Assembly (NCBI GenBank): GCA_964563155.1
Contig: CAZLVL010000001.1
Span: forward strand, 88,008 to 120,007
DNA: 32,000 nucleotides
Direction: 5' to 3'
Source of the DNA: an uncultured Clostridiaceae bacterium
Lineage (GTDB): Bacteria; Bacillota; Clostridia; DUPQ01
Under the pieces are notes generated by a model, which made no database searches, was not told the origin of the DNA, and worked only from the letters and a program-made list of their open reading frames with translations. The position numbers and the translations under genes are program-made. Positions 1 to 32,000 of this stretch are shown piece after piece; positions within the stretch are counted from its first letter, which is position 1, and the number at the start of each line of letters is the position of its first letter.

Positions 1-958
1 GTCCATAATCTGTATGGGGACCAATGTTTGCAGTTTGTTGCATATCATGACCATGACAAACACAACAAGGCCTATACTCTACATATCTTTCTTCTATTAG
101 GTCACAATAAATACATTTTCGACTTTGCAAATGACCTTCTGGTCCATGACTAGAAGAAACTTGAGACCAAGCAGAAAAGCTATGATTCCCTTTACATTTA
201 CAGCAGTTGTCTAGAGAAATATAGGAAGAAGAAGAATAGTCGCAAAAACTACAAGTAACTGTATAAAGATGACCTAAAGAGCTATGAAAATAATCTGTGT
301 AATATTCAAAATGATGCTCCCCCCTACAAGCACAACAATCTTCTTTTTCTGTATAGCCAGTTGCTCTTATTACACCGCACTTACTACAAAACTCTTGGTA
401 ATAGTGGCCTGCTCCATAAGAGTGGCTATCAAAAATATTCATTTCATATGTGTGATTACAGTTACACTTATCACAGTTTGGCTTTTTCAAATAGCCACTT
501 TCAATTATCTCATCACACTCTATACACTTAATAAAATAGTAGTGGCCTCTTGGCTCTTCATGGTCATTAGAAATTTGTCTTTGACCTGGGATATGACCAA
601 CACATAGACAACAGTCATCTTGGCTTTCGTAATAGGATGACGTGTAAGTACAAGTTGAGCACTTTAAGGTAACTAAATGACCTGAACTTGTATGGTTTCC
701 AATAGATGAAATATATATATTATGGTTGTTGGTACACTCACAACAGGTGCTTAAGGGCTTGTATCCTAATATGGTAATATACTCACAGTCATTACAAATA
801 TAGCCAAACTCATGACCCATACTTGTATGCTCTAAAGAGGCATAAGGAGAGTTCATGTGCCTTCCTGTATACTCAAAAGACTCACAAAAAGCATTAGCTT
901 TTAGACATAGGGTTAAAAGTAAAATTAGGGTTGTTAAAATAAGTATATTTCTTTTCAT
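1..958 (-). CDS. Secreted Cys/His-rich tandem-repeat protein, N-terminal 319 codons only (ORF continues past the left window edge)
   Basis: Absent from the ORF track because no stop lies in the window. Hand translation of the minus strand: ATG at 958-956, AGGAG (rc of 965-969) 6 nt upstream, and every codon open down to position 2. N-terminus MKRNILILTTLILLLTLCLKANA/F is a signal peptide with an AXA cleavage site. The rest is at least 6 repeats with a 44-46 aa period: CCxC-x2-3-H ... H-x3-4-GH ... CxxC. Confidence 0.75.
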   Translation of the reverse strand, partial: MKRNILILTTLILLLTLCLKANAFCESFEYTGRHMNSPYASLEHTSMGHEFGYICNDCEYITILGYKPLSTCCECTNNHNIYISSIGNHTSSGHLVTLKCSTCTYTSSYYESQDDCCLCVGHIPGQRQISNDHEEPRGHYYFIKCIECDEIIESGYLKKPNCDKCNCNHTYEMNIFDSHSYGAGHYYQEFCSKCGVIRATGYTEKEDCCACRGEHHFEYYTDYFHSSLGHLYTVTCSFCDYSSSSYISLDNCCKCKGNHSFSAWSQVSSSHGPEGHLQSRKCIYCDLIEERYVEYRPCCVCHGHDMQQTANIGPHTDYG

Positions 959-995
959 TAAAAACTCCTGCTTTTTGTTTGTTTGTCTTTTATGC

Positions 996-2183
996 TTACT
1001 TTAAAGAAAAGGTAAAGTTTCCAACTACATTTTGCATGGTGAAAAAGACATATCTCAAGGTTTGGTTTTGATTATCCTCTAAAAGATTATAGGCCTCTCT
1101 TGTGGGTAAAGCCCTTAGGTAGTCGTATCTATCCATAATGTATTCCACAATTTCTTGGGGTTGATGATCAGCTAAAACAGCACAAAGGGTATTTTTTACC
1201 TTAGCCTTATAAAAAGAAATGGGTATGCCATCTTCCCAGTCTAAAGACTTCATCTCTAACTTTAAAAACATGGTGTCATAGCCCCATTGTTTTTCTGGAT
1301 AAGCTGTAGGTCCATCAAAAAATCTCAAAGAGAACATGCAGTAGATGGGATTAAAGTATTGTCTAGACTTTTGATAGAAAATCTCATAGGTATCCTTTGT
1401 TTCAAAGACCTTCTTTTCAACAATTATATAGCCTACACTATCTTCCACTTCTGCTAAGGCTGTCAAAACTATTGGGGGAAGCTCTTCTTTTTTCACATTT
1501 TTAAATACCACATCAGGCTCTTTTTTAGGGTCTATAAAGGATAGGTCATAGTTAATTTTTTCTATTCTTTTATCTTTTCTATCCAATCTTTCAATTAAAC
1601 ATGCAGACTGGGCCCTTGTTAAGGTTTCATTGTATCTAAAGGTATAGTCTTCAAATCCTTCAATTAAGCCGGTATAAAAGGCTGTTTTAATGCTCTCAAG
1701 GTATAGATTAGGGGTGTAAGATCCTAGGTCAAAGGGTAAAATTTGATTCTTATTGTTTGGCTTTTCTCCTAAAAAATTTAAGGTATTGGCTAAAAGTAGA
1801 GATGCCTCTCCTCTGTTGATATAGAAGGTGTAATCGGTTTTATCGAAATCCTTTAAAATTCCTAGACTTTTAGCCCTATTTATATAGTTTTTTGCCCAAT
1901 AGTCCTTATCATTTTCTAGGTCTTCTTTTAAGACCTTTAAAATCATTTTAATAAACTCGTCAGCTCTTACCTTATTAGAAGGACGAAAACTATTATCTGT
2001 ATAACCATTTATTACATCTTTTCCACTTAGATAGACTACAGATTCATAAAACCAGTCTTTTTCATTCACATCAGTAAATATTTCATTTTTCGTTGAGGCC
2101 ATAGCTTGAAAAGGTATTCCTTGAAGAACAAGGCTAATAAATAGGACAATAAAAAACAACAGAAATCTTTTTGACTTTTTCAT
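996..2183 (-). CDS. SLH-domain cell-wall-anchored protein with an uncharacterised C-terminal domain
   Basis: 395 aa ORF with AGGAG RBS and a signal peptide (MKKSKRFLLFFIVLFISLVLQGIPFQAMA). One clear SLH repeat (FTDVNEKDWFYESVVYLSGKDVINGYTDNSFRPSNKVRADEFIKMILKVL) plus two degenerate ones (DYWAKNYINRAKSLGIL..., ...GLIEGFEDYTFRYNETLTRAQSACLIERL). Confidence 0.7.
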   Translation of the reverse strand: MKKSKRFLLFFIVLFISLVLQGIPFQAMASTKNEIFTDVNEKDWFYESVVYLSGKDVINGYTDNSFRPSNKVRADEFIKMILKVLKEDLENDKDYWAKNYINRAKSLGILKDFDKTDYTFYINRGEASLLLANTLNFLGEKPNNKNQILPFDLGSYTPNLYLESIKTAFYTGLIEGFEDYTFRYNETLTRAQSACLIERLDRKDKRIEKINYDLSFIDPKKEPDVVFKNVKKEELPPIVLTALAEVEDSVGYIIVEKKVFETKDTYEIFYQKSRQYFNPIYCMFSLRFFDGPTAYPEKQWGYDTMFLKLEMKSLDWEDGIPISFYKAKVKNTLCAVLADHQPQEIVEYIMDRYDYLRALPTREAYNLLEDNQNQTLRYVFFTMQNVVGNFTFSLK

Positions 2184-2249
2184 TTCACACTCCTTTTGTG
2201 CAAATCTTACTCTTAATTTCTGTTGTATTCCACAGACAAAACTGTATTT

Positions 2250-2828
2250 TTATTTGTTTTTTTCTTCTGTTGCTTTTTCTATCTTATTTTGACTTTCTTT
2301 TAAGACTATTTGTCTTAATTCTTTTAAATAGTCATGAACTTGAGCCTCTTCAACTCCATAGTCTAATTGTAGCTGATACTCTATGTCCAACCAGGTGGAT
2401 ATATCAGCTTCATTATGTTGTATTACAGCTTCCATTTTATCTAGGGCCTTAAATACCTTTGCTTCTAAGCTTTCCATCTTGTTCATTTCTTCATACAAAA
2501 GCCCTATGTTTTCTCTAACCTGTGCAGGAAGGTTTTTAGTAAAGTCACTAAAGGCTTCCTCTTCTAGTTTTTCATCTTTTTTTGTTTTTAAAAATGAAGG
2601 GATATCTCCCATTACAGCCTCTCCCAGATCATGGATAATGGCCATTTCAATTACCTTATCCATATCCACTTGGGGTAATTTTTCTTTTAGAATATAGGCC
2701 ATAAGAATAAGTCGGTAGCTATGTTCTGCCACTGATTCTTTTCTGCCACAAGTTGTAAAGGAATGTCTAAACTGACATTTCATTTTTTCTGCTATATGGA
2801 GCCATTGTAAAAAATCATATGCTTTCAT
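2250..2828 (-). CDS. HD-domain phosphohydrolase (YfbR-like 5'-deoxynucleotidase family)
   Basis: 192 aa with the H...HD...D metal motifs (ESVAEHSYRL, IIHDLGEAVMGDIP). Its start overlaps the upstream stop by 1 nt (TAATG). Confidence 0.8.
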   Translation of the reverse strand: MKAYDFLQWLHIAEKMKCQFRHSFTTCGRKESVAEHSYRLILMAYILKEKLPQVDMDKVIEMAIIHDLGEAVMGDIPSFLKTKKDEKLEEEAFSDFTKNLPAQVRENIGLLYEEMNKMESLEAKVFKALDKMEAVIQHNEADISTWLDIEYQLQLDYGVEEAQVHDYLKELRQIVLKESQNKIEKATEEKNK

Positions 2829-3616
2829 TATTTATCAAAGAGCCATTGGCTATCTATGGAAAGTTCTTCAACCTTTTCCAAGGTCATGATTTGTGAACCA
2901 CTTTCATATTTTACTAGGATTCTATCAGAGTCATTTGTATACCAAAGCAAGGATTCTTTTGCTCCAAAAAGAGAAAATCTTGCATACTTAGCACTATACT
3001 TTATGCAGTCATAGGTTTTGTCTCCTATTTGAACTTCTTCATCCTTTTGGTAAACCAAGGCATAGGGTGCAAATATGGCACTTTCATTTATTAAAACATT
3101 TATATCCACTTGTTCTTGTAAATCCAATTTTATAAGTCCAATTGTTAGGTTAACCATCTCATTGTCTAGATACCTTGCGGGAGTCTTTACCTTTTTTTCC
3201 ATGGTCTTTTCCCCTTGGACTGCTAGAATTTTAGCTTCTTGTTCAGTGTAGGTAGTATCTACCGACCAATCCTCTTCGGTGCCTGAATAAAAGATGTTTG
3301 ATTTATATGAAGATGAAGGTTTTAGGGTCTTTGTATCAAAAACTATTTGTGCTTTATAAATCCAGGTTTCAAAATCAGCCAGGGTTTGAAGTTTAGTTGT
3401 CCCATTGTTTTGTGTCATATACATAAAGGTTAGCTTGCCATCAATATTTTGGTCCATATTAACTATGCTATATGTGTACTTATATGAATCCTTTAGTTGG
3501 TATGCTAATTCAAATTCATCTTCGCTTAATTTAATATTGCAAGCACTAAAAGCTAATAGTATTGTTAGGACTAAAAGAATTAAAAGACTCTTTTTTATGT
3601 TTTTTCTTGTATTCAT
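2828..3616 (-). CDS. Putative lipoprotein of unknown function
   Basis: 262 aa. N-terminal basic/hydrophobic signal ends in the lipobox-like LAFSAC. The start is 1 nt after the upstream stop. I recognise no catalytic motif. Confidence 0.6.
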   Translation of the reverse strand: MNTRKNIKKSLLILLVLTILLAFSACNIKLSEDEFELAYQLKDSYKYTYSIVNMDQNIDGKLTFMYMTQNNGTTKLQTLADFETWIYKAQIVFDTKTLKPSSSYKSNIFYSGTEEDWSVDTTYTEQEAKILAVQGEKTMEKKVKTPARYLDNEMVNLTIGLIKLDLQEQVDINVLINESAIFAPYALVYQKDEEVQIGDKTYDCIKYSAKYARFSLFGAKESLLWYTNDSDRILVKYESGSQIMTLEKVEELSIDSQWLFDK

Positions 3617-3617
3617 C

Positions 3618-3884
3618 TTATCCCTTTCTTTTCATCTCTATTTCAAATCTATCAAAGTATACTTTTTCCATAAACTGTTCATCTGTGAAAAAAGTTTTTT
3701 GAAAGTTAGCCAACTCCCTAGTATTTTTGCTCATCCATATGGGAACCTGGATATCCATTTTTTTGCAAATATCTACTAAACAAGCTGTAAGTTTTTCTGA
3801 AAAGCTCATGTTTTCATCTTGATACTCAGCTTTTTCTTCCACTATTATCATATTGTTTTTAATAAGTTTTCCGTAAATTATCAT
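3618..3884 (-). CDS. Small hypothetical protein (88 aa)
   Basis: ORF with protein-like composition, tightly coupled to the lipoprotein gene. The SD is weak or distant and I recognise no family. Confidence 0.4.
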   Translation of the reverse strand: MIIYGKLIKNNMIIVEEKAEYQDENMSFSEKLTACLVDICKKMDIQVPIWMSKNTRELANFQKTFFTDEQFMEKVYFDRFEIEMKRKG

Positions 3885-3990
3885 TTTTTTTCAAAAAAGC
3901 CTTTCTCTTTTAGCCTGTCTTTACTCTCATAATAATAACATAGATGGATGGACTTTAAAAAAGCTTACCATAAAACTATTTGGCTTTCTT

Positions 3991-4662
3991 TTAATATCTT
4001 TTAATGGGAATAGGATCTCCCAAATACTTTGGAGGCCTTTTTAGGAAATCTCCATCTATAACAGCCTTTATTCTGGCTAGACTTTCTCTAAAGTGGTTAT
4101 AAGGCATATTATATATTTTCTTGTTTTCTGAGGCATAGCCATAGGCTTTTATTCCCATTTTTTTTGCTAGAAAAAGTGATCTATGCATATGAAACTTTTG
4201 AGTACTTATTACAATATTATCTACCTTAAAAATATATTCACTTCTATAAATGGAATCATAGGTGCTAAAGCCTGCATAATCACAATAAATATCTTCTAAG
4301 GGGATATTTTTACTTATTAAATAGTCCTTCATTACCTTGGTTTCATTATACTCCACTGTTTTGTTATCTCCAGAAACCAAGATTGCAATCTGTCCATCAT
4401 AATAGTTATAAATCTCAATGGCATAATCTAATCGGTCTCTAAGAACAGGAGTAGGAAGTCCACCTGGATAGATTCCTGCTCCTAATACTAAAACAGCCTG
4501 AGGCTTTTCTATATTTTTTAAGTCGTCAATATCTTTTAGAAGATAACTAGAAGTTGGTAGAATTACATATAGCTGTATTGCTACAAAGCTTATGATTCCT
4601 ATTAAAATTATGTAAAGAATACTTTTTATGCCCTTGTTTTTCTTTTTCCTTCTAGAAACCAT
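3991..4662 (-). CDS. sanA: SanA/YdcF (DUF218) envelope protein
   Basis: 223 aa with an N-terminal TM helix. The core motifs line up with E. coli SanA as I recall it: LVSGDN..YNE, DYAGFSTYDSIYR, STQKFHMHRSLFLAKKMGI, LGDPIPI. Confidence 0.85.
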   Translation of the reverse strand: MVSRRKKKNKGIKSILYIILIGIISFVAIQLYVILPTSSYLLKDIDDLKNIEKPQAVLVLGAGIYPGGLPTPVLRDRLDYAIEIYNYYDGQIAILVSGDNKTVEYNETKVMKDYLISKNIPLEDIYCDYAGFSTYDSIYRSEYIFKVDNIVISTQKFHMHRSLFLAKKMGIKAYGYASENKKIYNMPYNHFRESLARIKAVIDGDFLKRPPKYLGDPIPIKRY

Positions 4663-5521
4663 TTTCTTTTACTGTCAATTCTAGGATCTTCTTTTCTTCT
4701 TTTGTTAACTCTCTAAAGGGTCTCCTAGCCTTTCCACAATCAACTCCTACTAGTTGAGAAATATATTTCATTGCAGGCAAGATAGCCCCCATTTTTACCA
4801 TAGGTTGAATAATATTATTCAATTTTTTTTGTAAAGCCTGGGCTTTTTCTATTTCTCTTTTATCAAAAGCATCTTGGATTTGTATAAAGGCCTCTACAAA
4901 GATATTCATTGTTGTACCTATGGCTCCATAAGCCCCTGCCATAAGAGCAAAAGCAAAAGCTTCATCCATCCCGCTATAAACAGGTTTTGGGCTGGCTGAC
5001 ACTACTCTTTCTAGAAAGTAGTAATTGGGAGCTGTATATTTCATAGCATAAATTCTAGGGTCTTCCAAAAGATCCAGTAATTGAGCTTCATTAAAGTTTA
5101 CATTGGTGGCCCCAGGCATATTGTATACCATTATGGGCAGTCCAGACCCATCAGCAATATCTGTATAATACTTTTTAATGGACTCTTGATTGTGAGAGTA
5201 ATAAAAAGGTGGAACTGAAGCAAGAGCATTTGCGCCCAAACTCTTTGCGTGTTTTGCATACATAAGGGCTAGGTCAGTACCTGCAGAACCTACGTGTACT
5301 ACCACATGAGCACCATCAGCAGCTTTCATTGCTACTTCTAGGGTCTTTTTTCTTTCTTCTTCTGTTAATAAGACAACCTCTGCTGAAGATCCTGTTGTAT
5401 AAAGACCATCTGCTCCCTTGTCTAAAACAAACTTAACAAGCTTTTTTAAGGCCTCATAATCTACACTGAAGTCTTCTTTAAATGGTGTAAAAATTGGAAC
5501 TAGAATTTTATCTTTTTTCAT
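4652..5521 (-). CDS. DapA/NanA-family class I aldolase, closest by motif to N-acetylneuraminate lyase
   Basis: 289 aa with DGLYTTGSSAE (GSTGE-type motif), VPPFYY, YNMP, the Schiff-base Lys context AMKYTAPNYYFLER, and GAIGTTMN. These resemble clostridial NanA more than DapA. It overlaps sanA by 11 nt. Confidence 0.75.
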   Translation of the reverse strand: MKKDKILVPIFTPFKEDFSVDYEALKKLVKFVLDKGADGLYTTGSSAEVVLLTEEERKKTLEVAMKAADGAHVVVHVGSAGTDLALMYAKHAKSLGANALASVPPFYYSHNQESIKKYYTDIADGSGLPIMVYNMPGATNVNFNEAQLLDLLEDPRIYAMKYTAPNYYFLERVVSASPKPVYSGMDEAFAFALMAGAYGAIGTTMNIFVEAFIQIQDAFDKREIEKAQALQKKLNNIIQPMVKMGAILPAMKYISQLVGVDCGKARRPFRELTKEEKKILELTVKENGF

Positions 5522-5635
5522 GACATCACCTTATCCTTTGTGTCTTCCAGTTTAAATCAAATAAGAGGCATTTTCAATAAACAAGAGATTTTTTGTGGTA
5601 ATATATATTCATATACCAACAATTGGGGGTTACTA

Positions 5636-6745
5636 ATGAAGGATATTAGAAATGAGAAGCTTGCTGACATTTTGGTTAATTACTCTTGTCAGATTAAAGA
5701 AGGAGAAAAAATCCTTATATCAGCCTATGAAACTGATAATGAACTGGTAAAAAGGATTATTGACAAGGTATATGAAGCAAAGGGACTTCCCTTTGTGCAA
5801 ATCAATGATGACTCAGCAAATGCAAGATTGTTTAAAGGAATTACACAAGAACAATTAGAAATAATTAATTCCATTGACCTAGCAATGATGGAAAAAATGG
5901 ATGCCTACATTGCCATTAGAACCAGAAATAATGTTTATGAGTCTTCAATTATTCCACCTGCAACCCTTACTATGGCCTCTAAGATACTAAAGCCCTCTTT
6001 TGACCAAAGAGTAAAACATACTAAGTGGTGTGTCTTAAGATATCCCAACCAATCTATGGCTCAACTGGCAAAAATGAACACAGAGGACTTTACAGATTTC
6101 TATTATGATGTTTGTACTTTAGATTATGAAAAGATGAGCAAGGCTATGGACAGTCTAGTGGATTTAATGGATAAAACCGACCAAGTCCATATAAAAGGGC
6201 CTGGTACAGATCTAAGATTTTCCATTAAAGATATTCCCGCTATAAAGTGTGCAGGAGAAATGAACATACCAGATGGAGAAGTATTCACTGCCCCAGTTAG
6301 AGACAGTATTAATGGGCATATAACCTTTAATACTCTTTCAGCCAGCAGTGGAAAAACCTTTGAAAATATTTACTTTGAGTTTAAAGATGGAAAGATTATT
6401 AATGCAAAGTCTAACCATACAGAACTATTAAACAAAATTTTAGATACAGATGAAGGCTCAAGATATGTGGGTGAGTTTGCTATTGGAGTAAACCCTTATA
6501 TTATTCATCCTATGATGGATACCTTGTTTGATGAAAAAATTCAAGGCTCCTTCCATTTAACTCCTGGCTCTTGTTATGATGAAGCCTACAATGGTAATGA
6601 TTCAGCTATTCATTGGGATTTAGTTTCTATTCAAACCCAAGAATATGGTGGGGGAGAAATCTGGTTTGACAATCAATTGGTTAGAAAAGATGGCCTTTTT
6701 GTAATTGATTCCTTAAAGGGCTTAAACCCAGAGAATTTAAAGTGA
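5636..6745 (+). CDS. M29-family aminopeptidase (AmpS/PepS/aminopeptidase T-like)
   Basis: The track ORF opens at GTG 5540, but ATG 5636 has a GGGGG SD 6 nt upstream and gives the typical N-terminus MKDIRNEKLADILVNYS. Family motifs are present: IPDGEVFTAP, GEFAIGVNP, DEKIQGSFHLTPG. Confidence 0.85.
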   Translation: MKDIRNEKLADILVNYSCQIKEGEKILISAYETDNELVKRIIDKVYEAKGLPFVQINDDSANARLFKGITQEQLEIINSIDLAMMEKMDAYIAIRTRNNVYESSIIPPATLTMASKILKPSFDQRVKHTKWCVLRYPNQSMAQLAKMNTEDFTDFYYDVCTLDYEKMSKAMDSLVDLMDKTDQVHIKGPGTDLRFSIKDIPAIKCAGEMNIPDGEVFTAPVRDSINGHITFNTLSASSGKTFENIYFEFKDGKIINAKSNHTELLNKILDTDEGSRYVGEFAIGVNPYIIHPMMDTLFDEKIQGSFHLTPGSCYDEAYNGNDSAIHWDLVSIQTQEYGGGEIWFDNQLVRKDGLFVIDSLKGLNPENLK

Positions 6746-6753
6746 GGTAGTCT

Positions 6754-8955
6754 TTGAAAGTATTACATTTAGCAGGTGGAGGAGATATTGGAGGGGCAAA
6801 AACCCATATTCTTTCTTTGGTTAAAGAAATATCCAAGGTCAATCAAGTAAAGCTTGTTTCTTTTAGATATGGAGACTTTGCAGAATCTGCTAAAAATATT
6901 GGTATCGATGTTTTTGAAACATCCAGTAAACTCATATTCAAGGATGTTAAAGAGTTATTTAAGGTCTACGACGAGTTTAAGCCAGACATTGTTCACTGCC
7001 ATGGAGCAAAGGCAAACTTCATGGGCCTTATGTTGAAAAAGTATAAAAAGGCTTGTGTAACCAGCACCATACACAGCGATTATAGAAAAGACTATATACA
7101 CAATATCTTCAAGCTGGTTTCCATTGGAATATTTAACACCTTTGCTCTTAGAATAATTAACTACCACATAGCTGTAACAGAAGAATTTGCAAGAACCTTA
7201 ATATCTAGGGGCTTTAATCCCCATAATATGTTTTCCATATATAACTGTATTGATTTTGATAAAAAACTAGATATAATCCCAAAGGAAGACTACTTCAAAC
7301 AATACCATATCCCCTATAATCCAGAGGAAGTTATTATAGGTATTGCTGCTAGACTGACCAAGGTAAAAGATATTTCTACTCTTATTAAGGGTTTTGCCAA
7401 GTCCTATGAAGAGAATAAAAACATTAGACTTTTAATTGCTGGAGATGGCGAAGAGAAAAATATGTTATCCTCTTTAGCTAAAAAATTAGGGGTTAGCGAT
7501 AGGGTCCATTTTTTAGGTTGGATTAGCAATATTGATGCCTTTTTTTCTGTCATAGATATAGATGTTATTTCTTCTTTAAGCGAAACCTTCCCCTATTCAT
7601 TAACTGAGGGAATTAGAGCTGGTGCCATACCCATTTCCAGCTTGGTTGGAGGAGCCCCTTCTCTTATTGACCATAAGGTTACTGGATATATTTTTGAGCC
7701 AAGAGACTACAAGGCTTTGGGAAAATATATTTCTGAGCTGGCATCAGACAAGGAAAAAAGAGAGACTATGCAAAAGGAGATCTACAAAAGGACCAAGAAG
7801 AATTTTTCTCTAGATGCTATGAGAAATCTCCAACTGTCAATTTATGATCTCATCTTAAAGCGCTTTAGGTCTGACAAGAGAAATATGGTTGTAATATGTG
7901 GAGCATATGGAAGAGGAAATGCAGGAGATGAGGCTATTAAGCATGCTACCCTAAGCGGTATTAGAAGCATAGACTCTGATATGGAGCTATGTGTTATGAC
8001 CTTAAGGCCAAGAAAAGAAAGAGCTATTGATAGAGTAAACACCATATTTACCTTTAATATTTTTAAGCTTTATTTTATTCTCAAGAGAACAAAACTATTT
8101 GTAAGTGGTGGAGGTTCTTTAATACAGGATATAACCTCAACCCGTTCCCTTCTTTTTTATATCTACACCCTTTATATGGCTAAAAAAGCTAATTGTAAGG
8201 TTATAATGTTTGGTTGTGGGATAGGTCCTTTAACTAGACCAATAAACAGAAAACTAGCAGGTAGAGTTATTGATAACTATGTGGATGTTATAACGGTTAG
8301 AGACCATCTTTCAAAAAAAGAACTGGATTCTTTAGGAGTAATAAAACCTAAAATCTTTGTAACAGCAGACCCTGCTATCAACCTAGTAGCAAAGCTAGAG
8401 GATAGGCATAAAATATTTATTGAAGAAAATATTCCTATGGAAGGAAAATATATTTGTCTTGCTCTAAGAAATTGGAAAAAATTTAATAGGCATAAAGAAA
8501 TTGCAGATGCTTGTAAAAAGCTTTATGAAAAATATGATTTAATACCTATCTTTTTTCCCATGGAATATCCTAAGGATTTAAGTGCATCACAAAAGGTCAT
8601 AGACCTTTTGGACATTCCCTACTTTGTCATTGAAAATCGCTATCCCATAGAACAGGCCATTGGCTTCATATCACAAATGGATATGGTACTAGCCATGAGA
8701 CTTCATGCCTTAATCTTTGCTGCAGCTAACTATGTTCCTGTTATTGGTGTTTCATATGATGTAAAGGTTTCTGGCTTTATGGAATATATAGAAAATGAGT
8801 CCTGCATTGAGTTAGACAATGTGGAAGTTCAAACAATTGTAGATGCTGCAACCAAAAGTTTTGAGTTGAAAAACAAGGTTATTGAGGCTACAAACATTTT
8901 GAAAGAAAAAGAAGAGATAAATAAAATACAAATGAAAAAACTTATTGAACCATAA
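6754..8955 (+). CDS. csaB: Fusion protein: GT4 glycosyltransferase (N-terminal) plus CsaB polysaccharide pyruvyl transferase (C-terminal)
   Basis: 733 aa from TTG with a GAGG SD. The N-terminal half has the GT4 signature (MKVLHLAGGGDIGGAKTH..., SETFPYSLTEG E-x7-E). From residue ~378 (nt ~7885) come CsaB hallmarks: VVICGAYGRGNAGDEAI, SGGGSLIQDITSTRSLLFY, MRLHALIFA. No stop separates the halves. Confidence 0.85.
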   Translation: MKVLHLAGGGDIGGAKTHILSLVKEISKVNQVKLVSFRYGDFAESAKNIGIDVFETSSKLIFKDVKELFKVYDEFKPDIVHCHGAKANFMGLMLKKYKKACVTSTIHSDYRKDYIHNIFKLVSIGIFNTFALRIINYHIAVTEEFARTLISRGFNPHNMFSIYNCIDFDKKLDIIPKEDYFKQYHIPYNPEEVIIGIAARLTKVKDISTLIKGFAKSYEENKNIRLLIAGDGEEKNMLSSLAKKLGVSDRVHFLGWISNIDAFFSVIDIDVISSLSETFPYSLTEGIRAGAIPISSLVGGAPSLIDHKVTGYIFEPRDYKALGKYISELASDKEKRETMQKEIYKRTKKNFSLDAMRNLQLSIYDLILKRFRSDKRNMVVICGAYGRGNAGDEAIKHATLSGIRSIDSDMELCVMTLRPRKERAIDRVNTIFTFNIFKLYFILKRTKLFVSGGGSLIQDITSTRSLLFYIYTLYMAKKANCKVIMFGCGIGPLTRPINRKLAGRVIDNYVDVITVRDHLSKKELDSLGVIKPKIFVTADPAINLVAKLEDRHKIFIEENIPMEGKYICLALRNWKKFNRHKEIADACKKLYEKYDLIPIFFPMEYPKDLSASQKVIDLLDIPYFVIENRYPIEQAIGFISQMDMVLAMRLHALIFAAANYVPVIGVSYDVKVSGFMEYIENESCIELDNVEVQTIVDAATKSFELKNKVIEATNILKEKEEINKIQMKKLIEP

Positions 8956-9008
8956 ACTTTGTATGATAGACTTATTCAGCAAAGTATATATTAAAAAGGG
9001 GGTGCCAG

Positions 9009-10100
9009 TTGTCCAGCAAGATAAGAACACAAGATAAGAAGAAAGAAATTGATATACCAGTCATACTACCTTCTTTAAACCCTACAGAAAAACTAGTTGA
9101 AACAGTGGATAACCTTATACTTTTAGGCTTTAAAGATATTATAGTCATAAACGATGGAAGCAGCCCTTCATATAATCCTATCTTTCAAAGAATAGAAAAT
9201 TATCCCCAATGTACCCTTTTGCAACATGAGATTAACAAAGGAAAAGGTTGTGCTTTAAAAACAGCCTTTAGCTTTATACAAGAGCATAGAGAGGTTTTAG
9301 GCTTTGTAACAGCTGATGCAGATGGTCAACATTTAGCTGAAGATATCTTAAAATGTGCCCTAGCCCTAAAAGATGATAAGACCTATATCTTAGGTGCTAG
9401 AGATTTTTCAAAACCCCAGGTCCCACCTCGTAGTGTCTTTGGCAATAGATTAACCTCTCTAGTGTTTAAGATAAGTTGCAAAATGGACATAAATGACACT
9501 CAAACTGGCTTAAGAGCCTTTCCTGCCAAGTACATTCCTTTACTTTTAACCATAAAAGGAGAGCGTTTTGAATATGAGACAAACATGCTTTTAGAGTTAC
9601 AAAACAGAAACATCCCCTTTAAAGAGGTTAGTATAGAAACAGTCTATGAAGACAATAACAAGGGCTCTCACTTTCACTCTTTTAGAGATGCCTTTAGAAT
9701 TTACAAGAATATCTTCAAATTCATGGGAGGTTCAATTTTAGCCTTTGTACTTGATAACCTGATATTTTTAAGTCTCTTTTACCTGCTTTTTAAAATTAAC
9801 GAAGATGTCAGAATACTAATAAGTATAGTTATTGCTAGGCTTATGTCATCTTTTTTCAACTTTACCTTTAATAAAAAAAGAGTGTTTGAACACAGTCAAA
9901 ACTCTAAGATTGCCCTTGTTAGATATTATTCTCTTTCCTTAATGCTCTTAGTTATATCCTGGTTTATTCTTTCTCTTACAGACAACCTTTTTACCCAAAC
10001 CACACCTATCCTTCTTCTCTTAATAAAGATTGGAACAGAGAGTCTACTTTTTATCTTGTCCTTTTATTTGCAAAAAAGATGGGTTTTTCAAAGTAAATAA
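9009..10100 (+). CDS. GT2 glycosyltransferase fused to a C-terminal GtrA-like membrane domain
   Basis: 363 aa from TTG with a GGGGG SD. GT2 motifs are present (PVILPSLNP, VINDGS, ADADGQH, TQTGLRAF). The C-terminal ~130 aa has four hydrophobic helices with the GtrA-like FNFTFNKKRVF. Confidence 0.8.
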   Translation: MSSKIRTQDKKKEIDIPVILPSLNPTEKLVETVDNLILLGFKDIIVINDGSSPSYNPIFQRIENYPQCTLLQHEINKGKGCALKTAFSFIQEHREVLGFVTADADGQHLAEDILKCALALKDDKTYILGARDFSKPQVPPRSVFGNRLTSLVFKISCKMDINDTQTGLRAFPAKYIPLLLTIKGERFEYETNMLLELQNRNIPFKEVSIETVYEDNNKGSHFHSFRDAFRIYKNIFKFMGGSILAFVLDNLIFLSLFYLLFKINEDVRILISIVIARLMSSFFNFTFNKKRVFEHSQNSKIALVRYYSLSLMLLVISWFILSLTDNLFTQTTPILLLLIKIGTESLLFILSFYLQKRWVFQSK

Positions 10101-10103
10101 AAT

Positions 10104-10562
10104 CTACTTATGATACTTTTCTTTATTAGCTATTTTATAAGCTCTAAAAAGTTGTTCTAATAAGATGATTCTCATTAATTGATGGGGAAAGGTCATGTCT
10201 GAAAAGGATAAAAGATAATCTGCTCTTTTCTTCACACTTTCATCTAAACCTTCACTACCTCCAATTACAAAAGAAATACTTTGTTTTCCACTTTCAAAAA
10301 TAGAAATAATATCTTTAGAAAAGTCTTCACTGTCTCTTTTTCTGCCTTCAATTGCCAAAGCAATTACAAAATCTTTGTCATTAATTTTTGACAAGATTCT
10401 TTCAGCCTCTTTTAAAAGTGCATTTGGGGTGTTTTCTCTTTCTTCATTTAGTTCAATTATCTTTAATTCACAAAAGCGGGAAAGCCTTTTTACATATTCT
10501 TTTTCAGCATCCACTAAATACTTTTCTTTTAATTTTCCAATACAAATAATGTTTATCTTCAT
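10104..10562 (-). CDS. rlmH: 23S rRNA (pseudouridine1915-N3)-methyltransferase RlmH
   Basis: 152 aa SPOUT protein with MKINIICIGKLKEKY..EY.KRL and FVIGGSEG...SFSDMTFPHQLMRIILLEQLFRAY. Confidence 0.9.
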   Translation of the reverse strand: MKINIICIGKLKEKYLVDAEKEYVKRLSRFCELKIIELNEERENTPNALLKEAERILSKINDKDFVIALAIEGRKRDSEDFSKDIISIFESGKQSISFVIGGSEGLDESVKKRADYLLSFSDMTFPHQLMRIILLEQLFRAYKIANKEKYHK

Positions 10563-11350
10563 AACATAATAGGCCTATTGTTCCCTTCTCTTTTGGCTAC
10601 CTTAACCAAAATATCCTTACCAACACTATAGCCACATTGCTCAATTCTTTCTTTTATAGTTGAAAAAGCCAAACTTGGAAGATTATTGTCTTGGCTAAGG
10701 TGTCCTAAAACTAAAACTCTTAAACCTTCCTCTATCATATCTACAACAGCATTAGCACAGGTACTATTGCAAAGGTGCCCATACTTTCCTCTAATCCTAT
10801 TTTTCAAGGGCCAGGGATAGCTACCATTTAGTAGCATTTCCATATCATGATTAGACTCCAACAAAAGAAGGTCACTTCCTTTTATATTATCCAATATGTC
10901 TTGGTTTAATTCTCCTGTATCTGTCAGGGTAGAAATTTTCTTTGTGTCTAAATAGAAGGAAAAACCTACAGGGTCCACAGCATCATGCAGAGTTCTAAAG
11001 GGGAAAATTTCCATATCTTTAATATAGAATCTTTCATTGGTATTAAAGGTCTTTATATTTTCTTCTCTTATCTTTCCTATGGAAGAAGGAATCCTAAACC
11101 AGGTATTTCTATTGGCAAAAATTGGAATGTTATAGCCTCTTTCCATAACCCCTAGGCCACTTGTATGGTCAGAGTGTTCATGGGTAACTAAAATTGCATC
11201 TAGGTTCTCTGGCTTTTCTTGGATTTTAGCCAACTCTTCCACTATCTTCTTTTTAGACAAGCCAGCGTCTACTAAAACTGAAGTATCCTTGTATTTTATA
11301 AAAATTGAATTTCCACTACTCCCACTAAAAAGGGGGCAAAATTTTATCAT
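10559..11350 (-). CDS. MBL-fold metallo-hydrolase (WalJ/YycJ-like)
   Basis: 263 aa with the HEHSDH motif and CPLFSGSSGNS at the N-terminus. It sits next to rlmH, as yycJ does in Bacillus. Overlapping start and stop codons on both sides. Confidence 0.85.
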   Translation of the reverse strand: MIKFCPLFSGSSGNSIFIKYKDTSVLVDAGLSKKKIVEELAKIQEKPENLDAILVTHEHSDHTSGLGVMERGYNIPIFANRNTWFRIPSSIGKIREENIKTFNTNERFYIKDMEIFPFRTLHDAVDPVGFSFYLDTKKISTLTDTGELNQDILDNIKGSDLLLLESNHDMEMLLNGSYPWPLKNRIRGKYGHLCNSTCANAVVDMIEEGLRVLVLGHLSQDNNLPSLAFSTIKERIEQCGYSVGKDILVKVAKREGNNRPIML

Positions 11351-11904
11351 TAAATTCCCTTAATCTGACAAGCTGCTAAAATACCAACCACTGCAAGCCC
11401 GTTTGTTATTTCTCCTTCAAATACTCTTTTTTTGGCCTTAGCCAAAGGTTCTTTCCAAACAATTAAATTTTCATCACTATCTGGACTGGCTGCACCTTCT
11501 TGTAAATCCTCTGCTAAGTATAAATGTACTAATTCATCAGAAAATCCTGGCGATGAGGCCACTGTCATTATATAGGTCATTTTATTAGCTACTATACCTG
11601 TCTCTTCTTTTAATTCCCTTTTAGCACACTCTAAAGGGCTTTCTCCTGGATCAATCTTGCCAGCTGGTAGCTCTATAAGGACCTGGTCAAAGGCTATCCT
11701 ATATTGCTTTTCCAAAACTATATTTAAATCCTTGTCTAGGGCTATTACCCCACTAGCTCCCTTGTGTCTAACTACATCTCTATAGGCTTCTTTTCCATTA
11801 GGTAGACTGGTCTTGATTTTTTCCACATCAAAAATCAAACCTTCATATACTGTGTTGCTTTCTTCTATTTTTTCTAAAATGTCCATATTTCCTCTAAAAT
11901 TCAA
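11350..11904 (-). CDS. NUDIX hydrolase, ADP-ribose pyrophosphatase type
   Basis: 184 aa with the Nudix box GKIDPGESPLECAKRELKEETG. Confidence 0.8.
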   Translation of the reverse strand: MNFRGNMDILEKIEESNTVYEGLIFDVEKIKTSLPNGKEAYRDVVRHKGASGVIALDKDLNIVLEKQYRIAFDQVLIELPAGKIDPGESPLECAKRELKEETGIVANKMTYIMTVASSPGFSDELVHLYLAEDLQEGAASPDSDENLIVWKEPLAKAKKRVFEGEITNGLAVVGILAACQIKGI

Positions 11905-11973
11905 TAATTTTACTCATATCATATACTTTTTTATTATATCACTTTCAAAGCACTATCCAAGCCCTTGGTCTCA

Positions 11974-12002
11974 TTGACTATTTTGCTAATTTATGTTAAC
12001 CT
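11974..12002 (+). promoter_or_regulatory. Candidate sigma-A promoter for the riboswitch operon
   Basis: TTGACT (11974-11979), a 17 nt spacer ending in TGT, then the weak -10 TAACCT (11997-12002). Confidence 0.3.
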
Positions 12003-12004
12003 AT

Positions 12005-12130
12005 CTTGGACATATCCGAATATTTACATAGTGGGGGACCCGAGTTTTTTAGGGGTGAATCTTACAAAAAAAAAGAGGCGAAGCTTGGTATCGCTAACCC
12101 GTCAGCTAATCCCATAGGAGTACACCAAGG
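12005..12130 (+). promoter_or_regulatory. c-di-AMP riboswitch (ydaO/yuaA class)
   Basis: Conserved blocks are readable: GUGGGGGACCC, GGGGUGAAUC, AACCCGUCAGCUAAUCC. The closing helix is CUUGG (12005-12009) with CCAAG (12125-12129). This matches the B. subtilis ydaO leader as I recall it (GCGGGGGACCCA...GGGGUGAAUCC...AACCCGUCAGCUAACC). Confidence 0.85.
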
Positions 12131-12219
12131 CAAAATATGATATTTTTATTATATTTTTTTTGCTGTTGTGTATTTTATTTATATTCAGCAGTTAAATTAC
12201 AATTGGCGGGAGGCTATAA

Positions 12220-13467
12220 ATGAATGTCTTGTTAAAAATTGCAATTGTCATGGTGGTAGGCATTATAGGGGGCAAACTGGCAAAAATGCTTAAACTACCC
12301 AATGTATCCGGTTATTTAGTAGCCGGGCTATTTTTGGGTCCTTCTTTCTTTAACTTTGTCAGTAGTCAGGATTTAAATTCTTTTTCAATAATTAATGAAA
12401 TGGCTTTAGCAGCCATTGCCTTTAGTATAGGTAATGAATTCATTTGGAAAGAGATTAAAAAGATTGGAAAGTCCATATTTGTAATAACCCTTATGGAGGT
12501 TATTGGGGCAGTGCTAGTGGTCTTTTCTATTATGTTCTTTCTTTTTAAGCAACCCTTTTCCTTTTCAATTATCATAGCTTCCATGTCAGCAGCTACAGCA
12601 CCTGCTGCCACTTTATTAGTTATGAGACAATATAATGCAAAAGGCCCCTTGACCAGTGCCATACTTCCAGTAGTAGCTCTAGATGATGTTTTTGGCATAG
12701 CAATTTTTGGAATTGCCCTTTCTTTAGCTAGAATGACTGATAGTACGGAATCTTTTTCTATTCCTGCTATGATTTTTCAACCTCTGTTAGAAATTGGTGG
12801 ATCTGTTTTATTAGGTTTTGTTTTAGGAATAATATTAGTCTTTGTTACCGGAAAGATATTAAAAAGCAAGGACGAGATACAAGCAGTATCTTTAGCAGCT
12901 GTAGGCTTAAGCGCCGGCTTGTCCATTTTGCTCCACATCTCTCCTCTTCTTACTAGTATTGTTATGGGAACAGTATTAGTAAACTTTAAGCAAAAACCTG
13001 GCAAGATTTTCGAGTCTGTAAACACCTTTGCCACACCCTTGTACTTACTCTTTTTTACCCTAGCGGGAGCAAGTTTAGACCTTTCTATACTAAAGACTGT
13101 TGGTCTTATGGGTATAGCCTATGTCATAGCTAGAGGTGGTGGAAAGATGCTTGGTGCTTGGGCTGGAGCTGAAATGGTTAATGAAGTTCCAGTTATTAAG
13201 AAATATTTAGGCTTAGCCCTTTTACCCCAAGGAGGAATATCCATTGGTTTATTGGTATTGGTAAGACAATACTTGCCTGCCCACAGCGCTGCCATAAATG
13301 CCATTATTATGTTCAGCGTACTGATATATGAAGTGAGTGGACCTATTTTTGCAAAAATTGCTATAAGCAAAGCTGGAGAAATAAATATACCAGAAAAGCA
13401 AAAAAAAGATTTTCCATTTTTTAAAAGCAAAAAGGAAAAAACTATTTCACAATCAGTGAAAAAATAA
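12220..13467 (+). CDS. Cation:proton antiporter (CPA2/Na_H_Exchanger family), membrane domain only
   Basis: 415 aa with about 12 hydrophobic helices and a typical N-terminus (IAIVMVVGIIGGKLAKMLKLPNVSGYLVAGLFLGPS). No soluble RCK/KTN domain is attached. Confidence 0.85.
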   Translation: MNVLLKIAIVMVVGIIGGKLAKMLKLPNVSGYLVAGLFLGPSFFNFVSSQDLNSFSIINEMALAAIAFSIGNEFIWKEIKKIGKSIFVITLMEVIGAVLVVFSIMFFLFKQPFSFSIIIASMSAATAPAATLLVMRQYNAKGPLTSAILPVVALDDVFGIAIFGIALSLARMTDSTESFSIPAMIFQPLLEIGGSVLLGFVLGIILVFVTGKILKSKDEIQAVSLAAVGLSAGLSILLHISPLLTSIVMGTVLVNFKQKPGKIFESVNTFATPLYLLFFTLAGASLDLSILKTVGLMGIAYVIARGGGKMLGAWAGAEMVNEVPVIKKYLGLALLPQGGISIGLLVLVRQYLPAHSAAINAIIMFSVLIYEVSGPIFAKIAISKAGEINIPEKQKKDFPFFKSKKEKTISQSVKK

Positions 13468-13493
13468 TAACATATTAAAGAGAGGTATTTATT

Positions 13494-13841
13494 ATGTATG
13501 CTTTATTTGTAGTTTTAAATGCAGTAGACTATCTAGAAGATATTTTAACAGGATTTTTAGACAAGGGAATAAAAGGAGCTACCATTGTAGAAAGTCAAGG
13601 AATGGGGAAGGTTATTGCCAATAGCAATAATGATGATATCCCAATGTTTGGAGCTTTGAGAATGCTTTTACAAGACTCTCACCCCTATAGCAAAACAATT
13701 TTTACAGTGCTTGAAAATGAAGAAATGGTAGACACTGCTGTAGGAGTAGTTCAAGATGCCATGGAATATTGCTCAACTGGAAACTATGGTTTCATGTTTA
13801 CAGTTCCCATTGGTAAAGTCTACAAAATGTGCAGAGACTAG
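13494..13841 (+). CDS. PII-like signal-transduction protein
   Basis: 115 aa, and the GlnB fold pattern is alignable by eye. Beta1 is LFVVL, alpha1 is LEDILTGFLDKGI, beta2 is GATIVESQGMG, followed by a long loop. Then come KTIFTVLENEEMVDTAVGVV and the B-loop-like STGNYGFMFTVPI. It lies 26 nt after the antiporter gene and has a GAGAGG SD. Confidence 0.7.
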   Translation: MYALFVVLNAVDYLEDILTGFLDKGIKGATIVESQGMGKVIANSNNDDIPMFGALRMLLQDSHPYSKTIFTVLENEEMVDTAVGVVQDAMEYCSTGNYGFMFTVPIGKVYKMCRD

Positions 13842-13848
13842 CAAAATA

Positions 13849-13877
13849 TTGACTTTTAACTCCAATAGGGATAATAT
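13849..13877 (+). promoter_or_regulatory. Candidate sigma-A promoter of the ABC-exporter leader
   Basis: TTGACT (13849-13854), a 17 nt spacer, TAATAT (13872-13877). Confidence 0.5.
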
Positions 13878-13980
13878 ACGAAATTAGTTAGCTTTAGTCT
13901 TTATGGAGATTAAAAGATTGTATGAAGTATGAAAAAAGGTATGTAAAAATAGATATTAACAAATAAAGATATATTTATAC

Positions 13981-14009
13981 AAACGGCAAAGATAGCTTTT
14001 TGCCGTTTG
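13981..14009 (+). terminator. Stem-loop in the ABC-exporter leader (attenuator, or terminator of the antiporter operon)
   Basis: AAACGGCAAA-gatagcttt-TTGCCGTTT, a perfect ~10 bp stem followed by the T-rich GTCTTGTCT. It lies 30 nt before the exporter start codon. Confidence 0.5.
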
Positions 14010-14038
14010 TCTTGTCTATTAACATATGGTGATAATTT

Positions 14039-15796
14039 ATGAAAAAAGATAAAAAGAAAAACGAAAAGGTCCTAAAGGTACTTTTGCCCTATGCAAAACC
14101 CTATTGGCTCTATACCCTCTTAACCCCTCTTTGTATAATAATTGAGGTTTTACTTGAGGTAAACATCCCCTATACCATGTCCAAAATTGTAGATATAGGG
14201 CTACCTGCCAATGATATAAAATATATTGTAAATCAAGGTCTCATTATGATAGGTATGGCTTTACTCAGTCTGCTTTTTGGGGTCTTAGCTTCTAGATTTG
14301 GAGCTGTGGCTGGAATGGGCTTTGGTGCAGAGCTAAGAAAGGGAATTTTTGCAAAAATCCAAACCTTCTCTTTTTCTAACATGGATACCTTTTCCACAGC
14401 AAGTTTAATTTCTAGATCTACTCAAGATGTATCCCATATACAAAACTCTTTTAATATGACCTTAAGAATGGCTGTAAGATCTCCTTTTATGTTTATCTCC
14501 GCCCTTATTATGGCAATTAGAATTAACAAGTCCTTGGTCTCTGTCTTTTTAATAATTATTCCTGCTCTTTTAATTGTAATAGCTATTGTAGCTAAAAAGG
14601 CTGTGCCACTTTTCCAAGCTATGATGAAACAATATGACAAGATAAACTCCACCATACAAGAGAATCAAATAGCAATTAGAGAGGTTAAAGCCTTTGTAAG
14701 AAGCGATTTTGAAAAGGATAAGTTTGAAGAGGTAAACAATGATAATATGGCAGCTTCCATAAAGGCAGAAAAATTATTAGTTTCCAATATGCCCCTTATG
14801 ATGGTAGCCATGTATAGCGCCACCTTAGCCATCCTATGGTTAGGAGGAAATCAAATTATTCAAGGTACTATGTTAACAGGGGAATTGATTTCTTTTATCT
14901 CTTACATAGGCCAAATTTTAATGTCTCTTATGATGTTATCTTTCATATTTATCATGGTAATAATGTCTAGAGCCTCAATGATTCGTGTAAGTGAAGTTTT
15001 AACAACCACTCCTGATTTGCAAGATTCAGACTCAGAAGATGATATAAGCGTAACTACAGGTGCCTTTGAATTTAAGGATGTCTTTTTCAAATACTCAAAA
15101 GAAAATGAAAACTATGTTTTAGAAAATATTAATCTTTCGGTTAAAGCTGGTGAAACCATTGGAATAATCGGAGCAACCGGCTCTGCTAAAACAACTCTAG
15201 TCCAACTCATACCCAGACTTTATGATGTGGATCAAGGTGAGGTTTTAGTAGATGGAAGAAATGTAAAAGACTACAAAACAAAAACTCTAAGAGATGCAGT
15301 TAGTGTAGTCTTACAAAAAAACACTCTTTTTTCTGGAACAATCTTAGATAACCTAAGATGGGGAAATCAAGAAGCAAGCCAAGAAGAAATTGAAGAAGCT
15401 TGCAAGATTGCCAATGCCCACAACTTTATATCTTCTTTTCCAGATGGCTATATGACAGAGTTGGGTCAAGGTGGTGTGAATGTATCTGGTGGACAAAAAC
15501 AAAGGTTAACCATAGCAAGGGCTCTTTTGAAAAAGCCTAAAATCCTTATCATGGACGACTCTACCTCAGCGGTAGATACAGCTACTGATGCCAGCATTAG
15601 AAAAGAGTTAAAACAAAACACATCAGATATAACCGTTATAATTATTGCCCAAAGAATAACTTCTGTATCAGATGCTGACAGGATTGTGGTAATGGATGAT
15701 GGGAAAATTAATGATATAGGTAGTCATGAATACCTTTTGAAAAATAATGCTATTTATGCTGAAGTTTATCACTCACAACAAAAGGGGGTGGCATAA
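14039..15796 (+). CDS. Heterodimeric ABC exporter subunit carrying the degenerate nucleotide-binding site (BmrC/TM287-like)
   Basis: 585 aa with 6 TM helices plus an NBD. Walker A is GATGSAKT (Ala where the second Gly belongs). Walker B is ILIMDD (Asp replaces the catalytic Glu). The H-loop is AQR (His->Gln). The signature VSGGQ is intact. Confidence 0.9.
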   Translation: MKKDKKKNEKVLKVLLPYAKPYWLYTLLTPLCIIIEVLLEVNIPYTMSKIVDIGLPANDIKYIVNQGLIMIGMALLSLLFGVLASRFGAVAGMGFGAELRKGIFAKIQTFSFSNMDTFSTASLISRSTQDVSHIQNSFNMTLRMAVRSPFMFISALIMAIRINKSLVSVFLIIIPALLIVIAIVAKKAVPLFQAMMKQYDKINSTIQENQIAIREVKAFVRSDFEKDKFEEVNNDNMAASIKAEKLLVSNMPLMMVAMYSATLAILWLGGNQIIQGTMLTGELISFISYIGQILMSLMMLSFIFIMVIMSRASMIRVSEVLTTTPDLQDSDSEDDISVTTGAFEFKDVFFKYSKENENYVLENINLSVKAGETIGIIGATGSAKTTLVQLIPRLYDVDQGEVLVDGRNVKDYKTKTLRDAVSVVLQKNTLFSGTILDNLRWGNQEASQEEIEEACKIANAHNFISSFPDGYMTELGQGGVNVSGGQKQRLTIARALLKKPKILIMDDSTSAVDTATDASIRKELKQNTSDITVIIIAQRITSVSDADRIVVMDDGKINDIGSHEYLLKNNAIYAEVYHSQQKGVA

Positions 15797-15797
15797 A

Positions 15798-17705
15798 ATG
15801 ACTCAAGAAAATAAAAAGATAAGACCTGTCGTTGACAGATTCCAAAAACCTAAGAACACTAAAGAAACACTAAAAAGACTTTTAAGTTATCTATTTGCCT
15901 TTAGACTAAGATTAATTTTAGTAAATTTCTTGGTGCTCATAAGTTCCTCTACAGCAATAGTAGGTTCTTTCTTGTTAAAGCCTCTTTTAAATGACCACAT
16001 TATTCCTCTTATTGGAACCAATCCAACAAAAGAAGAACTAGCTCCCTTTGTTTCTTTTATTGGTCTTATGGCCTTAATTTACATAATTAGCATTGTAGCC
16101 TCTTATGCCTACAACTATTTAATGATGAAAATGACAAACAAGATTTTGAACAATCTAAGAAGAGATATGTTCAACAAGGTACAAAGCCTACCAATCTTGT
16201 TTTTTGATACCAATACCCATGGGGAAATTATGTCTCGTTTTACCAACGATGTAGAAACCTTTAGACAAGCCATAAGCAATGGCTTTGTTCAATTTGTTTC
16301 TTCTGCTATATCCGTTGTTGGAATTTTTGCATTCATGATTATACTAAGCCCTATTCTTACCCTAATAATTGTTGCTACTCTCTTTCTCATGTTTTTTGCC
16401 ATTAAGGCCATTGGAGGAAGAAGTGCTAAGTTCTTCAAAAAACAACAGGTTGCTTTAGGGGATGTTAATGGATTTATAGAGGAGATGGTAGAAGGACAAA
16501 AGGTAGTAAAGGTTTTTAACTATGAAGAAAAGACCATTAATGACTTTAATGAAAAAGCGGAAAATCTCAGGGTTGCTGCAACAGATGCCAACACCTATGC
16601 CAATGTAATCATGCCCATAATGTTTAATCTAGGCCACTTTAACTTTGCTGTGGTAGCTGCAGTGGGTGGAATTTTATGTATAAGTGGAATGTTAGATGTG
16701 GGCTCCTTAGCCTCCTTCTTGCAATTTACTAGACAATTCTCTCAACCCATAACCCAAATATCTCAACAGGTTAACTCCATCTTAGCAGCCTTTGCTGGAG
16801 CTGAAAGAATCTTTGAACTAATGGACAATCTACCTGAAAACGATGAGGGTTTTGTTACCTTGGTCAATATGGATTTTGATAAAGATGGCAACATTTATGA
16901 AGTTGAAGAAAGAACCGGTAAATGGGCTTGGAAACTTCTAGACCAAGATAAAGAAGTTACATATATTCAGCTTAAAGGTGATGTTCGCTTTAAGAATGTT
17001 ACCTTCGCCTATAAAGAAGACCACAATGTCCTAAAAGATGTCTCTCTATACGCAAAACCAGGACAGAAAATAGCTTTTGTTGGCTCCACAGGTGCTGGCA
17101 AAACCACCATAACTAATCTCATTAACCGCTTTTACGACATAAAAGAGGGAGAGGTTACCTATGATGGAATAGATATAAAGGATATTAAAAAGCCTGACTT
17201 GAGAAGATCCTTAGCCATGGTTTTACAAGATACCCATCTATTTACCGGTACTATTAGAGAAAATATTAGATTTGGAAAATTGGATGCCACCGATGAAGAA
17301 ATCGAAAGAGCAGCTAAACTTGCCAATGCTGACACCTTTATTAAGTATCTTCCCCGAGGCTATGACACTATGTTAACTGGAGATGGCTCCAACCTAAGCC
17401 AAGGTCAAAGACAACTCCTATCCATTGCTAGAGCTGCAGTTGCAGACCCTCCTGTTCTAATTCTAGATGAAGCTACCAGTTCCATTGATACTAGAACAGA
17501 AGCCTTAATAGAAAAAGGTATGGACCAATTAATGGAAGGTAGAACGGTCTTTGTTATAGCTCACAGACTATCAACTGTTAGAAATTCCAATGCCATTATG
17601 GTACTTGAAGGTGGACAAATTATAGAAAGAGGAGACCATCAAGACCTCTTAGACCAAAAGGGCCAATACTATAAGCTCTATACTGGCCAGTTTGAGTTGA
17701 GTTAA
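15798..17705 (+). CDS. Heterodimeric ABC exporter subunit carrying the consensus nucleotide-binding site (BmrD/TM288-like)
   Basis: The track ORF opens at 15747, but ATG 15798 (GGGGGTGG SD, 2 nt after the upstream stop) gives MTQENKK..., 635 aa. Walker A GSTGAGKT, Walker B LILDEAT and H-loop IAHRLST are canonical. The signature is degenerate (LSQGQ). Confidence 0.9.
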   Translation: MTQENKKIRPVVDRFQKPKNTKETLKRLLSYLFAFRLRLILVNFLVLISSSTAIVGSFLLKPLLNDHIIPLIGTNPTKEELAPFVSFIGLMALIYIISIVASYAYNYLMMKMTNKILNNLRRDMFNKVQSLPILFFDTNTHGEIMSRFTNDVETFRQAISNGFVQFVSSAISVVGIFAFMIILSPILTLIIVATLFLMFFAIKAIGGRSAKFFKKQQVALGDVNGFIEEMVEGQKVVKVFNYEEKTINDFNEKAENLRVAATDANTYANVIMPIMFNLGHFNFAVVAAVGGILCISGMLDVGSLASFLQFTRQFSQPITQISQQVNSILAAFAGAERIFELMDNLPENDEGFVTLVNMDFDKDGNIYEVEERTGKWAWKLLDQDKEVTYIQLKGDVRFKNVTFAYKEDHNVLKDVSLYAKPGQKIAFVGSTGAGKTTITNLINRFYDIKEGEVTYDGIDIKDIKKPDLRRSLAMVLQDTHLFTGTIRENIRFGKLDATDEEIERAAKLANADTFIKYLPRGYDTMLTGDGSNLSQGQRQLLSIARAAVADPPVLILDEATSSIDTRTEALIEKGMDQLMEGRTVFVIAHRLSTVRNSNAIMVLEGGQIIERGDHQDLLDQKGQYYKLYTGQFELS

Positions 17706-17754
17706 AACAGCAAGATACTGCTTTTCTCAAATTATTAAACAAGATATTTTACCT

Positions 17755-17782
17755 AAGAGCCACTAAACTGGCTCTTTTTTTA
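17755..17782 (+). terminator. Rho-independent terminator of the ABC exporter operon
   Basis: AAGAGCCA-ctaaac-TGGCTCTT followed by TTTTTA. Confidence 0.8.
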
Positions 17783-17867
17783 TCTATTCTATCCATTTAT
17801 ATTCAAAGAACATTTCCTGTAAGTTTCGCTTGCATTTCAAGGCATTTGTAAATTATTTTAAAAACTA

Positions 17868-17896
17868 TTGACAAAGCAATCTACATTTAATAAAAT
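17868..17896 (+). promoter_or_regulatory. Sigma-A promoter of the Trp T-box leader
   Basis: TTGACA (17868-17873), a 17 nt spacer, TAAAAT (17891-17896). Confidence 0.6.
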
Positions 17897-17902
17897 TCAA
17901 CC

Positions 17903-18175
17903 ACCAAAGAAAAACCGCTGATTAAGAAGAGTAGGCGAAGAGATTTATTGTACAGGGAGTTGCAGATACTGAGATTGCAGCAAAGAAGGCTTCACTGAAT
18001 GGACTTATGAGGGCAGGACGAAAGGAAACGAGTAGCGCCTGACGGGATCTCCACCCGTTATAAAGGGAGCATATATGAGTGTATATGGAATGAGTGGGCA
18101 TTTTTGCCAATCAGGGTGGTACCGCAGGAGTATAATCTCTTGTCCCTAGTTTTAGGGATGAGGGATTTTTTTTAT
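17903..18175 (+). promoter_or_regulatory. T-box leader, tryptophan specifier (UGG)
   Basis: Stem I has AGUA, an AG bulge (AGGGAG), a distal UGAGA, and the specifier loop GAA-UGG-A (UGG at 18000-18002). The T-box sequence AAUCAGGGUGGUACCGCAGG is at 18109-18128. The terminator CTCTTGTCCCTA-gttt-TAGGGATGAGGG plus a T run is at 18137-18174. Confidence 0.85.
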
Positions 18176-18213
18176 TTTCTTTGGTAGAAAAATATTTTTA
18201 GGAGAAGGAAAAA

Positions 18214-19197
18214 ATGAAAAAAACAAAGAAAATTTTGGTGCTCACCTTGGCAATTTTATTAATTATTAGCCTTGCATCTTGCACCACAAAAGAAAAGGTA
18301 ATAACAATAGGTGTTATTCAGTATGCTCCCCATGGGTCTTTAGACAACTGTTATGATGGTTTTATATTAGGCTTAGAAGAAGCTGGCTTTGTTGACAAGG
18401 ACAATATCAAGATTGACTTTCAAAATGCCATGGGAGAAATGGATAATAGTGATTTATTGGCCTCTACTATGGTAGCCTCCAACTATGACATGCTGGTGGG
18501 TATTGCAACACCTGCAGCCATGAGTGCTTATGCAGCCAGTAAAAACACCTCTATTCCTGTAGTCTTTTCTGCAGTATCAGATGCTGTAGCAGCAGGAATA
18601 GTAAAATCTAACGAAATACCTGGATACAATGTAACCGGGACATCGGATGTATTACCTCTAGAAGAGCAAATGCAAATGATAAGAGATTTTTTACCAAAGG
18701 CTGAAAAGATAGGAATTATTTACACCACCAGTGAGCCAAACTCTGTTACTCATCTTAATATTTTTAAAGAGCTAGCTAAGGTGTATGGTTTTACTATTGT
18801 AGAAGCAGGTGTTACCAACGCATCAGAGGTATCTATTACTGCAGCTTCCTTGGTTGCAAAAGGAGTGGATTGCATTAATAACTTTACAGATAACAATGTG
18901 GTCAATAACTTATCTTCAGTAATTCATGAAGCAAACAAGGCCAATATACCGGTCTTTGGCTCTGAAATTGAGCAGGTGAAAATAGGGTGTCTTGCATCTA
19001 TGAGCATTGATTATGTAGCCTTGGGAGTGGAAACTGGTAAGATTGCAGCTCGGATTTTAAATGGAGAAGCAGCCTCTGAGATTCCTGTTTCTCTCATTTC
19101 CACCAGTGAACCTGTATACAACTCAGAGGTTGCCAACAGATTAGGTATAGCCATTCCTGACCAATATGTGACTGGTGATAATGATATGGCTAATTAG
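18214..19197 (+). CDS. ABC importer substrate-binding lipoprotein (COG2984 / ABC_sub_bind family; TrpX-like)
   Basis: 327 aa with signal peptide and lipobox LASC. It has the family-typical ITIGVIQYAPHGSLD start. First gene after the Trp T-box. Confidence 0.8.
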   Translation: MKKTKKILVLTLAILLIISLASCTTKEKVITIGVIQYAPHGSLDNCYDGFILGLEEAGFVDKDNIKIDFQNAMGEMDNSDLLASTMVASNYDMLVGIATPAAMSAYAASKNTSIPVVFSAVSDAVAAGIVKSNEIPGYNVTGTSDVLPLEEQMQMIRDFLPKAEKIGIIYTTSEPNSVTHLNIFKELAKVYGFTIVEAGVTNASEVSITAASLVAKGVDCINNFTDNNVVNNLSSVIHEANKANIPVFGSEIEQVKIGCLASMSIDYVALGVETGKIAARILNGEAASEIPVSLISTSEPVYNSEVANRLGIAIPDQYVTGDNDMAN

Positions 19198-19214
19198 GAA
19201 GAAGGGATAAAACA

Positions 19215-20126
19215 ATGATTATTATCAACCTTTTACAAAACATCCTACAAGAGGGCTTTATCTATGGGATTATGGCTATGGGAGTTTACATTAGCTACAA
19301 GGTTATGGACTTTCCCGATTTGTCGGTTGATGGAACCTTTCCTCTTGGAATGTGCTTAACAGCAGCCCTCATAAATGCAGGGGTTAATCCCCTGCTAGCT
19401 TCCTTTCTAGCATTTTTAGCTGGCCTTATAGCTGGGTCTGTTACAGGTCTTATTCATGTAAAGCTAAAAATTACAGATCTACTTTCTGGTATCTTAGTTA
19501 TGACAGCTATGTGGTCTGTAAATTTAGTTATTACAAGAGGGTCTGCTGTTTTACCTTTTTACAACAAACCTACTTTTTTTAAAGGAAAATTCATAGACCT
19601 ACTACCTAGCTTTCTGAATAATTACTCCTCTTTAGTGATAACTTTTCTTTTTATGATGCTAGTAAAAATACTAATTGATTTGTATCTAAAAACAAAATCT
19701 GGTCTTTTGCTAAGGGCAGCTGGAGACAACTCTCAATTTGTAACCTCTTTATCAAAAGACCCTGGTCTAGCTAAGATAAGGGGTCTTGCCATAGGAAATG
19801 GCTGTACTGCCCTGGCTGGCTCTATTTTGGCTCAATACAATGAGTCAGCTAATGTTTCAGCAGGAACTGGAATGGTAGTTATGGCTTTAGCTAGTGTAAT
19901 CATTGGAGAGAGCATCTTTAGAAAAGTTACTTTTCTAAAAGGAACTACAACAGCTCTTTTTGGAGCAATTATATATAGGTTGTGTCTCTTACTTGCTATG
20001 CAATTAGGCTTACCTACCAACTATTTGAAGCTCTTAATGGCATTAATATTTGTAATTGCCTTAGTGTCTAACAACTATTTTTCAAGAGGGAGGAAAAAAC
20101 AATATGTCCAACCAGAAAGACTTTAA
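19215..20126 (+). CDS. ABC importer permease (COG4120; TrpY-like)
   Basis: 303 aa polytopic membrane protein, placed between the binding protein and the ATPase. Confidence 0.8.
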   Translation: MIIINLLQNILQEGFIYGIMAMGVYISYKVMDFPDLSVDGTFPLGMCLTAALINAGVNPLLASFLAFLAGLIAGSVTGLIHVKLKITDLLSGILVMTAMWSVNLVITRGSAVLPFYNKPTFFKGKFIDLLPSFLNNYSSLVITFLFMMLVKILIDLYLKTKSGLLLRAAGDNSQFVTSLSKDPGLAKIRGLAIGNGCTALAGSILAQYNESANVSAGTGMVVMALASVIIGESIFRKVTFLKGTTTALFGAIIYRLCLLLAMQLGLPTNYLKLLMALIFVIALVSNNYFSRGRKKQYVQPERL

Positions 20127-20919
20127 AGAGAAAAATCCTGTAAATATAGTTGAGTTGAAGGATATTAAAAAGACCTTTAACAAGGGCTATGTTAATCAAG
20201 TAGAGCTATTTAATAATTTTAACTTAACAATACAAAAAGGCTCCTTTACAACAGTTGTGGGAAGCAATGGCTCAGGTAAAACCAGTCTATTGAACATAAT
20301 CTGTGGAAATATATCTATTGACCAGGGATACATTTTTTTAAACGGTGAAGATATTAACCACTACAAGGAGTATCAAAGAGCTAAAAAGATTGGTAGGGTT
20401 TTTCAAGATCCCTCTCTAGGAACTTGTCCCCAATTGACTATTTTAGAAAATCTATCCCTTGCCTATAACAAGAACAAAGCTTTTTCATTGAGTCCAGCTA
20501 TTAGTAAAAGAAATATTGAATTTTTTGGCTCTCAATTAAAACTATTAGAAATGGGTCTAGAAAACAAGATGACCCAAAAGGTAGCTACCTTGTCTGGAGG
20601 CCAAAGGCAAGCCCTTGCCCTTTTAATTTCCACCTTAACTCCCATTGACCTTTTAATCTTAGATGAACATACAGCAGCCCTTGACCCTAAATCTTCTGAA
20701 ACAATAATGGCCTTAACAGATTCTTTTATTAAAAGCAAAAAGATAACCACCTTAATGGTTACTCATAACCTTAGGTATGCTGTAGATTACGGAGATAGAA
20801 TTATAATGATGCACCAAGGAGATATGGTGGTAGATGCAAAAGAAAGAGAAAAAGAAAACTACCAGATAGAAGACCTTTTAAAGATTTTCAATTCCATATC
20901 CATAGAATGTGGTAATTAA
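20104..20919 (+). CDS. ABC importer ATP-binding protein (COG1101; TrpZ-like)
   Basis: 271 aa with Walker A GSNGSGKT, signature LSGGQRQ, Walker B LLILDEHT and H-loop VTHN. GGGAGG SD. It overlaps the permease gene by 23 nt. Confidence 0.85.
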   Translation: MSNQKDFKEKNPVNIVELKDIKKTFNKGYVNQVELFNNFNLTIQKGSFTTVVGSNGSGKTSLLNIICGNISIDQGYIFLNGEDINHYKEYQRAKKIGRVFQDPSLGTCPQLTILENLSLAYNKNKAFSLSPAISKRNIEFFGSQLKLLEMGLENKMTQKVATLSGGQRQALALLISTLTPIDLLILDEHTAALDPKSSETIMALTDSFIKSKKITTLMVTHNLRYAVDYGDRIIMMHQGDMVVDAKEREKENYQIEDLLKIFNSISIECGN

Positions 20920-20920
20920 A

Positions 20921-20962
20921 GAGGAAGTCGAAAAGAATAATTCTTTTCTTCTTCCTTTTTTA
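20921..20962 (+). terminator. Terminator between the convergent Trp transporter and MetRS-like genes
   Basis: GAGGAAG-tc-GAAAAGAA-taa-TTCTTTTC-tt-CTTCCTT followed by TTTTT. The T run is good only for the plus-strand transcript. Confidence 0.75.
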
Positions 20963-20990
20963 ATTTCTTGTCATCTAAGTTAGTTATTTT

Positions 20991-22973
20991 TTACTCAAAC
21001 TGACTTTCATGCTTTTCAAAAAAGTCTTCTCTAGGGTTTAAGAAAATGGTTGGGCTATTTTTGTCTATTAACATGTCTTCAACTGTTAAAAAGGCATTAT
21101 CCCAACTCCATATTTCAGGTTTAAAACCAATATATTTTCTTACCAACTCACAGCCCTTTGGAGCTACAGGGTGAAGTAGAAGAAGAGCTGTCTTTATTCC
21201 ATAAAAGCAATCAATTAGGATTTGTTTTCTCAACTCTTCATTGTTTTCTTTTTCGACAATCCTAATATTATTAGACCAATGCTTATTTAACATTCTCACA
21301 TAACTATCTAAAACATAGGCGATTCTGTGAATATCATTGTTATACATGTGAAGCTCATACTCTAAAAGCGCTGCATGTGACTCGTCAACTATCTCAGGTG
21401 AAACCTCTCCAATTTGGACCTTAGAATCATAATTATCTTGGATTGAGTATAGACAAGACCTAACTAATCTATTAAATACATTGGTTAAAAGATTTCCCTC
21501 TTTAACAGCAGGGTCTACACCAATTTGTTCTTCTTTAGGCAAAAGAGCTAAAGGCTTAAAACTAGAACTTTTACTTGTAAGGCCTAGACTTATAAAGTGC
21601 ATTCTCAATTGTTCTGCTGTGTAACATTCCAAAAGGTCATTTGCCATAGGTGGCTTAATAGCTGAGCTACTAGAGGCCTTTTTATCCATAAACAAGATAT
21701 GCTTATTGGCAATTATTAAGGGCAAGTTTAACTTAGTCATATCAATATCTTCAAACTTATCACTTCTTAGGGCAGAGAACATGGCCATTTCTGCAATTGC
21801 ATAAAAGTATATATTATCCTCACCAATAAATTGGTAGACCTTTGAATCTTCATGGTCCCACCAATCTTTCCAGTCTTGGTCATTTTTCTTTGTTTCAATC
21901 AGGTAGCTTCTTAGAAATGATACAGGAGCCCATAAAGATTCTGGCCATACCCAGAAGGTTAAATCTTTAAGGCCTTCTTTTTCCATTACAGGTACTCCCC
22001 ATTCAATATTTCCTGATAGTCTAAAAGGAACTAGGGTCTTTCCTGTCCTATAGCGGATTTGCTTTTCATTTAAAACATCTCTTGCCTTATCTCTATCTTC
22101 TAGAGACTTAAAGACAAAGGTTACAGAAGGCTTTCTTTCTTCTTCAATTAATTCATGATTTGGAAAGAAAGATCTCAAATCCTTCATATCCTCAATTTGC
22201 TTTTTTTGCACATATATTACTGGAGGCTTTAAGAACTCTTCTATGGCATCTAAAACAAACTTTCTAGTTACAGAATTGGCTCTTAAGTTGTCCACCTGTT
22301 CTTGCATTTTGTCAGCAAACTCTTCTAGCTTAAAATACCAGTTTTCCACATTTACAATGGTGGGTTTTAGCCCAGACAAAGCACTTTTTGGATCGATTAA
22401 CTCCTCTGGCATATATTGATGTCCAGCTGCACATTCATCTGCATAGGCCTTATCTGACACACAGCCCTCAAAGGGGCATCTTCCTTCAACCTGTCTTCCA
22501 TTTAGTAGTACTTCAAACTGAGGATCAAAAAATTGAGGTGTGGACATCTTGTTCAAATAGCCCTTATCATAAAGCTGGCTAAAGACCTCATCAGAGACCT
22601 TTTTATGAACCTGCTTATCTTCAAAAAGACCAGAAGCACCAAAATGGTTAAGACTTATTTGATAATCATCTAAGGTCTTTTTTTGCTTATCGTGATTGTA
22701 CTTAACGAAATCACTTATATCAGAAAAGTCCTTATTACCCTCTTCTTGAATTTTTCTATAGCTTTCCACAATTGGAGAACCATAGCAATCGGTACCTGAT
22801 ACAAAAATTACATTATCAGCACCTATCCTGTCTCGCATAAATCTTGCAAATACATCTGCGTGTACAAACAAGCCCCCTATATGTCCAAAATGCAATTCTT
22901 TGTTACCATAGGGCATTCCTCCGGTAATAACTGCTCTTTTTGGAAATTTTGGTCTATTATCTATATTTTTCAT
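20991..22973 (-). CDS. Divergent methionyl-tRNA-synthetase-family (class I) enzyme; substrate uncertain
   Basis: 660 aa with a GGAGG SD. It has a HIGH motif (HFGH, PYGNKELHFGHIGGLFVHADVFARFMR). The connective-peptide region aligns with E. coli MetG (FFDPQ..GRCPFEGC...ECAAGH..PEELIDPKS), as does FIGEDNIYF. Anticodon-domain residues N..R (NRLVR) and KHW are retained. However, KMSKS reads KASSS (21666-21680) and pocket residues differ (see findings). Confidence 0.75.
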   Translation of the reverse strand: MKNIDNRPKFPKRAVITGGMPYGNKELHFGHIGGLFVHADVFARFMRDRIGADNVIFVSGTDCYGSPIVESYRKIQEEGNKDFSDISDFVKYNHDKQKKTLDDYQISLNHFGASGLFEDKQVHKKVSDEVFSQLYDKGYLNKMSTPQFFDPQFEVLLNGRQVEGRCPFEGCVSDKAYADECAAGHQYMPEELIDPKSALSGLKPTIVNVENWYFKLEEFADKMQEQVDNLRANSVTRKFVLDAIEEFLKPPVIYVQKKQIEDMKDLRSFFPNHELIEEERKPSVTFVFKSLEDRDKARDVLNEKQIRYRTGKTLVPFRLSGNIEWGVPVMEKEGLKDLTFWVWPESLWAPVSFLRSYLIETKKNDQDWKDWWDHEDSKVYQFIGEDNIYFYAIAEMAMFSALRSDKFEDIDMTKLNLPLIIANKHILFMDKKASSSSAIKPPMANDLLECYTAEQLRMHFISLGLTSKSSSFKPLALLPKEEQIGVDPAVKEGNLLTNVFNRLVRSCLYSIQDNYDSKVQIGEVSPEIVDESHAALLEYELHMYNNDIHRIAYVLDSYVRMLNKHWSNNIRIVEKENNEELRKQILIDCFYGIKTALLLLHPVAPKGCELVRKYIGFKPEIWSWDNAFLTVEDMLIDKNSPTIFLNPREDFFEKHESQFE

Positions 22974-22992
22974 ATTCCCTCCTTAAAGACGC

Positions 22993-23224
22993 AAAAAAGC
23001 CCCTAATCTCATATATTTAGGGGCGATTGTTTATCGCGGTGCCACCCTACTTTACATATGCGTCACCACATATGCCTTGCAAAGTAATCTTACTTTTGTT
23101 CTATAAGGGGAACAACCCATATTGGCTCCAAGGCTTGGTTCATGGGGTTTGAAATACCCTTTCTCATCTTCTGGGTTTTCTGTAAATTCAAGATCCGCAC
23201 TACTCTTCTTTTCATTGCCGTCTT
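22993..23224 (-). promoter_or_regulatory. T-box leader (minus strand) of the MetRS-like gene; specifier assignment ambiguous
   Basis: Read on the minus strand. K-turn GGC-AAU-GA ... GA-GCC, AGUA, AG bulge AGAAA, distal UGAGA, and a specifier loop containing AUGAACCAAGC. The T-box AGUAGGGUGGCACCGCG is the rc of 23035-23051. The terminator GCCCCTAA-atatatgaga-TTAGGGGC plus T6 is the rc of 22993-23024. Confidence 0.85.
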
Positions 23225-23230
23225 TTCCAA

Positions 23231-23260
23231 AGTATAAAATGAAAGGTAAGCTTTTGTCAA
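23231..23260 (-). promoter_or_regulatory. Sigma-A promoter of the minus-strand T-box leader
   Basis: The rc reads TTGACA (23260-23255), an 18 nt spacer, TATACT (23236-23231). It overlaps the stop codon of the upstream HAD gene. Confidence 0.55.
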
Positions 23261-24219
23261 ACTAAAGCCTGAAATATGTGGTAAATTTGCTCATCTAAAA
23301 AATCTTCAACCAAGATATTGCTACCCAGCTCTTTATGAAGCTTTTGTTGATATGTCATAGAAGATGATAGCCTACTCATGGTTATGGCATCCATTTCTAC
23401 GCCAGCGCTTATCTCGGCTCTTCCATCTCCCACCACTAAAACAGCTCTAGGGTCAATGGAGAGCTTTTTTACTAAATCATTCATTATTACATTCTTAGGT
23501 ACTTTGTCTGTCCAGGTAGAGCCAATAATGTCTTCAATGAGTTTTCCACGGCCTATGCTGTAGCCTAGGGTTTCCACCTCTTCAAACATACCCATTCCTT
23601 TTTCTACCACTGCCCCAGTGACAAAGTAGTTTTTAACCTTATTATCTTTTAGATATTGTAAAAACTTAAAAGAGCCTTCAATTCGAAAATCTTCTGGCTT
23701 TATTTTAGCTAGCTCTAAATTTTTATCCCTACAAAAACCATTAAGCACCTGTTCATAAAACTTAAAAAGCCTAGGGGTATTATTAATAAGCATTTGCTTC
23801 ATTTCTTTTGTTTCAGAAAAATCATCAAATACTTCAATTCCTTGCCATATTAGAGCTATTATTTCTTTATTGGTTTTTTCCTTATGGTTTACAATTACTG
23901 TTTTTTCTTCTACAGCCCGCCTTATGGCCCATTCCATCTGGGTTAGGGCAGATAGTCCAGCAGACTCTACACAAAATCTATCCGTCTCTTCTAAGACTTT
24001 TGTGCCAGCTGCATTTATGAGTCTAGTAATATTTTCTTTACTATCATAACCTTCATTTAAGCCATTTTCTATTACATCATGTAAAACAATAGACATGACA
24101 GGAGGCCAGTCTCTAATAAGAGAATGGGTCCCGTCAATGTCATGAAAAGCATGGGTAATCACTCGATCCTCAAAAGGATTTATTATTAATGAGGATTTTA
24201 TAAAGTTAGCTTTAATCAT
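23257..24219 (-). CDS. HAD-superfamily hydrolase/mutase-like protein with a very large cap insertion
   Basis: 320 aa. Motif I is FHDIDGTHS, motif II FVTGA, motif IV VVGDGRAE. About 170 aa lie between motifs I and II. Confidence 0.65.
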   Translation of the reverse strand: MIKANFIKSSLIINPFEDRVITHAFHDIDGTHSLIRDWPPVMSIVLHDVIENGLNEGYDSKENITRLINAAGTKVLEETDRFCVESAGLSALTQMEWAIRRAVEEKTVIVNHKEKTNKEIIALIWQGIEVFDDFSETKEMKQMLINNTPRLFKFYEQVLNGFCRDKNLELAKIKPEDFRIEGSFKFLQYLKDNKVKNYFVTGAVVEKGMGMFEEVETLGYSIGRGKLIEDIIGSTWTDKVPKNVIMNDLVKKLSIDPRAVLVVGDGRAEISAGVEMDAITMSRLSSSMTYQQKLHKELGSNILVEDFLDEQIYHIFQALV

Positions 24220-24221
24220 AT

Positions 24222-25253
24222 TTATTTTTCTTCAGTACAAAGACCAATCAAATCGTTTACATCGCAGGTTGCCATTCTAAGAATGGAGTCTCCAGCTGCA
24301 TAGTATATTCTGATTTGATTGTCATCATCCAAAAGTGCTCCGCAAGGGAACAAAGCATTTACTCTATAGCCTTCTACAGTTTCGTAATGTCCTTCAGGAA
24401 TAATTAAAGGACGTTTGCTCATTCCTATTACCTTGGAAGGATCTTGTAGGTCTAAAAGAGCAACAGCTATGGTATATCTCTTCTTCCAGGTAGGTTCCCA
24501 ACCATTTTTACCTCTTGCAGGGTCAAAGTCTACTGCATGATAAAGCATAAGCCAGCCTTTATCGGTTTTAATTGGAGGAGCTCCAGGACCAATTTTTTCA
24601 TTGGCAAAAGGAACATGCTCAACACCTAGAACTAGTCTGGATTTTCCCCAGTAAACTAAATCTGGAGACTCAGAAAGCCAGATATCAAATTTCATCCCAT
24701 CTCTACCATAAACTGGCATAGGTCTTTCTAAACGGACATAGTTTCCATTTATTTTTTCTGGAAACAGTACCATATTTCTGTTTTCAGGTACTGACATAGA
24801 GATTACATCAAATTTCTTTAAATCTTTTGTTTCTGCAATTCCACCACAAACTCCGTGCTTTGTGTCCACTGCGAAACAAATTATATAGCGGTCATCCATA
24901 ACGGTTATTCTTGGGTCATACACCCTTATAACTTCGTCATCTGCCATGGCAAAACAAGGCTCAGGTTCAACCTTCCATTTAAGTCCATCATCACTAAAAG
25001 CTAGACCTAAATTGGTTCCATCAATTCTTTGTTCATCATATGAGCCATAGTCGTTTCTAAAAATCATGATATATTTGTTGTCATGTTTTACAACACCTGC
25101 ATTAAAGGTTAAAGCAGAAGCATAAGGAACATCGTGTCTACTTAGAATGGTTTCAGGGTAACGGGTAATAATTGGACTTGTTGAAAATAAGCTTTCATCC
25201 AATGCCTCTTGTGGGCAAGCATAAAGGACTTTGCGGGTTGCTTCATCTAACAT
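24222..25253 (-). CDS. GH130-family glycoside phosphorylase (beta-mannoside phosphorylase type)
   Basis: 343 aa with GH130 motifs: FNAGVVKHDNKYIMIFR, YDPRI (catalytic Asp context), ENRNMVLFPEKINGNYVRLERP (phosphate-binding Arg/Asn) and LMLYHAV. Confidence 0.8.
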   Translation of the reverse strand: MLDEATRKVLYACPQEALDESLFSTSPIITRYPETILSRHDVPYASALTFNAGVVKHDNKYIMIFRNDYGSYDEQRIDGTNLGLAFSDDGLKWKVEPEPCFAMADDEVIRVYDPRITVMDDRYIICFAVDTKHGVCGGIAETKDLKKFDVISMSVPENRNMVLFPEKINGNYVRLERPMPVYGRDGMKFDIWLSESPDLVYWGKSRLVLGVEHVPFANEKIGPGAPPIKTDKGWLMLYHAVDFDPARGKNGWEPTWKKRYTIAVALLDLQDPSKVIGMSKRPLIIPEGHYETVEGYRVNALFPCGALLDDDNQIRIYYAAGDSILRMATCDVNDLIGLCTEEK

Positions 25254-25426
25254 TATTAAATACCTTCCTTAAATATATTTTTGATACCTTAACTTTACCT
25301 ACATTACATATTTAAGTCAATATAAAGACTCTCGATATTAGCATATTTCTAGGCCCTTACTTTTTTCCTACTCTATTTCTTTTCTTCATGCTATAATTAC
25401 AGACAAATAAGAGAAAAGAGAGCTCA

Positions 25427-26221
25427 ATGGATCGGTCTTTTTATACCTATAAACCTAGCAACTTTGAAGAAAATTCCACATATTTTGACCATTATTTGAA
25501 GGATTTACCAAAACCCTTCGATGATTATTTTGAGATGAATTTAGACCAATCCACCTTTTACTCCCTTTTGTATAGGGACAATCATGTAGGCTTTTTTAGC
25601 ATCATGGAAGATAAGTATTTAACCTCTATTTATCTACCCTATCCCCTTTTGTACACTAGTTCTAACTTCTTTCAATTGATTATGAATGACTTTGATTTGC
25701 AGATGATGTTGGTTACTAGTTTTGATGAATTGGGCTTAAGCTTGTGTGTGGACAATATGGATAATATTGAAACCCATTATCTCTATTACAGCCCAAGTGG
25801 CCTTATAGTAAGAAAAGCAGAGCACCCCTTTGAGCTGTTTACTAAGGCCTCACTTTTTGACATTGACCAAATTAAAGAGGTTGCTAAAGACTTTATTGAT
25901 TCTTACGAATACAGGATAAATGCCAATCAAGTCTATATGCAAAAAGATGACCAAGGTAATATCTTAGGATTGGGACTTTTTGTACCCCACAAATATCAAG
26001 CAGGTTTTGTTAGTTTCGGTGTCTATGTTGCTGAGTCTACAAGGAATAAATCTGTAGGAAGAAGTATACTTTTGCACCTAAATAAAGTTGCTCAAGAAAA
26101 AAACCTTATACCTAGATGTGCTAGCCTTCCTTCCAACCAGATATATAATAAAACTCTTTTAAGTGCTGGTTTTATCAGTGACTCTAAACTTTTTGTAGGA
26201 CGCAAACTTAATAGAAAGTAA
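25427..26221 (+). CDS. Hypothetical protein with a GNAT-like C-terminal acetyltransferase domain
   Basis: 264 aa. The C-terminal part has a motif-A-like VAESTRNKSVGRSILLHLNKVAQEKN. A perfect TATAAT lies at 25392-25397 upstream. Confidence 0.5.
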   Translation: MDRSFYTYKPSNFEENSTYFDHYLKDLPKPFDDYFEMNLDQSTFYSLLYRDNHVGFFSIMEDKYLTSIYLPYPLLYTSSNFFQLIMNDFDLQMMLVTSFDELGLSLCVDNMDNIETHYLYYSPSGLIVRKAEHPFELFTKASLFDIDQIKEVAKDFIDSYEYRINANQVYMQKDDQGNILGLGLFVPHKYQAGFVSFGVYVAESTRNKSVGRSILLHLNKVAQEKNLIPRCASLPSNQIYNKTLLSAGFISDSKLFVGRKLNRK

Positions 26222-26299
26222 GTTTTTCTCTCTTTCACCTACACAAATTCTTTCGCAATTAATCGGAAATATTTTTACGCAAAAGAAGTTGTCAAATTA

Positions 26300-26328
26300 T
26301 TGACATGGTTTTTTCCCTATGTTATAGT
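26300..26328 (+). promoter_or_regulatory. Sigma-A promoter of the flagellar (flgB) operon
   Basis: TTGACA (26300-26305), a 17 nt spacer, TATAGT (26323-26328), about 130 nt upstream of flgB. Confidence 0.65.
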
Positions 26329-26457
26329 TGCTCCATCGAAGTGAGATTAATCTCTATAGTCTCATTGTTTTTTTTCAAATAGGTTGCAAGAAGCGACTAG
26401 AAGTCTGAAGGGAAGCAGGAAAAACTTAATATTTTTTAGTGCATAAGGAGGAGTCTT

Positions 26458-26802
26458 ATGTTTGTTGGTCTTTTGAATAATTCAAAGATAATTACAAACG
26501 GCATGGATAAGTGTTTTTTGCGTAACCAAATACTTTCAACCAACCTTGCCAACACTGAAACCCCTGAGTTTAAAGCCAAGGACTTGTTTATCAATGTCTT
26601 AAATCCGCTTACAAGTAAGGGGGAAATTAACTACTTAATTGAGGAAAGAAGTGATGTATCACCTAAAGAAAATGGTAATACAGTAGATATGGCCAAGGAA
26701 ATGACCTCTTTGGTTGAAAATGTTCTTGAGTACAATGCTCTAGTTCAGGCCATGTCAAAAAACATTAGCCACATTGAGTACGCATTAGGAGACAGGAGGT
26801 AA
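26458..26802 (+). CDS. flgB: Flagellar basal-body rod protein FlgB
   Basis: 114 aa with an AAGGAGG SD and the rod-protein motif LSTNLANTETPEFKAKD. First gene of the flgB-flgC-fliE order. Confidence 0.85.
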   Translation: MFVGLLNNSKIITNGMDKCFLRNQILSTNLANTETPEFKAKDLFINVLNPLTSKGEINYLIEERSDVSPKENGNTVDMAKEMTSLVENVLEYNALVQAMSKNISHIEYALGDRR

Positions 26803-26804
26803 AA

Positions 26805-27233
26805 ATGTCTAGTATTGCAGCTTTTGGAATCAGTTCACAAGCCTTATCGGTTTATCAAATGAAATTAAACATAATTTCACAAAATATTGCTAATGCAGAT
26901 ACCATTCAAACCGATACCCAAGAACCCTATCAAAGAAGAGTGGCAGACCTTGTTCAAAAGCCTCTTTTTAGTGCAGTTTTTGAGGATGTTAAAAACAATA
27001 AAGAGGTCATAAGTGTGGATATTGAAAGTATCAAACAAGATACCACCCCCTTTCAAAGGGTTTATGACCCTGGTAATCAGTACGCTGACCAAGAAGGTTA
27101 TATAACAAAATCCAACGTAGATACTACCAAAGAAATGTTGGACTTATTGGCAGTAAGTAGGGCCTATGAAGCTAATCTAATGGCCTTTAACATTACAAAA
27201 GATATGGTCAATAGATCAATTGACATATTATAA
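26805..27233 (+). CDS. flgC: Flagellar basal-body rod protein FlgC
   Basis: 142 aa with ISQNIANADT at the N-terminus and SNVDTTKEMLDLLAVSRAYEAN at the C-terminus. Confidence 0.9.
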   Translation: MSSIAAFGISSQALSVYQMKLNIISQNIANADTIQTDTQEPYQRRVADLVQKPLFSAVFEDVKNNKEVISVDIESIKQDTTPFQRVYDPGNQYADQEGYITKSNVDTTKEMLDLLAVSRAYEANLMAFNITKDMVNRSIDIL

Positions 27234-27244
27234 GGAGATTAATC

Positions 27245-27565
27245 ATGGCTATACAAAATATTAATGCAATACAAAGCCTGCAAAATATTCAAAATGTATC
27301 TAAGTTGGCAGGCGATGCTAGTATTAATGCAAAAAATGGAGACAAACTCCAATTTGGCAGTATCTTTGATGACTTGTTAAAAAATGTAGCCCAAGCTGAA
27401 ATTAAAAATCAAGAGAATCTTAATTTGCTAGTAACCGGTGATGTGCTGGAGATAACAAAGGCCTTAGTTGGCATGGCAGAGGCAGACCTAACTATAAAGT
27501 TTGCTATGGAAGTTAGAAATAAGGTTGTTGATGCATATAAAGAAATTATGCAAATGCAAGTATAA
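27245..27565 (+). CDS. fliE: Flagellar hook-basal body complex protein FliE
   Basis: 106 aa with the characteristic C-terminal A.VGMAEADLTIKFAMEVRNKVVDAYKEIMQMQ, in the position after flgC. Confidence 0.85.
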   Translation: MAIQNINAIQSLQNIQNVSKLAGDASINAKNGDKLQFGSIFDDLLKNVAQAEIKNQENLNLLVTGDVLEITKALVGMAEADLTIKFAMEVRNKVVDAYKEIMQMQV

Positions 27566-27577
27566 AGGGGAATCTTA

Positions 27578-29083
27578 ATGGCTGATGCATTAAAATCAAA
27601 CTTATCAAAAATCAAGGAATATTGGGATAGTTTAGAGAGTAAACGAAAAAATAGCTTAGTATTAATTGGTCTCATCTTTTTAATAGGACTGGTCTTTTTA
27701 GTAGTTCTTGTTACAAGACCTACCTACACAACCCTCTACACAAATTTGGATGTATATGAAGCTGGAGAAATTTACTCAAAATTAACCGAAATGGGAGCAG
27801 ATATAAAGCTTAAAAATGATACTACCCTTCTAATAAATGAAAAACAAGCTGATTCATACCGAATGCTTATGGCAAAAGAAGGTTATCCCAAAAGTGGTTT
27901 TAATTATGACCTTTATACTGACAACATTGGTATGGGAGTATCAGAAAATGAAAAGCAAACCTTCTATATCTTCCAAGTCCAAGAAAGGTTACAAAACACA
28001 ATTAAAACCCTAAAGGGAGTAAAAAATGCCATTGTAACCATAAGTAAACCTGAAGAGACCATTTTTGTTTTAGCCAGCCAGCAAAAACCAATAACAGCAG
28101 CCATAGTAATAGACCTTGAAACATCCAGCCTTTCAGCAGCTAATGTAAAAGCAATAGAGCATTTAGTAGAAAAAAGCATGTCTGGCCTTTTAAAGGAAAA
28201 CATTACCATCATAGATTCACAGATGAACATTCTAAACAGACGGACCGATACAAATATTGGAGTAGCTTCTGAAAAATATGAATTACAAAGAGGTCTTGAA
28301 ATGGAGATAGAAGAAAAAATCCTTTCCATGATAGAACCAATTTATGGCATTGGCAATGTAAAAACCGCTGCTAATGTTAAGGTTAATTTTGATTCCATAA
28401 GCGAAGAAAGGGTTGAGTTTAATCCTGTTAATGATGACCAAGGTATCCCCTACTCTGTAACCGAAAGAAGTGAATCCATTAAAGAGGCTAGTCCAGCTAC
28501 TTTGGATGAAAACAATAACCTCTTTTTAGAAAATGATGCTGCTTCACAAGAAAGGTCTGTTTTGTATTATGTTAATCAAAGTACCAAGGTTTTAGCTTAT
28601 GAACAAGGGATTGTTGAAGACATTAAGTTATCAATAATAATAAACAGTGTGGCAATTGCAGATGAAGTACTAGAAAACATCAGAGTAATGGCAGCAAATG
28701 CCATAGGTTCAAAAGAAAGCAATGTTGTGGTTCAAGCTCTTGAGTTTACAGAAAAAATGAATATGGAAAGCAACCTAAAAGATGCTGAGAAAACCCAACC
28801 TAAAATGTCTTTAATATACGATAAGGACTTTGTTCTAAAAGTCGCTACCCTCTTTTCAGTTTTTCTCTTAGGTCTTTTAGCAATTTTAGTCTTTAGAAAA
28901 AGTATCCTTACCTTAAAACCAAAATTTGAGAAAAAACCTGAAATTATTGATACAGCCTTCTTAGAAGAGCTAGGTTCCAAAAAAGATCCTGAAGAACAAT
29001 ATAGGGATGAGATTGATAAATATGTGGAAAAGAACCCACAAGGAGTAGCTGACATACTAAAGAAATGGATGCATGAGGAGTAA
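27578..29083 (+). CDS. fliF: Flagellar M-ring protein FliF
   Basis: 501 aa. An N-terminal TM helix is followed by YTTLYTNLD..EAGEIYSKLTEMG, then a second TM helix near the C-terminus. Operon position fits. Confidence 0.9.
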   Translation: MADALKSNLSKIKEYWDSLESKRKNSLVLIGLIFLIGLVFLVVLVTRPTYTTLYTNLDVYEAGEIYSKLTEMGADIKLKNDTTLLINEKQADSYRMLMAKEGYPKSGFNYDLYTDNIGMGVSENEKQTFYIFQVQERLQNTIKTLKGVKNAIVTISKPEETIFVLASQQKPITAAIVIDLETSSLSAANVKAIEHLVEKSMSGLLKENITIIDSQMNILNRRTDTNIGVASEKYELQRGLEMEIEEKILSMIEPIYGIGNVKTAANVKVNFDSISEERVEFNPVNDDQGIPYSVTERSESIKEASPATLDENNNLFLENDAASQERSVLYYVNQSTKVLAYEQGIVEDIKLSIIINSVAIADEVLENIRVMAANAIGSKESNVVVQALEFTEKMNMESNLKDAEKTQPKMSLIYDKDFVLKVATLFSVFLLGLLAILVFRKSILTLKPKFEKKPEIIDTAFLEELGSKKDPEEQYRDEIDKYVEKNPQGVADILKKWMHEE

Positions 29084-29085
29084 CC

Positions 29086-30108
29086 ATGGAAAACCTTAAG
29101 ATGTCAAATTTAAATATTTCTGGAAAACAAAAGGCTGCATACCTTCTAATAATGTTAGGAAAAAGCCAGGCTTCAAAGCTTATGAGATTTTTTAATGAAG
29201 AAGAAATCAAAACAATAACCTTTGAAATAGTAAATCACAACACCATTGATAAACCAGATAGAATGGTCATTTTGCAAGACTTCTATAACAGCTGCCTAGC
29301 TAAAACCTATATTGACAAAGGGGGCATAGATTATGCCAAAGAAATCCTTTATGAAACCATGGGACCTCAAAAAGCATTAGAGCTCATAAATGACATGATG
29401 GATTTAGAAAAATCAAAACCCTTTGATTTTATGAAAGATATTGATCCTATAGAAGTTTTTAACTATCTACAATTTGAAAATGATCAAACCATAGCCTTTA
29501 TACTTTCATATTTAAAAAACAATCAAGCAGCTGCTGTTTTATCCATGTTACCCAGAGAAAGACAAGCCAATGTCTCAGTTAAAATTGCCTTAATGGATAA
29601 AATTTCCCCAGACATTATTAAAGAAATTGAAAGTGTTATGGGAGAAAAATTTACCAGACCTGGTGCTCAAGCCTATACAAAAACTGAAGGTATTGAAATC
29701 TTAGTAAATATTCTCAACTCGGTTGATAGAAGTACAGAAAAACAAATCTTTGAAATGCTAGAAGAGGAAAATGACAATTTAGCTGGAGAAGTCAAAAAGA
29801 GAATGTTTGTATTTGAAGATATCATCAACCTGGGTGATAAGGAAATTCAAAGATTCTTAGTGGAAGTAGATACAAAGGATTTAGCAATTTCCTTAAAAAC
29901 AGCTACTGAAGAACTAAAAGATTTAATACTAAAGAATCTTTCCAAGAGAGCTCGTCAAATTGTTGTAGAAGAAATGAATCTTTTGGGTCCTGTTAGATTA
30001 AGTGAGATTGAAAAATCTCAACAAGAACTGGTTAGTGTTATAAGGGCATTAGATGAAAAGGGAGACATTCTAATCAGAAAAACCGGCGATGACAAGATCA
30101 TAGATTAA
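29086..30108 (+). CDS. fliG: Flagellar motor switch protein FliG
   Basis: 340 aa with GKQKAAYLLIMLG, MFVFEDI and LSKRARQIVVEEM. Confidence 0.9.
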   Translation: MENLKMSNLNISGKQKAAYLLIMLGKSQASKLMRFFNEEEIKTITFEIVNHNTIDKPDRMVILQDFYNSCLAKTYIDKGGIDYAKEILYETMGPQKALELINDMMDLEKSKPFDFMKDIDPIEVFNYLQFENDQTIAFILSYLKNNQAAAVLSMLPRERQANVSVKIALMDKISPDIIKEIESVMGEKFTRPGAQAYTKTEGIEILVNILNSVDRSTEKQIFEMLEEENDNLAGEVKKRMFVFEDIINLGDKEIQRFLVEVDTKDLAISLKTATEELKDLILKNLSKRARQIVVEEMNLLGPVRLSEIEKSQQELVSVIRALDEKGDILIRKTGDDKIID

Positions 30109-30181
30109 ATAAATAGAAAGAAAGAAGAAGCATTAAAAGCAAGAAAAAAAGGCCGATGAATTAATTATAGGGGGAAAAAAA

Positions 30182-30907
30182 GTGAGTGAATTATTAAAAG
30201 GTGATAGTGTAGTAATGGCAAGCAATAAGTACCATATATGTTTTACAGAAACTTGTAGTCAACCTATTAGTCTAAAAAACTATGAAGAAAGTAGCATAAA
30301 CAAGGAACAAAAAGAATCTGTTTTAATGTTCAAGCAAAATACAATTCATGAAGCAGAGGTTACTGCAACTAAAATCTTGTGTGAAGCAAAAGAAAAAGCC
30401 GACAACATAATTCAAGAGGCAATAAAAGAAAAAGAGGAAAAATACAAGAGAGGCTATGAAGAGGGCTTAAAAAAAGCTGAACAAGAAACAAAAGAAGCTC
30501 TTGAAAGGATAAATGAAAGTTTTTTAGATCTCTTAAAGACTAAAAAAGAAATAATTGAAAACTCAGCCCAAGAGGTTCTTAATTTAGCTCTATGTATAAG
30601 TCAAAGAATATTAAATGAAAAAATTACACTTTGTCCAGACAGTGTAAGATTATGCTTTGAAAGAGCTATAGATGATATTGTCAGTAAGGGCTATGAAATT
30701 GTTTGTATTCGTCTTAATAAAACTAATATTGATAAGTTTTATCCCAGTTGGGAAATAGAAGATTACATGATCAAAATTAAGCATGACCCCAGACTTTCTG
30801 ATACTTCTTGTATAGTGGAAACTGACACAGGTGACATTGATATAGGGATGATGACTCAATATGAGGAAATATCCTGCAAGCTACTTTCTTTTTCTAAGCA
30901 TGAATAG
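30182..30907 (+). CDS. fliH: Flagellar assembly protein FliH
   Basis: 241 aa from GTG with an AGGGGG SD 7 nt upstream. It has a Glu/Lys-rich coiled region and lies between fliG and fliI. The start codon is uncertain (alternative ATG at 30215). Confidence 0.7.
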   Translation: MSELLKGDSVVMASNKYHICFTETCSQPISLKNYEESSINKEQKESVLMFKQNTIHEAEVTATKILCEAKEKADNIIQEAIKEKEEKYKRGYEEGLKKAEQETKEALERINESFLDLLKTKKEIIENSAQEVLNLALCISQRILNEKITLCPDSVRLCFERAIDDIVSKGYEIVCIRLNKTNIDKFYPSWEIEDYMIKIKHDPRLSDTSCIVETDTGDIDIGMMTQYEEISCKLLSFSKHE

Positions 30908-32000
30908 AATTAAATTAGACAAGTTTATAGATATTGCACAAGAAGCCTCCTATTACAGAACCTACGGTGAAGTAAAAAAAATCGTAGGCGATAGCATTGA
31001 AAGCAATGGCCCACGGGCTCAAATAGGAGAGATTTGTAAAATCGTAAAAAAGCATTCTTCTGACACTGATGATTTTGTCTTAGCTGAGGTTGTTGGCTTT
31101 ATAGACAAGAAGCTTTTACTCATGCCCTTTGGTGATATAAAGGGTATAAACAATGGGGATAAAATATTTGCTACAGGTCAACAGTTGCAAATAAAGATAA
31201 GTGATGACCTCATAGGAAAGGTCTTAGATGGTCTAGGAAATCCAGTAAGAAAAGAGCAAATAAAGGATTTTGAAATGAGAAATGCATATGCTGACTCTCC
31301 AGATCCTTTTTCTAGAAAAAGAATAACCCAAGCCCTACCCTTAGGAATAAAGGCCATTGACTCTCTTTTAACCTGCGGTAAAGGACAAAGACTAGGAATA
31401 TTTTCTGGTACTGGAGTGGGAAAAAGTACACTTTTAGGAATGATAGCCAGAAACTCTTCTGCTGATATTAATGTTATAGCCCTAGTAGGAGAAAGAGGTA
31501 GAGAGGTTAATGACTTCATAGAAAAGGACTTAGGACCTGAAGGCCTTAAAAAATCTATTTTAGTGGTAGCCACTTCCGACCAGCCAGCAATAGTTAGAAT
31601 AAAAAGTGCTATGGTAGCAACAGCAATTGCAGAGTATTTTAGGGACAAAAACAAGAATGTCCTTCTTATGATGGATTCTTTGACAAGATTTGCTATGGCT
31701 CAAAGGGAGGTTGGCCTTGCAGCGGGAGAGCCACCTGTAGCTAGGGGCTATACCCCTTCTGTATTATCTGTCCTTCCTAAACTTTTAGAAAGAACAGGCT
31801 ATAATGACAAATCTTGTATTACAGCTATCTATACAGTTTTGGTAGAAGGAGATGAAATGAATGAACCCATATCAGATACTGTAAGAGGAATCTTAGATGG
31901 CCACATTGTCTTATCCAGGACCATTGCCTCTAGAAATCATTTTCCTGCTATTGATGTCTTAGCCAGTATTAGTAGGGTTATGCCAGATGTTGTGGAAAAA
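30900..32000 (+). CDS. fliI: Flagellum-specific ATPase FliI (N-terminal 367 codons; continues past the right window edge)
   Basis: Not in the ORF track (no stop in the window). ATG 30900 overlaps the end of fliH. It reads MNRIKLDKFIDIAQEASYYRTYGEVKKIVG, with Walker A FSGTGVGKST near 31400 and LLMMDSLTRFAMAQREV. Confidence 0.9.
   Translation, partial: MNRIKLDKFIDIAQEASYYRTYGEVKKIVGDSIESNGPRAQIGEICKIVKKHSSDTDDFVLAEVVGFIDKKLLLMPFGDIKGINNGDKIFATGQQLQIKISDDLIGKVLDGLGNPVRKEQIKDFEMRNAYADSPDPFSRKRITQALPLGIKAIDSLLTCGKGQRLGIFSGTGVGKSTLLGMIARNSSADINVIALVGERGREVNDFIEKDLGPEGLKKSILVVATSDQPAIVRIKSAMVATAIAEYFRDKNKNVLLMMDSLTRFAMAQREVGLAAGEPPVARGYTPSVLSVLPKLLERTGYNDKSCITAIYTVLVEGDEMNEPISDTVRGILDGHIVLSRTIASRNHFPAIDVLASISRVMPDVVEK

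Follow-up and report, generated by a model that had tools for sequence, protein, structure and literature searches.

What the array is and where it sits

Zinc fingers, zinc ribbons and other small domains stapled by metal are seen as devices of the cell interior, and bacterial surface stalks as Ig-like folds. The stretch of DNA that we analysed (the window; 32,000 nucleotides from an uncultured Clostridiaceae bacterium) begins within a gene whose product is apparently sent out of the cell and is built from tandem modules rich in Cys and His. What are these modules, are they likely to hold metal, and what could an array of them do on the surface of an anaerobic bacterium?

A predicted exported protein of 803 residues

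The first-pass annotation described an uninterrupted ORF of 319 codons at the edge of the window, with the sequence AGGAG in front of ATG 958, and took its product to be exported. Translation of the minus strand showed that positions 1-958 are open for 319 codons from ATG 958, and the ORF is real: followed into the source contig, it continues without a stop past the window's edge and encodes a protein of 803 aa. The full gene thus has 803 codons, with 1,453 nt of it lying past the left edge of the window (L001:11226-13637, where L001 is the 107-kb contig ena:ERZ27247346:k141_992755). A protein from other samples (P0001) is 98% identical to it over all 803 aa.

At the N-terminus we find a hydrophobic core together with an A-x-A site (A-N-A followed by F), both of which are retained in orthologues, in agreement with export. 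A lipobox reading of LTLC in the signal peptide, which would make the protein a lipoprotein, was dropped, as the Cys is absent in orthologue P0003 and is not conserved. We propose that the protein is exported through Sec and located on the surface of an anaerobic Clostridia bacterium. Its signal peptide is followed by seven Cys/His modules, an Athe_2463-type domain and two beta-sandwiches. The 457-residue C-terminal part, the existence of repeat-less orthologues and a wider superfamily of related modules lay beyond the view of the first-pass annotation. The features found in the window are as follows.

996..2183, minus strand: partner gene, whose exported 395-aa product has SLH domains and, at the C-terminus, a domain of ~190 aa of unknown type
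965..969, minus strand: Shine-Dalgarno sequence AGGAG, 6 nt 5' of ATG 958, read directly
1..958, minus strand: gene start, first 319 of 803 codons, from the ORF and the source contig
890..958, minus strand: Sec-type signal peptide predicted from sequence features, residues 1-23, MKRNILILTTLILLLTLCLKANA, followed by F
734..886, minus strand: module 1, residues 25-75, with a lone Cys25 in place of CCxC, then H34, H44, GH49 and C55xxC58, closed by C72/C75
602..742, minus strand: module 2, residues 73-119, with C73, H79, H89, GH94, C100xxC103 and C116/C119
464..610, minus strand: module 3, residues 117-165, with C117, H122, H133, GH139 and C145xxC148, closed by C162xxC165
326..460, minus strand: module 4, residues 167-211, a variant with the extra Cys placed after the knuckle, CDKC-N-C167-N-H169
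194..334, minus strand: module 5, residues 209-255, from the Cys/His pattern and orthologue comparison
56..202, minus strand: module 6, residues 253-301, with a 2-residue insertion in strand 1
1..64, minus strand: start of module 7, residues 299-319 of 299-345, the rest lying outside the window and closed by C342-P-L-C345

Layout of the Cys/His array

The 319 residues encoded in the window include 32 Cys, 22 His, 27 Tyr, 33 Ser and 21 Thr. The first residues of the CC(x)C blocks are 72, 116, 162, 208, 252 and 298, GH pairs fall at 48, 93, 138, 184, 229 and 275 (with further GH at 121 and 303), and CxxC pairs fall at 55, 100, 145, 191, 236 and 282. Our recount of the Cys and His, and of every CC(x)C, GH and CxxC position listed before, was identical to the original count. 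The module formula proposed with it, CCxC-x2-3-H-x8-11-H-x3-4-GH-x5-6-CxxC-x10-13, holds for its internal spacings and differs only in the last term, as CxxC is separated from the next CC block by 12-13 residues and not by 10-13. The element CxxC-x12-13-C(C)xC is present in every module.

In the full-length protein, seven modules of ~45 residues fill residues 24-346, without linkers between them. This array contains 35 Cys and 23 His (10.8% and 7.1% of its residues), versus 4 Cys and 5 His (0.9% and 1.1%) in C-terminal residues 347-803. The autocorrelation of Cys and His positions peaks at a lag of 45-46, with 19 matches versus 12.9±1.4 in shuffled sequences, but since the best of 2,000 shuffles also reached 19, this statistic is weak taken alone. 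The decisive evidence that the periodicity is real comes from orthologues of 34-57% identity, in which the same ligand pattern is invariant.

Eight candidate ligands per module are invariant among orthologues

A word-indexed homology search with the 319-aa fragment gave no match, and the full-length sequence was needed to find relatives. The sources of the orthologues (34-57% identity) are Clostridia MAGs and metagenomes of sludge and wastewater. All five Cys and all three His of each module are invariant (~50 modules, 8 orthologues), and the idea of tandem modules with eight candidate ligands each is thereby borne out at all eight positions, which are conserved throughout these orthologues. 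A Gly before the third His and a nearly invariant Tyr in the last strand (strand 3, see below) are also conserved; beyond these two and the ligands, conservation across modules does not extend to any surface position. The modules of the window protein share 33% identity with each other, or 18% once the ligand columns are removed. Ligand invariance amid such low module identity is the signature to be expected of a putative metal-held mini-domain.

Modules at the same position in different orthologues share 44-71% identity, being as conserved as the C-terminal domain, and every module can be paired with one at the corresponding position in the 8-module proteins. The positional orthology, together with the low identity between modules, indicates that the array is old and stable and has undergone no recent expansion. 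Variants are kept as well: CxxC-N-C-x-H, found in module 4, occurs at the same position in P0001-P0005, and CCC-G-x-H is kept in the P0006/L002 clade. Both variants are conserved within their clades and are, therefore, not sequencing errors.

In every orthologue the array begins with a single Cys and ends with CxLC, without the middle Cys, and across orthologues it reads (single Cys)-H-H-GH-CxxC-{CCxC-H-H-GH-CxxC}n-CxLC. The number of modules among orthologues with the same C-terminal domain is 0, 3, 7 or 8. Orthologues with no module are ~505-515 aa long (for example P0007 and P0031), and three modules are found in P0023.

The repeat matches no named family

The repeat had not been recognised as a named family, and the database searches agree with this. 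Pfam and NCBIfam searches returned nothing for the repeat, and HMMER comparison with Pfam matched no characterised repeat family. Searches of PDB sequences with the protein or with a module profile gave only non-significant matches (E 0.1-1), all of them to Cys4 zinc ribbons (uS14 type Z, RPB9/TFIIS and RPA12) aligned on CxxC-x12-CxxC. The window protein had no match to Pfam DUF7695; orthologue P0002 scored 24.3 bits against this model (cut-off 25) through one CxxC...CxxC stretch. We also found no description of the module in the literature on extracellular zinc-ribbon or Cys-rich repeats in Clostridia. A multihaem c-type cytochrome was considered and dropped, as the protein has a single CxxCH (residue 298), which P0005, P0006, P0008 and P0023 lack; rubredoxin, Pht, DnaJ-CR and metallothionein readings were dropped because motifs or matches were lacking.

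When 1.84 billion representative proteins were scanned exhaustively with a profile of the array (HMMER), only 16 reached E≤0.001. The non-orthologues among them are large proteins of Firmicutes, of which several begin with a leader resembling a signal peptide. They combine the distant modules with FN3, RicinB, Big_2, M23 peptidase, papain-like or endonuclease I domains. The modules of these distant relatives, which often have H-P-H instead of H-x4-GH, are likewise not covered by any Pfam model. In P0009, P0012, P0021 and P0022 the CCxC block is split into CxxC-(PP/YPP/NAP)-(C/H)-x-H, and P0022 carries complete modules with Pro-rich linkers between them. As judged from sequence, the repeat is a new, unannotated extracellular double-site Cys/His domain family.

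Predicted fold and partition of the ligands

AF2 modelling of 37 register-shifted two-module windows gave a mean pLDDT of 92.3 (window residues 70-168, modules 2-3). The pTM of the two-module model was 0.59, which leaves the orientation between modules, and hence the shape and length of any rod, uncertain. The full-length AF2 model was poor (pLDDT 56), with the same strand pattern as in the two-module model. The predicted module is a three-stranded antiparallel beta-sheet (strands 12-21, 24-31 and 37-42) with a helical turn at each CCxC and almost no hydrophobic core. The first His is placed just before strand 1, the second at the end of strand 1, and GH opens strand 2; the CxxC knuckle is at the turn between strands 2 and 3, and the third strand runs into the next CCxC.

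Foldseek found no neighbour of the two-module model in the PDB (best E 0.2), and only generic tandem beta-sandwiches for the full-length model. Against BFVD there were sub-significant matches to an 'S-layer homology domain' fragment (TMq 0.51) and to an LRR protein (TMq 0.43), which are probably further carriers of related module arrays.

In the predicted sheet the first and second His are ~10 strand residues apart and could not share a metal, which argues for an interleaved partition of the ligands; likewise, the two knuckles are separated by strand 3 and would not make one metal site. The model thus implies that the sheet has a ligand cluster at each end, one made of pairs 1+3 and the opposite one of pairs 2+4. 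The first-pass annotation had suggested a 'cross-brace-like' binuclear order, and the order of ligands fits the predicted topology in this respect, the fold itself being predicted as an elongated beta-sheet, not a RING-like globule. A different partition, into a Cys4 ribbon (CxxC plus C1xxC4) and a Cys-His3 site, was dropped, since AF2 puts His 1 and 2, and also the two knuckles, at opposite ends.

According to the interleaved scheme, a base site would be formed by the middle Cys of CCxC, the first His and the CxxC knuckle (Cys3His, zinc-ribbon-like). A tip site would be formed by the two His flanking the turn between strands 1 and 2 (H...GH) and by Cys1 and Cys4 of the next CCxC (Cys2His2). 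Each CCxC knuckle would then be shared between two modules, contributing to the tip site of module n and to the base site of module n+1. The scheme fits with the array starting with one Cys and ending in CxLC without the middle Cys, although this 'end logic' is compatible with both partitions and discriminates neither. It also fits with the distant relatives, which shift the extra ligand outside the knuckle (CxxC-PP-C-x-H, CxxC-YPP-H-x-H), and with P0022, where Pro-rich linkers separate complete modules.

The module resembles the zinc ribbon (C-terminal ribbons of TFIIS, RPB9 and RPA12, and uS14 type Z) in its predicted three-stranded antiparallel sheet, in the CxxC at the turn between strands 2 and 3, and in a ligand pair near the N-terminus. 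It differs in having a putative second site at the other end of the sheet, in its His ligands, in its extracellular location and in its tandem arrangement with common knuckles. The CxxC-x12-13-C(C)xC spacing seen in every module lies within the ~12-25 residues that separate the two CxxC knuckles of a classical Cys4 ribbon. In the AF2 model a single extended strand lies between the two knuckles and places them at opposite sheet ends. Profile comparison with classical Cys4 zinc ribbons gave no significant similarity (PDB E 0.1-1), and no Pfam zinc-ribbon model matched. With the RING/PHD/FYVE cross-brace the module shares eight ligands in four pairs, and the predicted strand topology is consistent with an order in which pairs 1+3 and 2+4 would each serve one metal. 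However, the module is predicted to be an all-beta elongated sheet ~30 Å long and not a compact alpha/beta globule; it is also bacterial and exported, and has no Pfam similarity to these domains.

A conserved pair with an SLH-protein gene

The stop codon of the upstream SLH-protein gene is at 996-998, which confirms the 37-nt gap noted earlier between it and the gene studied here; no terminator-like hairpin was found between the two. An SLH-protein homologue lies immediately upstream on the same strand in 19 of the 19 loci with upstream DNA, and it adjoins repeat-less orthologues too. The coding regions of the pair share 4 nt in L002, and a gap of 3 nt separates them in L004 and L007. Co-transcription of the pair, suggested at first from the short gap, is supported by this constant adjacency and by the overlap and 3-nt gaps, and appears probable. 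SLH domains are found only in the upstream partner, and the protein with the array itself gave no match to them. The constancy of the SLH protein and of the C-terminal domain indicates that these form the conserved functional core, with the Cys/His array as an optional N-terminal accessory.

Genes in the neighbourhood encode SLH, HD, DUF3108, DUF218, DHDPS and formyltransferase proteins. No metal-uptake, redox or radical-SAM genes were found linked to the gene pair, and no Zn-uptake or metal-efflux gene lies beside it in the window or in L004, L006 and L007. NrdD and its activase adjoin one orthologous locus. CsaB-type enzymes are the basis of the link between pyruvyltransferase and SLH anchoring, and a glycosyltransferase/polysaccharide-pyruvyltransferase fusion is encoded 6 kb away from the pair (window positions 6754-8955), which is consistent with a system that anchors SLH proteins to pyruvylated wall polymers.

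Within the C-terminal part, residues 378-507 match the NCBIfam model NF047340 ('Athe_2463 domain'), with a score of 19.3 bits and E 0.0013 in the 98% identical P0001 (cut-off 36). The cut-off is passed by orthologues P0031 (46.4 bits) and P0007 (41.6 bits), and the model is matched at E≤0.01 in 7 of 7 family members. AF2 predicts the rest of the C-terminal part as two beta-sandwiches with moderate confidence, for which Foldseek finds generic Ig-like neighbours only; a profile of the C-terminal domain found nothing among PDB sequences. Athe_2463 is a secreted protein of unknown function from Caldicellulosiruptor bescii, which was detected in the secretome and was ~16-fold more abundant on xylan or xylose, and its operon also encodes an uncharacterised protein that is predicted to be a lipoprotein (PMC5865380). 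The likeness to Athe_2463 proteins, which concerns the C-terminal part only, thus extends to secretion and to an operon with a second envelope-anchored protein. The partners differ, being a lipoprotein in the case of Athe_2463 and an SLH protein here.

A putative metal-stapled rod on the cell surface

From these features we infer metal binding, the identity of the metal, ligand sharing, rigidity, length, interaction with the SLH protein and a spacer role. The best reading, to which we give an even chance of being correct, is that the array is a rigid rod or spacer, stapled by metal (probably Zn), in a two-protein wall-anchored surface complex of anaerobes. Each mini-domain would be held by two tetrahedral metal sites, most likely of Zn(II), and the core-less 45-residue sheets would fold only around these two sites. 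Seven linker-less modules joined via common knuckles would form a continuous stiff rod with ~14 metal ions and, were the modules collinear, a length of some 20-25 nm.

The C-terminal part and the co-translated SLH protein would make up the wall-anchored two-protein complex, with the part common to repeat-less orthologues presumably contacting the SLH partner. The rod would be an accessory to the C-terminal part, acting as a spacer or projecting arm and not as a catalytic element. As the rod is N-terminal and the common part C-terminal, the rod may project freely rather than form a stalk under a head. A metal-stapled array would be viable outside the cell because the hosts live anaerobically. 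There is a precedent for an extracytoplasmic thiol-containing Zn site in PBP2 of C. difficile, among anaerobic Firmicutes (PMC9334274).

A spacer or stalk module would be expected to vary in copy number and to be reused in unrelated secreted proteins, as is seen here. In this respect the array resembles the stalks of fibrillar adhesins and periscope proteins (Big_2, FN3, SHIRT, Rib), which are tandem extracellular repeats of variable copy number attached to a non-repetitive functional region (PMC9210967). The known stalk domains, however, are Ig-like folds of 70-100 residues that have hydrophobic cores and lack metal clusters. Furthermore, anchoring is left here to a separate SLH protein, and the repeats, at 33% identity, are ancient rather than recent, high-identity copies. 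Counting against a spacer, the conservation of same-position modules (44-71%) allows a specific binding role; counting against a Zn rod, free Zn is scarce in sulfidic anaerobic habitats.

Alternative roles

Metal scavenging, polymer binding and an oxidant-labile fuse all rank lower than the metal-stapled rod. It is conceivable, though unlikely, that the modules form a ligand-binding array, whose Tyr/Ser/Thr-rich sheet faces would bind a polymer or a protein with avidity, like small carbohydrate-binding modules. The Tyr, Ser and Thr content given above and the nearly invariant Tyr of strand 3 would suit such a role, as would the co-occurrence of distant module arrays with RicinB lectin domains, the link of the Athe_2463-type domain to growth on xylan or xylose in C. 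bescii, and the good conservation of same-position modules between orthologues. However, besides the ligands, the G and one Y no conserved surface position is seen across modules. The module number falls to 0 with the operon unchanged, and the modules resemble no CBM family in Pfam.

We regard as rather unlikely that the array captures, stores or detoxifies extracellular metal, with ~14 sites holding Zn, Ni, Co, Cu or Cd, and perhaps hands it over to an importer. The very high ligand density of the array versus the C-terminal part, and its surface location through the SLH partner, are in favour of this. So is the precedent of the streptococcal Pht proteins, which are likewise Gram-positive surface proteins with tandem Zn-binding units (putative in our case) and which pass Zn to AdcAII (PMC3842936). 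The Pht sites, however, are His-only (HxxHxH), with one Zn per ~100-residue unit, and their genes are linked to adcAII. The HxxHxH motif does not occur in the target protein or in 7 orthologues (0 occurrences), the target protein shows no Pht homology and no Pfam Pht match, and, as described above, Zn-uptake and metal-efflux genes were not found by the pair. In addition, fold-holding four-ligand Cys-rich sites are usually non-exchangeable, and repeat-less orthologues keep the same operon.

The array might also be a redox-sensitive element, in which the 35 extracellular thiolates act as an oxidant 'fuse', with oxidation leading to metal release and collapse of the rod; we consider this distinctly unlikely. 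Only a slim chance is given also to its more elaborate form, in which the array, a hitherto undescribed double-metal beta-ribbon repeat held by metal ions and thiolates alone, would be an oxygen-labile 'zinc-thiolate fuse' on the outside of strict anaerobes and, as a wholly extracellular and protein-intrinsic redox sensor, would switch the SLH-anchored complex and, with it, the activity or exposure of the Athe_2463-type head. The anaerobic type of the Clostridia host and the NrdD and activase genes beside one orthologous locus are consistent with a fuse, and the thiol-Zn site of extracytoplasmic PBPs in anaerobes has been suggested to work as a redox sensor (PMC9334274). However, this is a purely inferential proposal, no redox-related neighbours are conserved, and sensitivity to oxidation may be a side-effect and not a function.

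A scaffold without metal, in which the Cys would form disulfides or other covalent cross-links of a cystine-stabilised repeat, is very improbable. Cys-rich extracellular repeats of many organisms are indeed disulfide-bonded, but the Cys numbers here are odd (five per module, 35 per array), the three invariant His per module would have no role, the CxxC knuckle spacing is typical of metal sites, and the hosts are Clostridia from sludge and wastewater. Finally, the array is exported, with regularly spaced Cys-rich sites and CxxCG knuckles resembling those of rubredoxin, but a non-haem conduit moving electrons across the Gram-positive wall through a chain of rubredoxin-like Fe sites is hardly credible: the predicted 10-residue strands would put the two sites of a module ~30 Å apart, the physiological limit of electron tunnelling is ~14 Å, there is no rubredoxin or cytochrome Pfam match, no respiratory genes are adjacent, and the sole CxxCH is not conserved.

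Implications

Taken as far as sequence analysis reaches, the interpretation made in the first-pass annotation is supported. The locus encodes a conserved, exported and linker-less array of putative double-metal mini-domains without a counterpart in Pfam, NCBIfam or the PDB, and its relatives are dispersed among secreted multidomain proteins of anaerobic Firmicutes. Should the metal sites be confirmed, the array would represent a new extracellular domain family, which could be used to annotate stretches now blank in other large secreted Firmicute proteins, the distant relatives described above among them. It would also be a new type of structural repeat, viable extracellularly only under reducing conditions, and a natural 45-residue building block, predicted with high confidence, for metal-dependent protein rods. 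Confirmation would further draw attention to a conserved two-gene cassette composed of an SLH anchor and an Athe_2463-type secreted partner, the founding member of the partner's domain family being strongly substrate-regulated in a cellulolytic secretome.

Genomic surroundings of the SLH cassette

The SLH cassette (the Cys/His repeat protein gene and the SLH-protein gene upstream of it) is preceded in the window by a small ORF and a gene for a DUF3108 protein. The same pair is found in L004, a locus distant from that of the window. A link between the two genes and the cassette is possible, or their position may reflect simple synteny.

Window 2828-3884 (-): small ORF (77-88 aa in the two loci) and DUF3108 protein gene
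L004:3093-4071: the same pair

At three divergent loci (L003, L004 and L007) the DNA upstream of the SLH gene holds a Metallophos phosphoesterase gene on the opposite strand, a place taken in the window by an HD-domain 5'-deoxynucleotidase-like gene.

L003:1120-2049 (-): Metallophos phosphoesterase gene
L004:4266-5156 (-): Metallophos phosphoesterase gene
L007:3531-4418 (-): Metallophos phosphoesterase gene
Window 2250-2828: HD-domain 5'-deoxynucleotidase-like gene
L007:4599-6595: sigma-70 region-2 (ECF-like) gene and 449-aa unannotated gene

At L007, which belongs to a 2.45 Mb genome encoding the repeat-less orthologue P0031, two same-strand genes separate the phosphoesterase gene from the SLH gene. 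The sigma-70 region-2 gene and the 449-aa gene stand directly before the SLH gene, and may be a dedicated regulator pair.

Further along the window are glycosyltransferase genes, two RNA leaders with transport genes downstream of them, and flagellar genes.

6754-8955 (+): GT4/GT1 glycosyltransferase-polysaccharide pyruvyl transferase (PF04230) fusion, 733 aa
9009-10100: GT2+GtrA gene, adjoining the fusion gene
12004-12135 (+): c-di-AMP riboswitch (RF00379, 66 bits)
12220-13467 (+): Na+/H+ exchanger family gene, directly 3' of the riboswitch
17909-18150 (+): T-box leader (RF00230, 99.5 bits)
18214-20919 (+): ABC uptake operon, downstream of the T-box leader
27578-30108 (+): flagellar genes fliF and fliG

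The 733-aa fusion is presumably of the enzyme type that produces the pyruvylated wall polymer to which SLH domains bind. The ABC uptake operon encodes a PF04392 substrate-binding protein, a BPD_transp_2 permease and a third ORF. The presence of fliF and fliG indicates a motile Clostridia bacterium as the host.

Conserved and variable ends of the repeat protein

The extreme C-terminus is kept in every homologue.

L001:13590-13634 (source contig): (I/M)TGN(I/T)Y(D/E)xL(Y/H)(V/P)QP

P0036, a distant homologue of 575 aa that shares no more than the last beta-sandwich, is among those that retain this sequence, a possible motif for sorting or docking.

Two further proteins, P0013 (971 aa) and P0020 (1413 aa), matched the module profile weakly; they carry a different His/Cys repeat of 60-70 residues, HEHTF...HWH..TC.H...H.Y..W...G.....C..CG. 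P0013 has a leader at the N-terminus and a hydrophobic segment at the C-terminus, and P0020 contains leucine-rich-type repeats. These weak matches suggest that extracellular Cys/His repeats make up a far larger, unannotated superfamily in Firmicutes.

The end of the array itself varies in P0023, an orthologue of 623 aa with three modules only, which has R-Q-L-H where the others close with C-x-L-C. Because of this replacement the proposed last tip site of P0023 would be one ligand short, and its other Cys is replaced by His. P0023 offers a natural test of whether the array needs its terminal site.

Follow-up and report, generated by a model that had tools for sequence, protein, structure and literature searches.

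A probable two-gene operon of a NapA-like antiporter and a PII-family protein behind a c-di-AMP riboswitch in an uncultured Clostridiaceae bacterium

Introduction

What does a c-di-AMP riboswitch control when it stands in front of a cation/proton antiporter, and what is the role of the small PII-like protein encoded directly behind the transporter? The question is raised by a locus in a 32,000-nucleotide stretch of DNA (called the window here) from an uncultured Clostridiaceae bacterium (contig CAZLVL010000001.1). The biology of c-di-AMP has so far been centred on K+ and compatible-solute transport. An initial annotation, made from the letters of the sequence, read the locus along similar lines, as a module in which a PII-like subunit replaces the RCK regulator of a K+ exporter. 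Our analysis leads to a different view. The locus is probably an operon of two genes behind a c-di-AMP riboswitch, the first encoding a NapA-like CPA2 antiporter without an RCK domain and the second a protein of the PII family. In the literature we searched, no description of a PII-like protein paired with a CPA antiporter was found. Nor did we find one of an antiporter behind a c-di-AMP riboswitch; such antiporter genes may have been listed earlier among the ydaO-associated genes.

Results and Discussion

The Rfam model of the ydaO-class c-di-AMP riboswitch (RF00379) matches positions 12004–12135 on the + strand, the strand of all features described here. The match covers the full length of the model (1–134) with 66.1 bits (gathering score 38 bits) and an E value of 2e-13, and confirms the riboswitch that had been placed at 12005–12130. 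With a family-specific model (R1), the same aptamer scores 115 bits, and all 58 columns that are invariant among 13 homologous leaders are retained in it. The pseudoknot is formed by the hairpin loop CUUGG (C81–G85, aptamer numbering) and the 3′ tail CCAAG (C122–G126; 12125–12129 in the window), and both strands are invariant in the 13 homologous leaders. Across 54 aptamers from the same gene context, 98.6 % of the helix cells are paired, compared with 44–58 % when the partners are slid. Changes on both sides were seen in 9 of 23 pairs, and the observed values were reached by none of 500 shuffles, in an alignment of these 54 aptamers that had been fitted to the model.

Just upstream, a weak candidate for a sigma-70-type promoter can be read from the sequence at 11975–12003 (TTGACT, 17 nt, TGt-TAACCT). 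It has a good −35 element and a poor extended −10; because the −10 matches at only 3 of 6 positions, a consensus scan missed it. Its placement is compatible with a transcription start just 5′ of helix P1.

The first gene (12220–13467) encodes a protein of 415 aa. A Shine–Dalgarno sequence, read as GGGAGG, lies at 12208–12213, with the ATG 6 nt downstream. The sole Pfam domain of the protein is Na_H_Exchanger (PF00999; residues 10–374, 94.1 bits with a cut-off of 26.2, E value 1e-26). The Pfam search showed no TrkA/RCK domain, in agreement with the earlier description of a membrane antiporter that lacks a fused KTN/RCK domain. TIGR00932 (CPA2) is the best NCBIfam match at 53.6 bits, which is below its cut-off of 238.3, and the KefB and KefC models score the protein at 16–19 bits against cut-offs of more than 750. 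When the PDB was searched with a profile of the antiporter family, the best match was NapA from T. thermophilus (PDB IDs: 5bz2 and 4bwz; E value 7e-13), aligned almost end to end. A profile is required for this result, as the search with the single sequence returned PaNhaP as the only match.

The profile alignment to 5bz2 sets ‘alddvlG’ against ‘VIDDVLG’ and ‘aaGkilG’ against ‘ILGKVLG’. The ion site residues D154 and D155 align with the DD of NapA, and K309 aligns with the lysine of the NapA GKVLG segment. We take these NapA residues to be D156/D157 and K305. The numbering of D157 is that given in PMC11150392. Of 25 aligned antiporter homologues, 19 have the DD motif, and none departs from R305 or K309. 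A TAP motif is found at residues 126–128; in the same 25 homologues, P128 is invariant, and T126 and A127 are at least 90 % conserved. This T-A-P motif of the unwound helix is unlike that of NapA (T-S-V) and unlike that of KefC, and ion selectivity is not readable from the sequence. The C-terminal tail is rich in lysine.

Na+/H+ exchangers are marked by ND or DD and K+/H+ exchangers by QD, and CPA antiporters are dimers (PMC11150392). Instead of the QD and C-terminal RCK domain of a KefC/KefB-type protein, the antiporter has DD and no such domain. Genes named ‘kefB’ under Na+ riboswitches are in fact napA-like (PMC9337991). As judged by the profile alignment, the fold is NapA-like, and the protein is most likely an electrogenic antiporter of Na+ (or Li+) against H+. 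The role in K+ export implied by the initial annotation does not agree with this ion site, where DD and a lysine are found as in electrogenic Na+/H+ antiporters and QD is not. The idea of a PII-like subunit in place of an RCK regulator also has to be given up: NapA, the nearest solved relative, never had an RCK domain, and nothing has been ‘replaced’ because RCK-less CPA2 proteins are ordinary.

The second gene (13494–13841) begins 26 nt after the antiporter gene, behind a Shine–Dalgarno sequence read as GAGAGG (13480–13485; ATG 8 nt downstream), and encodes 115 aa. An intrinsic terminator identified by a terminator scan at 13979–14010, with a 14-bp stem containing five G-C pairs and a T-rich tail, would close the operon. 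The Pfam P-II family (PF00543) scores the protein at 23.2 bits, just short of the cut-off of 25. PF00543 is matched at E≤0.1 by 27 of 29 family members (best E value 3.7e-9), and by this measure the family sits at the edge of PF00543. The AlphaFold (AF2) model (pLDDT 78.8) has a ferredoxin-like β-α-β/β-α-β arrangement, with a T-loop between β2 and β3. Using Foldseek, we identified GlnB/GlnK as the best PDB matches (probability 1.00, TM approximately 0.57–0.60), and the top 48 matches are all GlnB/GlnK-type PII signalling proteins with E values from 8e-5 to approximately 1e-3. The model and the fold search bear out the PII fold that had been assigned to the protein; here too a profile is required, the search of the PDB with the single sequence being uninformative. 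Clustered at 90 % identity, the family, a divergent PII subfamily, yields 108 clusters; at 50 % identity (E≤1e-3) it yields 985, and NCBIfam has no model for it.

Canonical PII proteins are homotrimers that bind ATP/ADP (and 2-oxoglutarate) in the clefts between subunits. Their signatures are Y-[KR]-G-[AS]-[AE]-Y in the T-loop and [ST]-x3-G-[DY]-G-[KR]-[IV]-[FW]-[LIVM] in the B-loop. None of the 29 members matches either of these PROSITE-type signatures, whereas the E. coli GlnB control matches both. The PII residues that hold the ATP phosphates (K90, R101, R103 and R38) are not conserved in the family, and K90 is changed to Phe. What is conserved is a G-x-T in β2, a G-x-G at the base of the T-loop, and the equivalent of K58 (K67). 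The T-loop segment is 30 residues long, compared with approximately 22 in GlnB, and carries the conserved stretches P50-x-F-G and H63-P-Y-S-K-T-I-F; the B-loop is short. A Borrelia protein described as ‘GlnB-like’ (BB0017) was considered as a lead and rejected, being an unrelated YitT/DUF2179 protein.

DarA/PstA had been put forward as a related c-di-AMP receptor. The Pfam family of DarA/PstA gave no match to the window protein at E≤1, nor to the 29 relatives at E≤0.1. In DarA/PstA proteins it is the B-loop that is long and the T-loop that is short (PMC6516651), the opposite of the loop architecture seen here. The likeness does not stand. SbtB proteins carry a C-terminal redox loop with the motif CGPxGC (bioRxiv 2023.08.10.552651); the protein here ends in ...GKVYKMCRD without this motif, and its partner is a Na_H_Exchanger protein. 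We consider it improbable that the 115-aa protein defines a PII subfamily of its own for CPA2 antiporters and also acts as a receptor of c-di-AMP (or of a related adenine nucleotide).

Gene order was assessed from both genes. Of the assessable genome loci anchored on the PII-like gene, 75 of 79 have the antiporter as the next gene upstream, in the same orientation, with intergenic gaps of 3–100 nt. In metagenome loci anchored on the antiporter, the PII-like gene follows immediately in 62 of 75 assessable cases. The riboswitch is found upstream of the antiporter in 53 of 69 assessable PII-anchored loci and in 71 of 74 antiporter-anchored loci. The distant homologues of the PII-like protein (28–47 % identity) still adjoin an upstream Na_H_Exchanger gene, and two such pairs (L085 and L090) also have the riboswitch upstream. 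The adjacency spans antiporters of 390–499 aa and several classes of Bacillota. Two distant antiporter/PII-like pairs share one coordinate (stop/start overlap), thus suggesting translational coupling. The trio of riboswitch, antiporter and PII-like gene is a genuine conserved module, found again in hundreds of anaerobic Firmicutes, and in this respect the initial annotation of a two-gene unit behind the riboswitch was right.

The association is not strict. The PII-like partner is missing at 13 of 75 close antiporter homologues, and the riboswitch is kept in 12 of 12 partner-less antiporters. Conversely, 16 antiporter/PII-like pairs are without the riboswitch. Upstream of the antiporters in riboswitch-less loci there is no Rfam family at threshold, and substitution by another known RNA element was rejected on this basis. 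The PII-like gene is found without the antiporter in two Acetivibrio loci, where it stands beside dtxR/feoB. Because of these two lone genes and the 13 partner-less antiporters, neither protein strictly requires the other. The PII-like protein is a frequent accessory and not an obligatory RCK replacement, since the antiporter homologues without it keep the riboswitch.

These exceptions are in line with another role for the PII-like protein, namely that of a soluble signalling or ligand-buffering protein which shares a stress regulon with the antiporter and is transcribed together with it for convenience, has its targets elsewhere in the cell, and is not an antiporter subunit or regulator. Both the partner-less antiporters and the Acetivibrio genes beside dtxR/feoB favour such a role. 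One family member (P0238) is a seemingly genuine fusion to a PtsN-like EIIA domain and has no transporter part. Among the best 150 family representatives, there is no full-length antiporter–PII fusion; the Rosetta-stone candidates P0130 and P0189 were rejected as deletion chimeras, and P0148 was rejected as a probable read-through with PrmC. The mismatch in symmetry between a dimeric antiporter and a trimeric PII protein points the same way. However, the adjacency is kept down to approximately 30 % identity, across the range of antiporter lengths and Bacillota classes given above and with some stop/start overlaps. This pattern is like that of GlnK–AmtB and SbtB–SbtA, and co-regulation alone is hard-pressed to explain it. 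A soluble role away from the transporter is, on balance, rather unlikely, and we prefer an operon in which the PII-like protein would act on the antiporter itself.

The expression platform of the window differs from that of most relatives. The only hairpin ahead of the U run is an 11-bp all-A/U stem (12132–12157; ΔG −6.0 to −6.6 kcal mol−1), which leads into T8 at 12154–12161, and the folding identifies the whole (12132–12161) as a weak terminator-like element. An alternative fold lengthens the stem into the U run. The earlier remark that weak A/T-rich hairpins precede the T8 run was correct, the stem being all A/U with a ΔG of approximately −6 kcal mol−1. In 48 of 53 relatives, the homologous position is taken by a strong terminator (AAGCG...CGCUUUUUU; median ΔG −15.1 kcal mol−1), defined as a hairpin of −8 kcal mol−1 or stronger with a U tract, which starts from AAGCG directly after the pseudoknot strand.

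Two c-di-AMP riboswitches in which the aptamer is followed by a terminator, those of B. thuringiensis kdp (PMC6488665) and Dehalobacter (PMC9337991), were tested experimentally and are OFF switches. The layout of the validated Dehalobacter switch differs from that of the leaders of the antiporter operons. In the literature searched, we came across no c-di-AMP riboswitch of the ON type. Because a strong terminator directly follows the aptamer in the relatives, and by the precedent of the class, we infer that the operon would be OFF at high c-di-AMP. Na+ extrusion in osmotic stress therefore fits better than K+ export; the two tested riboswitches turn genes off at high c-di-AMP, and a K+ exporter activated by c-di-AMP would need the reverse.

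Taken further, the picture of the initial annotation would be a K+/H+ exporter whose riboswitch is ON at high c-di-AMP. The PII-like protein would be a further receptor of c-di-AMP and would activate export. The AAG nucleotides are common to the base of the terminator and the pseudoknot strand CCAAG, and an ON-switch layout is therefore also possible, in which the ligand-induced pseudoknot could weaken the terminator. Moreover, no antiterminator for the OFF model emerged when full and half-transcribed leaders from 10 loci were folded by MFE; the aptamer and the terminator coexist in the predictions. Antiterminator complementarities searched by hand (CAUA/UAUG and an extended bulged pseudoknot) were dropped because they are not conserved. 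At the protein level, the K+ exporter CpaA is stimulated by c-di-AMP (stated in PMC6488665), and the PII-like SbtB can bind c-di-AMP (PMC8654305; bioRxiv 2023.08.10.552651). This picture nevertheless meets with objections. The two tested switches described above are OFF, and the DD motif and the similarity to NapA speak against KefC-type K+ selectivity. The PII-like protein has no DarA/PstA match, and its loops are canonical and not reversed. The presence of the riboswitch and that of the PII-like gene vary independently in the loci described above. We find K+ export under an ON switch very doubtful, and retain Na+/H+ exchange under an OFF switch.

It is also quite unlikely that the riboswitch of the window is decaying, with an intact aptamer, a lost G-C terminator stem and a more or less constitutive operon: the aptamer score is among the lowest of the family (66 bits compared with 67–90 bits in twelve relatives with RF00379), the all-A/U hairpin is weak beside the −10 to −22 kcal mol−1 of relatives, and the nearest relatives (L007, L021, L023 and L025) likewise have weak or atypical terminators, but every invariant aptamer position and the pseudoknot are kept, the 11-bp hairpin with its perfect U8 tract stands at the homologous position, the predicted fold of the region is more stable than that of shuffled sequence (z=−2.9), and a ligand-assisted switch needs a weak terminator. 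Because the terminator is unusually weak, control of the operon in the window may be leaky.

In the mechanism that we propose for the two-gene operon, high c-di-AMP (K+ replete, no osmotic distress) would load the aptamer with its ligand and so promote termination within the leader; the operon would be off. When c-di-AMP falls in osmotic or salt stress or under K+ limitation, transcription would read through. The product would be an electrogenic antiporter, which most likely moves Na+ (or Li+) out against H+. By analogy with GlnK–AmtB and SbtB–SbtA, the PII-like subunit could dock on the cytoplasmic face of the transporter via its long T-loop and gate the transporter on sensing a small-molecule ligand. 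The physical interaction of the two proteins is suggested by the same analogy. A symmetric plug in the style of GlnK/AmtB is not directly transferable, because CPA antiporters are dimers and PII proteins are trimers.

A widely conserved NapA-like operon under a c-di-AMP riboswitch would bring Na+/H+ exchange into the same regulon as K+ and compatible-solute transport in many anaerobic Bacillota. To our knowledge, the transporters gated by PII-family proteins have so far been trimeric (AmtB, SbtA). The PII subfamily described here, with its 985 clusters at 50 % identity and with sampled members nearly all beside an antiporter, would extend such gating to a different transporter architecture. 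Were the PII-like protein also a c-di-AMP receptor, the less probable case, one messenger would set both the amount (through the RNA) and the activity (through the protein) of a Na+/H+ antiporter. In that case no PII-family regulator of a dimeric secondary antiporter would have preceded it, and c-di-AMP signalling would be tied directly to Na+ homeostasis. The protein is small, tractable and unannotated.

Comparison with known systems

The ydaO riboswitches of B. subtilis kimA/ktrAB, B. thuringiensis kdpFABC and Dehalobacter ablA have the same RF00379 aptamer. An intrinsic terminator after the aptamer is also found in the relatives of the window, and the cargo is likewise an ion transporter of osmotic stress. 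In contrast to these ion and osmolyte switches, the riboswitch here stands before the genes of a CPA2 antiporter and a PII-like protein and not before those of a K+ importer. The terminator starts inside the 3′ strand of the pseudoknot with no antiterminator found, and in the window it is all A/U.

T. thermophilus NapA (4bwz, 5bz2) shares with the antiporter the DD motif and the conserved lysine in register, and RCK is absent from both. The sequence similarity is low and was detected by profile only. We know of no PII-like partner of NapA.

KhtT–KhtU and CpaA, the c-di-AMP-regulated CPA2 K+/H+ antiporters, have the tie between CPA2 and c-di-AMP in common with the antiporter, and KhtT is a separate small soluble partner, as the PII-like protein would be. 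Their partners are RCK subunits or domains, whereas the partner here has a PII fold. The link to c-di-AMP is via the RNA leader, and the ion-site motif suggests Na+ and not K+. DarA and PstA are, like the PII-like protein, small PII-superfamily proteins of Firmicutes. The PII-like protein differs from them in the canonical long T-loop and short B-loop.

A parallel also exists with GlnK–AmtB and SbtB–SbtA, in which a small PII-fold gene is also found beside a transporter gene and the pair is conserved. The T-loop of the PII-like protein is approximately 8 residues longer than that of GlnB, is predicted to be partly helical, and could reach into the transporter. The protein is without the PII signature motifs and the phosphate-binding residues, and unlike SbtB it has no C-terminal CGPxGC loop. 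The partner in those systems is a trimeric channel or symporter; here it is a cation/proton antiporter of a dimeric family.

Results and Discussion

The full-length RF00379 model identifies a c-di-AMP riboswitch aptamer at window positions 12004-12135 (+), scoring 66.1 bits (E 2e-13) against a gathering score of 38; the riboswitch proposed in the initial annotation thus passed the Rfam check. The sequence continues, as annotated, with a T8 run (12154-12161, +), an ORF for a 415-aa antiporter (12220-13467, +) preceded by a GGGAGG Shine-Dalgarno site and, after a gap of 26 nt, an ORF for a 115-aa PII-like protein (13494-13841, +) with its own GAGAGG site. A terminator scan placed an intrinsic terminator containing G-C pairs at the end of the unit (13979-14010, +). 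The upstream genes (NUDIX, metallo-beta-lactamase fold, RlmH-like) are on the opposite strand, and a separate ABC exporter gene pair follows downstream, so the operon consists of the leader, the antiporter gene and the PII-like gene. Elsewhere in the window, a T-box leader (RF00230, 99.5 bits, 17909-18150, +) lies upstream of ABC importer genes for a PF04392-type substrate-binding protein (18214-19197, +), a BPD_transp_2 permease (19215-20126, +) and an ABC ATPase (20104-20919, +).

The pairing of the two genes is widely conserved. One genome per species was scanned, giving 530 PII-like relatives, and the best 80 loci were used. Upstream DNA was sufficient in 79 loci, and in 75 of them the antiporter gene lies directly upstream on the same strand, at gaps of 3-100 nt; the exceptions are two lone PII-like genes in Acetivibrio, an antiporter remnant and a truncated copy. 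Four distant PII-like homologues (28-47% identity) also directly follow a Na_H_Exchanger gene (409-499 aa), and in two of these pairs the stop and start share a coordinate. Starting from the antiporter, we found the PII-like gene directly downstream in 62 of 75 assessable metagenome loci; the other 13 antiporters have no partner there, and no divergent copy emerged when their downstream ORFs were searched with a profile. The two-gene module therefore stands in most loci, but antiporters without the partner occur, as do the two Acetivibrio loci in which the PII-like gene stands alone. There it is convergent with a DtxR-family metal repressor gene adjoining feoB (L030:542-853 and L034:4040-4351); L034 has no antiporter within 4 kb upstream, and the upstream sequence of L030 extends only about 500 nt.

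The family covariance model, built from 13 homologous leaders, places the aptamer before 53 of the 69 complete antiporters from the genome loci. Among the metagenome loci it does so for 71 of 74 assessable antiporters, the 12 of 12 partner-less ones among them. The Rfam riboswitch is also matched in two of the distant pairs (L085 and L090). From these counts, the riboswitch-antiporter and antiporter-PII links are both strong, both incomplete and mutually independent. Two Clostridium loci without the c-di-AMP riboswitch carry a fluoride riboswitch (RF01734) on the opposite strand (L053:1976-2035 and L056:2117-2176, both -); it precedes another CPA-type gene, only distantly related, which is oriented divergently to the antiporter/PII-like pair.

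The annotated PII fold was borne out by structure prediction. The AlphaFold model (pLDDT 78.8) is a double beta-alpha-beta fold, and PII signalling proteins of the GlnB/GlnK type take the top 48 places in a Foldseek search of the PDB with it. The Pfam P-II score is 23.2 bits (cut-off 25); of 29 relatives, 27 reach E <= 0.1 with this model. Judged by sequence, the protein is neither a canonical PII protein nor DarA/PstA-like. Two PROSITE-type PII signature patterns match the E. coli GlnB control, and neither is present in any of the 29 family members. Adenosine-side PII motifs are retained and phosphate-side ones lost, with the ATP-phosphate ligands K90, R101 and R103 replaced. Compared with GlnB, the T-loop is extended by about 8 residues, and part of it is predicted to be helix. 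The comparison with DarA/PstA drawn earlier does not hold: neither the window protein nor the 29 relatives match that family, and loops of canonical length contrast with the reversed arrangement in DarA/PstA (criterion from PMC6516651). Conserved positions are G28-A-T30, S34-x-G-M37, K67-T-I-F70 and G99-x-M-F102-x-x-P105.

NCBIfam holds no model for the protein, and source records label its relatives 'hypothetical' or 'nitrogen regulatory protein P-II'. Clustered at 50% identity, the family comprises 985 clusters at E <= 1e-3, or 418 with the threshold at E <= 1e-10; named sources belong for the most part to Bacillota, above all Clostridia, and include some Tissierellia, Erysipelothrix, Acholeplasmatales and Halanaerobiales. 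One representative, P0238 (289 aa), has a PTS EIIA_2 (PtsN-like) domain fused N-terminally to the PII-like domain, which is of interest because EIIA-Ntr regulates K+ transporters in proteobacteria.

Na_H_Exchanger (E 1e-26) is the single Pfam domain of the antiporter, with no RCK/TrkA match, as the initial annotation had it. The top NCBIfam match, a CPA2 subfamily model, is far under its cut-off. With a profile of 25 homologues, the best solved relative is T. thermophilus NapA (E 7e-13); D154-D155 align with the NapA DD and K309 with the lysine of NapA GKVLG. Na+/H+ exchangers carry ND or DD at the ion site; in K+/H+ exchangers of the KefC type, QD is strictly conserved there (PMC11150392). 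The invariant T-A-P of the family's unwound helix differs from the motifs of both NapA and KefC, so Na+ is a substrate that we infer. Antiporters of L063, L064, L065, L067, L070 and L074 have NG or DG in place of D154-D155; this subgroup lacks the riboswitch and the essential second Asp, keeps the PII-like partner and may have a substrate other than Na+/K+. Apparent start codons of 69 complete homologues (L001-L079), extrapolated from tblastn alignments (for example, L001:2733 and L010:2728), are TTG in 44, ATG in 15 and GTG in 10. A weak start codon conserved in this way might provide additional control at translation; the window antiporter starts with ATG.

In 48 of 53 relatives, a terminator hairpin of <= -8 kcal mol−1 (median -15.1) accompanied by a U tract has its start, AAGCG, within the 3' strand of the pseudoknot (CCAAG). 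Its stem differs greatly in sequence between loci and retains pairing. At the homologous position the window has an 11-bp A/U stem of about -6 kcal mol−1 followed by U8, in line with the weak A/T-rich hairpins noted before; terminators of its nearest relatives are also weak or atypical. Folding of the leaders of 10 loci revealed no antiterminator. Ligand binding promotes termination in two experimentally tested c-di-AMP riboswitches, B. thuringiensis kdp (PMC6488665) and Dehalobacter (PMC9337991), so OFF at high c-di-AMP is by analogy likelier than ON. In our reading of the sequence of the validated Dehalobacter switch (PMC9337991 supplement), the layout differs, the pseudoknot strand being complementary to the terminator 3' half.

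Between terminator and start, most relatives carry an AAAGCG box and a (G)UCAUAA...UUAUGA hairpin directly 5' of the GGAGG Shine-Dalgarno site (e.g., L024:1757-1903, L010:2582-2727). The box is complementary to the terminator 3' arm and U tract, and GUCAUA to its 5' arm; together they could be a second, post-read-through structure. The window, whose leader is shorter, has neither. The closest relatives of the window (L007, L021, L023, L025 and L092-L098) carry a Shine-Dalgarno region, CU(A/G)UGGGAGG, immediately before the antiporter start, with 8 nt of complementarity to the conserved aptamer core UCCCAUAG; this hints at translational control in a sub-lineage with weak terminators. No such complementarity exists in the window. 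In L014 (2250-2698), a tandem array of roughly 40-nt repeats, spanning about 300 nt, separates the riboswitch terminator from the antiporter start.

High c-di-AMP marks a cell free of osmotic distress (PMC9337991), and low c-di-AMP goes with K+ limitation (PMC6488665); with an OFF switch, the operon would consequently be expressed during salt or osmotic stress. An electrogenic NapA-like antiporter would then usefully extrude Na+, a role coherent with the DD motif. The K+ exporter model implied initially would need the opposite polarity, since K+ exporter proteins are themselves activated by c-di-AMP (PMC6488665).

Conclusion

All three ingredients are known: the riboswitch class, antiporters of the NapA type and, as a principle, the pairing of a PII protein with a transporter. 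Our literature search returned no account of PII proteins forming a subfamily linked to CPA2 antiporters, nor of this antiporter family as c-di-AMP riboswitch cargo, an association that the founding ydaO work may already list. We regard the module as unsurprising, but as a solid lead that can be tested. PII proteins are trimers. CPA antiporters are dimers (PMC11150392), so a PII-antiporter complex would have to adopt a new geometry. Going by synteny, the PII-like protein would most plausibly gate the antiporter, in the manner of GlnK with AmtB and of SbtB with SbtA (bioRxiv 2023.08.10.552651).

Follow-up and report, generated by a model that had tools for sequence, protein, structure and literature searches.

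The DNA analyzed here (the window) is a stretch of 32,000 nucleotides from an uncultured Clostridiaceae bacterium. It carries, on the minus strand, a gene for a 660-amino acid protein, and the gene's limits agree exactly with those given in the initial annotation, which described the product as an enzyme with the fold of methionyl-tRNA synthetase (MetRS), a remodelled methionine pocket and T-box control. The T-box control is borne out, because a promoter, a T-box leader, a terminator hairpin with its U-run and a ribosome-binding site precede the gene. However, the leader reads a glutamine codon, so the product is probably an enzyme that charges tRNAGln rather than a methionine enzyme. In the order of transcription, the elements are as follows.

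23231-23260, minus strand: sigma-70-type promoter (TTGACA, 18 nt, TATACT; 11 of 12 consensus matches), immediately upstream of the leader start
23016-23224, minus strand: T-box leader (RF00230) with Stem I, Stem III and the antiterminator/T-box sequence
23139-23141, minus strand: S-turn GAA, with spacer C at 23138 between it and the specifier
23135-23137, minus strand: specifier codon CAA (Gln), from the sequence and 32 orthologous leaders
23134, minus strand: conserved purine (G) after the specifier
23041-23044, minus strand: T-box bulge UGGC, pairing with the tRNA 3' end (G73-C-C-A), from the sequence
22993-23024, minus strand: intrinsic terminator hairpin, GCCCCUAA / UUAGGGGC, plus U6, read from the sequence
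22977-22984, minus strand: ribosome-binding site AAGGAGGG, read from the sequence, upstream of the ATG at 22971-22973
20991-22973, minus strand: coding sequence of a 660-amino acid MetRS-fold class I synthetase paralog of family clade A, from profile search, Foldseek and AlphaFold2

The T-box leader

The leader has Stem I, a specifier loop, the T-box sequence and a terminator/antiterminator, as expected of a T-box riboswitch, and its helices are backed by covariation. Stem II is absent from the window copy. The RF00230 model aligns over its full length (positions 1-219) with a score of 91.8 bits (E 2.5e-20), which is 1.2 below the gathering score of 93, and orthologous leaders reach 99.9-119.8 bits. 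The terminator helix is present in both the minimum free energy (MFE) and the centroid folds. For Stem I and the terminator, the z-scores from MFE folding were not significant, and their structure was judged instead by the covariance model and by covariation.

As the initial annotation held, the T-box couples the gene to tRNA charging. What went unnoticed is that the tRNA concerned is tRNAGln, since the specifier is CAA and not AUG, and this changes the meaning of the earlier finding. The specifier loop reads GAA-N-CAR-G in every one of the 32 orthologous loci that have a T-box, with CAA in 29 and CAG in three (L039 and the identical leaders of L001 and L002); AUG occurs in none. Exchange of CAA for CAG is synonymous only in the glutamine frame, because the neighboring frames would give Lys/Arg or Thr/Ala/Pro. 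The boundaries of the loop are fixed by covariation in the flanking helices: the lower helix has GC in 17 leaders, AU in six, GU in six and broken pairs in none, and the upper helix exhibits many compensatory changes. As controls for the frame, CUC is read in a leader that precedes a bona fide LeuRS gene, and UGG in the leader of the TrpX transporter within the window. Among 226 glutamine T-boxes in TBDB, 215 have CAA and 11 have CAG, which is the same bias as in the family leaders.

The bulge that pairs with the tRNA 3' end is UGGN across the orthologs, where N is C in 13, U in 12, and never A or G. Bacterial tRNAGln has G73, and tRNAMet and tRNALys have A73 (identity table, PMC9976931). Because both UGGC and UGGU occur, only G73 fits both, which is compatible with tRNAGln but not with the A73 of tRNAMet. 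The leaders thus combine a glutamine codon with a bulge that matches the discriminator base of tRNAGln as published. No tRNAGln gene turned up in a search of the window and 60 loci.

Three other readings of the specifier region were rejected. In the AAG/AGG (Lys/Arg) frame, the variants are non-synonymous, the next base varies and is most often C, and A73 does not match UGGC; in the NCA frame (Thr/Ala/Pro), the amino acids are inconsistent. An AUG that overlaps the S-turn of the window copy (CCCC-AUG-AA) has its AU paired in the upper helix and is not conserved, since orthologs carry ACG, AAG or UUG there.

Fold and annotation of the protein

Assignment of the protein to the MetRS fold holds up at several levels. 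Pfam model PF09334 matches at 209 bits, split over two stretches, and the closest solved structure in a PDB profile search is Pyrococcus abyssi MetRS (1RQG, E 5.5e-59), to which Foldseek aligns the predicted structure with TM values of 0.71/0.77. The AlphaFold2 model is confident (pLDDT 82.5, pTM 0.86), and the class I Rossmann fold, the HIGH motif and the MetRS domain architecture are all present. However, PF09334, a superfamily-level model, is the only MetRS model whose threshold is passed. The protein fails every MetRS equivalog cut-off, with 217.8 versus 587 bits for NF001100, the best of them, and 174 versus 336 bits for TIGR00398. PF00749 (tRNA-synt_1c), the domain of canonical GlnRS and GluRS, is absent from the protein, and the same tools recognized true GlnRS and GluRS among the neighbors of family genes. 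Under PGAP, family members receive no name more specific than "class I tRNA ligase family protein", and some are annotated in some sources as "methionine--tRNA ligase". A full-text literature search retrieved no description of the family, nor of a glutamine T-box before a MetRS-like gene.

The functional regions of the protein, all on the minus strand, are listed from the N terminus.

22881-22901, minus strand: HIGH loop N24-K25-E-L-H28-F-G-H31, including the clade-specific Lys25 (family alignment)
22419-22478, minus strand: remodelled zinc knuckle, C166-x4-C171 ... C181-x3-H185 (all four residues unchanged across 17 family members)
22035-22223, minus strand: inserted ferredoxin-like domain, approximately residues 251-313 (alignments and AlphaFold2)
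21924-21947, minus strand: pocket motif W343-P-E-S-L-W-A-P350, aligned with MetRS W-F/L-D-A-P-I-G-Y (Y260 to P, A256 to S)
21801-21818, minus strand: pocket motif D386-N-I-Y-F-Y391, aligned with MetRS D-I/N-x-x-F-H (H301 to Y)
21666-21680, minus strand: KASSS, the KMSKS-equivalent loop, residues 432-436 (alignment)
21099-21521, minus strand: helical anticodon-binding domain (alignment and AlphaFold2, pLDDT of at least 88 through most of it)

Active site

The HIGH motif is HFGH (residues 28-31), as had been proposed, and it is invariant in the family together with Asp62, the binder of the alpha-amino group. The replacement of KMSKS by KASSS was also placed correctly, but the missing second lysine is not unique to this protein: true MetRS share it, as in the P. 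abyssi enzyme (KFSTS) and other canonical relatives (KISTS, KFNTS). At position 25 of the HIGH loop, clade A has an invariant lysine; clade B and canonical MetRS, with their KMSKS-type loop, have Gly or Ser. Lys25 may compensate for the missing KMSKS lysine.

Escherichia coli MetRS residues L13, Y260, H301 and W305, which structural work on MetRS assigns to the pocket for the methionine side chain, align with M20, P350, Y391 and E395, so that the protein lacks the MetRS residue at all four positions of the sequence alignment. The changes of L13 to Met, Y260 to Pro and H301 to Tyr are invariant in the family; canonical relatives carry L, Y and H. The segments VWPESLWAP (residues 342-350) and YFYAIAEMAMF (residues 389-399) lie where they were first mapped, and replacement of the methionine contacts stands for Y260, H301 and W305, but pocket residue Trp253 is kept, as W343. 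Asn387, at the position of I297, is not special, because Asn also occurs there in P. abyssi MetRS and in aligned canonical MetRS sequences. The substituted pocket positions are uncharged and partly polar (S346, Y391), and have no Arg. By comparison, the MetRS-like enzyme PyrN, which activates glutamate, binds the gamma-carboxylate with Arg425 at the H301 position (PDB 9L8V).

Zinc knuckle, inserted domain and anticodon-binding domain

According to the initial annotation, only part of the CxxC...CxxC knuckle remains. The knuckle is more than a remnant: C166, C171, C181 and H185 align with CxxC...CxxC of canonical MetRS, and all four are invariant in 17 of 17 family members. Their conservation suggests a CCCH site.

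An insertion of about 55 residues had also been proposed, and it is real: the alignment with 1RQG breaks at residues 254-322, and approximately 60 residues are extra relative to canonical MetRS. They separate the CP domain from the second half of the Rossmann fold and are modelled by AlphaFold2 with a beta-alpha-beta-beta-alpha-beta topology. The inserted domain alone has no significant Foldseek match, the best being to ACT, RRM and PII-like folds (E of at least 5e-3). Because these matches are generically ferredoxin-like, we assign it no function, although it might help to bind the acceptor arm of tRNAGln.

To recognize the CAU anticodon, MetRS uses an Asn/Arg/Trp triad (E. coli N391, R395 and W461) (PMC12757634). 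In the protein studied here the triad is incomplete. Asn501 and Arg505 are present, and the family shows no variation in their helix or across much of the anticodon domain, in agreement with what had been read from the sequence before. In contrast, the tryptophan of "KHW" (W566), then taken for the third residue, aligns with the Phe of MetRS "NRYF"; profile and family alignments put W461 (in "PW") at V573, which is Ala in most family members.

Distribution and gene neighbors

The family is found in at least 589 species genomes, and Clostridia account for almost all of the 80 loci retained for study. Identity among members is 55-75%, which indicates strong purifying selection. All-versus-all clustering of 770 open reading frames from the 80 loci found no neighbor family in more than nine, and so gene context is uninformative, save for occasional aminoacyl-tRNA synthetase neighbors. 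In two Clostridium genomes, a convergent canonical GlnRS gene adjoins the family gene, at approximately 400 nt (L092, GCA_000309845.1) and 1.8 kb (L026); in at least these two genomes, therefore, the family is not needed as the sole route to Gln-tRNAGln. In two other lineages, gltX is directly upstream, with a gap of 16 nt (L080) or an overlap of 4 nt (L088/L089). IleRS and LeuRS genes also occur as neighbors, so this adjacency is not specific to Glu and Gln enzymes. Canonical MetRS genes are absent from the flanks of the 80 loci. In Lachnospiraceae, many copies lack a T-box and form part of housekeeping operons; settings of family copies include positions after rpsF-ssb-rpsR, after parB, and beside aminoacyl-tRNA synthetase genes.

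Proposed function and alternative explanations

We are confident that regulation of the gene is linked to tRNAGln and that a housekeeping MetRS is not what it encodes. With moderate confidence, judging from sequence, we regard the protein as a tRNAGln synthetase of MetRS descent and, most likely, as a second GlnRS without structural kinship to the canonical one. That it aminoacylates tRNAGln is probable; the proposal that it attaches glutamine rather than glutamate, the chief competing substrate, is more tentative. Given the invariant HIGH motif, Asp62 and Asn501/Arg505 helix and the confident model, the protein still looks like a tRNA-binding enzyme.

The following scheme would fit the data. 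The family would descend from an archaeal/E. coli-type MetRS that lost its service to methionine and tRNAMet, and the paralog would remain a catalytically competent class I aminoacyl-tRNA synthetase. Its leader would be a transcription-attenuating T-box in which the CAA specifier and the UGGC bulge select tRNAGln, and so a build-up of uncharged tRNAGln would let transcription continue into the gene. The protein would most likely aminoacylate tRNAGln, probably directly with glutamine. The enzyme might be constitutive, as the many Lachnospiraceae copies without a T-box suggest, or might be a T-box-induced second enzyme beside GlnRS, as in some Clostridium.

The initial annotation left open a highly divergent housekeeping MetRS and a paralog with altered specificity or a non-canonical role. 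A genuine MetRS, whether a very divergent housekeeping enzyme or a second copy such as an inhibitor-resistant MetRS2-type enzyme, might be argued from the best matches, which are to MetRS at every level, from the "methionine--tRNA ligase" labels, from the retained Asn501 and Arg505, and from the true MetRS whose KxSxS loops also lack the second lysine. We consider it very improbable, because not one leader has an AUG specifier, UGGC would mismatch the A73 of tRNAMet, the residues for methionine (Y260, H301 and W305) and the anticodon Trp have been replaced, and scores fall far under the equivalog cut-offs. The same glutamine T-box, replacements and low scores support the option of a paralog, although several of the residue assignments on which it was first based were shifted or over-read.

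Two further explanations accept the glutamine T-box. The enzyme might be an analogue of the tRNAGln-specific GluRS2, making Glu-tRNAGln that GatCAB then amidates; the T-box would sense no more than the presence of some aminoacyl group on tRNAGln. The evidence from specifier and bulge applies equally here, gltX is co-transcribed in L080 and L088, and PyrN demonstrates that a MetRS-like fold can bind glutamyl-adenylate (PDB 9L8V). Nevertheless, the positions with which PyrN binds the gamma-carboxylate have no Arg or Lys in our protein, that of H301 being Tyr, and we judge this explanation unlikely. Slightly less unlikely is a role outside translation for an adenylating enzyme or synthetase, which would attach another amino acid to tRNAGln or act as a tRNA-independent ligase, the T-box serving only to sense glutamine or nitrogen status. 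MetRS-like domains have indeed been recruited in secondary metabolism to activate Gly, Glu, Ser, Ala, Tyr and Thr. Moreover, a sister clade with the same pocket motifs, from organisms other than Firmicutes and without a T-box, has a gene that adjoins one for an Aat-like aminoacyl-tRNA-protein transferase in two loci, which hints that this clade employs the shared amino-acid pocket differently or outside translation. On the other hand, the protein has no cupin domain, the 80 loci contain no lysine N-hydroxylase or conserved biosynthetic neighbors, the complete anticodon-binding domain is highly conserved, many copies reside in the housekeeping contexts described above, and in the PDB profile search the protein matches true MetRS (E 5e-59) far better than PyrN, to which the match is weak (E 3e-8).

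As a rule, a single synthetase lineage handles a given amino acid, and known exceptions, among them the LysRS enzymes of class I and class II and the indirect routes for Gln, Asn and Cys, have shaped ideas on evolution of the genetic code. Glutamine is regarded as having entered the code late, with a synthetase that derived from GluRS. In its broadest form, our proposal, for which we claim somewhat less than even confidence, is an unrecognized type of GlnRS that evolved from MetRS and not from GluRS, forms a third independent route to Gln-tRNAGln, is widespread in Clostridia including gut Lachnospiraceae, and belongs to a wider superfamily in which the sister clade shares the remodelled pocket. 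If true, glutamine decoding would have been invented independently in an enzyme of MetRS origin that is devoted to tRNAGln, and both the amino-acid and the anticodon specificity of a class I scaffold would be rewritable in nature. In hundreds of Clostridia genomes, genes labelled "methionine--tRNA ligase" or "class I tRNA ligase family protein" would need a corrected annotation, predictions of sensitivity to synthetase inhibitors in gut Firmicutes would be affected, and the family could supply a new orthogonal synthetase/tRNA scaffold.

Comparison with known systems

Relative to MetRS (P. abyssi 1RQG; E. coli 1QQT/1F4L), the protein has, in the same order, the Rossmann fold with HIGH, the CP domain with its zinc knuckle, the KMSKS-loop domain and the helical anticodon domain, and keeps Asp52, Trp253 and the Asn/Arg anticodon helix. 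It differs from MetRS in the replaced Y260, H301, W305 and CAU-stacking Trp, the insert of about 60 residues, KASSS, the extra Lys in the HIGH loop, LSGN in place of ITRD, the failed equivalog thresholds, and a leader that senses tRNAGln rather than tRNAMet. With canonical GlnRS (GlxRS family, PF00749), it shares the predicted tRNA and, in the two Clostridium genomes, adjacency to glnS. Apart from the class I Rossmann fold, the two are unrelated in sequence and domains: the anticodon is read by beta-barrel domains in GlnRS, whereas our protein has the helical bundle of MetRS.

The MetRS-like domains of hydrazine synthetases (PyrN, Spb40/Tri28; PDB 9L8V) are likewise a re-tuned MetRS scaffold in which the H301 equivalent determines specificity, and their KMSKS loop also lacks the second lysine (KFSTG). 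However, they are tRNA-independent, are fused or paired with a cupin, and occur with a lysine N-hydroxylase in secondary-metabolite clusters. Our protein has none of these traits, nor an extra N-terminal domain, and with its lack of conserved neighbors and weak match to PyrN it falls outside that group (aaHS).

The GluRS2 of Helicobacter pylori, which originated when another class I enzyme was duplicated or transferred, is likewise an additional synthetase reserved for tRNAGln, but it is a homolog of GluRS that needs GatCAB, unlike our MetRS homolog with its uncharged pocket. The lysK gene of Bacillus cereus encodes a class I LysRS under T-box control beside the housekeeping class II enzyme (PMC2916919). 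As in the family proposed here, a structurally different second synthetase serves one tRNA family under a T-box, with the standard enzyme also in the genome; LysRS1 is biochemically proven, whereas the activity of the MetRS-like family is predicted.

A divergent MetRS-like protein family

A genuine open reading frame occupies 20991..22973 on the minus strand and encodes a 660-amino-acid protein. The initial annotation described it as a methionyl-tRNA synthetase (MetRS) fold with a remodelled methionine pocket, and this observation, taken whole, is largely right; the motifs it quoted were found where it placed them. Pfam assigns the protein to tRNA-synt_1g, the MetRS catalytic family (209 bits, two stretches), and among solved structures a profile of 17 family members matches P. 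abyssi MetRS (1RQG) best (E 5.5e-59). The AlphaFold2 model (pLDDT 82.5, pTM 0.86) superposes on MetRS structures, with TM scores of 0.71/0.77 to 1RQG. None of the curated MetRS equivalog models is passed by the window protein, and the shortfall is wide in all (NF001100, 218 bits versus a cut-off of 587; TIGR00398, 174 versus 336).

The 1RQG match is split in two (residues 15-254 and 322-626), and this break supports the insertion of about residues 251-312 proposed previously. In the AlphaFold2 model, the inserted domain (approximately residues 251-313) adopts a beta-alpha-beta-beta-alpha-beta fold. A structural search with this domain gave nothing significant, the best matches being generic ferredoxin-like ACT/RRM/PII folds (E >= 5e-3).

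An exhaustive HMMER search over 1.84 billion representatives and a neighbor-joining tree separated three groups: canonical MetRS, a clade containing the window protein (clade A), and a sister clade B. Clade A is a tight family whose top matches are 55-75% identical and whose members reach down to 37% identity. Its sequences go by the name "class I tRNA ligase family protein", and some annotations call them methionine--tRNA ligase. In a literature search that covered few subscription journals, we found no description of this family. Clade B proteins (26-29% identical) come from non-Firmicute contigs, one named Pseudomonadota. Both clades share the insertion and the pocket motifs WPESL-AP and DN-YFY; clade B keeps KMSKS, ITRD and CxxC...CxxC, and has PHDDR where MetRS has PW. 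The clade B members are proteins P0154, P0165, P0175 and P0197 (loci L090, 8001-10912; L091, 8001-10599; and L084). In two distant loci, the clade B gene adjoins genes for a PF03588 Leu/Phe-tRNA-protein transferase (Aat-like) and an MFS protein, and clade B may be dedicated to supplying the adjoining transferase with aminoacyl-tRNA.

Active-site and anticodon-binding residues

Three sources served to map the residues: the family profile aligned to 1RQG and E. coli MetRS, an alignment of 19 sequences that included canonical MetRS, and a motif table. Pocket assignments are thus those predicted by sequence and profile alignment.

Residues of E. coli MetRS and their predicted equivalents in the window protein
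L13: M20, replaced
Y15: Y22, kept
D52: D62, kept
W253: W343, kept
A256: S346, replaced
P257: L347, replaced
Y260: P350, replaced
I297: N387 (Asn also in P. abyssi and other canonical MetRS)
H301: Y391, replaced
W305: E395, replaced

The proposed replacement of the methionine pocket therefore holds for Y260, H301 and W305, but not for W253. L13, Y260 and H301 are the classic mutation sites for re-engineering MetRS specificity, and MetRS mutants at these positions (3H97/3H9B) are among the structure matches of the window protein.

The KMSKS-equivalent loop does read KASSS, as noted initially. However, this is not aberrant by itself, because canonical MetRS enzymes also carry KFSTS (P. abyssi), KISTS or KFNTS. 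Lys25, three residues before HIGH, is invariant in clade A, and its position is Gly or Ser in canonical MetRS and clade B, both of which have a KMSKS-type loop. ArgRS enzymes that lack KMSK have a "HIGH-loop lysine". By analogy, we infer that Lys25 may compensate for the altered loop in clade A.

The zinc knuckle had been considered only partly preserved. In the family alignment, C166, C171, C181 and H185 are all invariant, pointing to a CCCH zinc site and away from a decayed knuckle. MetRS recognizes the CAU anticodon via an Asn/Arg/Trp triad (PMC12757634). The Asn and Arg (N501 and R505) are conserved in clade A, as annotated, but the Trp of the "KHW" motif cited with them corresponds to the Phe of "NRYF" in the alignment. 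The Trp in the "PW" motif of MetRS is matched by V573, which is Ala in most family members.

A T-box leader with a glutamine specifier

T-box control of the MetRS-like gene was borne out by a leader, followed by a ribosome-binding site and ATG:

23260-23231, minus strand: sigma-70-type promoter (TTGACA, 18 nt, TATACT), upstream of the leader
23016-23224, minus strand: T-box leader (91.8 bits, E 2.5e-20, full model)
22993-23024, minus strand: terminator at the leader end (8-bp GC-rich hairpin and U6)

This T-box scores 1.2 bits under the Rfam gathering score of 93; five orthologous leaders exceed that score (99.9-119.8 bits). Its specifier loop is GAA-C-CAA-G and its T-box bulge UGGC. A Stem II/IIA-B region (GCAUACGGAU...GUGAUGCUAUGACG) is present in most orthologous leaders and absent from those of the window, L001 and L002, so that a glyQS-like shortened architecture occurs inside one orthologous set.

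Among 599 pattern matches listed, at least 589 were confirmed relatives. From species-representative genomes we took 80 orthologous loci, nearly all from Clostridia and chiefly from Lachnospiraceae and Clostridium, and searched them for leaders with a Stem I profile. Stem I lies 115-530 nt upstream of the gene in 32 of 81 loci, counting the window. All 32 leaders contain GAA-N-CAR-G-N (with AAA for GAA in locus L073); the specifier is CAA in 29 and CAG in three (L039, and L001 and L002, whose leaders are identical). In an RNAalifold analysis of 29 Stem I sequences, covariation fixed where the loop begins and ends: the lower helix has GC (17), AU (six) or GU (six) with no pair broken, and the upper helix shows many compensatory changes.

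Only the CAR frame gives synonymous variants. The +1 frame (AAG/AGG, Lys/Arg; next base variable, mostly a pyrimidine) and the -1 frame (ACA/GCA/CCA) are non-synonymous and were rejected. As controls, the same rule yields CUC for a 113.7-bit T-box preceding a bona fide LeuRS gene (L005) and UGG for the window's second T-box, which precedes a TrpX-like gene. At the variable base of the UGGN bulge, 13 leaders have C and 12 have U, whereas A and G do not occur. Either base would pair with G73, by Watson-Crick or wobble pairing. Bacterial tRNAGln has G73, and tRNAMet and tRNALys have A73 (PMC9976931, table). In TBDB, 215 of 226 glutamine T-boxes have CAA and 11 have CAG, the same bias as in the orthologous leaders. 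Based on the specifier, the frame controls, the bulge and this bias, we conclude that the leader is a predicted tRNAGln sensor.

Possible roles of the clade A protein

Two explanations had been offered: a divergent housekeeping MetRS, or a paralog with altered specificity. A housekeeping MetRS would be expected neither to have a tRNAGln sensor nor to lose the Tyr and His that contact the sulfur or the Trp that stacks on CAU, and is therefore very unlikely. The altered-specificity paralog is supported by these data, and the T-box ties it to tRNAGln. The retained HIGH loop, alpha-amino-binding Asp, probable zinc site and highly conserved anticodon-binding domain argue for an active, tRNA-binding synthetase. 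Because T-boxes regulate genes that serve the cognate amino acid (synthetases, biosynthesis and transport), the simplest reading is a synthetase for tRNAGln, and the clade A protein is probably a MetRS-derived, non-canonical GlnRS. Glutamine appears favored over glutamate as its substrate because the substituted pocket positions are uncharged (S346, Y391). In contrast, PyrN, a Glu-activating MetRS-like enzyme, carries Arg where MetRS has H301, and another Arg is placed at the gamma-carboxylate (bioRxiv 10.1101/2025.08.22.671884).

Synthetase paralogs with switched specificity are already known, and clade A falls among them; GlnRS activity, if true, would make it a new synthetase lineage for glutamine. 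B. cereus lysK is reported to be a T-box-controlled class I LysRS beside a class II enzyme (PMC2916919). Similarly, clade A genes occur under T-box control in genomes that also have canonical GlnRS. In such genomes, the clade A enzyme might serve as a backup that is induced when starvation or inhibition of the main enzyme lowers the charging of tRNAGln.

Genomic context of clade A genes

No conserved neighborhood was found across the 80 loci. Copies lacking a T-box have housekeeping surroundings: they follow rpsF-ssb-rpsR or parB, or lie downstream of IleRS or LeuRS genes. Genes for GluRS or GlnRS adjoin the clade A gene in these loci:

L080, 4309-7998: gltX (GluRS) directly upstream, 16-nt gap
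L088, 3-3298, and L089, 1-2330: gltX directly upstream, 4-nt overlap
L092, 10001-14056 (Clostridium, GCA_000309845.1): canonical GlnRS, convergent, gap of about 400 nt
L026, 2025-7477 (Clostridium, MAG_CA253): canonical GlnRS (TIGR00440, 736 bits), convergent, gap of about 1.8 kb

In two divergent lineages, gltX and the clade A gene appear to form an operon. Canonical GlnRS and the clade A protein thus coexist in at least the two Clostridium genomes, and in both the clade A gene retains a CAA T-box. Upstream of that GlnRS gene, no T-box scored as high as the gathering score. In C. celatum (L094), the same GlnRS gene lies tail to tail with a gene for a 553-amino-acid GluRS instead.

Other elements in the window

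12004-12135, plus strand: c-di-AMP (ydaO-type) riboswitch, 66 bits
12220-13467: Na+/H+-exchanger-family (PF00999) cation transporter gene, downstream of this riboswitch
17909-18150, plus strand: second T-box, 99.5 bits, specifier UGG (Trp), bulge UGGU
23257-25253, minus strand: genes for a GH130 glycoside phosphorylase-like protein and a 320-amino-acid HAD-like hydrolase, upstream of the MetRS-like leader
26458-31000, plus strand: flagellar operon start (rod protein, FliE, FliF, FliG, FliH, FliI, FliJ)

The Trp T-box precedes a three-gene ABC transporter (17909-20919, plus strand) comprising a permease, an ATPase and a TrpX-like binding protein whose NF041285 score (276 bits) is under the cut-off of 390; this operon and the MetRS-like gene are convergent. 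The GH130-like and HAD-like genes are a separate transcription unit ending just before the T-box promoter, and the hydrolase had no NCBIfam match. Flagellar genes were named from Pfam matches on an identical contig (L081), and their presence indicates that the source organism is a motile Clostridia-class bacterium.

Follow-up and report, generated by a model that had tools for sequence, protein, structure and literature searches.

A complete T-box leader precedes a MetRS-like gene

The window, the whole 32,000-nucleotide stretch of clostridial DNA analysed here, carries on its minus strand a gene for a protein related to methionyl-tRNA synthetase (MetRS) and, upstream of this gene, a complete transcriptional T-box leader extending from the promoter at 23260 to the U-run ending at 22993. 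The features of the locus are as follows.

23231 to 23260, minus strand: putative sigma-70-type promoter, TTGACA, 18-nt spacer, TATACT (pattern match only, 11/12 consensus matches)
23016 to 23224, minus strand: T-box leader, full-length RF00230 match (covariance model)
23125 to 23218, minus strand: Stem I (covariance model alignment and RNAalifold on 16 distinct orthologs)
23135 to 23137, minus strand: specifier triplet CAA, Gln (covariance model columns and about 32 distinct orthologous leaders)
23096 to 23118, minus strand: Stem IIA/B pseudoknot element (covariance model alignment and direct sequence reading)
23054 to 23075, minus strand: Stem III, GCAUAUG-loop-CAUAUGU (covariance model alignment)
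23018 to 23049, minus strand: antiterminator with the conserved T-box sequence AGGGUGGCACCGCG (MFE fold of 23062-23012 and covariance model alignment)
22993 to 23024, minus strand: intrinsic terminator (hairpin in the MFE and centroid folds of 23062-22990)
20991 to 22973, minus strand: regulated gene, encoding a 660-aa MetRS-derived protein of the class I tRNA-ligase family (Pfam and NCBIfam models, structure and alignment comparison)

The predicted promoter lies directly upstream of the T-box start, its -35 hexamer overlapping the stop codon of the upstream HAD-hydrolase ORF. The limits given to the element by an earlier, sequence-only reading of this DNA coincide with the -35 hexamer at 23260 and, at 22993, with the last U of the terminator. 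The gene begins with an ATG at 22973 behind the ribosome-binding site AAGGAGGG (22984-22977).

A permissive Rfam scan matched the leader to RF00230 over its full length (model positions 1-219) with 91.8 bits and an E value of 1.2e-20, far beyond chance, and the element is a genuine T-box. Rfam sets the gathering score at 93, 1.2 bits higher, and the default scan therefore showed only the Trp leader of the same window, located at 17909-18150 in front of an ABC transporter, a known target class of Trp T-boxes. The shortfall is due to the deletion of Stem II (model positions 105-132), which leaves just AAUA between GGAGCC and the IIA/B hairpin. Eight orthologous leaders scored 94.6-114.5 bits, and Stem II is present in the orthologous leaders L005, L006 and L011. 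Stem II with its S-turn is found in most non-glycine T-boxes but is not universal.

Stem I consists of a K-turn (GC/AAUGAA...GGA/GC), a lower helix AAG(A)/(C)CUU, a specifier loop with an AGUA/GAA S-turn and, in the upper portion, the upper helix, the AG bulge (ACAGAAA) and the distal loop; the sequence-only reading had described the Stem I elements correctly in both sequence and minus-strand position. The RNAalifold consensus of the 16 distinct orthologs contains 18 pairs in Stem I, 11 of them with compensatory changes. In the IIA/B hairpin, GGG-UUGUUC-CCC (23118-23107), the loop UUGUUC (23115-23110) is complementary to GAACAA (23101-23096), and the complementarity is preserved with altered bases in orthologs. 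The 14-nt T-box sequence (23048-23035) lies in the antiterminator, whose exact helix-bulge-helix was reproduced by the MFE fold, with a 7-nt bulge, UGGCACC (23044-23038). The terminator is formed by GCCCCUAA (23024-23017), a 10-nt loop, UUAGGGGC (23006-22999) and U6 (22998-22993), and was missed by a terminator pattern scan because the loop limit of that scan was 8 nt. Its hairpin (23024-22999) and the 3' arm of the antiterminator both require the same GCCCCU, and only one of the two structures can therefore form at a time.

Compared with the RF00230 transcriptional class, the leader has the same K-turn, AGUA/GAA S-turn, AG bulge with distal loop, IIA/B pseudoknot, Stem III, 14-nt T-box sequence with UGGN bulge and mutually exclusive terminator. 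It differs in that the window's clade lacks Stem II while retaining the IIA/B pseudoknot, that the specifier loop is mostly closed by a mismatch, that every leader has G as the purine following the specifier, and that the score falls just below the gathering threshold.

The specifier is a conserved glutamine codon

In the specifier loop, AGUA (23204-23201) and the upper helix GUGCGG...CCCCAU are followed on the 3' side by GAA (23141-23139), C-CAA-G-CCUU (23138-23130) and GGAGC. The sequence-only reading had taken the triplet right after the S-turn GAA as the canonical register. This was refuted by the RF00230 model and by the TBDB rule, in which the triplet is followed by one purine and then by the helix, and the apparent specifier puzzle arose because the register had been anchored on GAA. 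The covariance model and the orthologous leaders place the anchor at the loop's 3' end, giving GAA-N-CAR-G-helix. The specifier columns of RF00230 hold CAA in this leader and UGG in the Trp leader; the specifier is indeed not AUG, as had been claimed, and AUG is lost in several orthologs. The CAA is preceded by GAA and a variable C (23138) and followed by the invariant G (23134).

The 3' side of the loop, previously described as 2 nt longer than usual, is 7 nt in the Trp leader and 8 nt in the Rfam consensus (GAAauuca). In the leader of the MetRS-like gene it is 8 nt when the A.C topping the lower helix is taken to close the loop and 9 nt otherwise, which makes it 1-2 nt longer than in the Trp leader and, on the former count, equal to the Rfam consensus. 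Most leaders, the present one among them, have the mismatch A.C, A.G or A.A where the consensus has its closing pair. RNAalifold leaves 9 loop nucleotides unpaired, and a mechanical rule of 'positions 2-4 from the 3' end' would then give AAG or AGG. In L005 and L006, all four pairs of the lower helix are Watson-Crick (GAGG/CCUC), and the loop must therefore end, on its 3' side, with the G. The mismatched closing pair of most leaders, together with the missing Stem II and the 1.2-bit shortfall of the window's leader, speaks against a glutamine reading.

Orthologous leaders were drawn from genomes and metagenomes, and about 32 of them are distinct. A homologous leader is present at 48 of 101 family-encoding loci and no T-box at 53; in six T-box-less loci, a permissive Rfam scan detected no other known type of leader RNA. 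The pattern GAA-N-CAR-G occurs in ~32/32 distinct leaders, among them, as an out-of-sample check, those of 11 loci (9 distinct leaders) that were found only later by profile search. The triplet is CAA in the window and most leaders and CAG in about 8, which belong to two leader architectures, Stem II-less (L001, L003, L004, L013, L027) and Stem II-bearing (L038, L039, L045). The variation between A and G at the third position thus keeps the amino-acid meaning, glutamine. The nucleotide before the specifier varies (A, C or G) and the one after it is always G, whereas in a set of 23 leaders the other frames switch amino acid between close orthologs. The sequence-only reading had also left CAA, AAG and AGC open as registers; CAA is borne out by the covariance model columns and by the conserved CAA/CAG, and neither AAG nor AGC is conserved across the orthologous leaders, nor are CCA and AUG.

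The discriminator-pairing base suits a G73 tRNA, probably tRNA-Gln

A73 is normal in bacterial tRNA-Pro and tRNA-Met. The antiterminator bulge of the leader contains UGGC (23044-23041), which is predicted to pair with a 5'-GCCA-3' tRNA end and calls for a G73 tRNA, as the sequence-only reading had recognized; its conclusion that neither Met nor Pro fits all the signals agrees with the ortholog comparison, the covariance model columns and the mismatch to A73. About 20 leaders have UGGC and about 12 UGGU, the fourth base never being A or G, and both are compatible with G73 by Watson-Crick or wobble pairing. U opposite G73 was reported in 46% of Trp T-boxes in TBDB (bioRxiv 10.1101/2020.06.17.157016), and G73 is documented as the discriminator of tRNA-Gln in E. 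coli and H. pylori (PMC2777447). ARAGORN found one tRNA-Gly only and no tRNA-Gln in the window and about 400 kb of fetched loci; G73 is therefore assumed for the tRNA of this leader on the model of E. coli and H. pylori.

The anomalies of specifier and discriminator had both been left unexplained, and glutamine resolves them at once. Because the CAA/CAG specifier is conserved and the UGGC or UGGU of every leader suits G73, the leader is very probably a transcription-attenuating T-box riboswitch reading tRNA-Gln. According to TBDB, Gln T-boxes exist, are among the rarest and favour a codon with 3'-A (Marchand et al., bioRxiv 10.1101/2020.06.17.157016). The present leader shares with them the CAA-preferring specifier, the UGGN base pairing with the tRNA discriminator and membership of a rare class. 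The gene under control here is a MetRS-derived paralog and not a GlnRS, amidotransferase, glutamine transporter or biosynthesis gene.

The regulated protein is not an orthodox MetRS

The 660-aa protein scored 209 bits with Pfam tRNA-synt_1g, and it passed neither the equivalog cut-off of NCBIfam metG (NF001100; 217.8 against 587 bits) nor the cut-off of TIGR00398 (174 against 336). Its model matches are to MetRS and, weakly, to ValRS, LeuRS and IleRS-type enzymes. Domain-model and homology searches found no homology to GlnRS, GluRS or GatCAB, and the gene has no recognisable homology link to glutamine. A canonical GlnRS (class Ib, GluRS-related) was thus ruled out by the lack of homology to the GlnRS/GluRS catalytic domain. 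The best PDB match is MetRS of Pyrococcus abyssi (1rqg), and the protein is related to MetRS of the E. coli/archaeal type (PF09334), with 24% identity to E. coli MetG.

With MetRS of this type, the protein shares the Rossmann fold with HIGH (HFGH, 28-31), the zinc knuckle (C166, C171, C181, H185), the alpha-amine-binding Asp D62 (equivalent to D52), the equivalents of W253, A256 and P257, the first Lys of KMSKS and a helical anticodon-binding domain with the equivalents of N391, R395 and W461. The family differs in the pocket, with L13M, Y260F, I297N, H301Y and W305E in 120/120 members, I297 and W305 being positions that we take to belong to the methionine pocket in E. coli MetRS structures. 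L13, Y260 and H301 are methionine pocket residues (PMC10535265). At the W305 position, E395 is found in all T-box-bearing members, and E or Q in the T-box-less loci, with Q in 34 of these plus L010. KMSKS is replaced by K432-A-S-S-S, the second Lys being Ser in 120/120 members; P. abyssi MetRS aligns K-F-S-T-S at this position, so loss of the second Lys need not abolish activity. The family further differs by D456N, N452I/V and a 2-residue deletion before W461, and the protein by an insertion of about 70 aa (residues ~250-320) and by control through a Gln instead of a Met specifier.

The anticodon triad N391/R395/W461, which reads CAU in MetRS (PMC10535265), corresponds to N501, R505 and W566. 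N501 and R505 are present in 120/120 members, and position 566 is W in 102, Y in 13 and F in 4 of the 120. This retention of the three residues said to read a CAU anticodon is a point against the glutamine reading. An AlphaFold2 model built from a 13-sequence alignment (mean pLDDT 66.6, pTM 0.50; active-site loops and KMSKS region <50) was too poor for pocket geometry and was left out of the pocket comparison.

Judged by scores far under the MetRS cut-offs and by invariant polar substitutions in the pocket, the protein is not an orthodox MetRS. The missed equivalog cut-offs, the substituted methionine pocket and a specifier other than AUG speak against a functional MetRS. The non-Met specifier is therefore no contradiction, and the sequence-only reading was right that the odd leader matches an atypical enzyme. 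The family is common in Clostridia and Lachnospiraceae and has >5,000 relatives in the database at E<=1e-20, some of which may be canonical MetRSs. Isolates with the gene include Vallitalea okinawensis, Clostridium sp. KNHs205, Clostridium paridis, Oceanirhabdus seepicola and Inconstantimicrobium mannanitabidum; annotation pipelines name members of the family 'methionine--tRNA ligase' or 'class I tRNA ligase family protein'. The gene was monocistronic in all contexts seen, and its neighbourhoods in the window organism, a JGI 4.4-Mb genome, Vallitalea okinawensis, two Lachnospiraceae and Christensenella are unrelated to one another, so that the context gives no functional clue.

Alternative readings of the leader

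A relaxed or decaying T-box, non-discriminating or answering several tRNAs, could keep CAAG for structural reasons. The score of 91.8 bits against a gathering score of 93, the deleted Stem II, the degenerate closing pair and the 53 of 101 loci that manage without a T-box would fit this explanation, and T-boxes with alternative reading frames have precedent (TBDB, bioRxiv 10.1101/2020.06.17.157016). We consider it improbable, as all functional modules, from K-turn, S-turn, distal platform and IIA/B pseudoknot to T-box sequence, terminator and promoter, are preserved intact in the different clades, A/G variation is confined to the third position with the Gln meaning kept, as codon-anticodon selection predicts, and the discriminator-pairing base is limited to C or U.

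Reading the specifier in the +1 frame would make the leader a lysine T-box (AAG), or an arginine one in the CAGG leaders, and the enzyme one for a basic amino acid whose positive side chain pairs with an invariant Glu395. The three base pairs that RNAalifold places below the loop do put AAG at positions 2-4 from the 3' end of the bulge, and E395 does replace W305 in all T-box-bearing members. However, the frame reads AAG in most leaders and AGG in about 8, in two architectures, so the amino acid must switch between 75%-identical orthologs, and the nucleotide after the triplet is C, G, A or U instead of a conserved purine. Bacterial tRNA-Lys has A73, and UGGC, needing G73, occurs in 8/18 CAA leaders of the 23-leader set (L028 counted as CAA). 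Lys T-boxes in TBDB prefer AAA (bioRxiv 10.1101/2020.06.17.157016). Since the W305/E395 position is Q in the 34 T-box-less loci and L010 mentioned above, the salt bridge is not a feature of the family. The +1 reading as a whole is very unlikely.

The CCA (Pro) register adjoining the S-turn GAA, and the AUG (Met) at 23143-23141, which would match a MetRS-like gene and which overlaps the helix and the GAA as had been pointed out, are scarcely credible. In the -1 frame the first C varies, 23 leaders reading ACA, CCA or GCA with CCA in only 2/23, and AUG, lying inside the helix and S-turn, becomes ACG or AUA in L003, L005, L006 and L013; the ortholog comparison contradicts both registers, the covariance model puts neither triplet in the specifier columns, and UGGC misfits the A73 of either tRNA. 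A serine specifier in the +2 frame (AGC, 23135-23133) would suit the G73 of bacterial tRNA-Ser and has next to no chance, with AGC, GGC, AGG, AGA or AGU among the 23 leaders, no 3' purine and a triplet that overlaps the helix closing pair.

Proposed mechanism and role of the enzyme

For the T-box reading tRNA-Gln, we propose that transcription would start at the promoter around 23231-23260 on the minus strand. Stem I would dock the tRNA, with CAA (23137-23135), one purine (G23134) above the lower helix, pairing with the UUG anticodon of tRNA-Gln. In an uncharged tRNA, the free 3' end (G73-C-C-A) would pair with UGGC (23044-23041) in the antiterminator bulge and stabilise the antiterminator (23049-23018) over the terminator (23024-22993), allowing the polymerase to read into the MetRS-like gene. 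Charged Gln-tRNA-Gln would be unable to make the bulge contact, and transcription would stop at the U-run. We infer from these elements that the host tRNA is tRNA-Gln and that antitermination occurs, and the MetRS-like gene appears to be turned on when tRNA-Gln is uncharged.

If the gene follows the general pattern of T-box regulons, its product would be expected to increase the pool of charged tRNA-Gln. The simplest assumption would be that the enzyme attaches glutamine, an isostere of methionine, to tRNA-Gln. That the family is a glutaminyl-tRNA synthetase arisen from a MetRS scaffold is a tentative proposal, which we hold to be possible and on balance doubtful. It would imply that Asn, Tyr and Glu/Gln, in this protein N387, Y391 and E395, have come to line the former methionine pocket so that it accommodates the isosteric side chain of glutamine, and that the anticodon helix was changed (D456N, N452I/V) to accept YUG instead of CAU.

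Precedents and significance

A precedent is the class I LysRS gene lysK of Bacillus cereus, a T-box-regulated aaRS paralog to which a role was assigned by way of its specifier (PMC2916919). In both cases, a second, atypical synthetase gene has a T-box of its own, and it is chiefly the specifier that points to the tRNA pool served. The enzyme family of lysK matched its specifier, whereas here family (MetRS) and specifier (Gln) disagree. Within the incomplete coverage of the literature on T-boxes, MetRS paralogs, tRNA-Gln and aaRS evolution and of the TBDB supplements, we found no description of the MetRS-like family and no mention of a Gln T-box upstream of such a gene.

A T-box reports the tRNA pool that a gene serves, independent of its annotation. 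For assigning a specifier, the present leader illustrates a pitfall, since the register has to be anchored at the 3' end of the loop and not at the S-turn. At the least, the finding corrects a widespread mis-annotation and adds a rare, clean example of a Gln-class T-box. If the enzyme were a GlnRS, it would represent a third route to Gln-tRNA-Gln in anaerobic Firmicutes, beside canonical GlnRS and GluRS plus GatCAB, and a natural change of amino-acid and tRNA identity across aaRS subclasses, which would be of interest for the evolution of the genetic code and for aaRS engineering.

A complete T-box leader upstream of the MetRS-like gene

The minus-strand leader of the gene for the 660-aa MetRS-like protein was aligned with the T-box model RF00230 over its full length (model positions 1-219) in a permissive Rfam scan, with a score of 91.8 bits (E 1.2e-20). 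This is 1.2 bits short of the curated threshold of 93, because Stem II (model positions 105-132) is cleanly deleted, and a default-threshold scan of the window missed the MetRS-like leader, listing the Trp T-box (17909-18150) and a c-di-AMP riboswitch and nothing else. The leader and its expression platform consist of the following elements:

23260-23231, minus strand: near-consensus promoter, TTGACA-18-TATACT (pattern match)
23049-23018, minus strand: antiterminator, helix-bulge-helix (fold)
23024-22999, minus strand: terminator hairpin competing with the antiterminator (fold)
22998-22993, minus strand: run of six U after the terminator hairpin (sequence)
22973, minus strand: ATG of the 660-aa ORF, preceded by an RBS, downstream of the U run (ORF call)

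The coordinates assigned by the sequence-only reading, 22993-23260, are exactly the span from the -35 hexamer to the U run, and its description of the RNA was reproduced when the minus strand of 22800-23400 was read directly. AGUA is found at 23204-23201, GUGCGG...CCCCAU makes up the upper helix of Stem I, GAA (23141-23139) is followed by C-CAA-G-CCUU-GGAGC and hence by CCA, an AUG (23143-23141) shares bases with the upper helix and with GAA, and UGGC (23044-23041) is contained in the conserved T-box sequence AGGGUGGCACCGCG. The leader retains the IIA/B pseudoknot, in which the loop UUGUUC (23115-23110) is complementary to GAACAA (23101-23096), and this complementarity is preserved in orthologs despite base changes. 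These features confirm a complete T-box leader beyond a chance match, and its architecture, conservation and alternative folds are those of a standard transcriptional T-box.

Stem II is wholly gone from the window clade (23119-23124, minus strand, in the window) and an ADurb.Bin146-like clade, both of which retain the IIA/B pseudoknot; orthologous leaders at a greater distance still have Stem II in full (compared in the family locus L005, 2555-2600). Glycine-type T-boxes, which are known to lack Stem II, are also without IIA/B, so that this intermediate architecture is unusual.

The region upstream of the leader (23257-25253, minus strand) contains genes for a GH130 (mannoside phosphorylase-like) protein and a HAD hydrolase; the HAD-hydrolase stop codon overlaps the T-box promoter at its -35 hexamer. 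The Trp T-box (17909-18150, plus strand; RF00230 99.5 bits, specifier UGG, bulge UGGU) precedes a three-gene ABC transporter that converges with the MetRS-like gene and encodes a PF04392 substrate-binding protein, a permease and an ATPase (ORFs 18214-19197, 19215-20126 and 20104-20919, plus strand). The c-di-AMP (ydaO-type) riboswitch (12004-12135, plus strand, 66.1 bits) precedes a gene of the Na+/H+-exchanger family (PF00999, ORF 12220-13467, plus strand), an arrangement that looks ordinary.

The specifier reads as a glutamine codon

The 3' strand of the specifier loop is eight positions long in the RF00230 consensus, GAA-a-uuc-a, and the three bases before its last purine form the specifier; the TBDB rule likewise gives priority to positions 2-4 of the bulge, counted from its 3' end. 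In the covariance-model alignment these columns hold GAA-C-CAA-G in the MetRS-like leader and GAA-(gap)-UGG-A in the Trp leader. The latter serves as an internal control for the register, since ABC transporters, such as the one it precedes, are established targets of Trp T-boxes in Firmicutes (PMC2494555).

For comparison, 14 genomic and 80 metagenomic loci of the protein family (numbered L001 onwards) and the contexts of three individual proteins were fetched. With a profile built from the first leader alignment, 48 of the 101 loci gave a homologous leader and 53 gave none, and eight genomic orthologous leaders passed the gathering score (94.6-114.5 bits). The 53 loci without a T-box or other recognisable leader (within L007-L099) are mostly Lachnospiraceae-like; a permissive Rfam scan of six leaderless loci gave no match. 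At L012 (2560-2660, Lachnoclostridium sp. UBA6558) the leader is masked by an N run and the Rfam scan was empty, with a T-box core visible downstream.

All ~32 distinct leaders carry GAA-N-CAR-G on the 3' side of the specifier loop, where the triplet is CAA in ~24 and CAG in ~8, the preceding base is A, C or G, and the following base is invariably G. Eleven loci (9 distinct leaders) read after the pattern had been set, and so an out-of-sample test, all agreed with it. CAG is seen in two leader architectures: that of the clade nearest the window, which lacks Stem II (L001, L003, L004, L013 and L027, whose proteins share 75% identity with the window protein), and that of the Stem II-bearing L038, L039 and L045. 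Selection on codon-anticodon pairing predicts such variation, restricted to the third position and preserving Gln. In every other frame the amino-acid meaning differs among close relatives: ACA, CCA or GCA at -1, AAG or AGG at +1, and AGC, GGC, AGG, AGA or AGU at +2. The sequence-only reading had taken the CCA directly after the S-turn GAA as the canonical register, which gives way here to CAA, while its view that the specifier is not AUG holds, AUG being lost from L003, L005, L006 and L013. Neither comparison that it had proposed, with RF00230 or with orthologous leaders, put AUG in the specifier position.

The loop boundary allows one competing register. With 16 distinct Stem I sequences as input, RNAalifold supported the stem (18 pairs, 11 of them with compensatory changes) but formed only three base pairs beneath the specifier loop. 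The Rfam consensus has a fourth pair there, which closes the loop; at this position L005 and L006 have G-C, L088 has A-U, and the remaining leaders, the window's included, have A.C, A.G or A.A. If the position is taken as unpaired, a mechanical rule moves the specifier one base on, to AAG (Lys) or AGG (Arg). We rejected this for four reasons: it demands Lys-to-Arg switches among close orthologs, the base after the triplet is not a conserved purine, and, in a comparison of 23 leaders, UGGC occurs in 8 of the 18 with CAA (L028 counted as CAA), at odds with the A73 of bacterial tRNA-Lys. Fourth, Lys T-boxes favour AAA (TBDB). Automated pipelines may well mis-call such leaders.

The antiterminator bulge points to tRNA-Gln

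The bulge base facing tRNA position 73 is C in ~20 and U in ~12 distinct leaders, and A or G in none. This restriction fits G73, with C as the Watson-Crick and U as the wobble partner, and upholds the earlier call for a G73 tRNA; U stands opposite G73 in 46% of Trp T-boxes (TBDB). G73 is the discriminator of tRNA-Gln in H. pylori and in E. coli, and in the latter a major identity element for GlnRS (PMC2777447), and by analogy with these two species the host's own tRNA-Gln is expected to carry it. The non-AUG specifier and the G73-pairing bulge thus both indicate tRNA-Gln. The sequence-only reading was right to exclude Met and Pro, but its anchoring of the register on the S-turn GAA failed, and Gln was overlooked.

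A tRNA-Gln-responsive T-box is very probably the best explanation of the MetRS-like leader. Stem I would bind the tRNA elbow and anticodon, with CAA pairing with UUG, and the 3' end GCCA of uncharged tRNA would pair with UGGC and stabilise the antiterminator; with charged tRNA this contact would be missing and the terminator would form. We infer tRNA binding and read-through by the leader on this basis.

The regulated protein is a divergent MetRS relative

Relatives of the 660-aa protein number in the thousands, in Clostridia, Lachnospiraceae and allied groups. It matches MetRS models only, far below their cut-offs (218 versus 587 bits and 174 versus 336); P. abyssi MetRS (E 1e-41) is its best match of known structure, and it shares 24% identity with E. 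coli MetG. In 120 members of the family, with 58-75% identity to the window protein, HIGH (H28, H31), P21, Y22, D62 (equivalent to the alpha-amine-binding D52), the zinc ligands C166, C171 and C181, W343, A349 and P350 (equivalent to W253, A256 and P257) and the first Lys of KMSKS are invariant.

L13, Y260 and H301 of E. coli MetRS are listed as residues of the Met side-chain pocket in PMC10535265. Equally invariant in the 120 members are replacements in this pocket: L13 by M, Y260 by F, I297 by N, H301 by Y and W305 by E. I297 and W305 belong to the pocket in E. coli structures. In all fetched loci with a T-box the residue at the W305 position is E, and it is E or Q in the rest, among which is a 48%-identical Christensenella member. 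By count, E was found in 37 of 37 T-box-bearing loci, and the others had Q in 34 and E in 27, plus Q in L010; Gln is frequent here only among members without a T-box. The turn from a hydrophobic to a polar pocket speaks for an amino acid other than methionine. Glutamine, an isostere of methionine, could form bonds through its amide with the pocket Asn, Tyr and Glu/Gln.

The triad N391, R395 and W461, reported as the reader of the CAU anticodon and as strictly conserved among MetRSs (PMC10535265), is kept here as N501, R505 and W566. Its retention counts against a simple tRNA switch. C34, however, is common to CAU and CUG, and in the helix beside the triad D456 is invariably N, N452 is I/V and two residues are deleted. 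On T-box logic and its altered pocket the enzyme may be a MetRS-derived GlnRS, the most interesting of the surviving readings but one that we consider less likely than not, in part because the anticodon triad is retained.

A family-specific insertion of ~70 aa (residues ~250-320; window 22014-22223, minus strand) follows the zinc-knuckle/CP region. It is predicted as a compact alpha/beta unit (pLDDT ~85), the best part of an otherwise poor AlphaFold model, and has no match in Pfam; its position suggests that it contacts the acceptor stem of the tRNA. The gene is monocistronic, with unrelated neighbourhoods in every organism examined. In L007 (576-2951, a Lachnospiraceae MAG) it directly follows cytidylyltransferase-like and aminotransferase-like ORFs, functions guessed from N-terminal sequences only, in an apparent operon that is not kept in L008.

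Comparison with known systems

The RNA belongs to the rare Gln class of T-boxes (TBDB). It is peculiar in three ways: it has lost Stem II but not the IIA/B pseudoknot, the pair closing the specifier loop is degenerate, and the purine 3' of the specifier is always G. The protein departs from a functional MetRS in curated score, pocket and regulation, and it has no homology to canonical GlnRS. The literature covered, TBDB supplements included, mentions neither the pairing of a Gln specifier with a MetRS-derived enzyme nor the protein family; an earlier mention is possible, the 2008 T-box survey being outside this scope. The regulatory unit couples a Gln specifier to a MetRS-derived enzyme.
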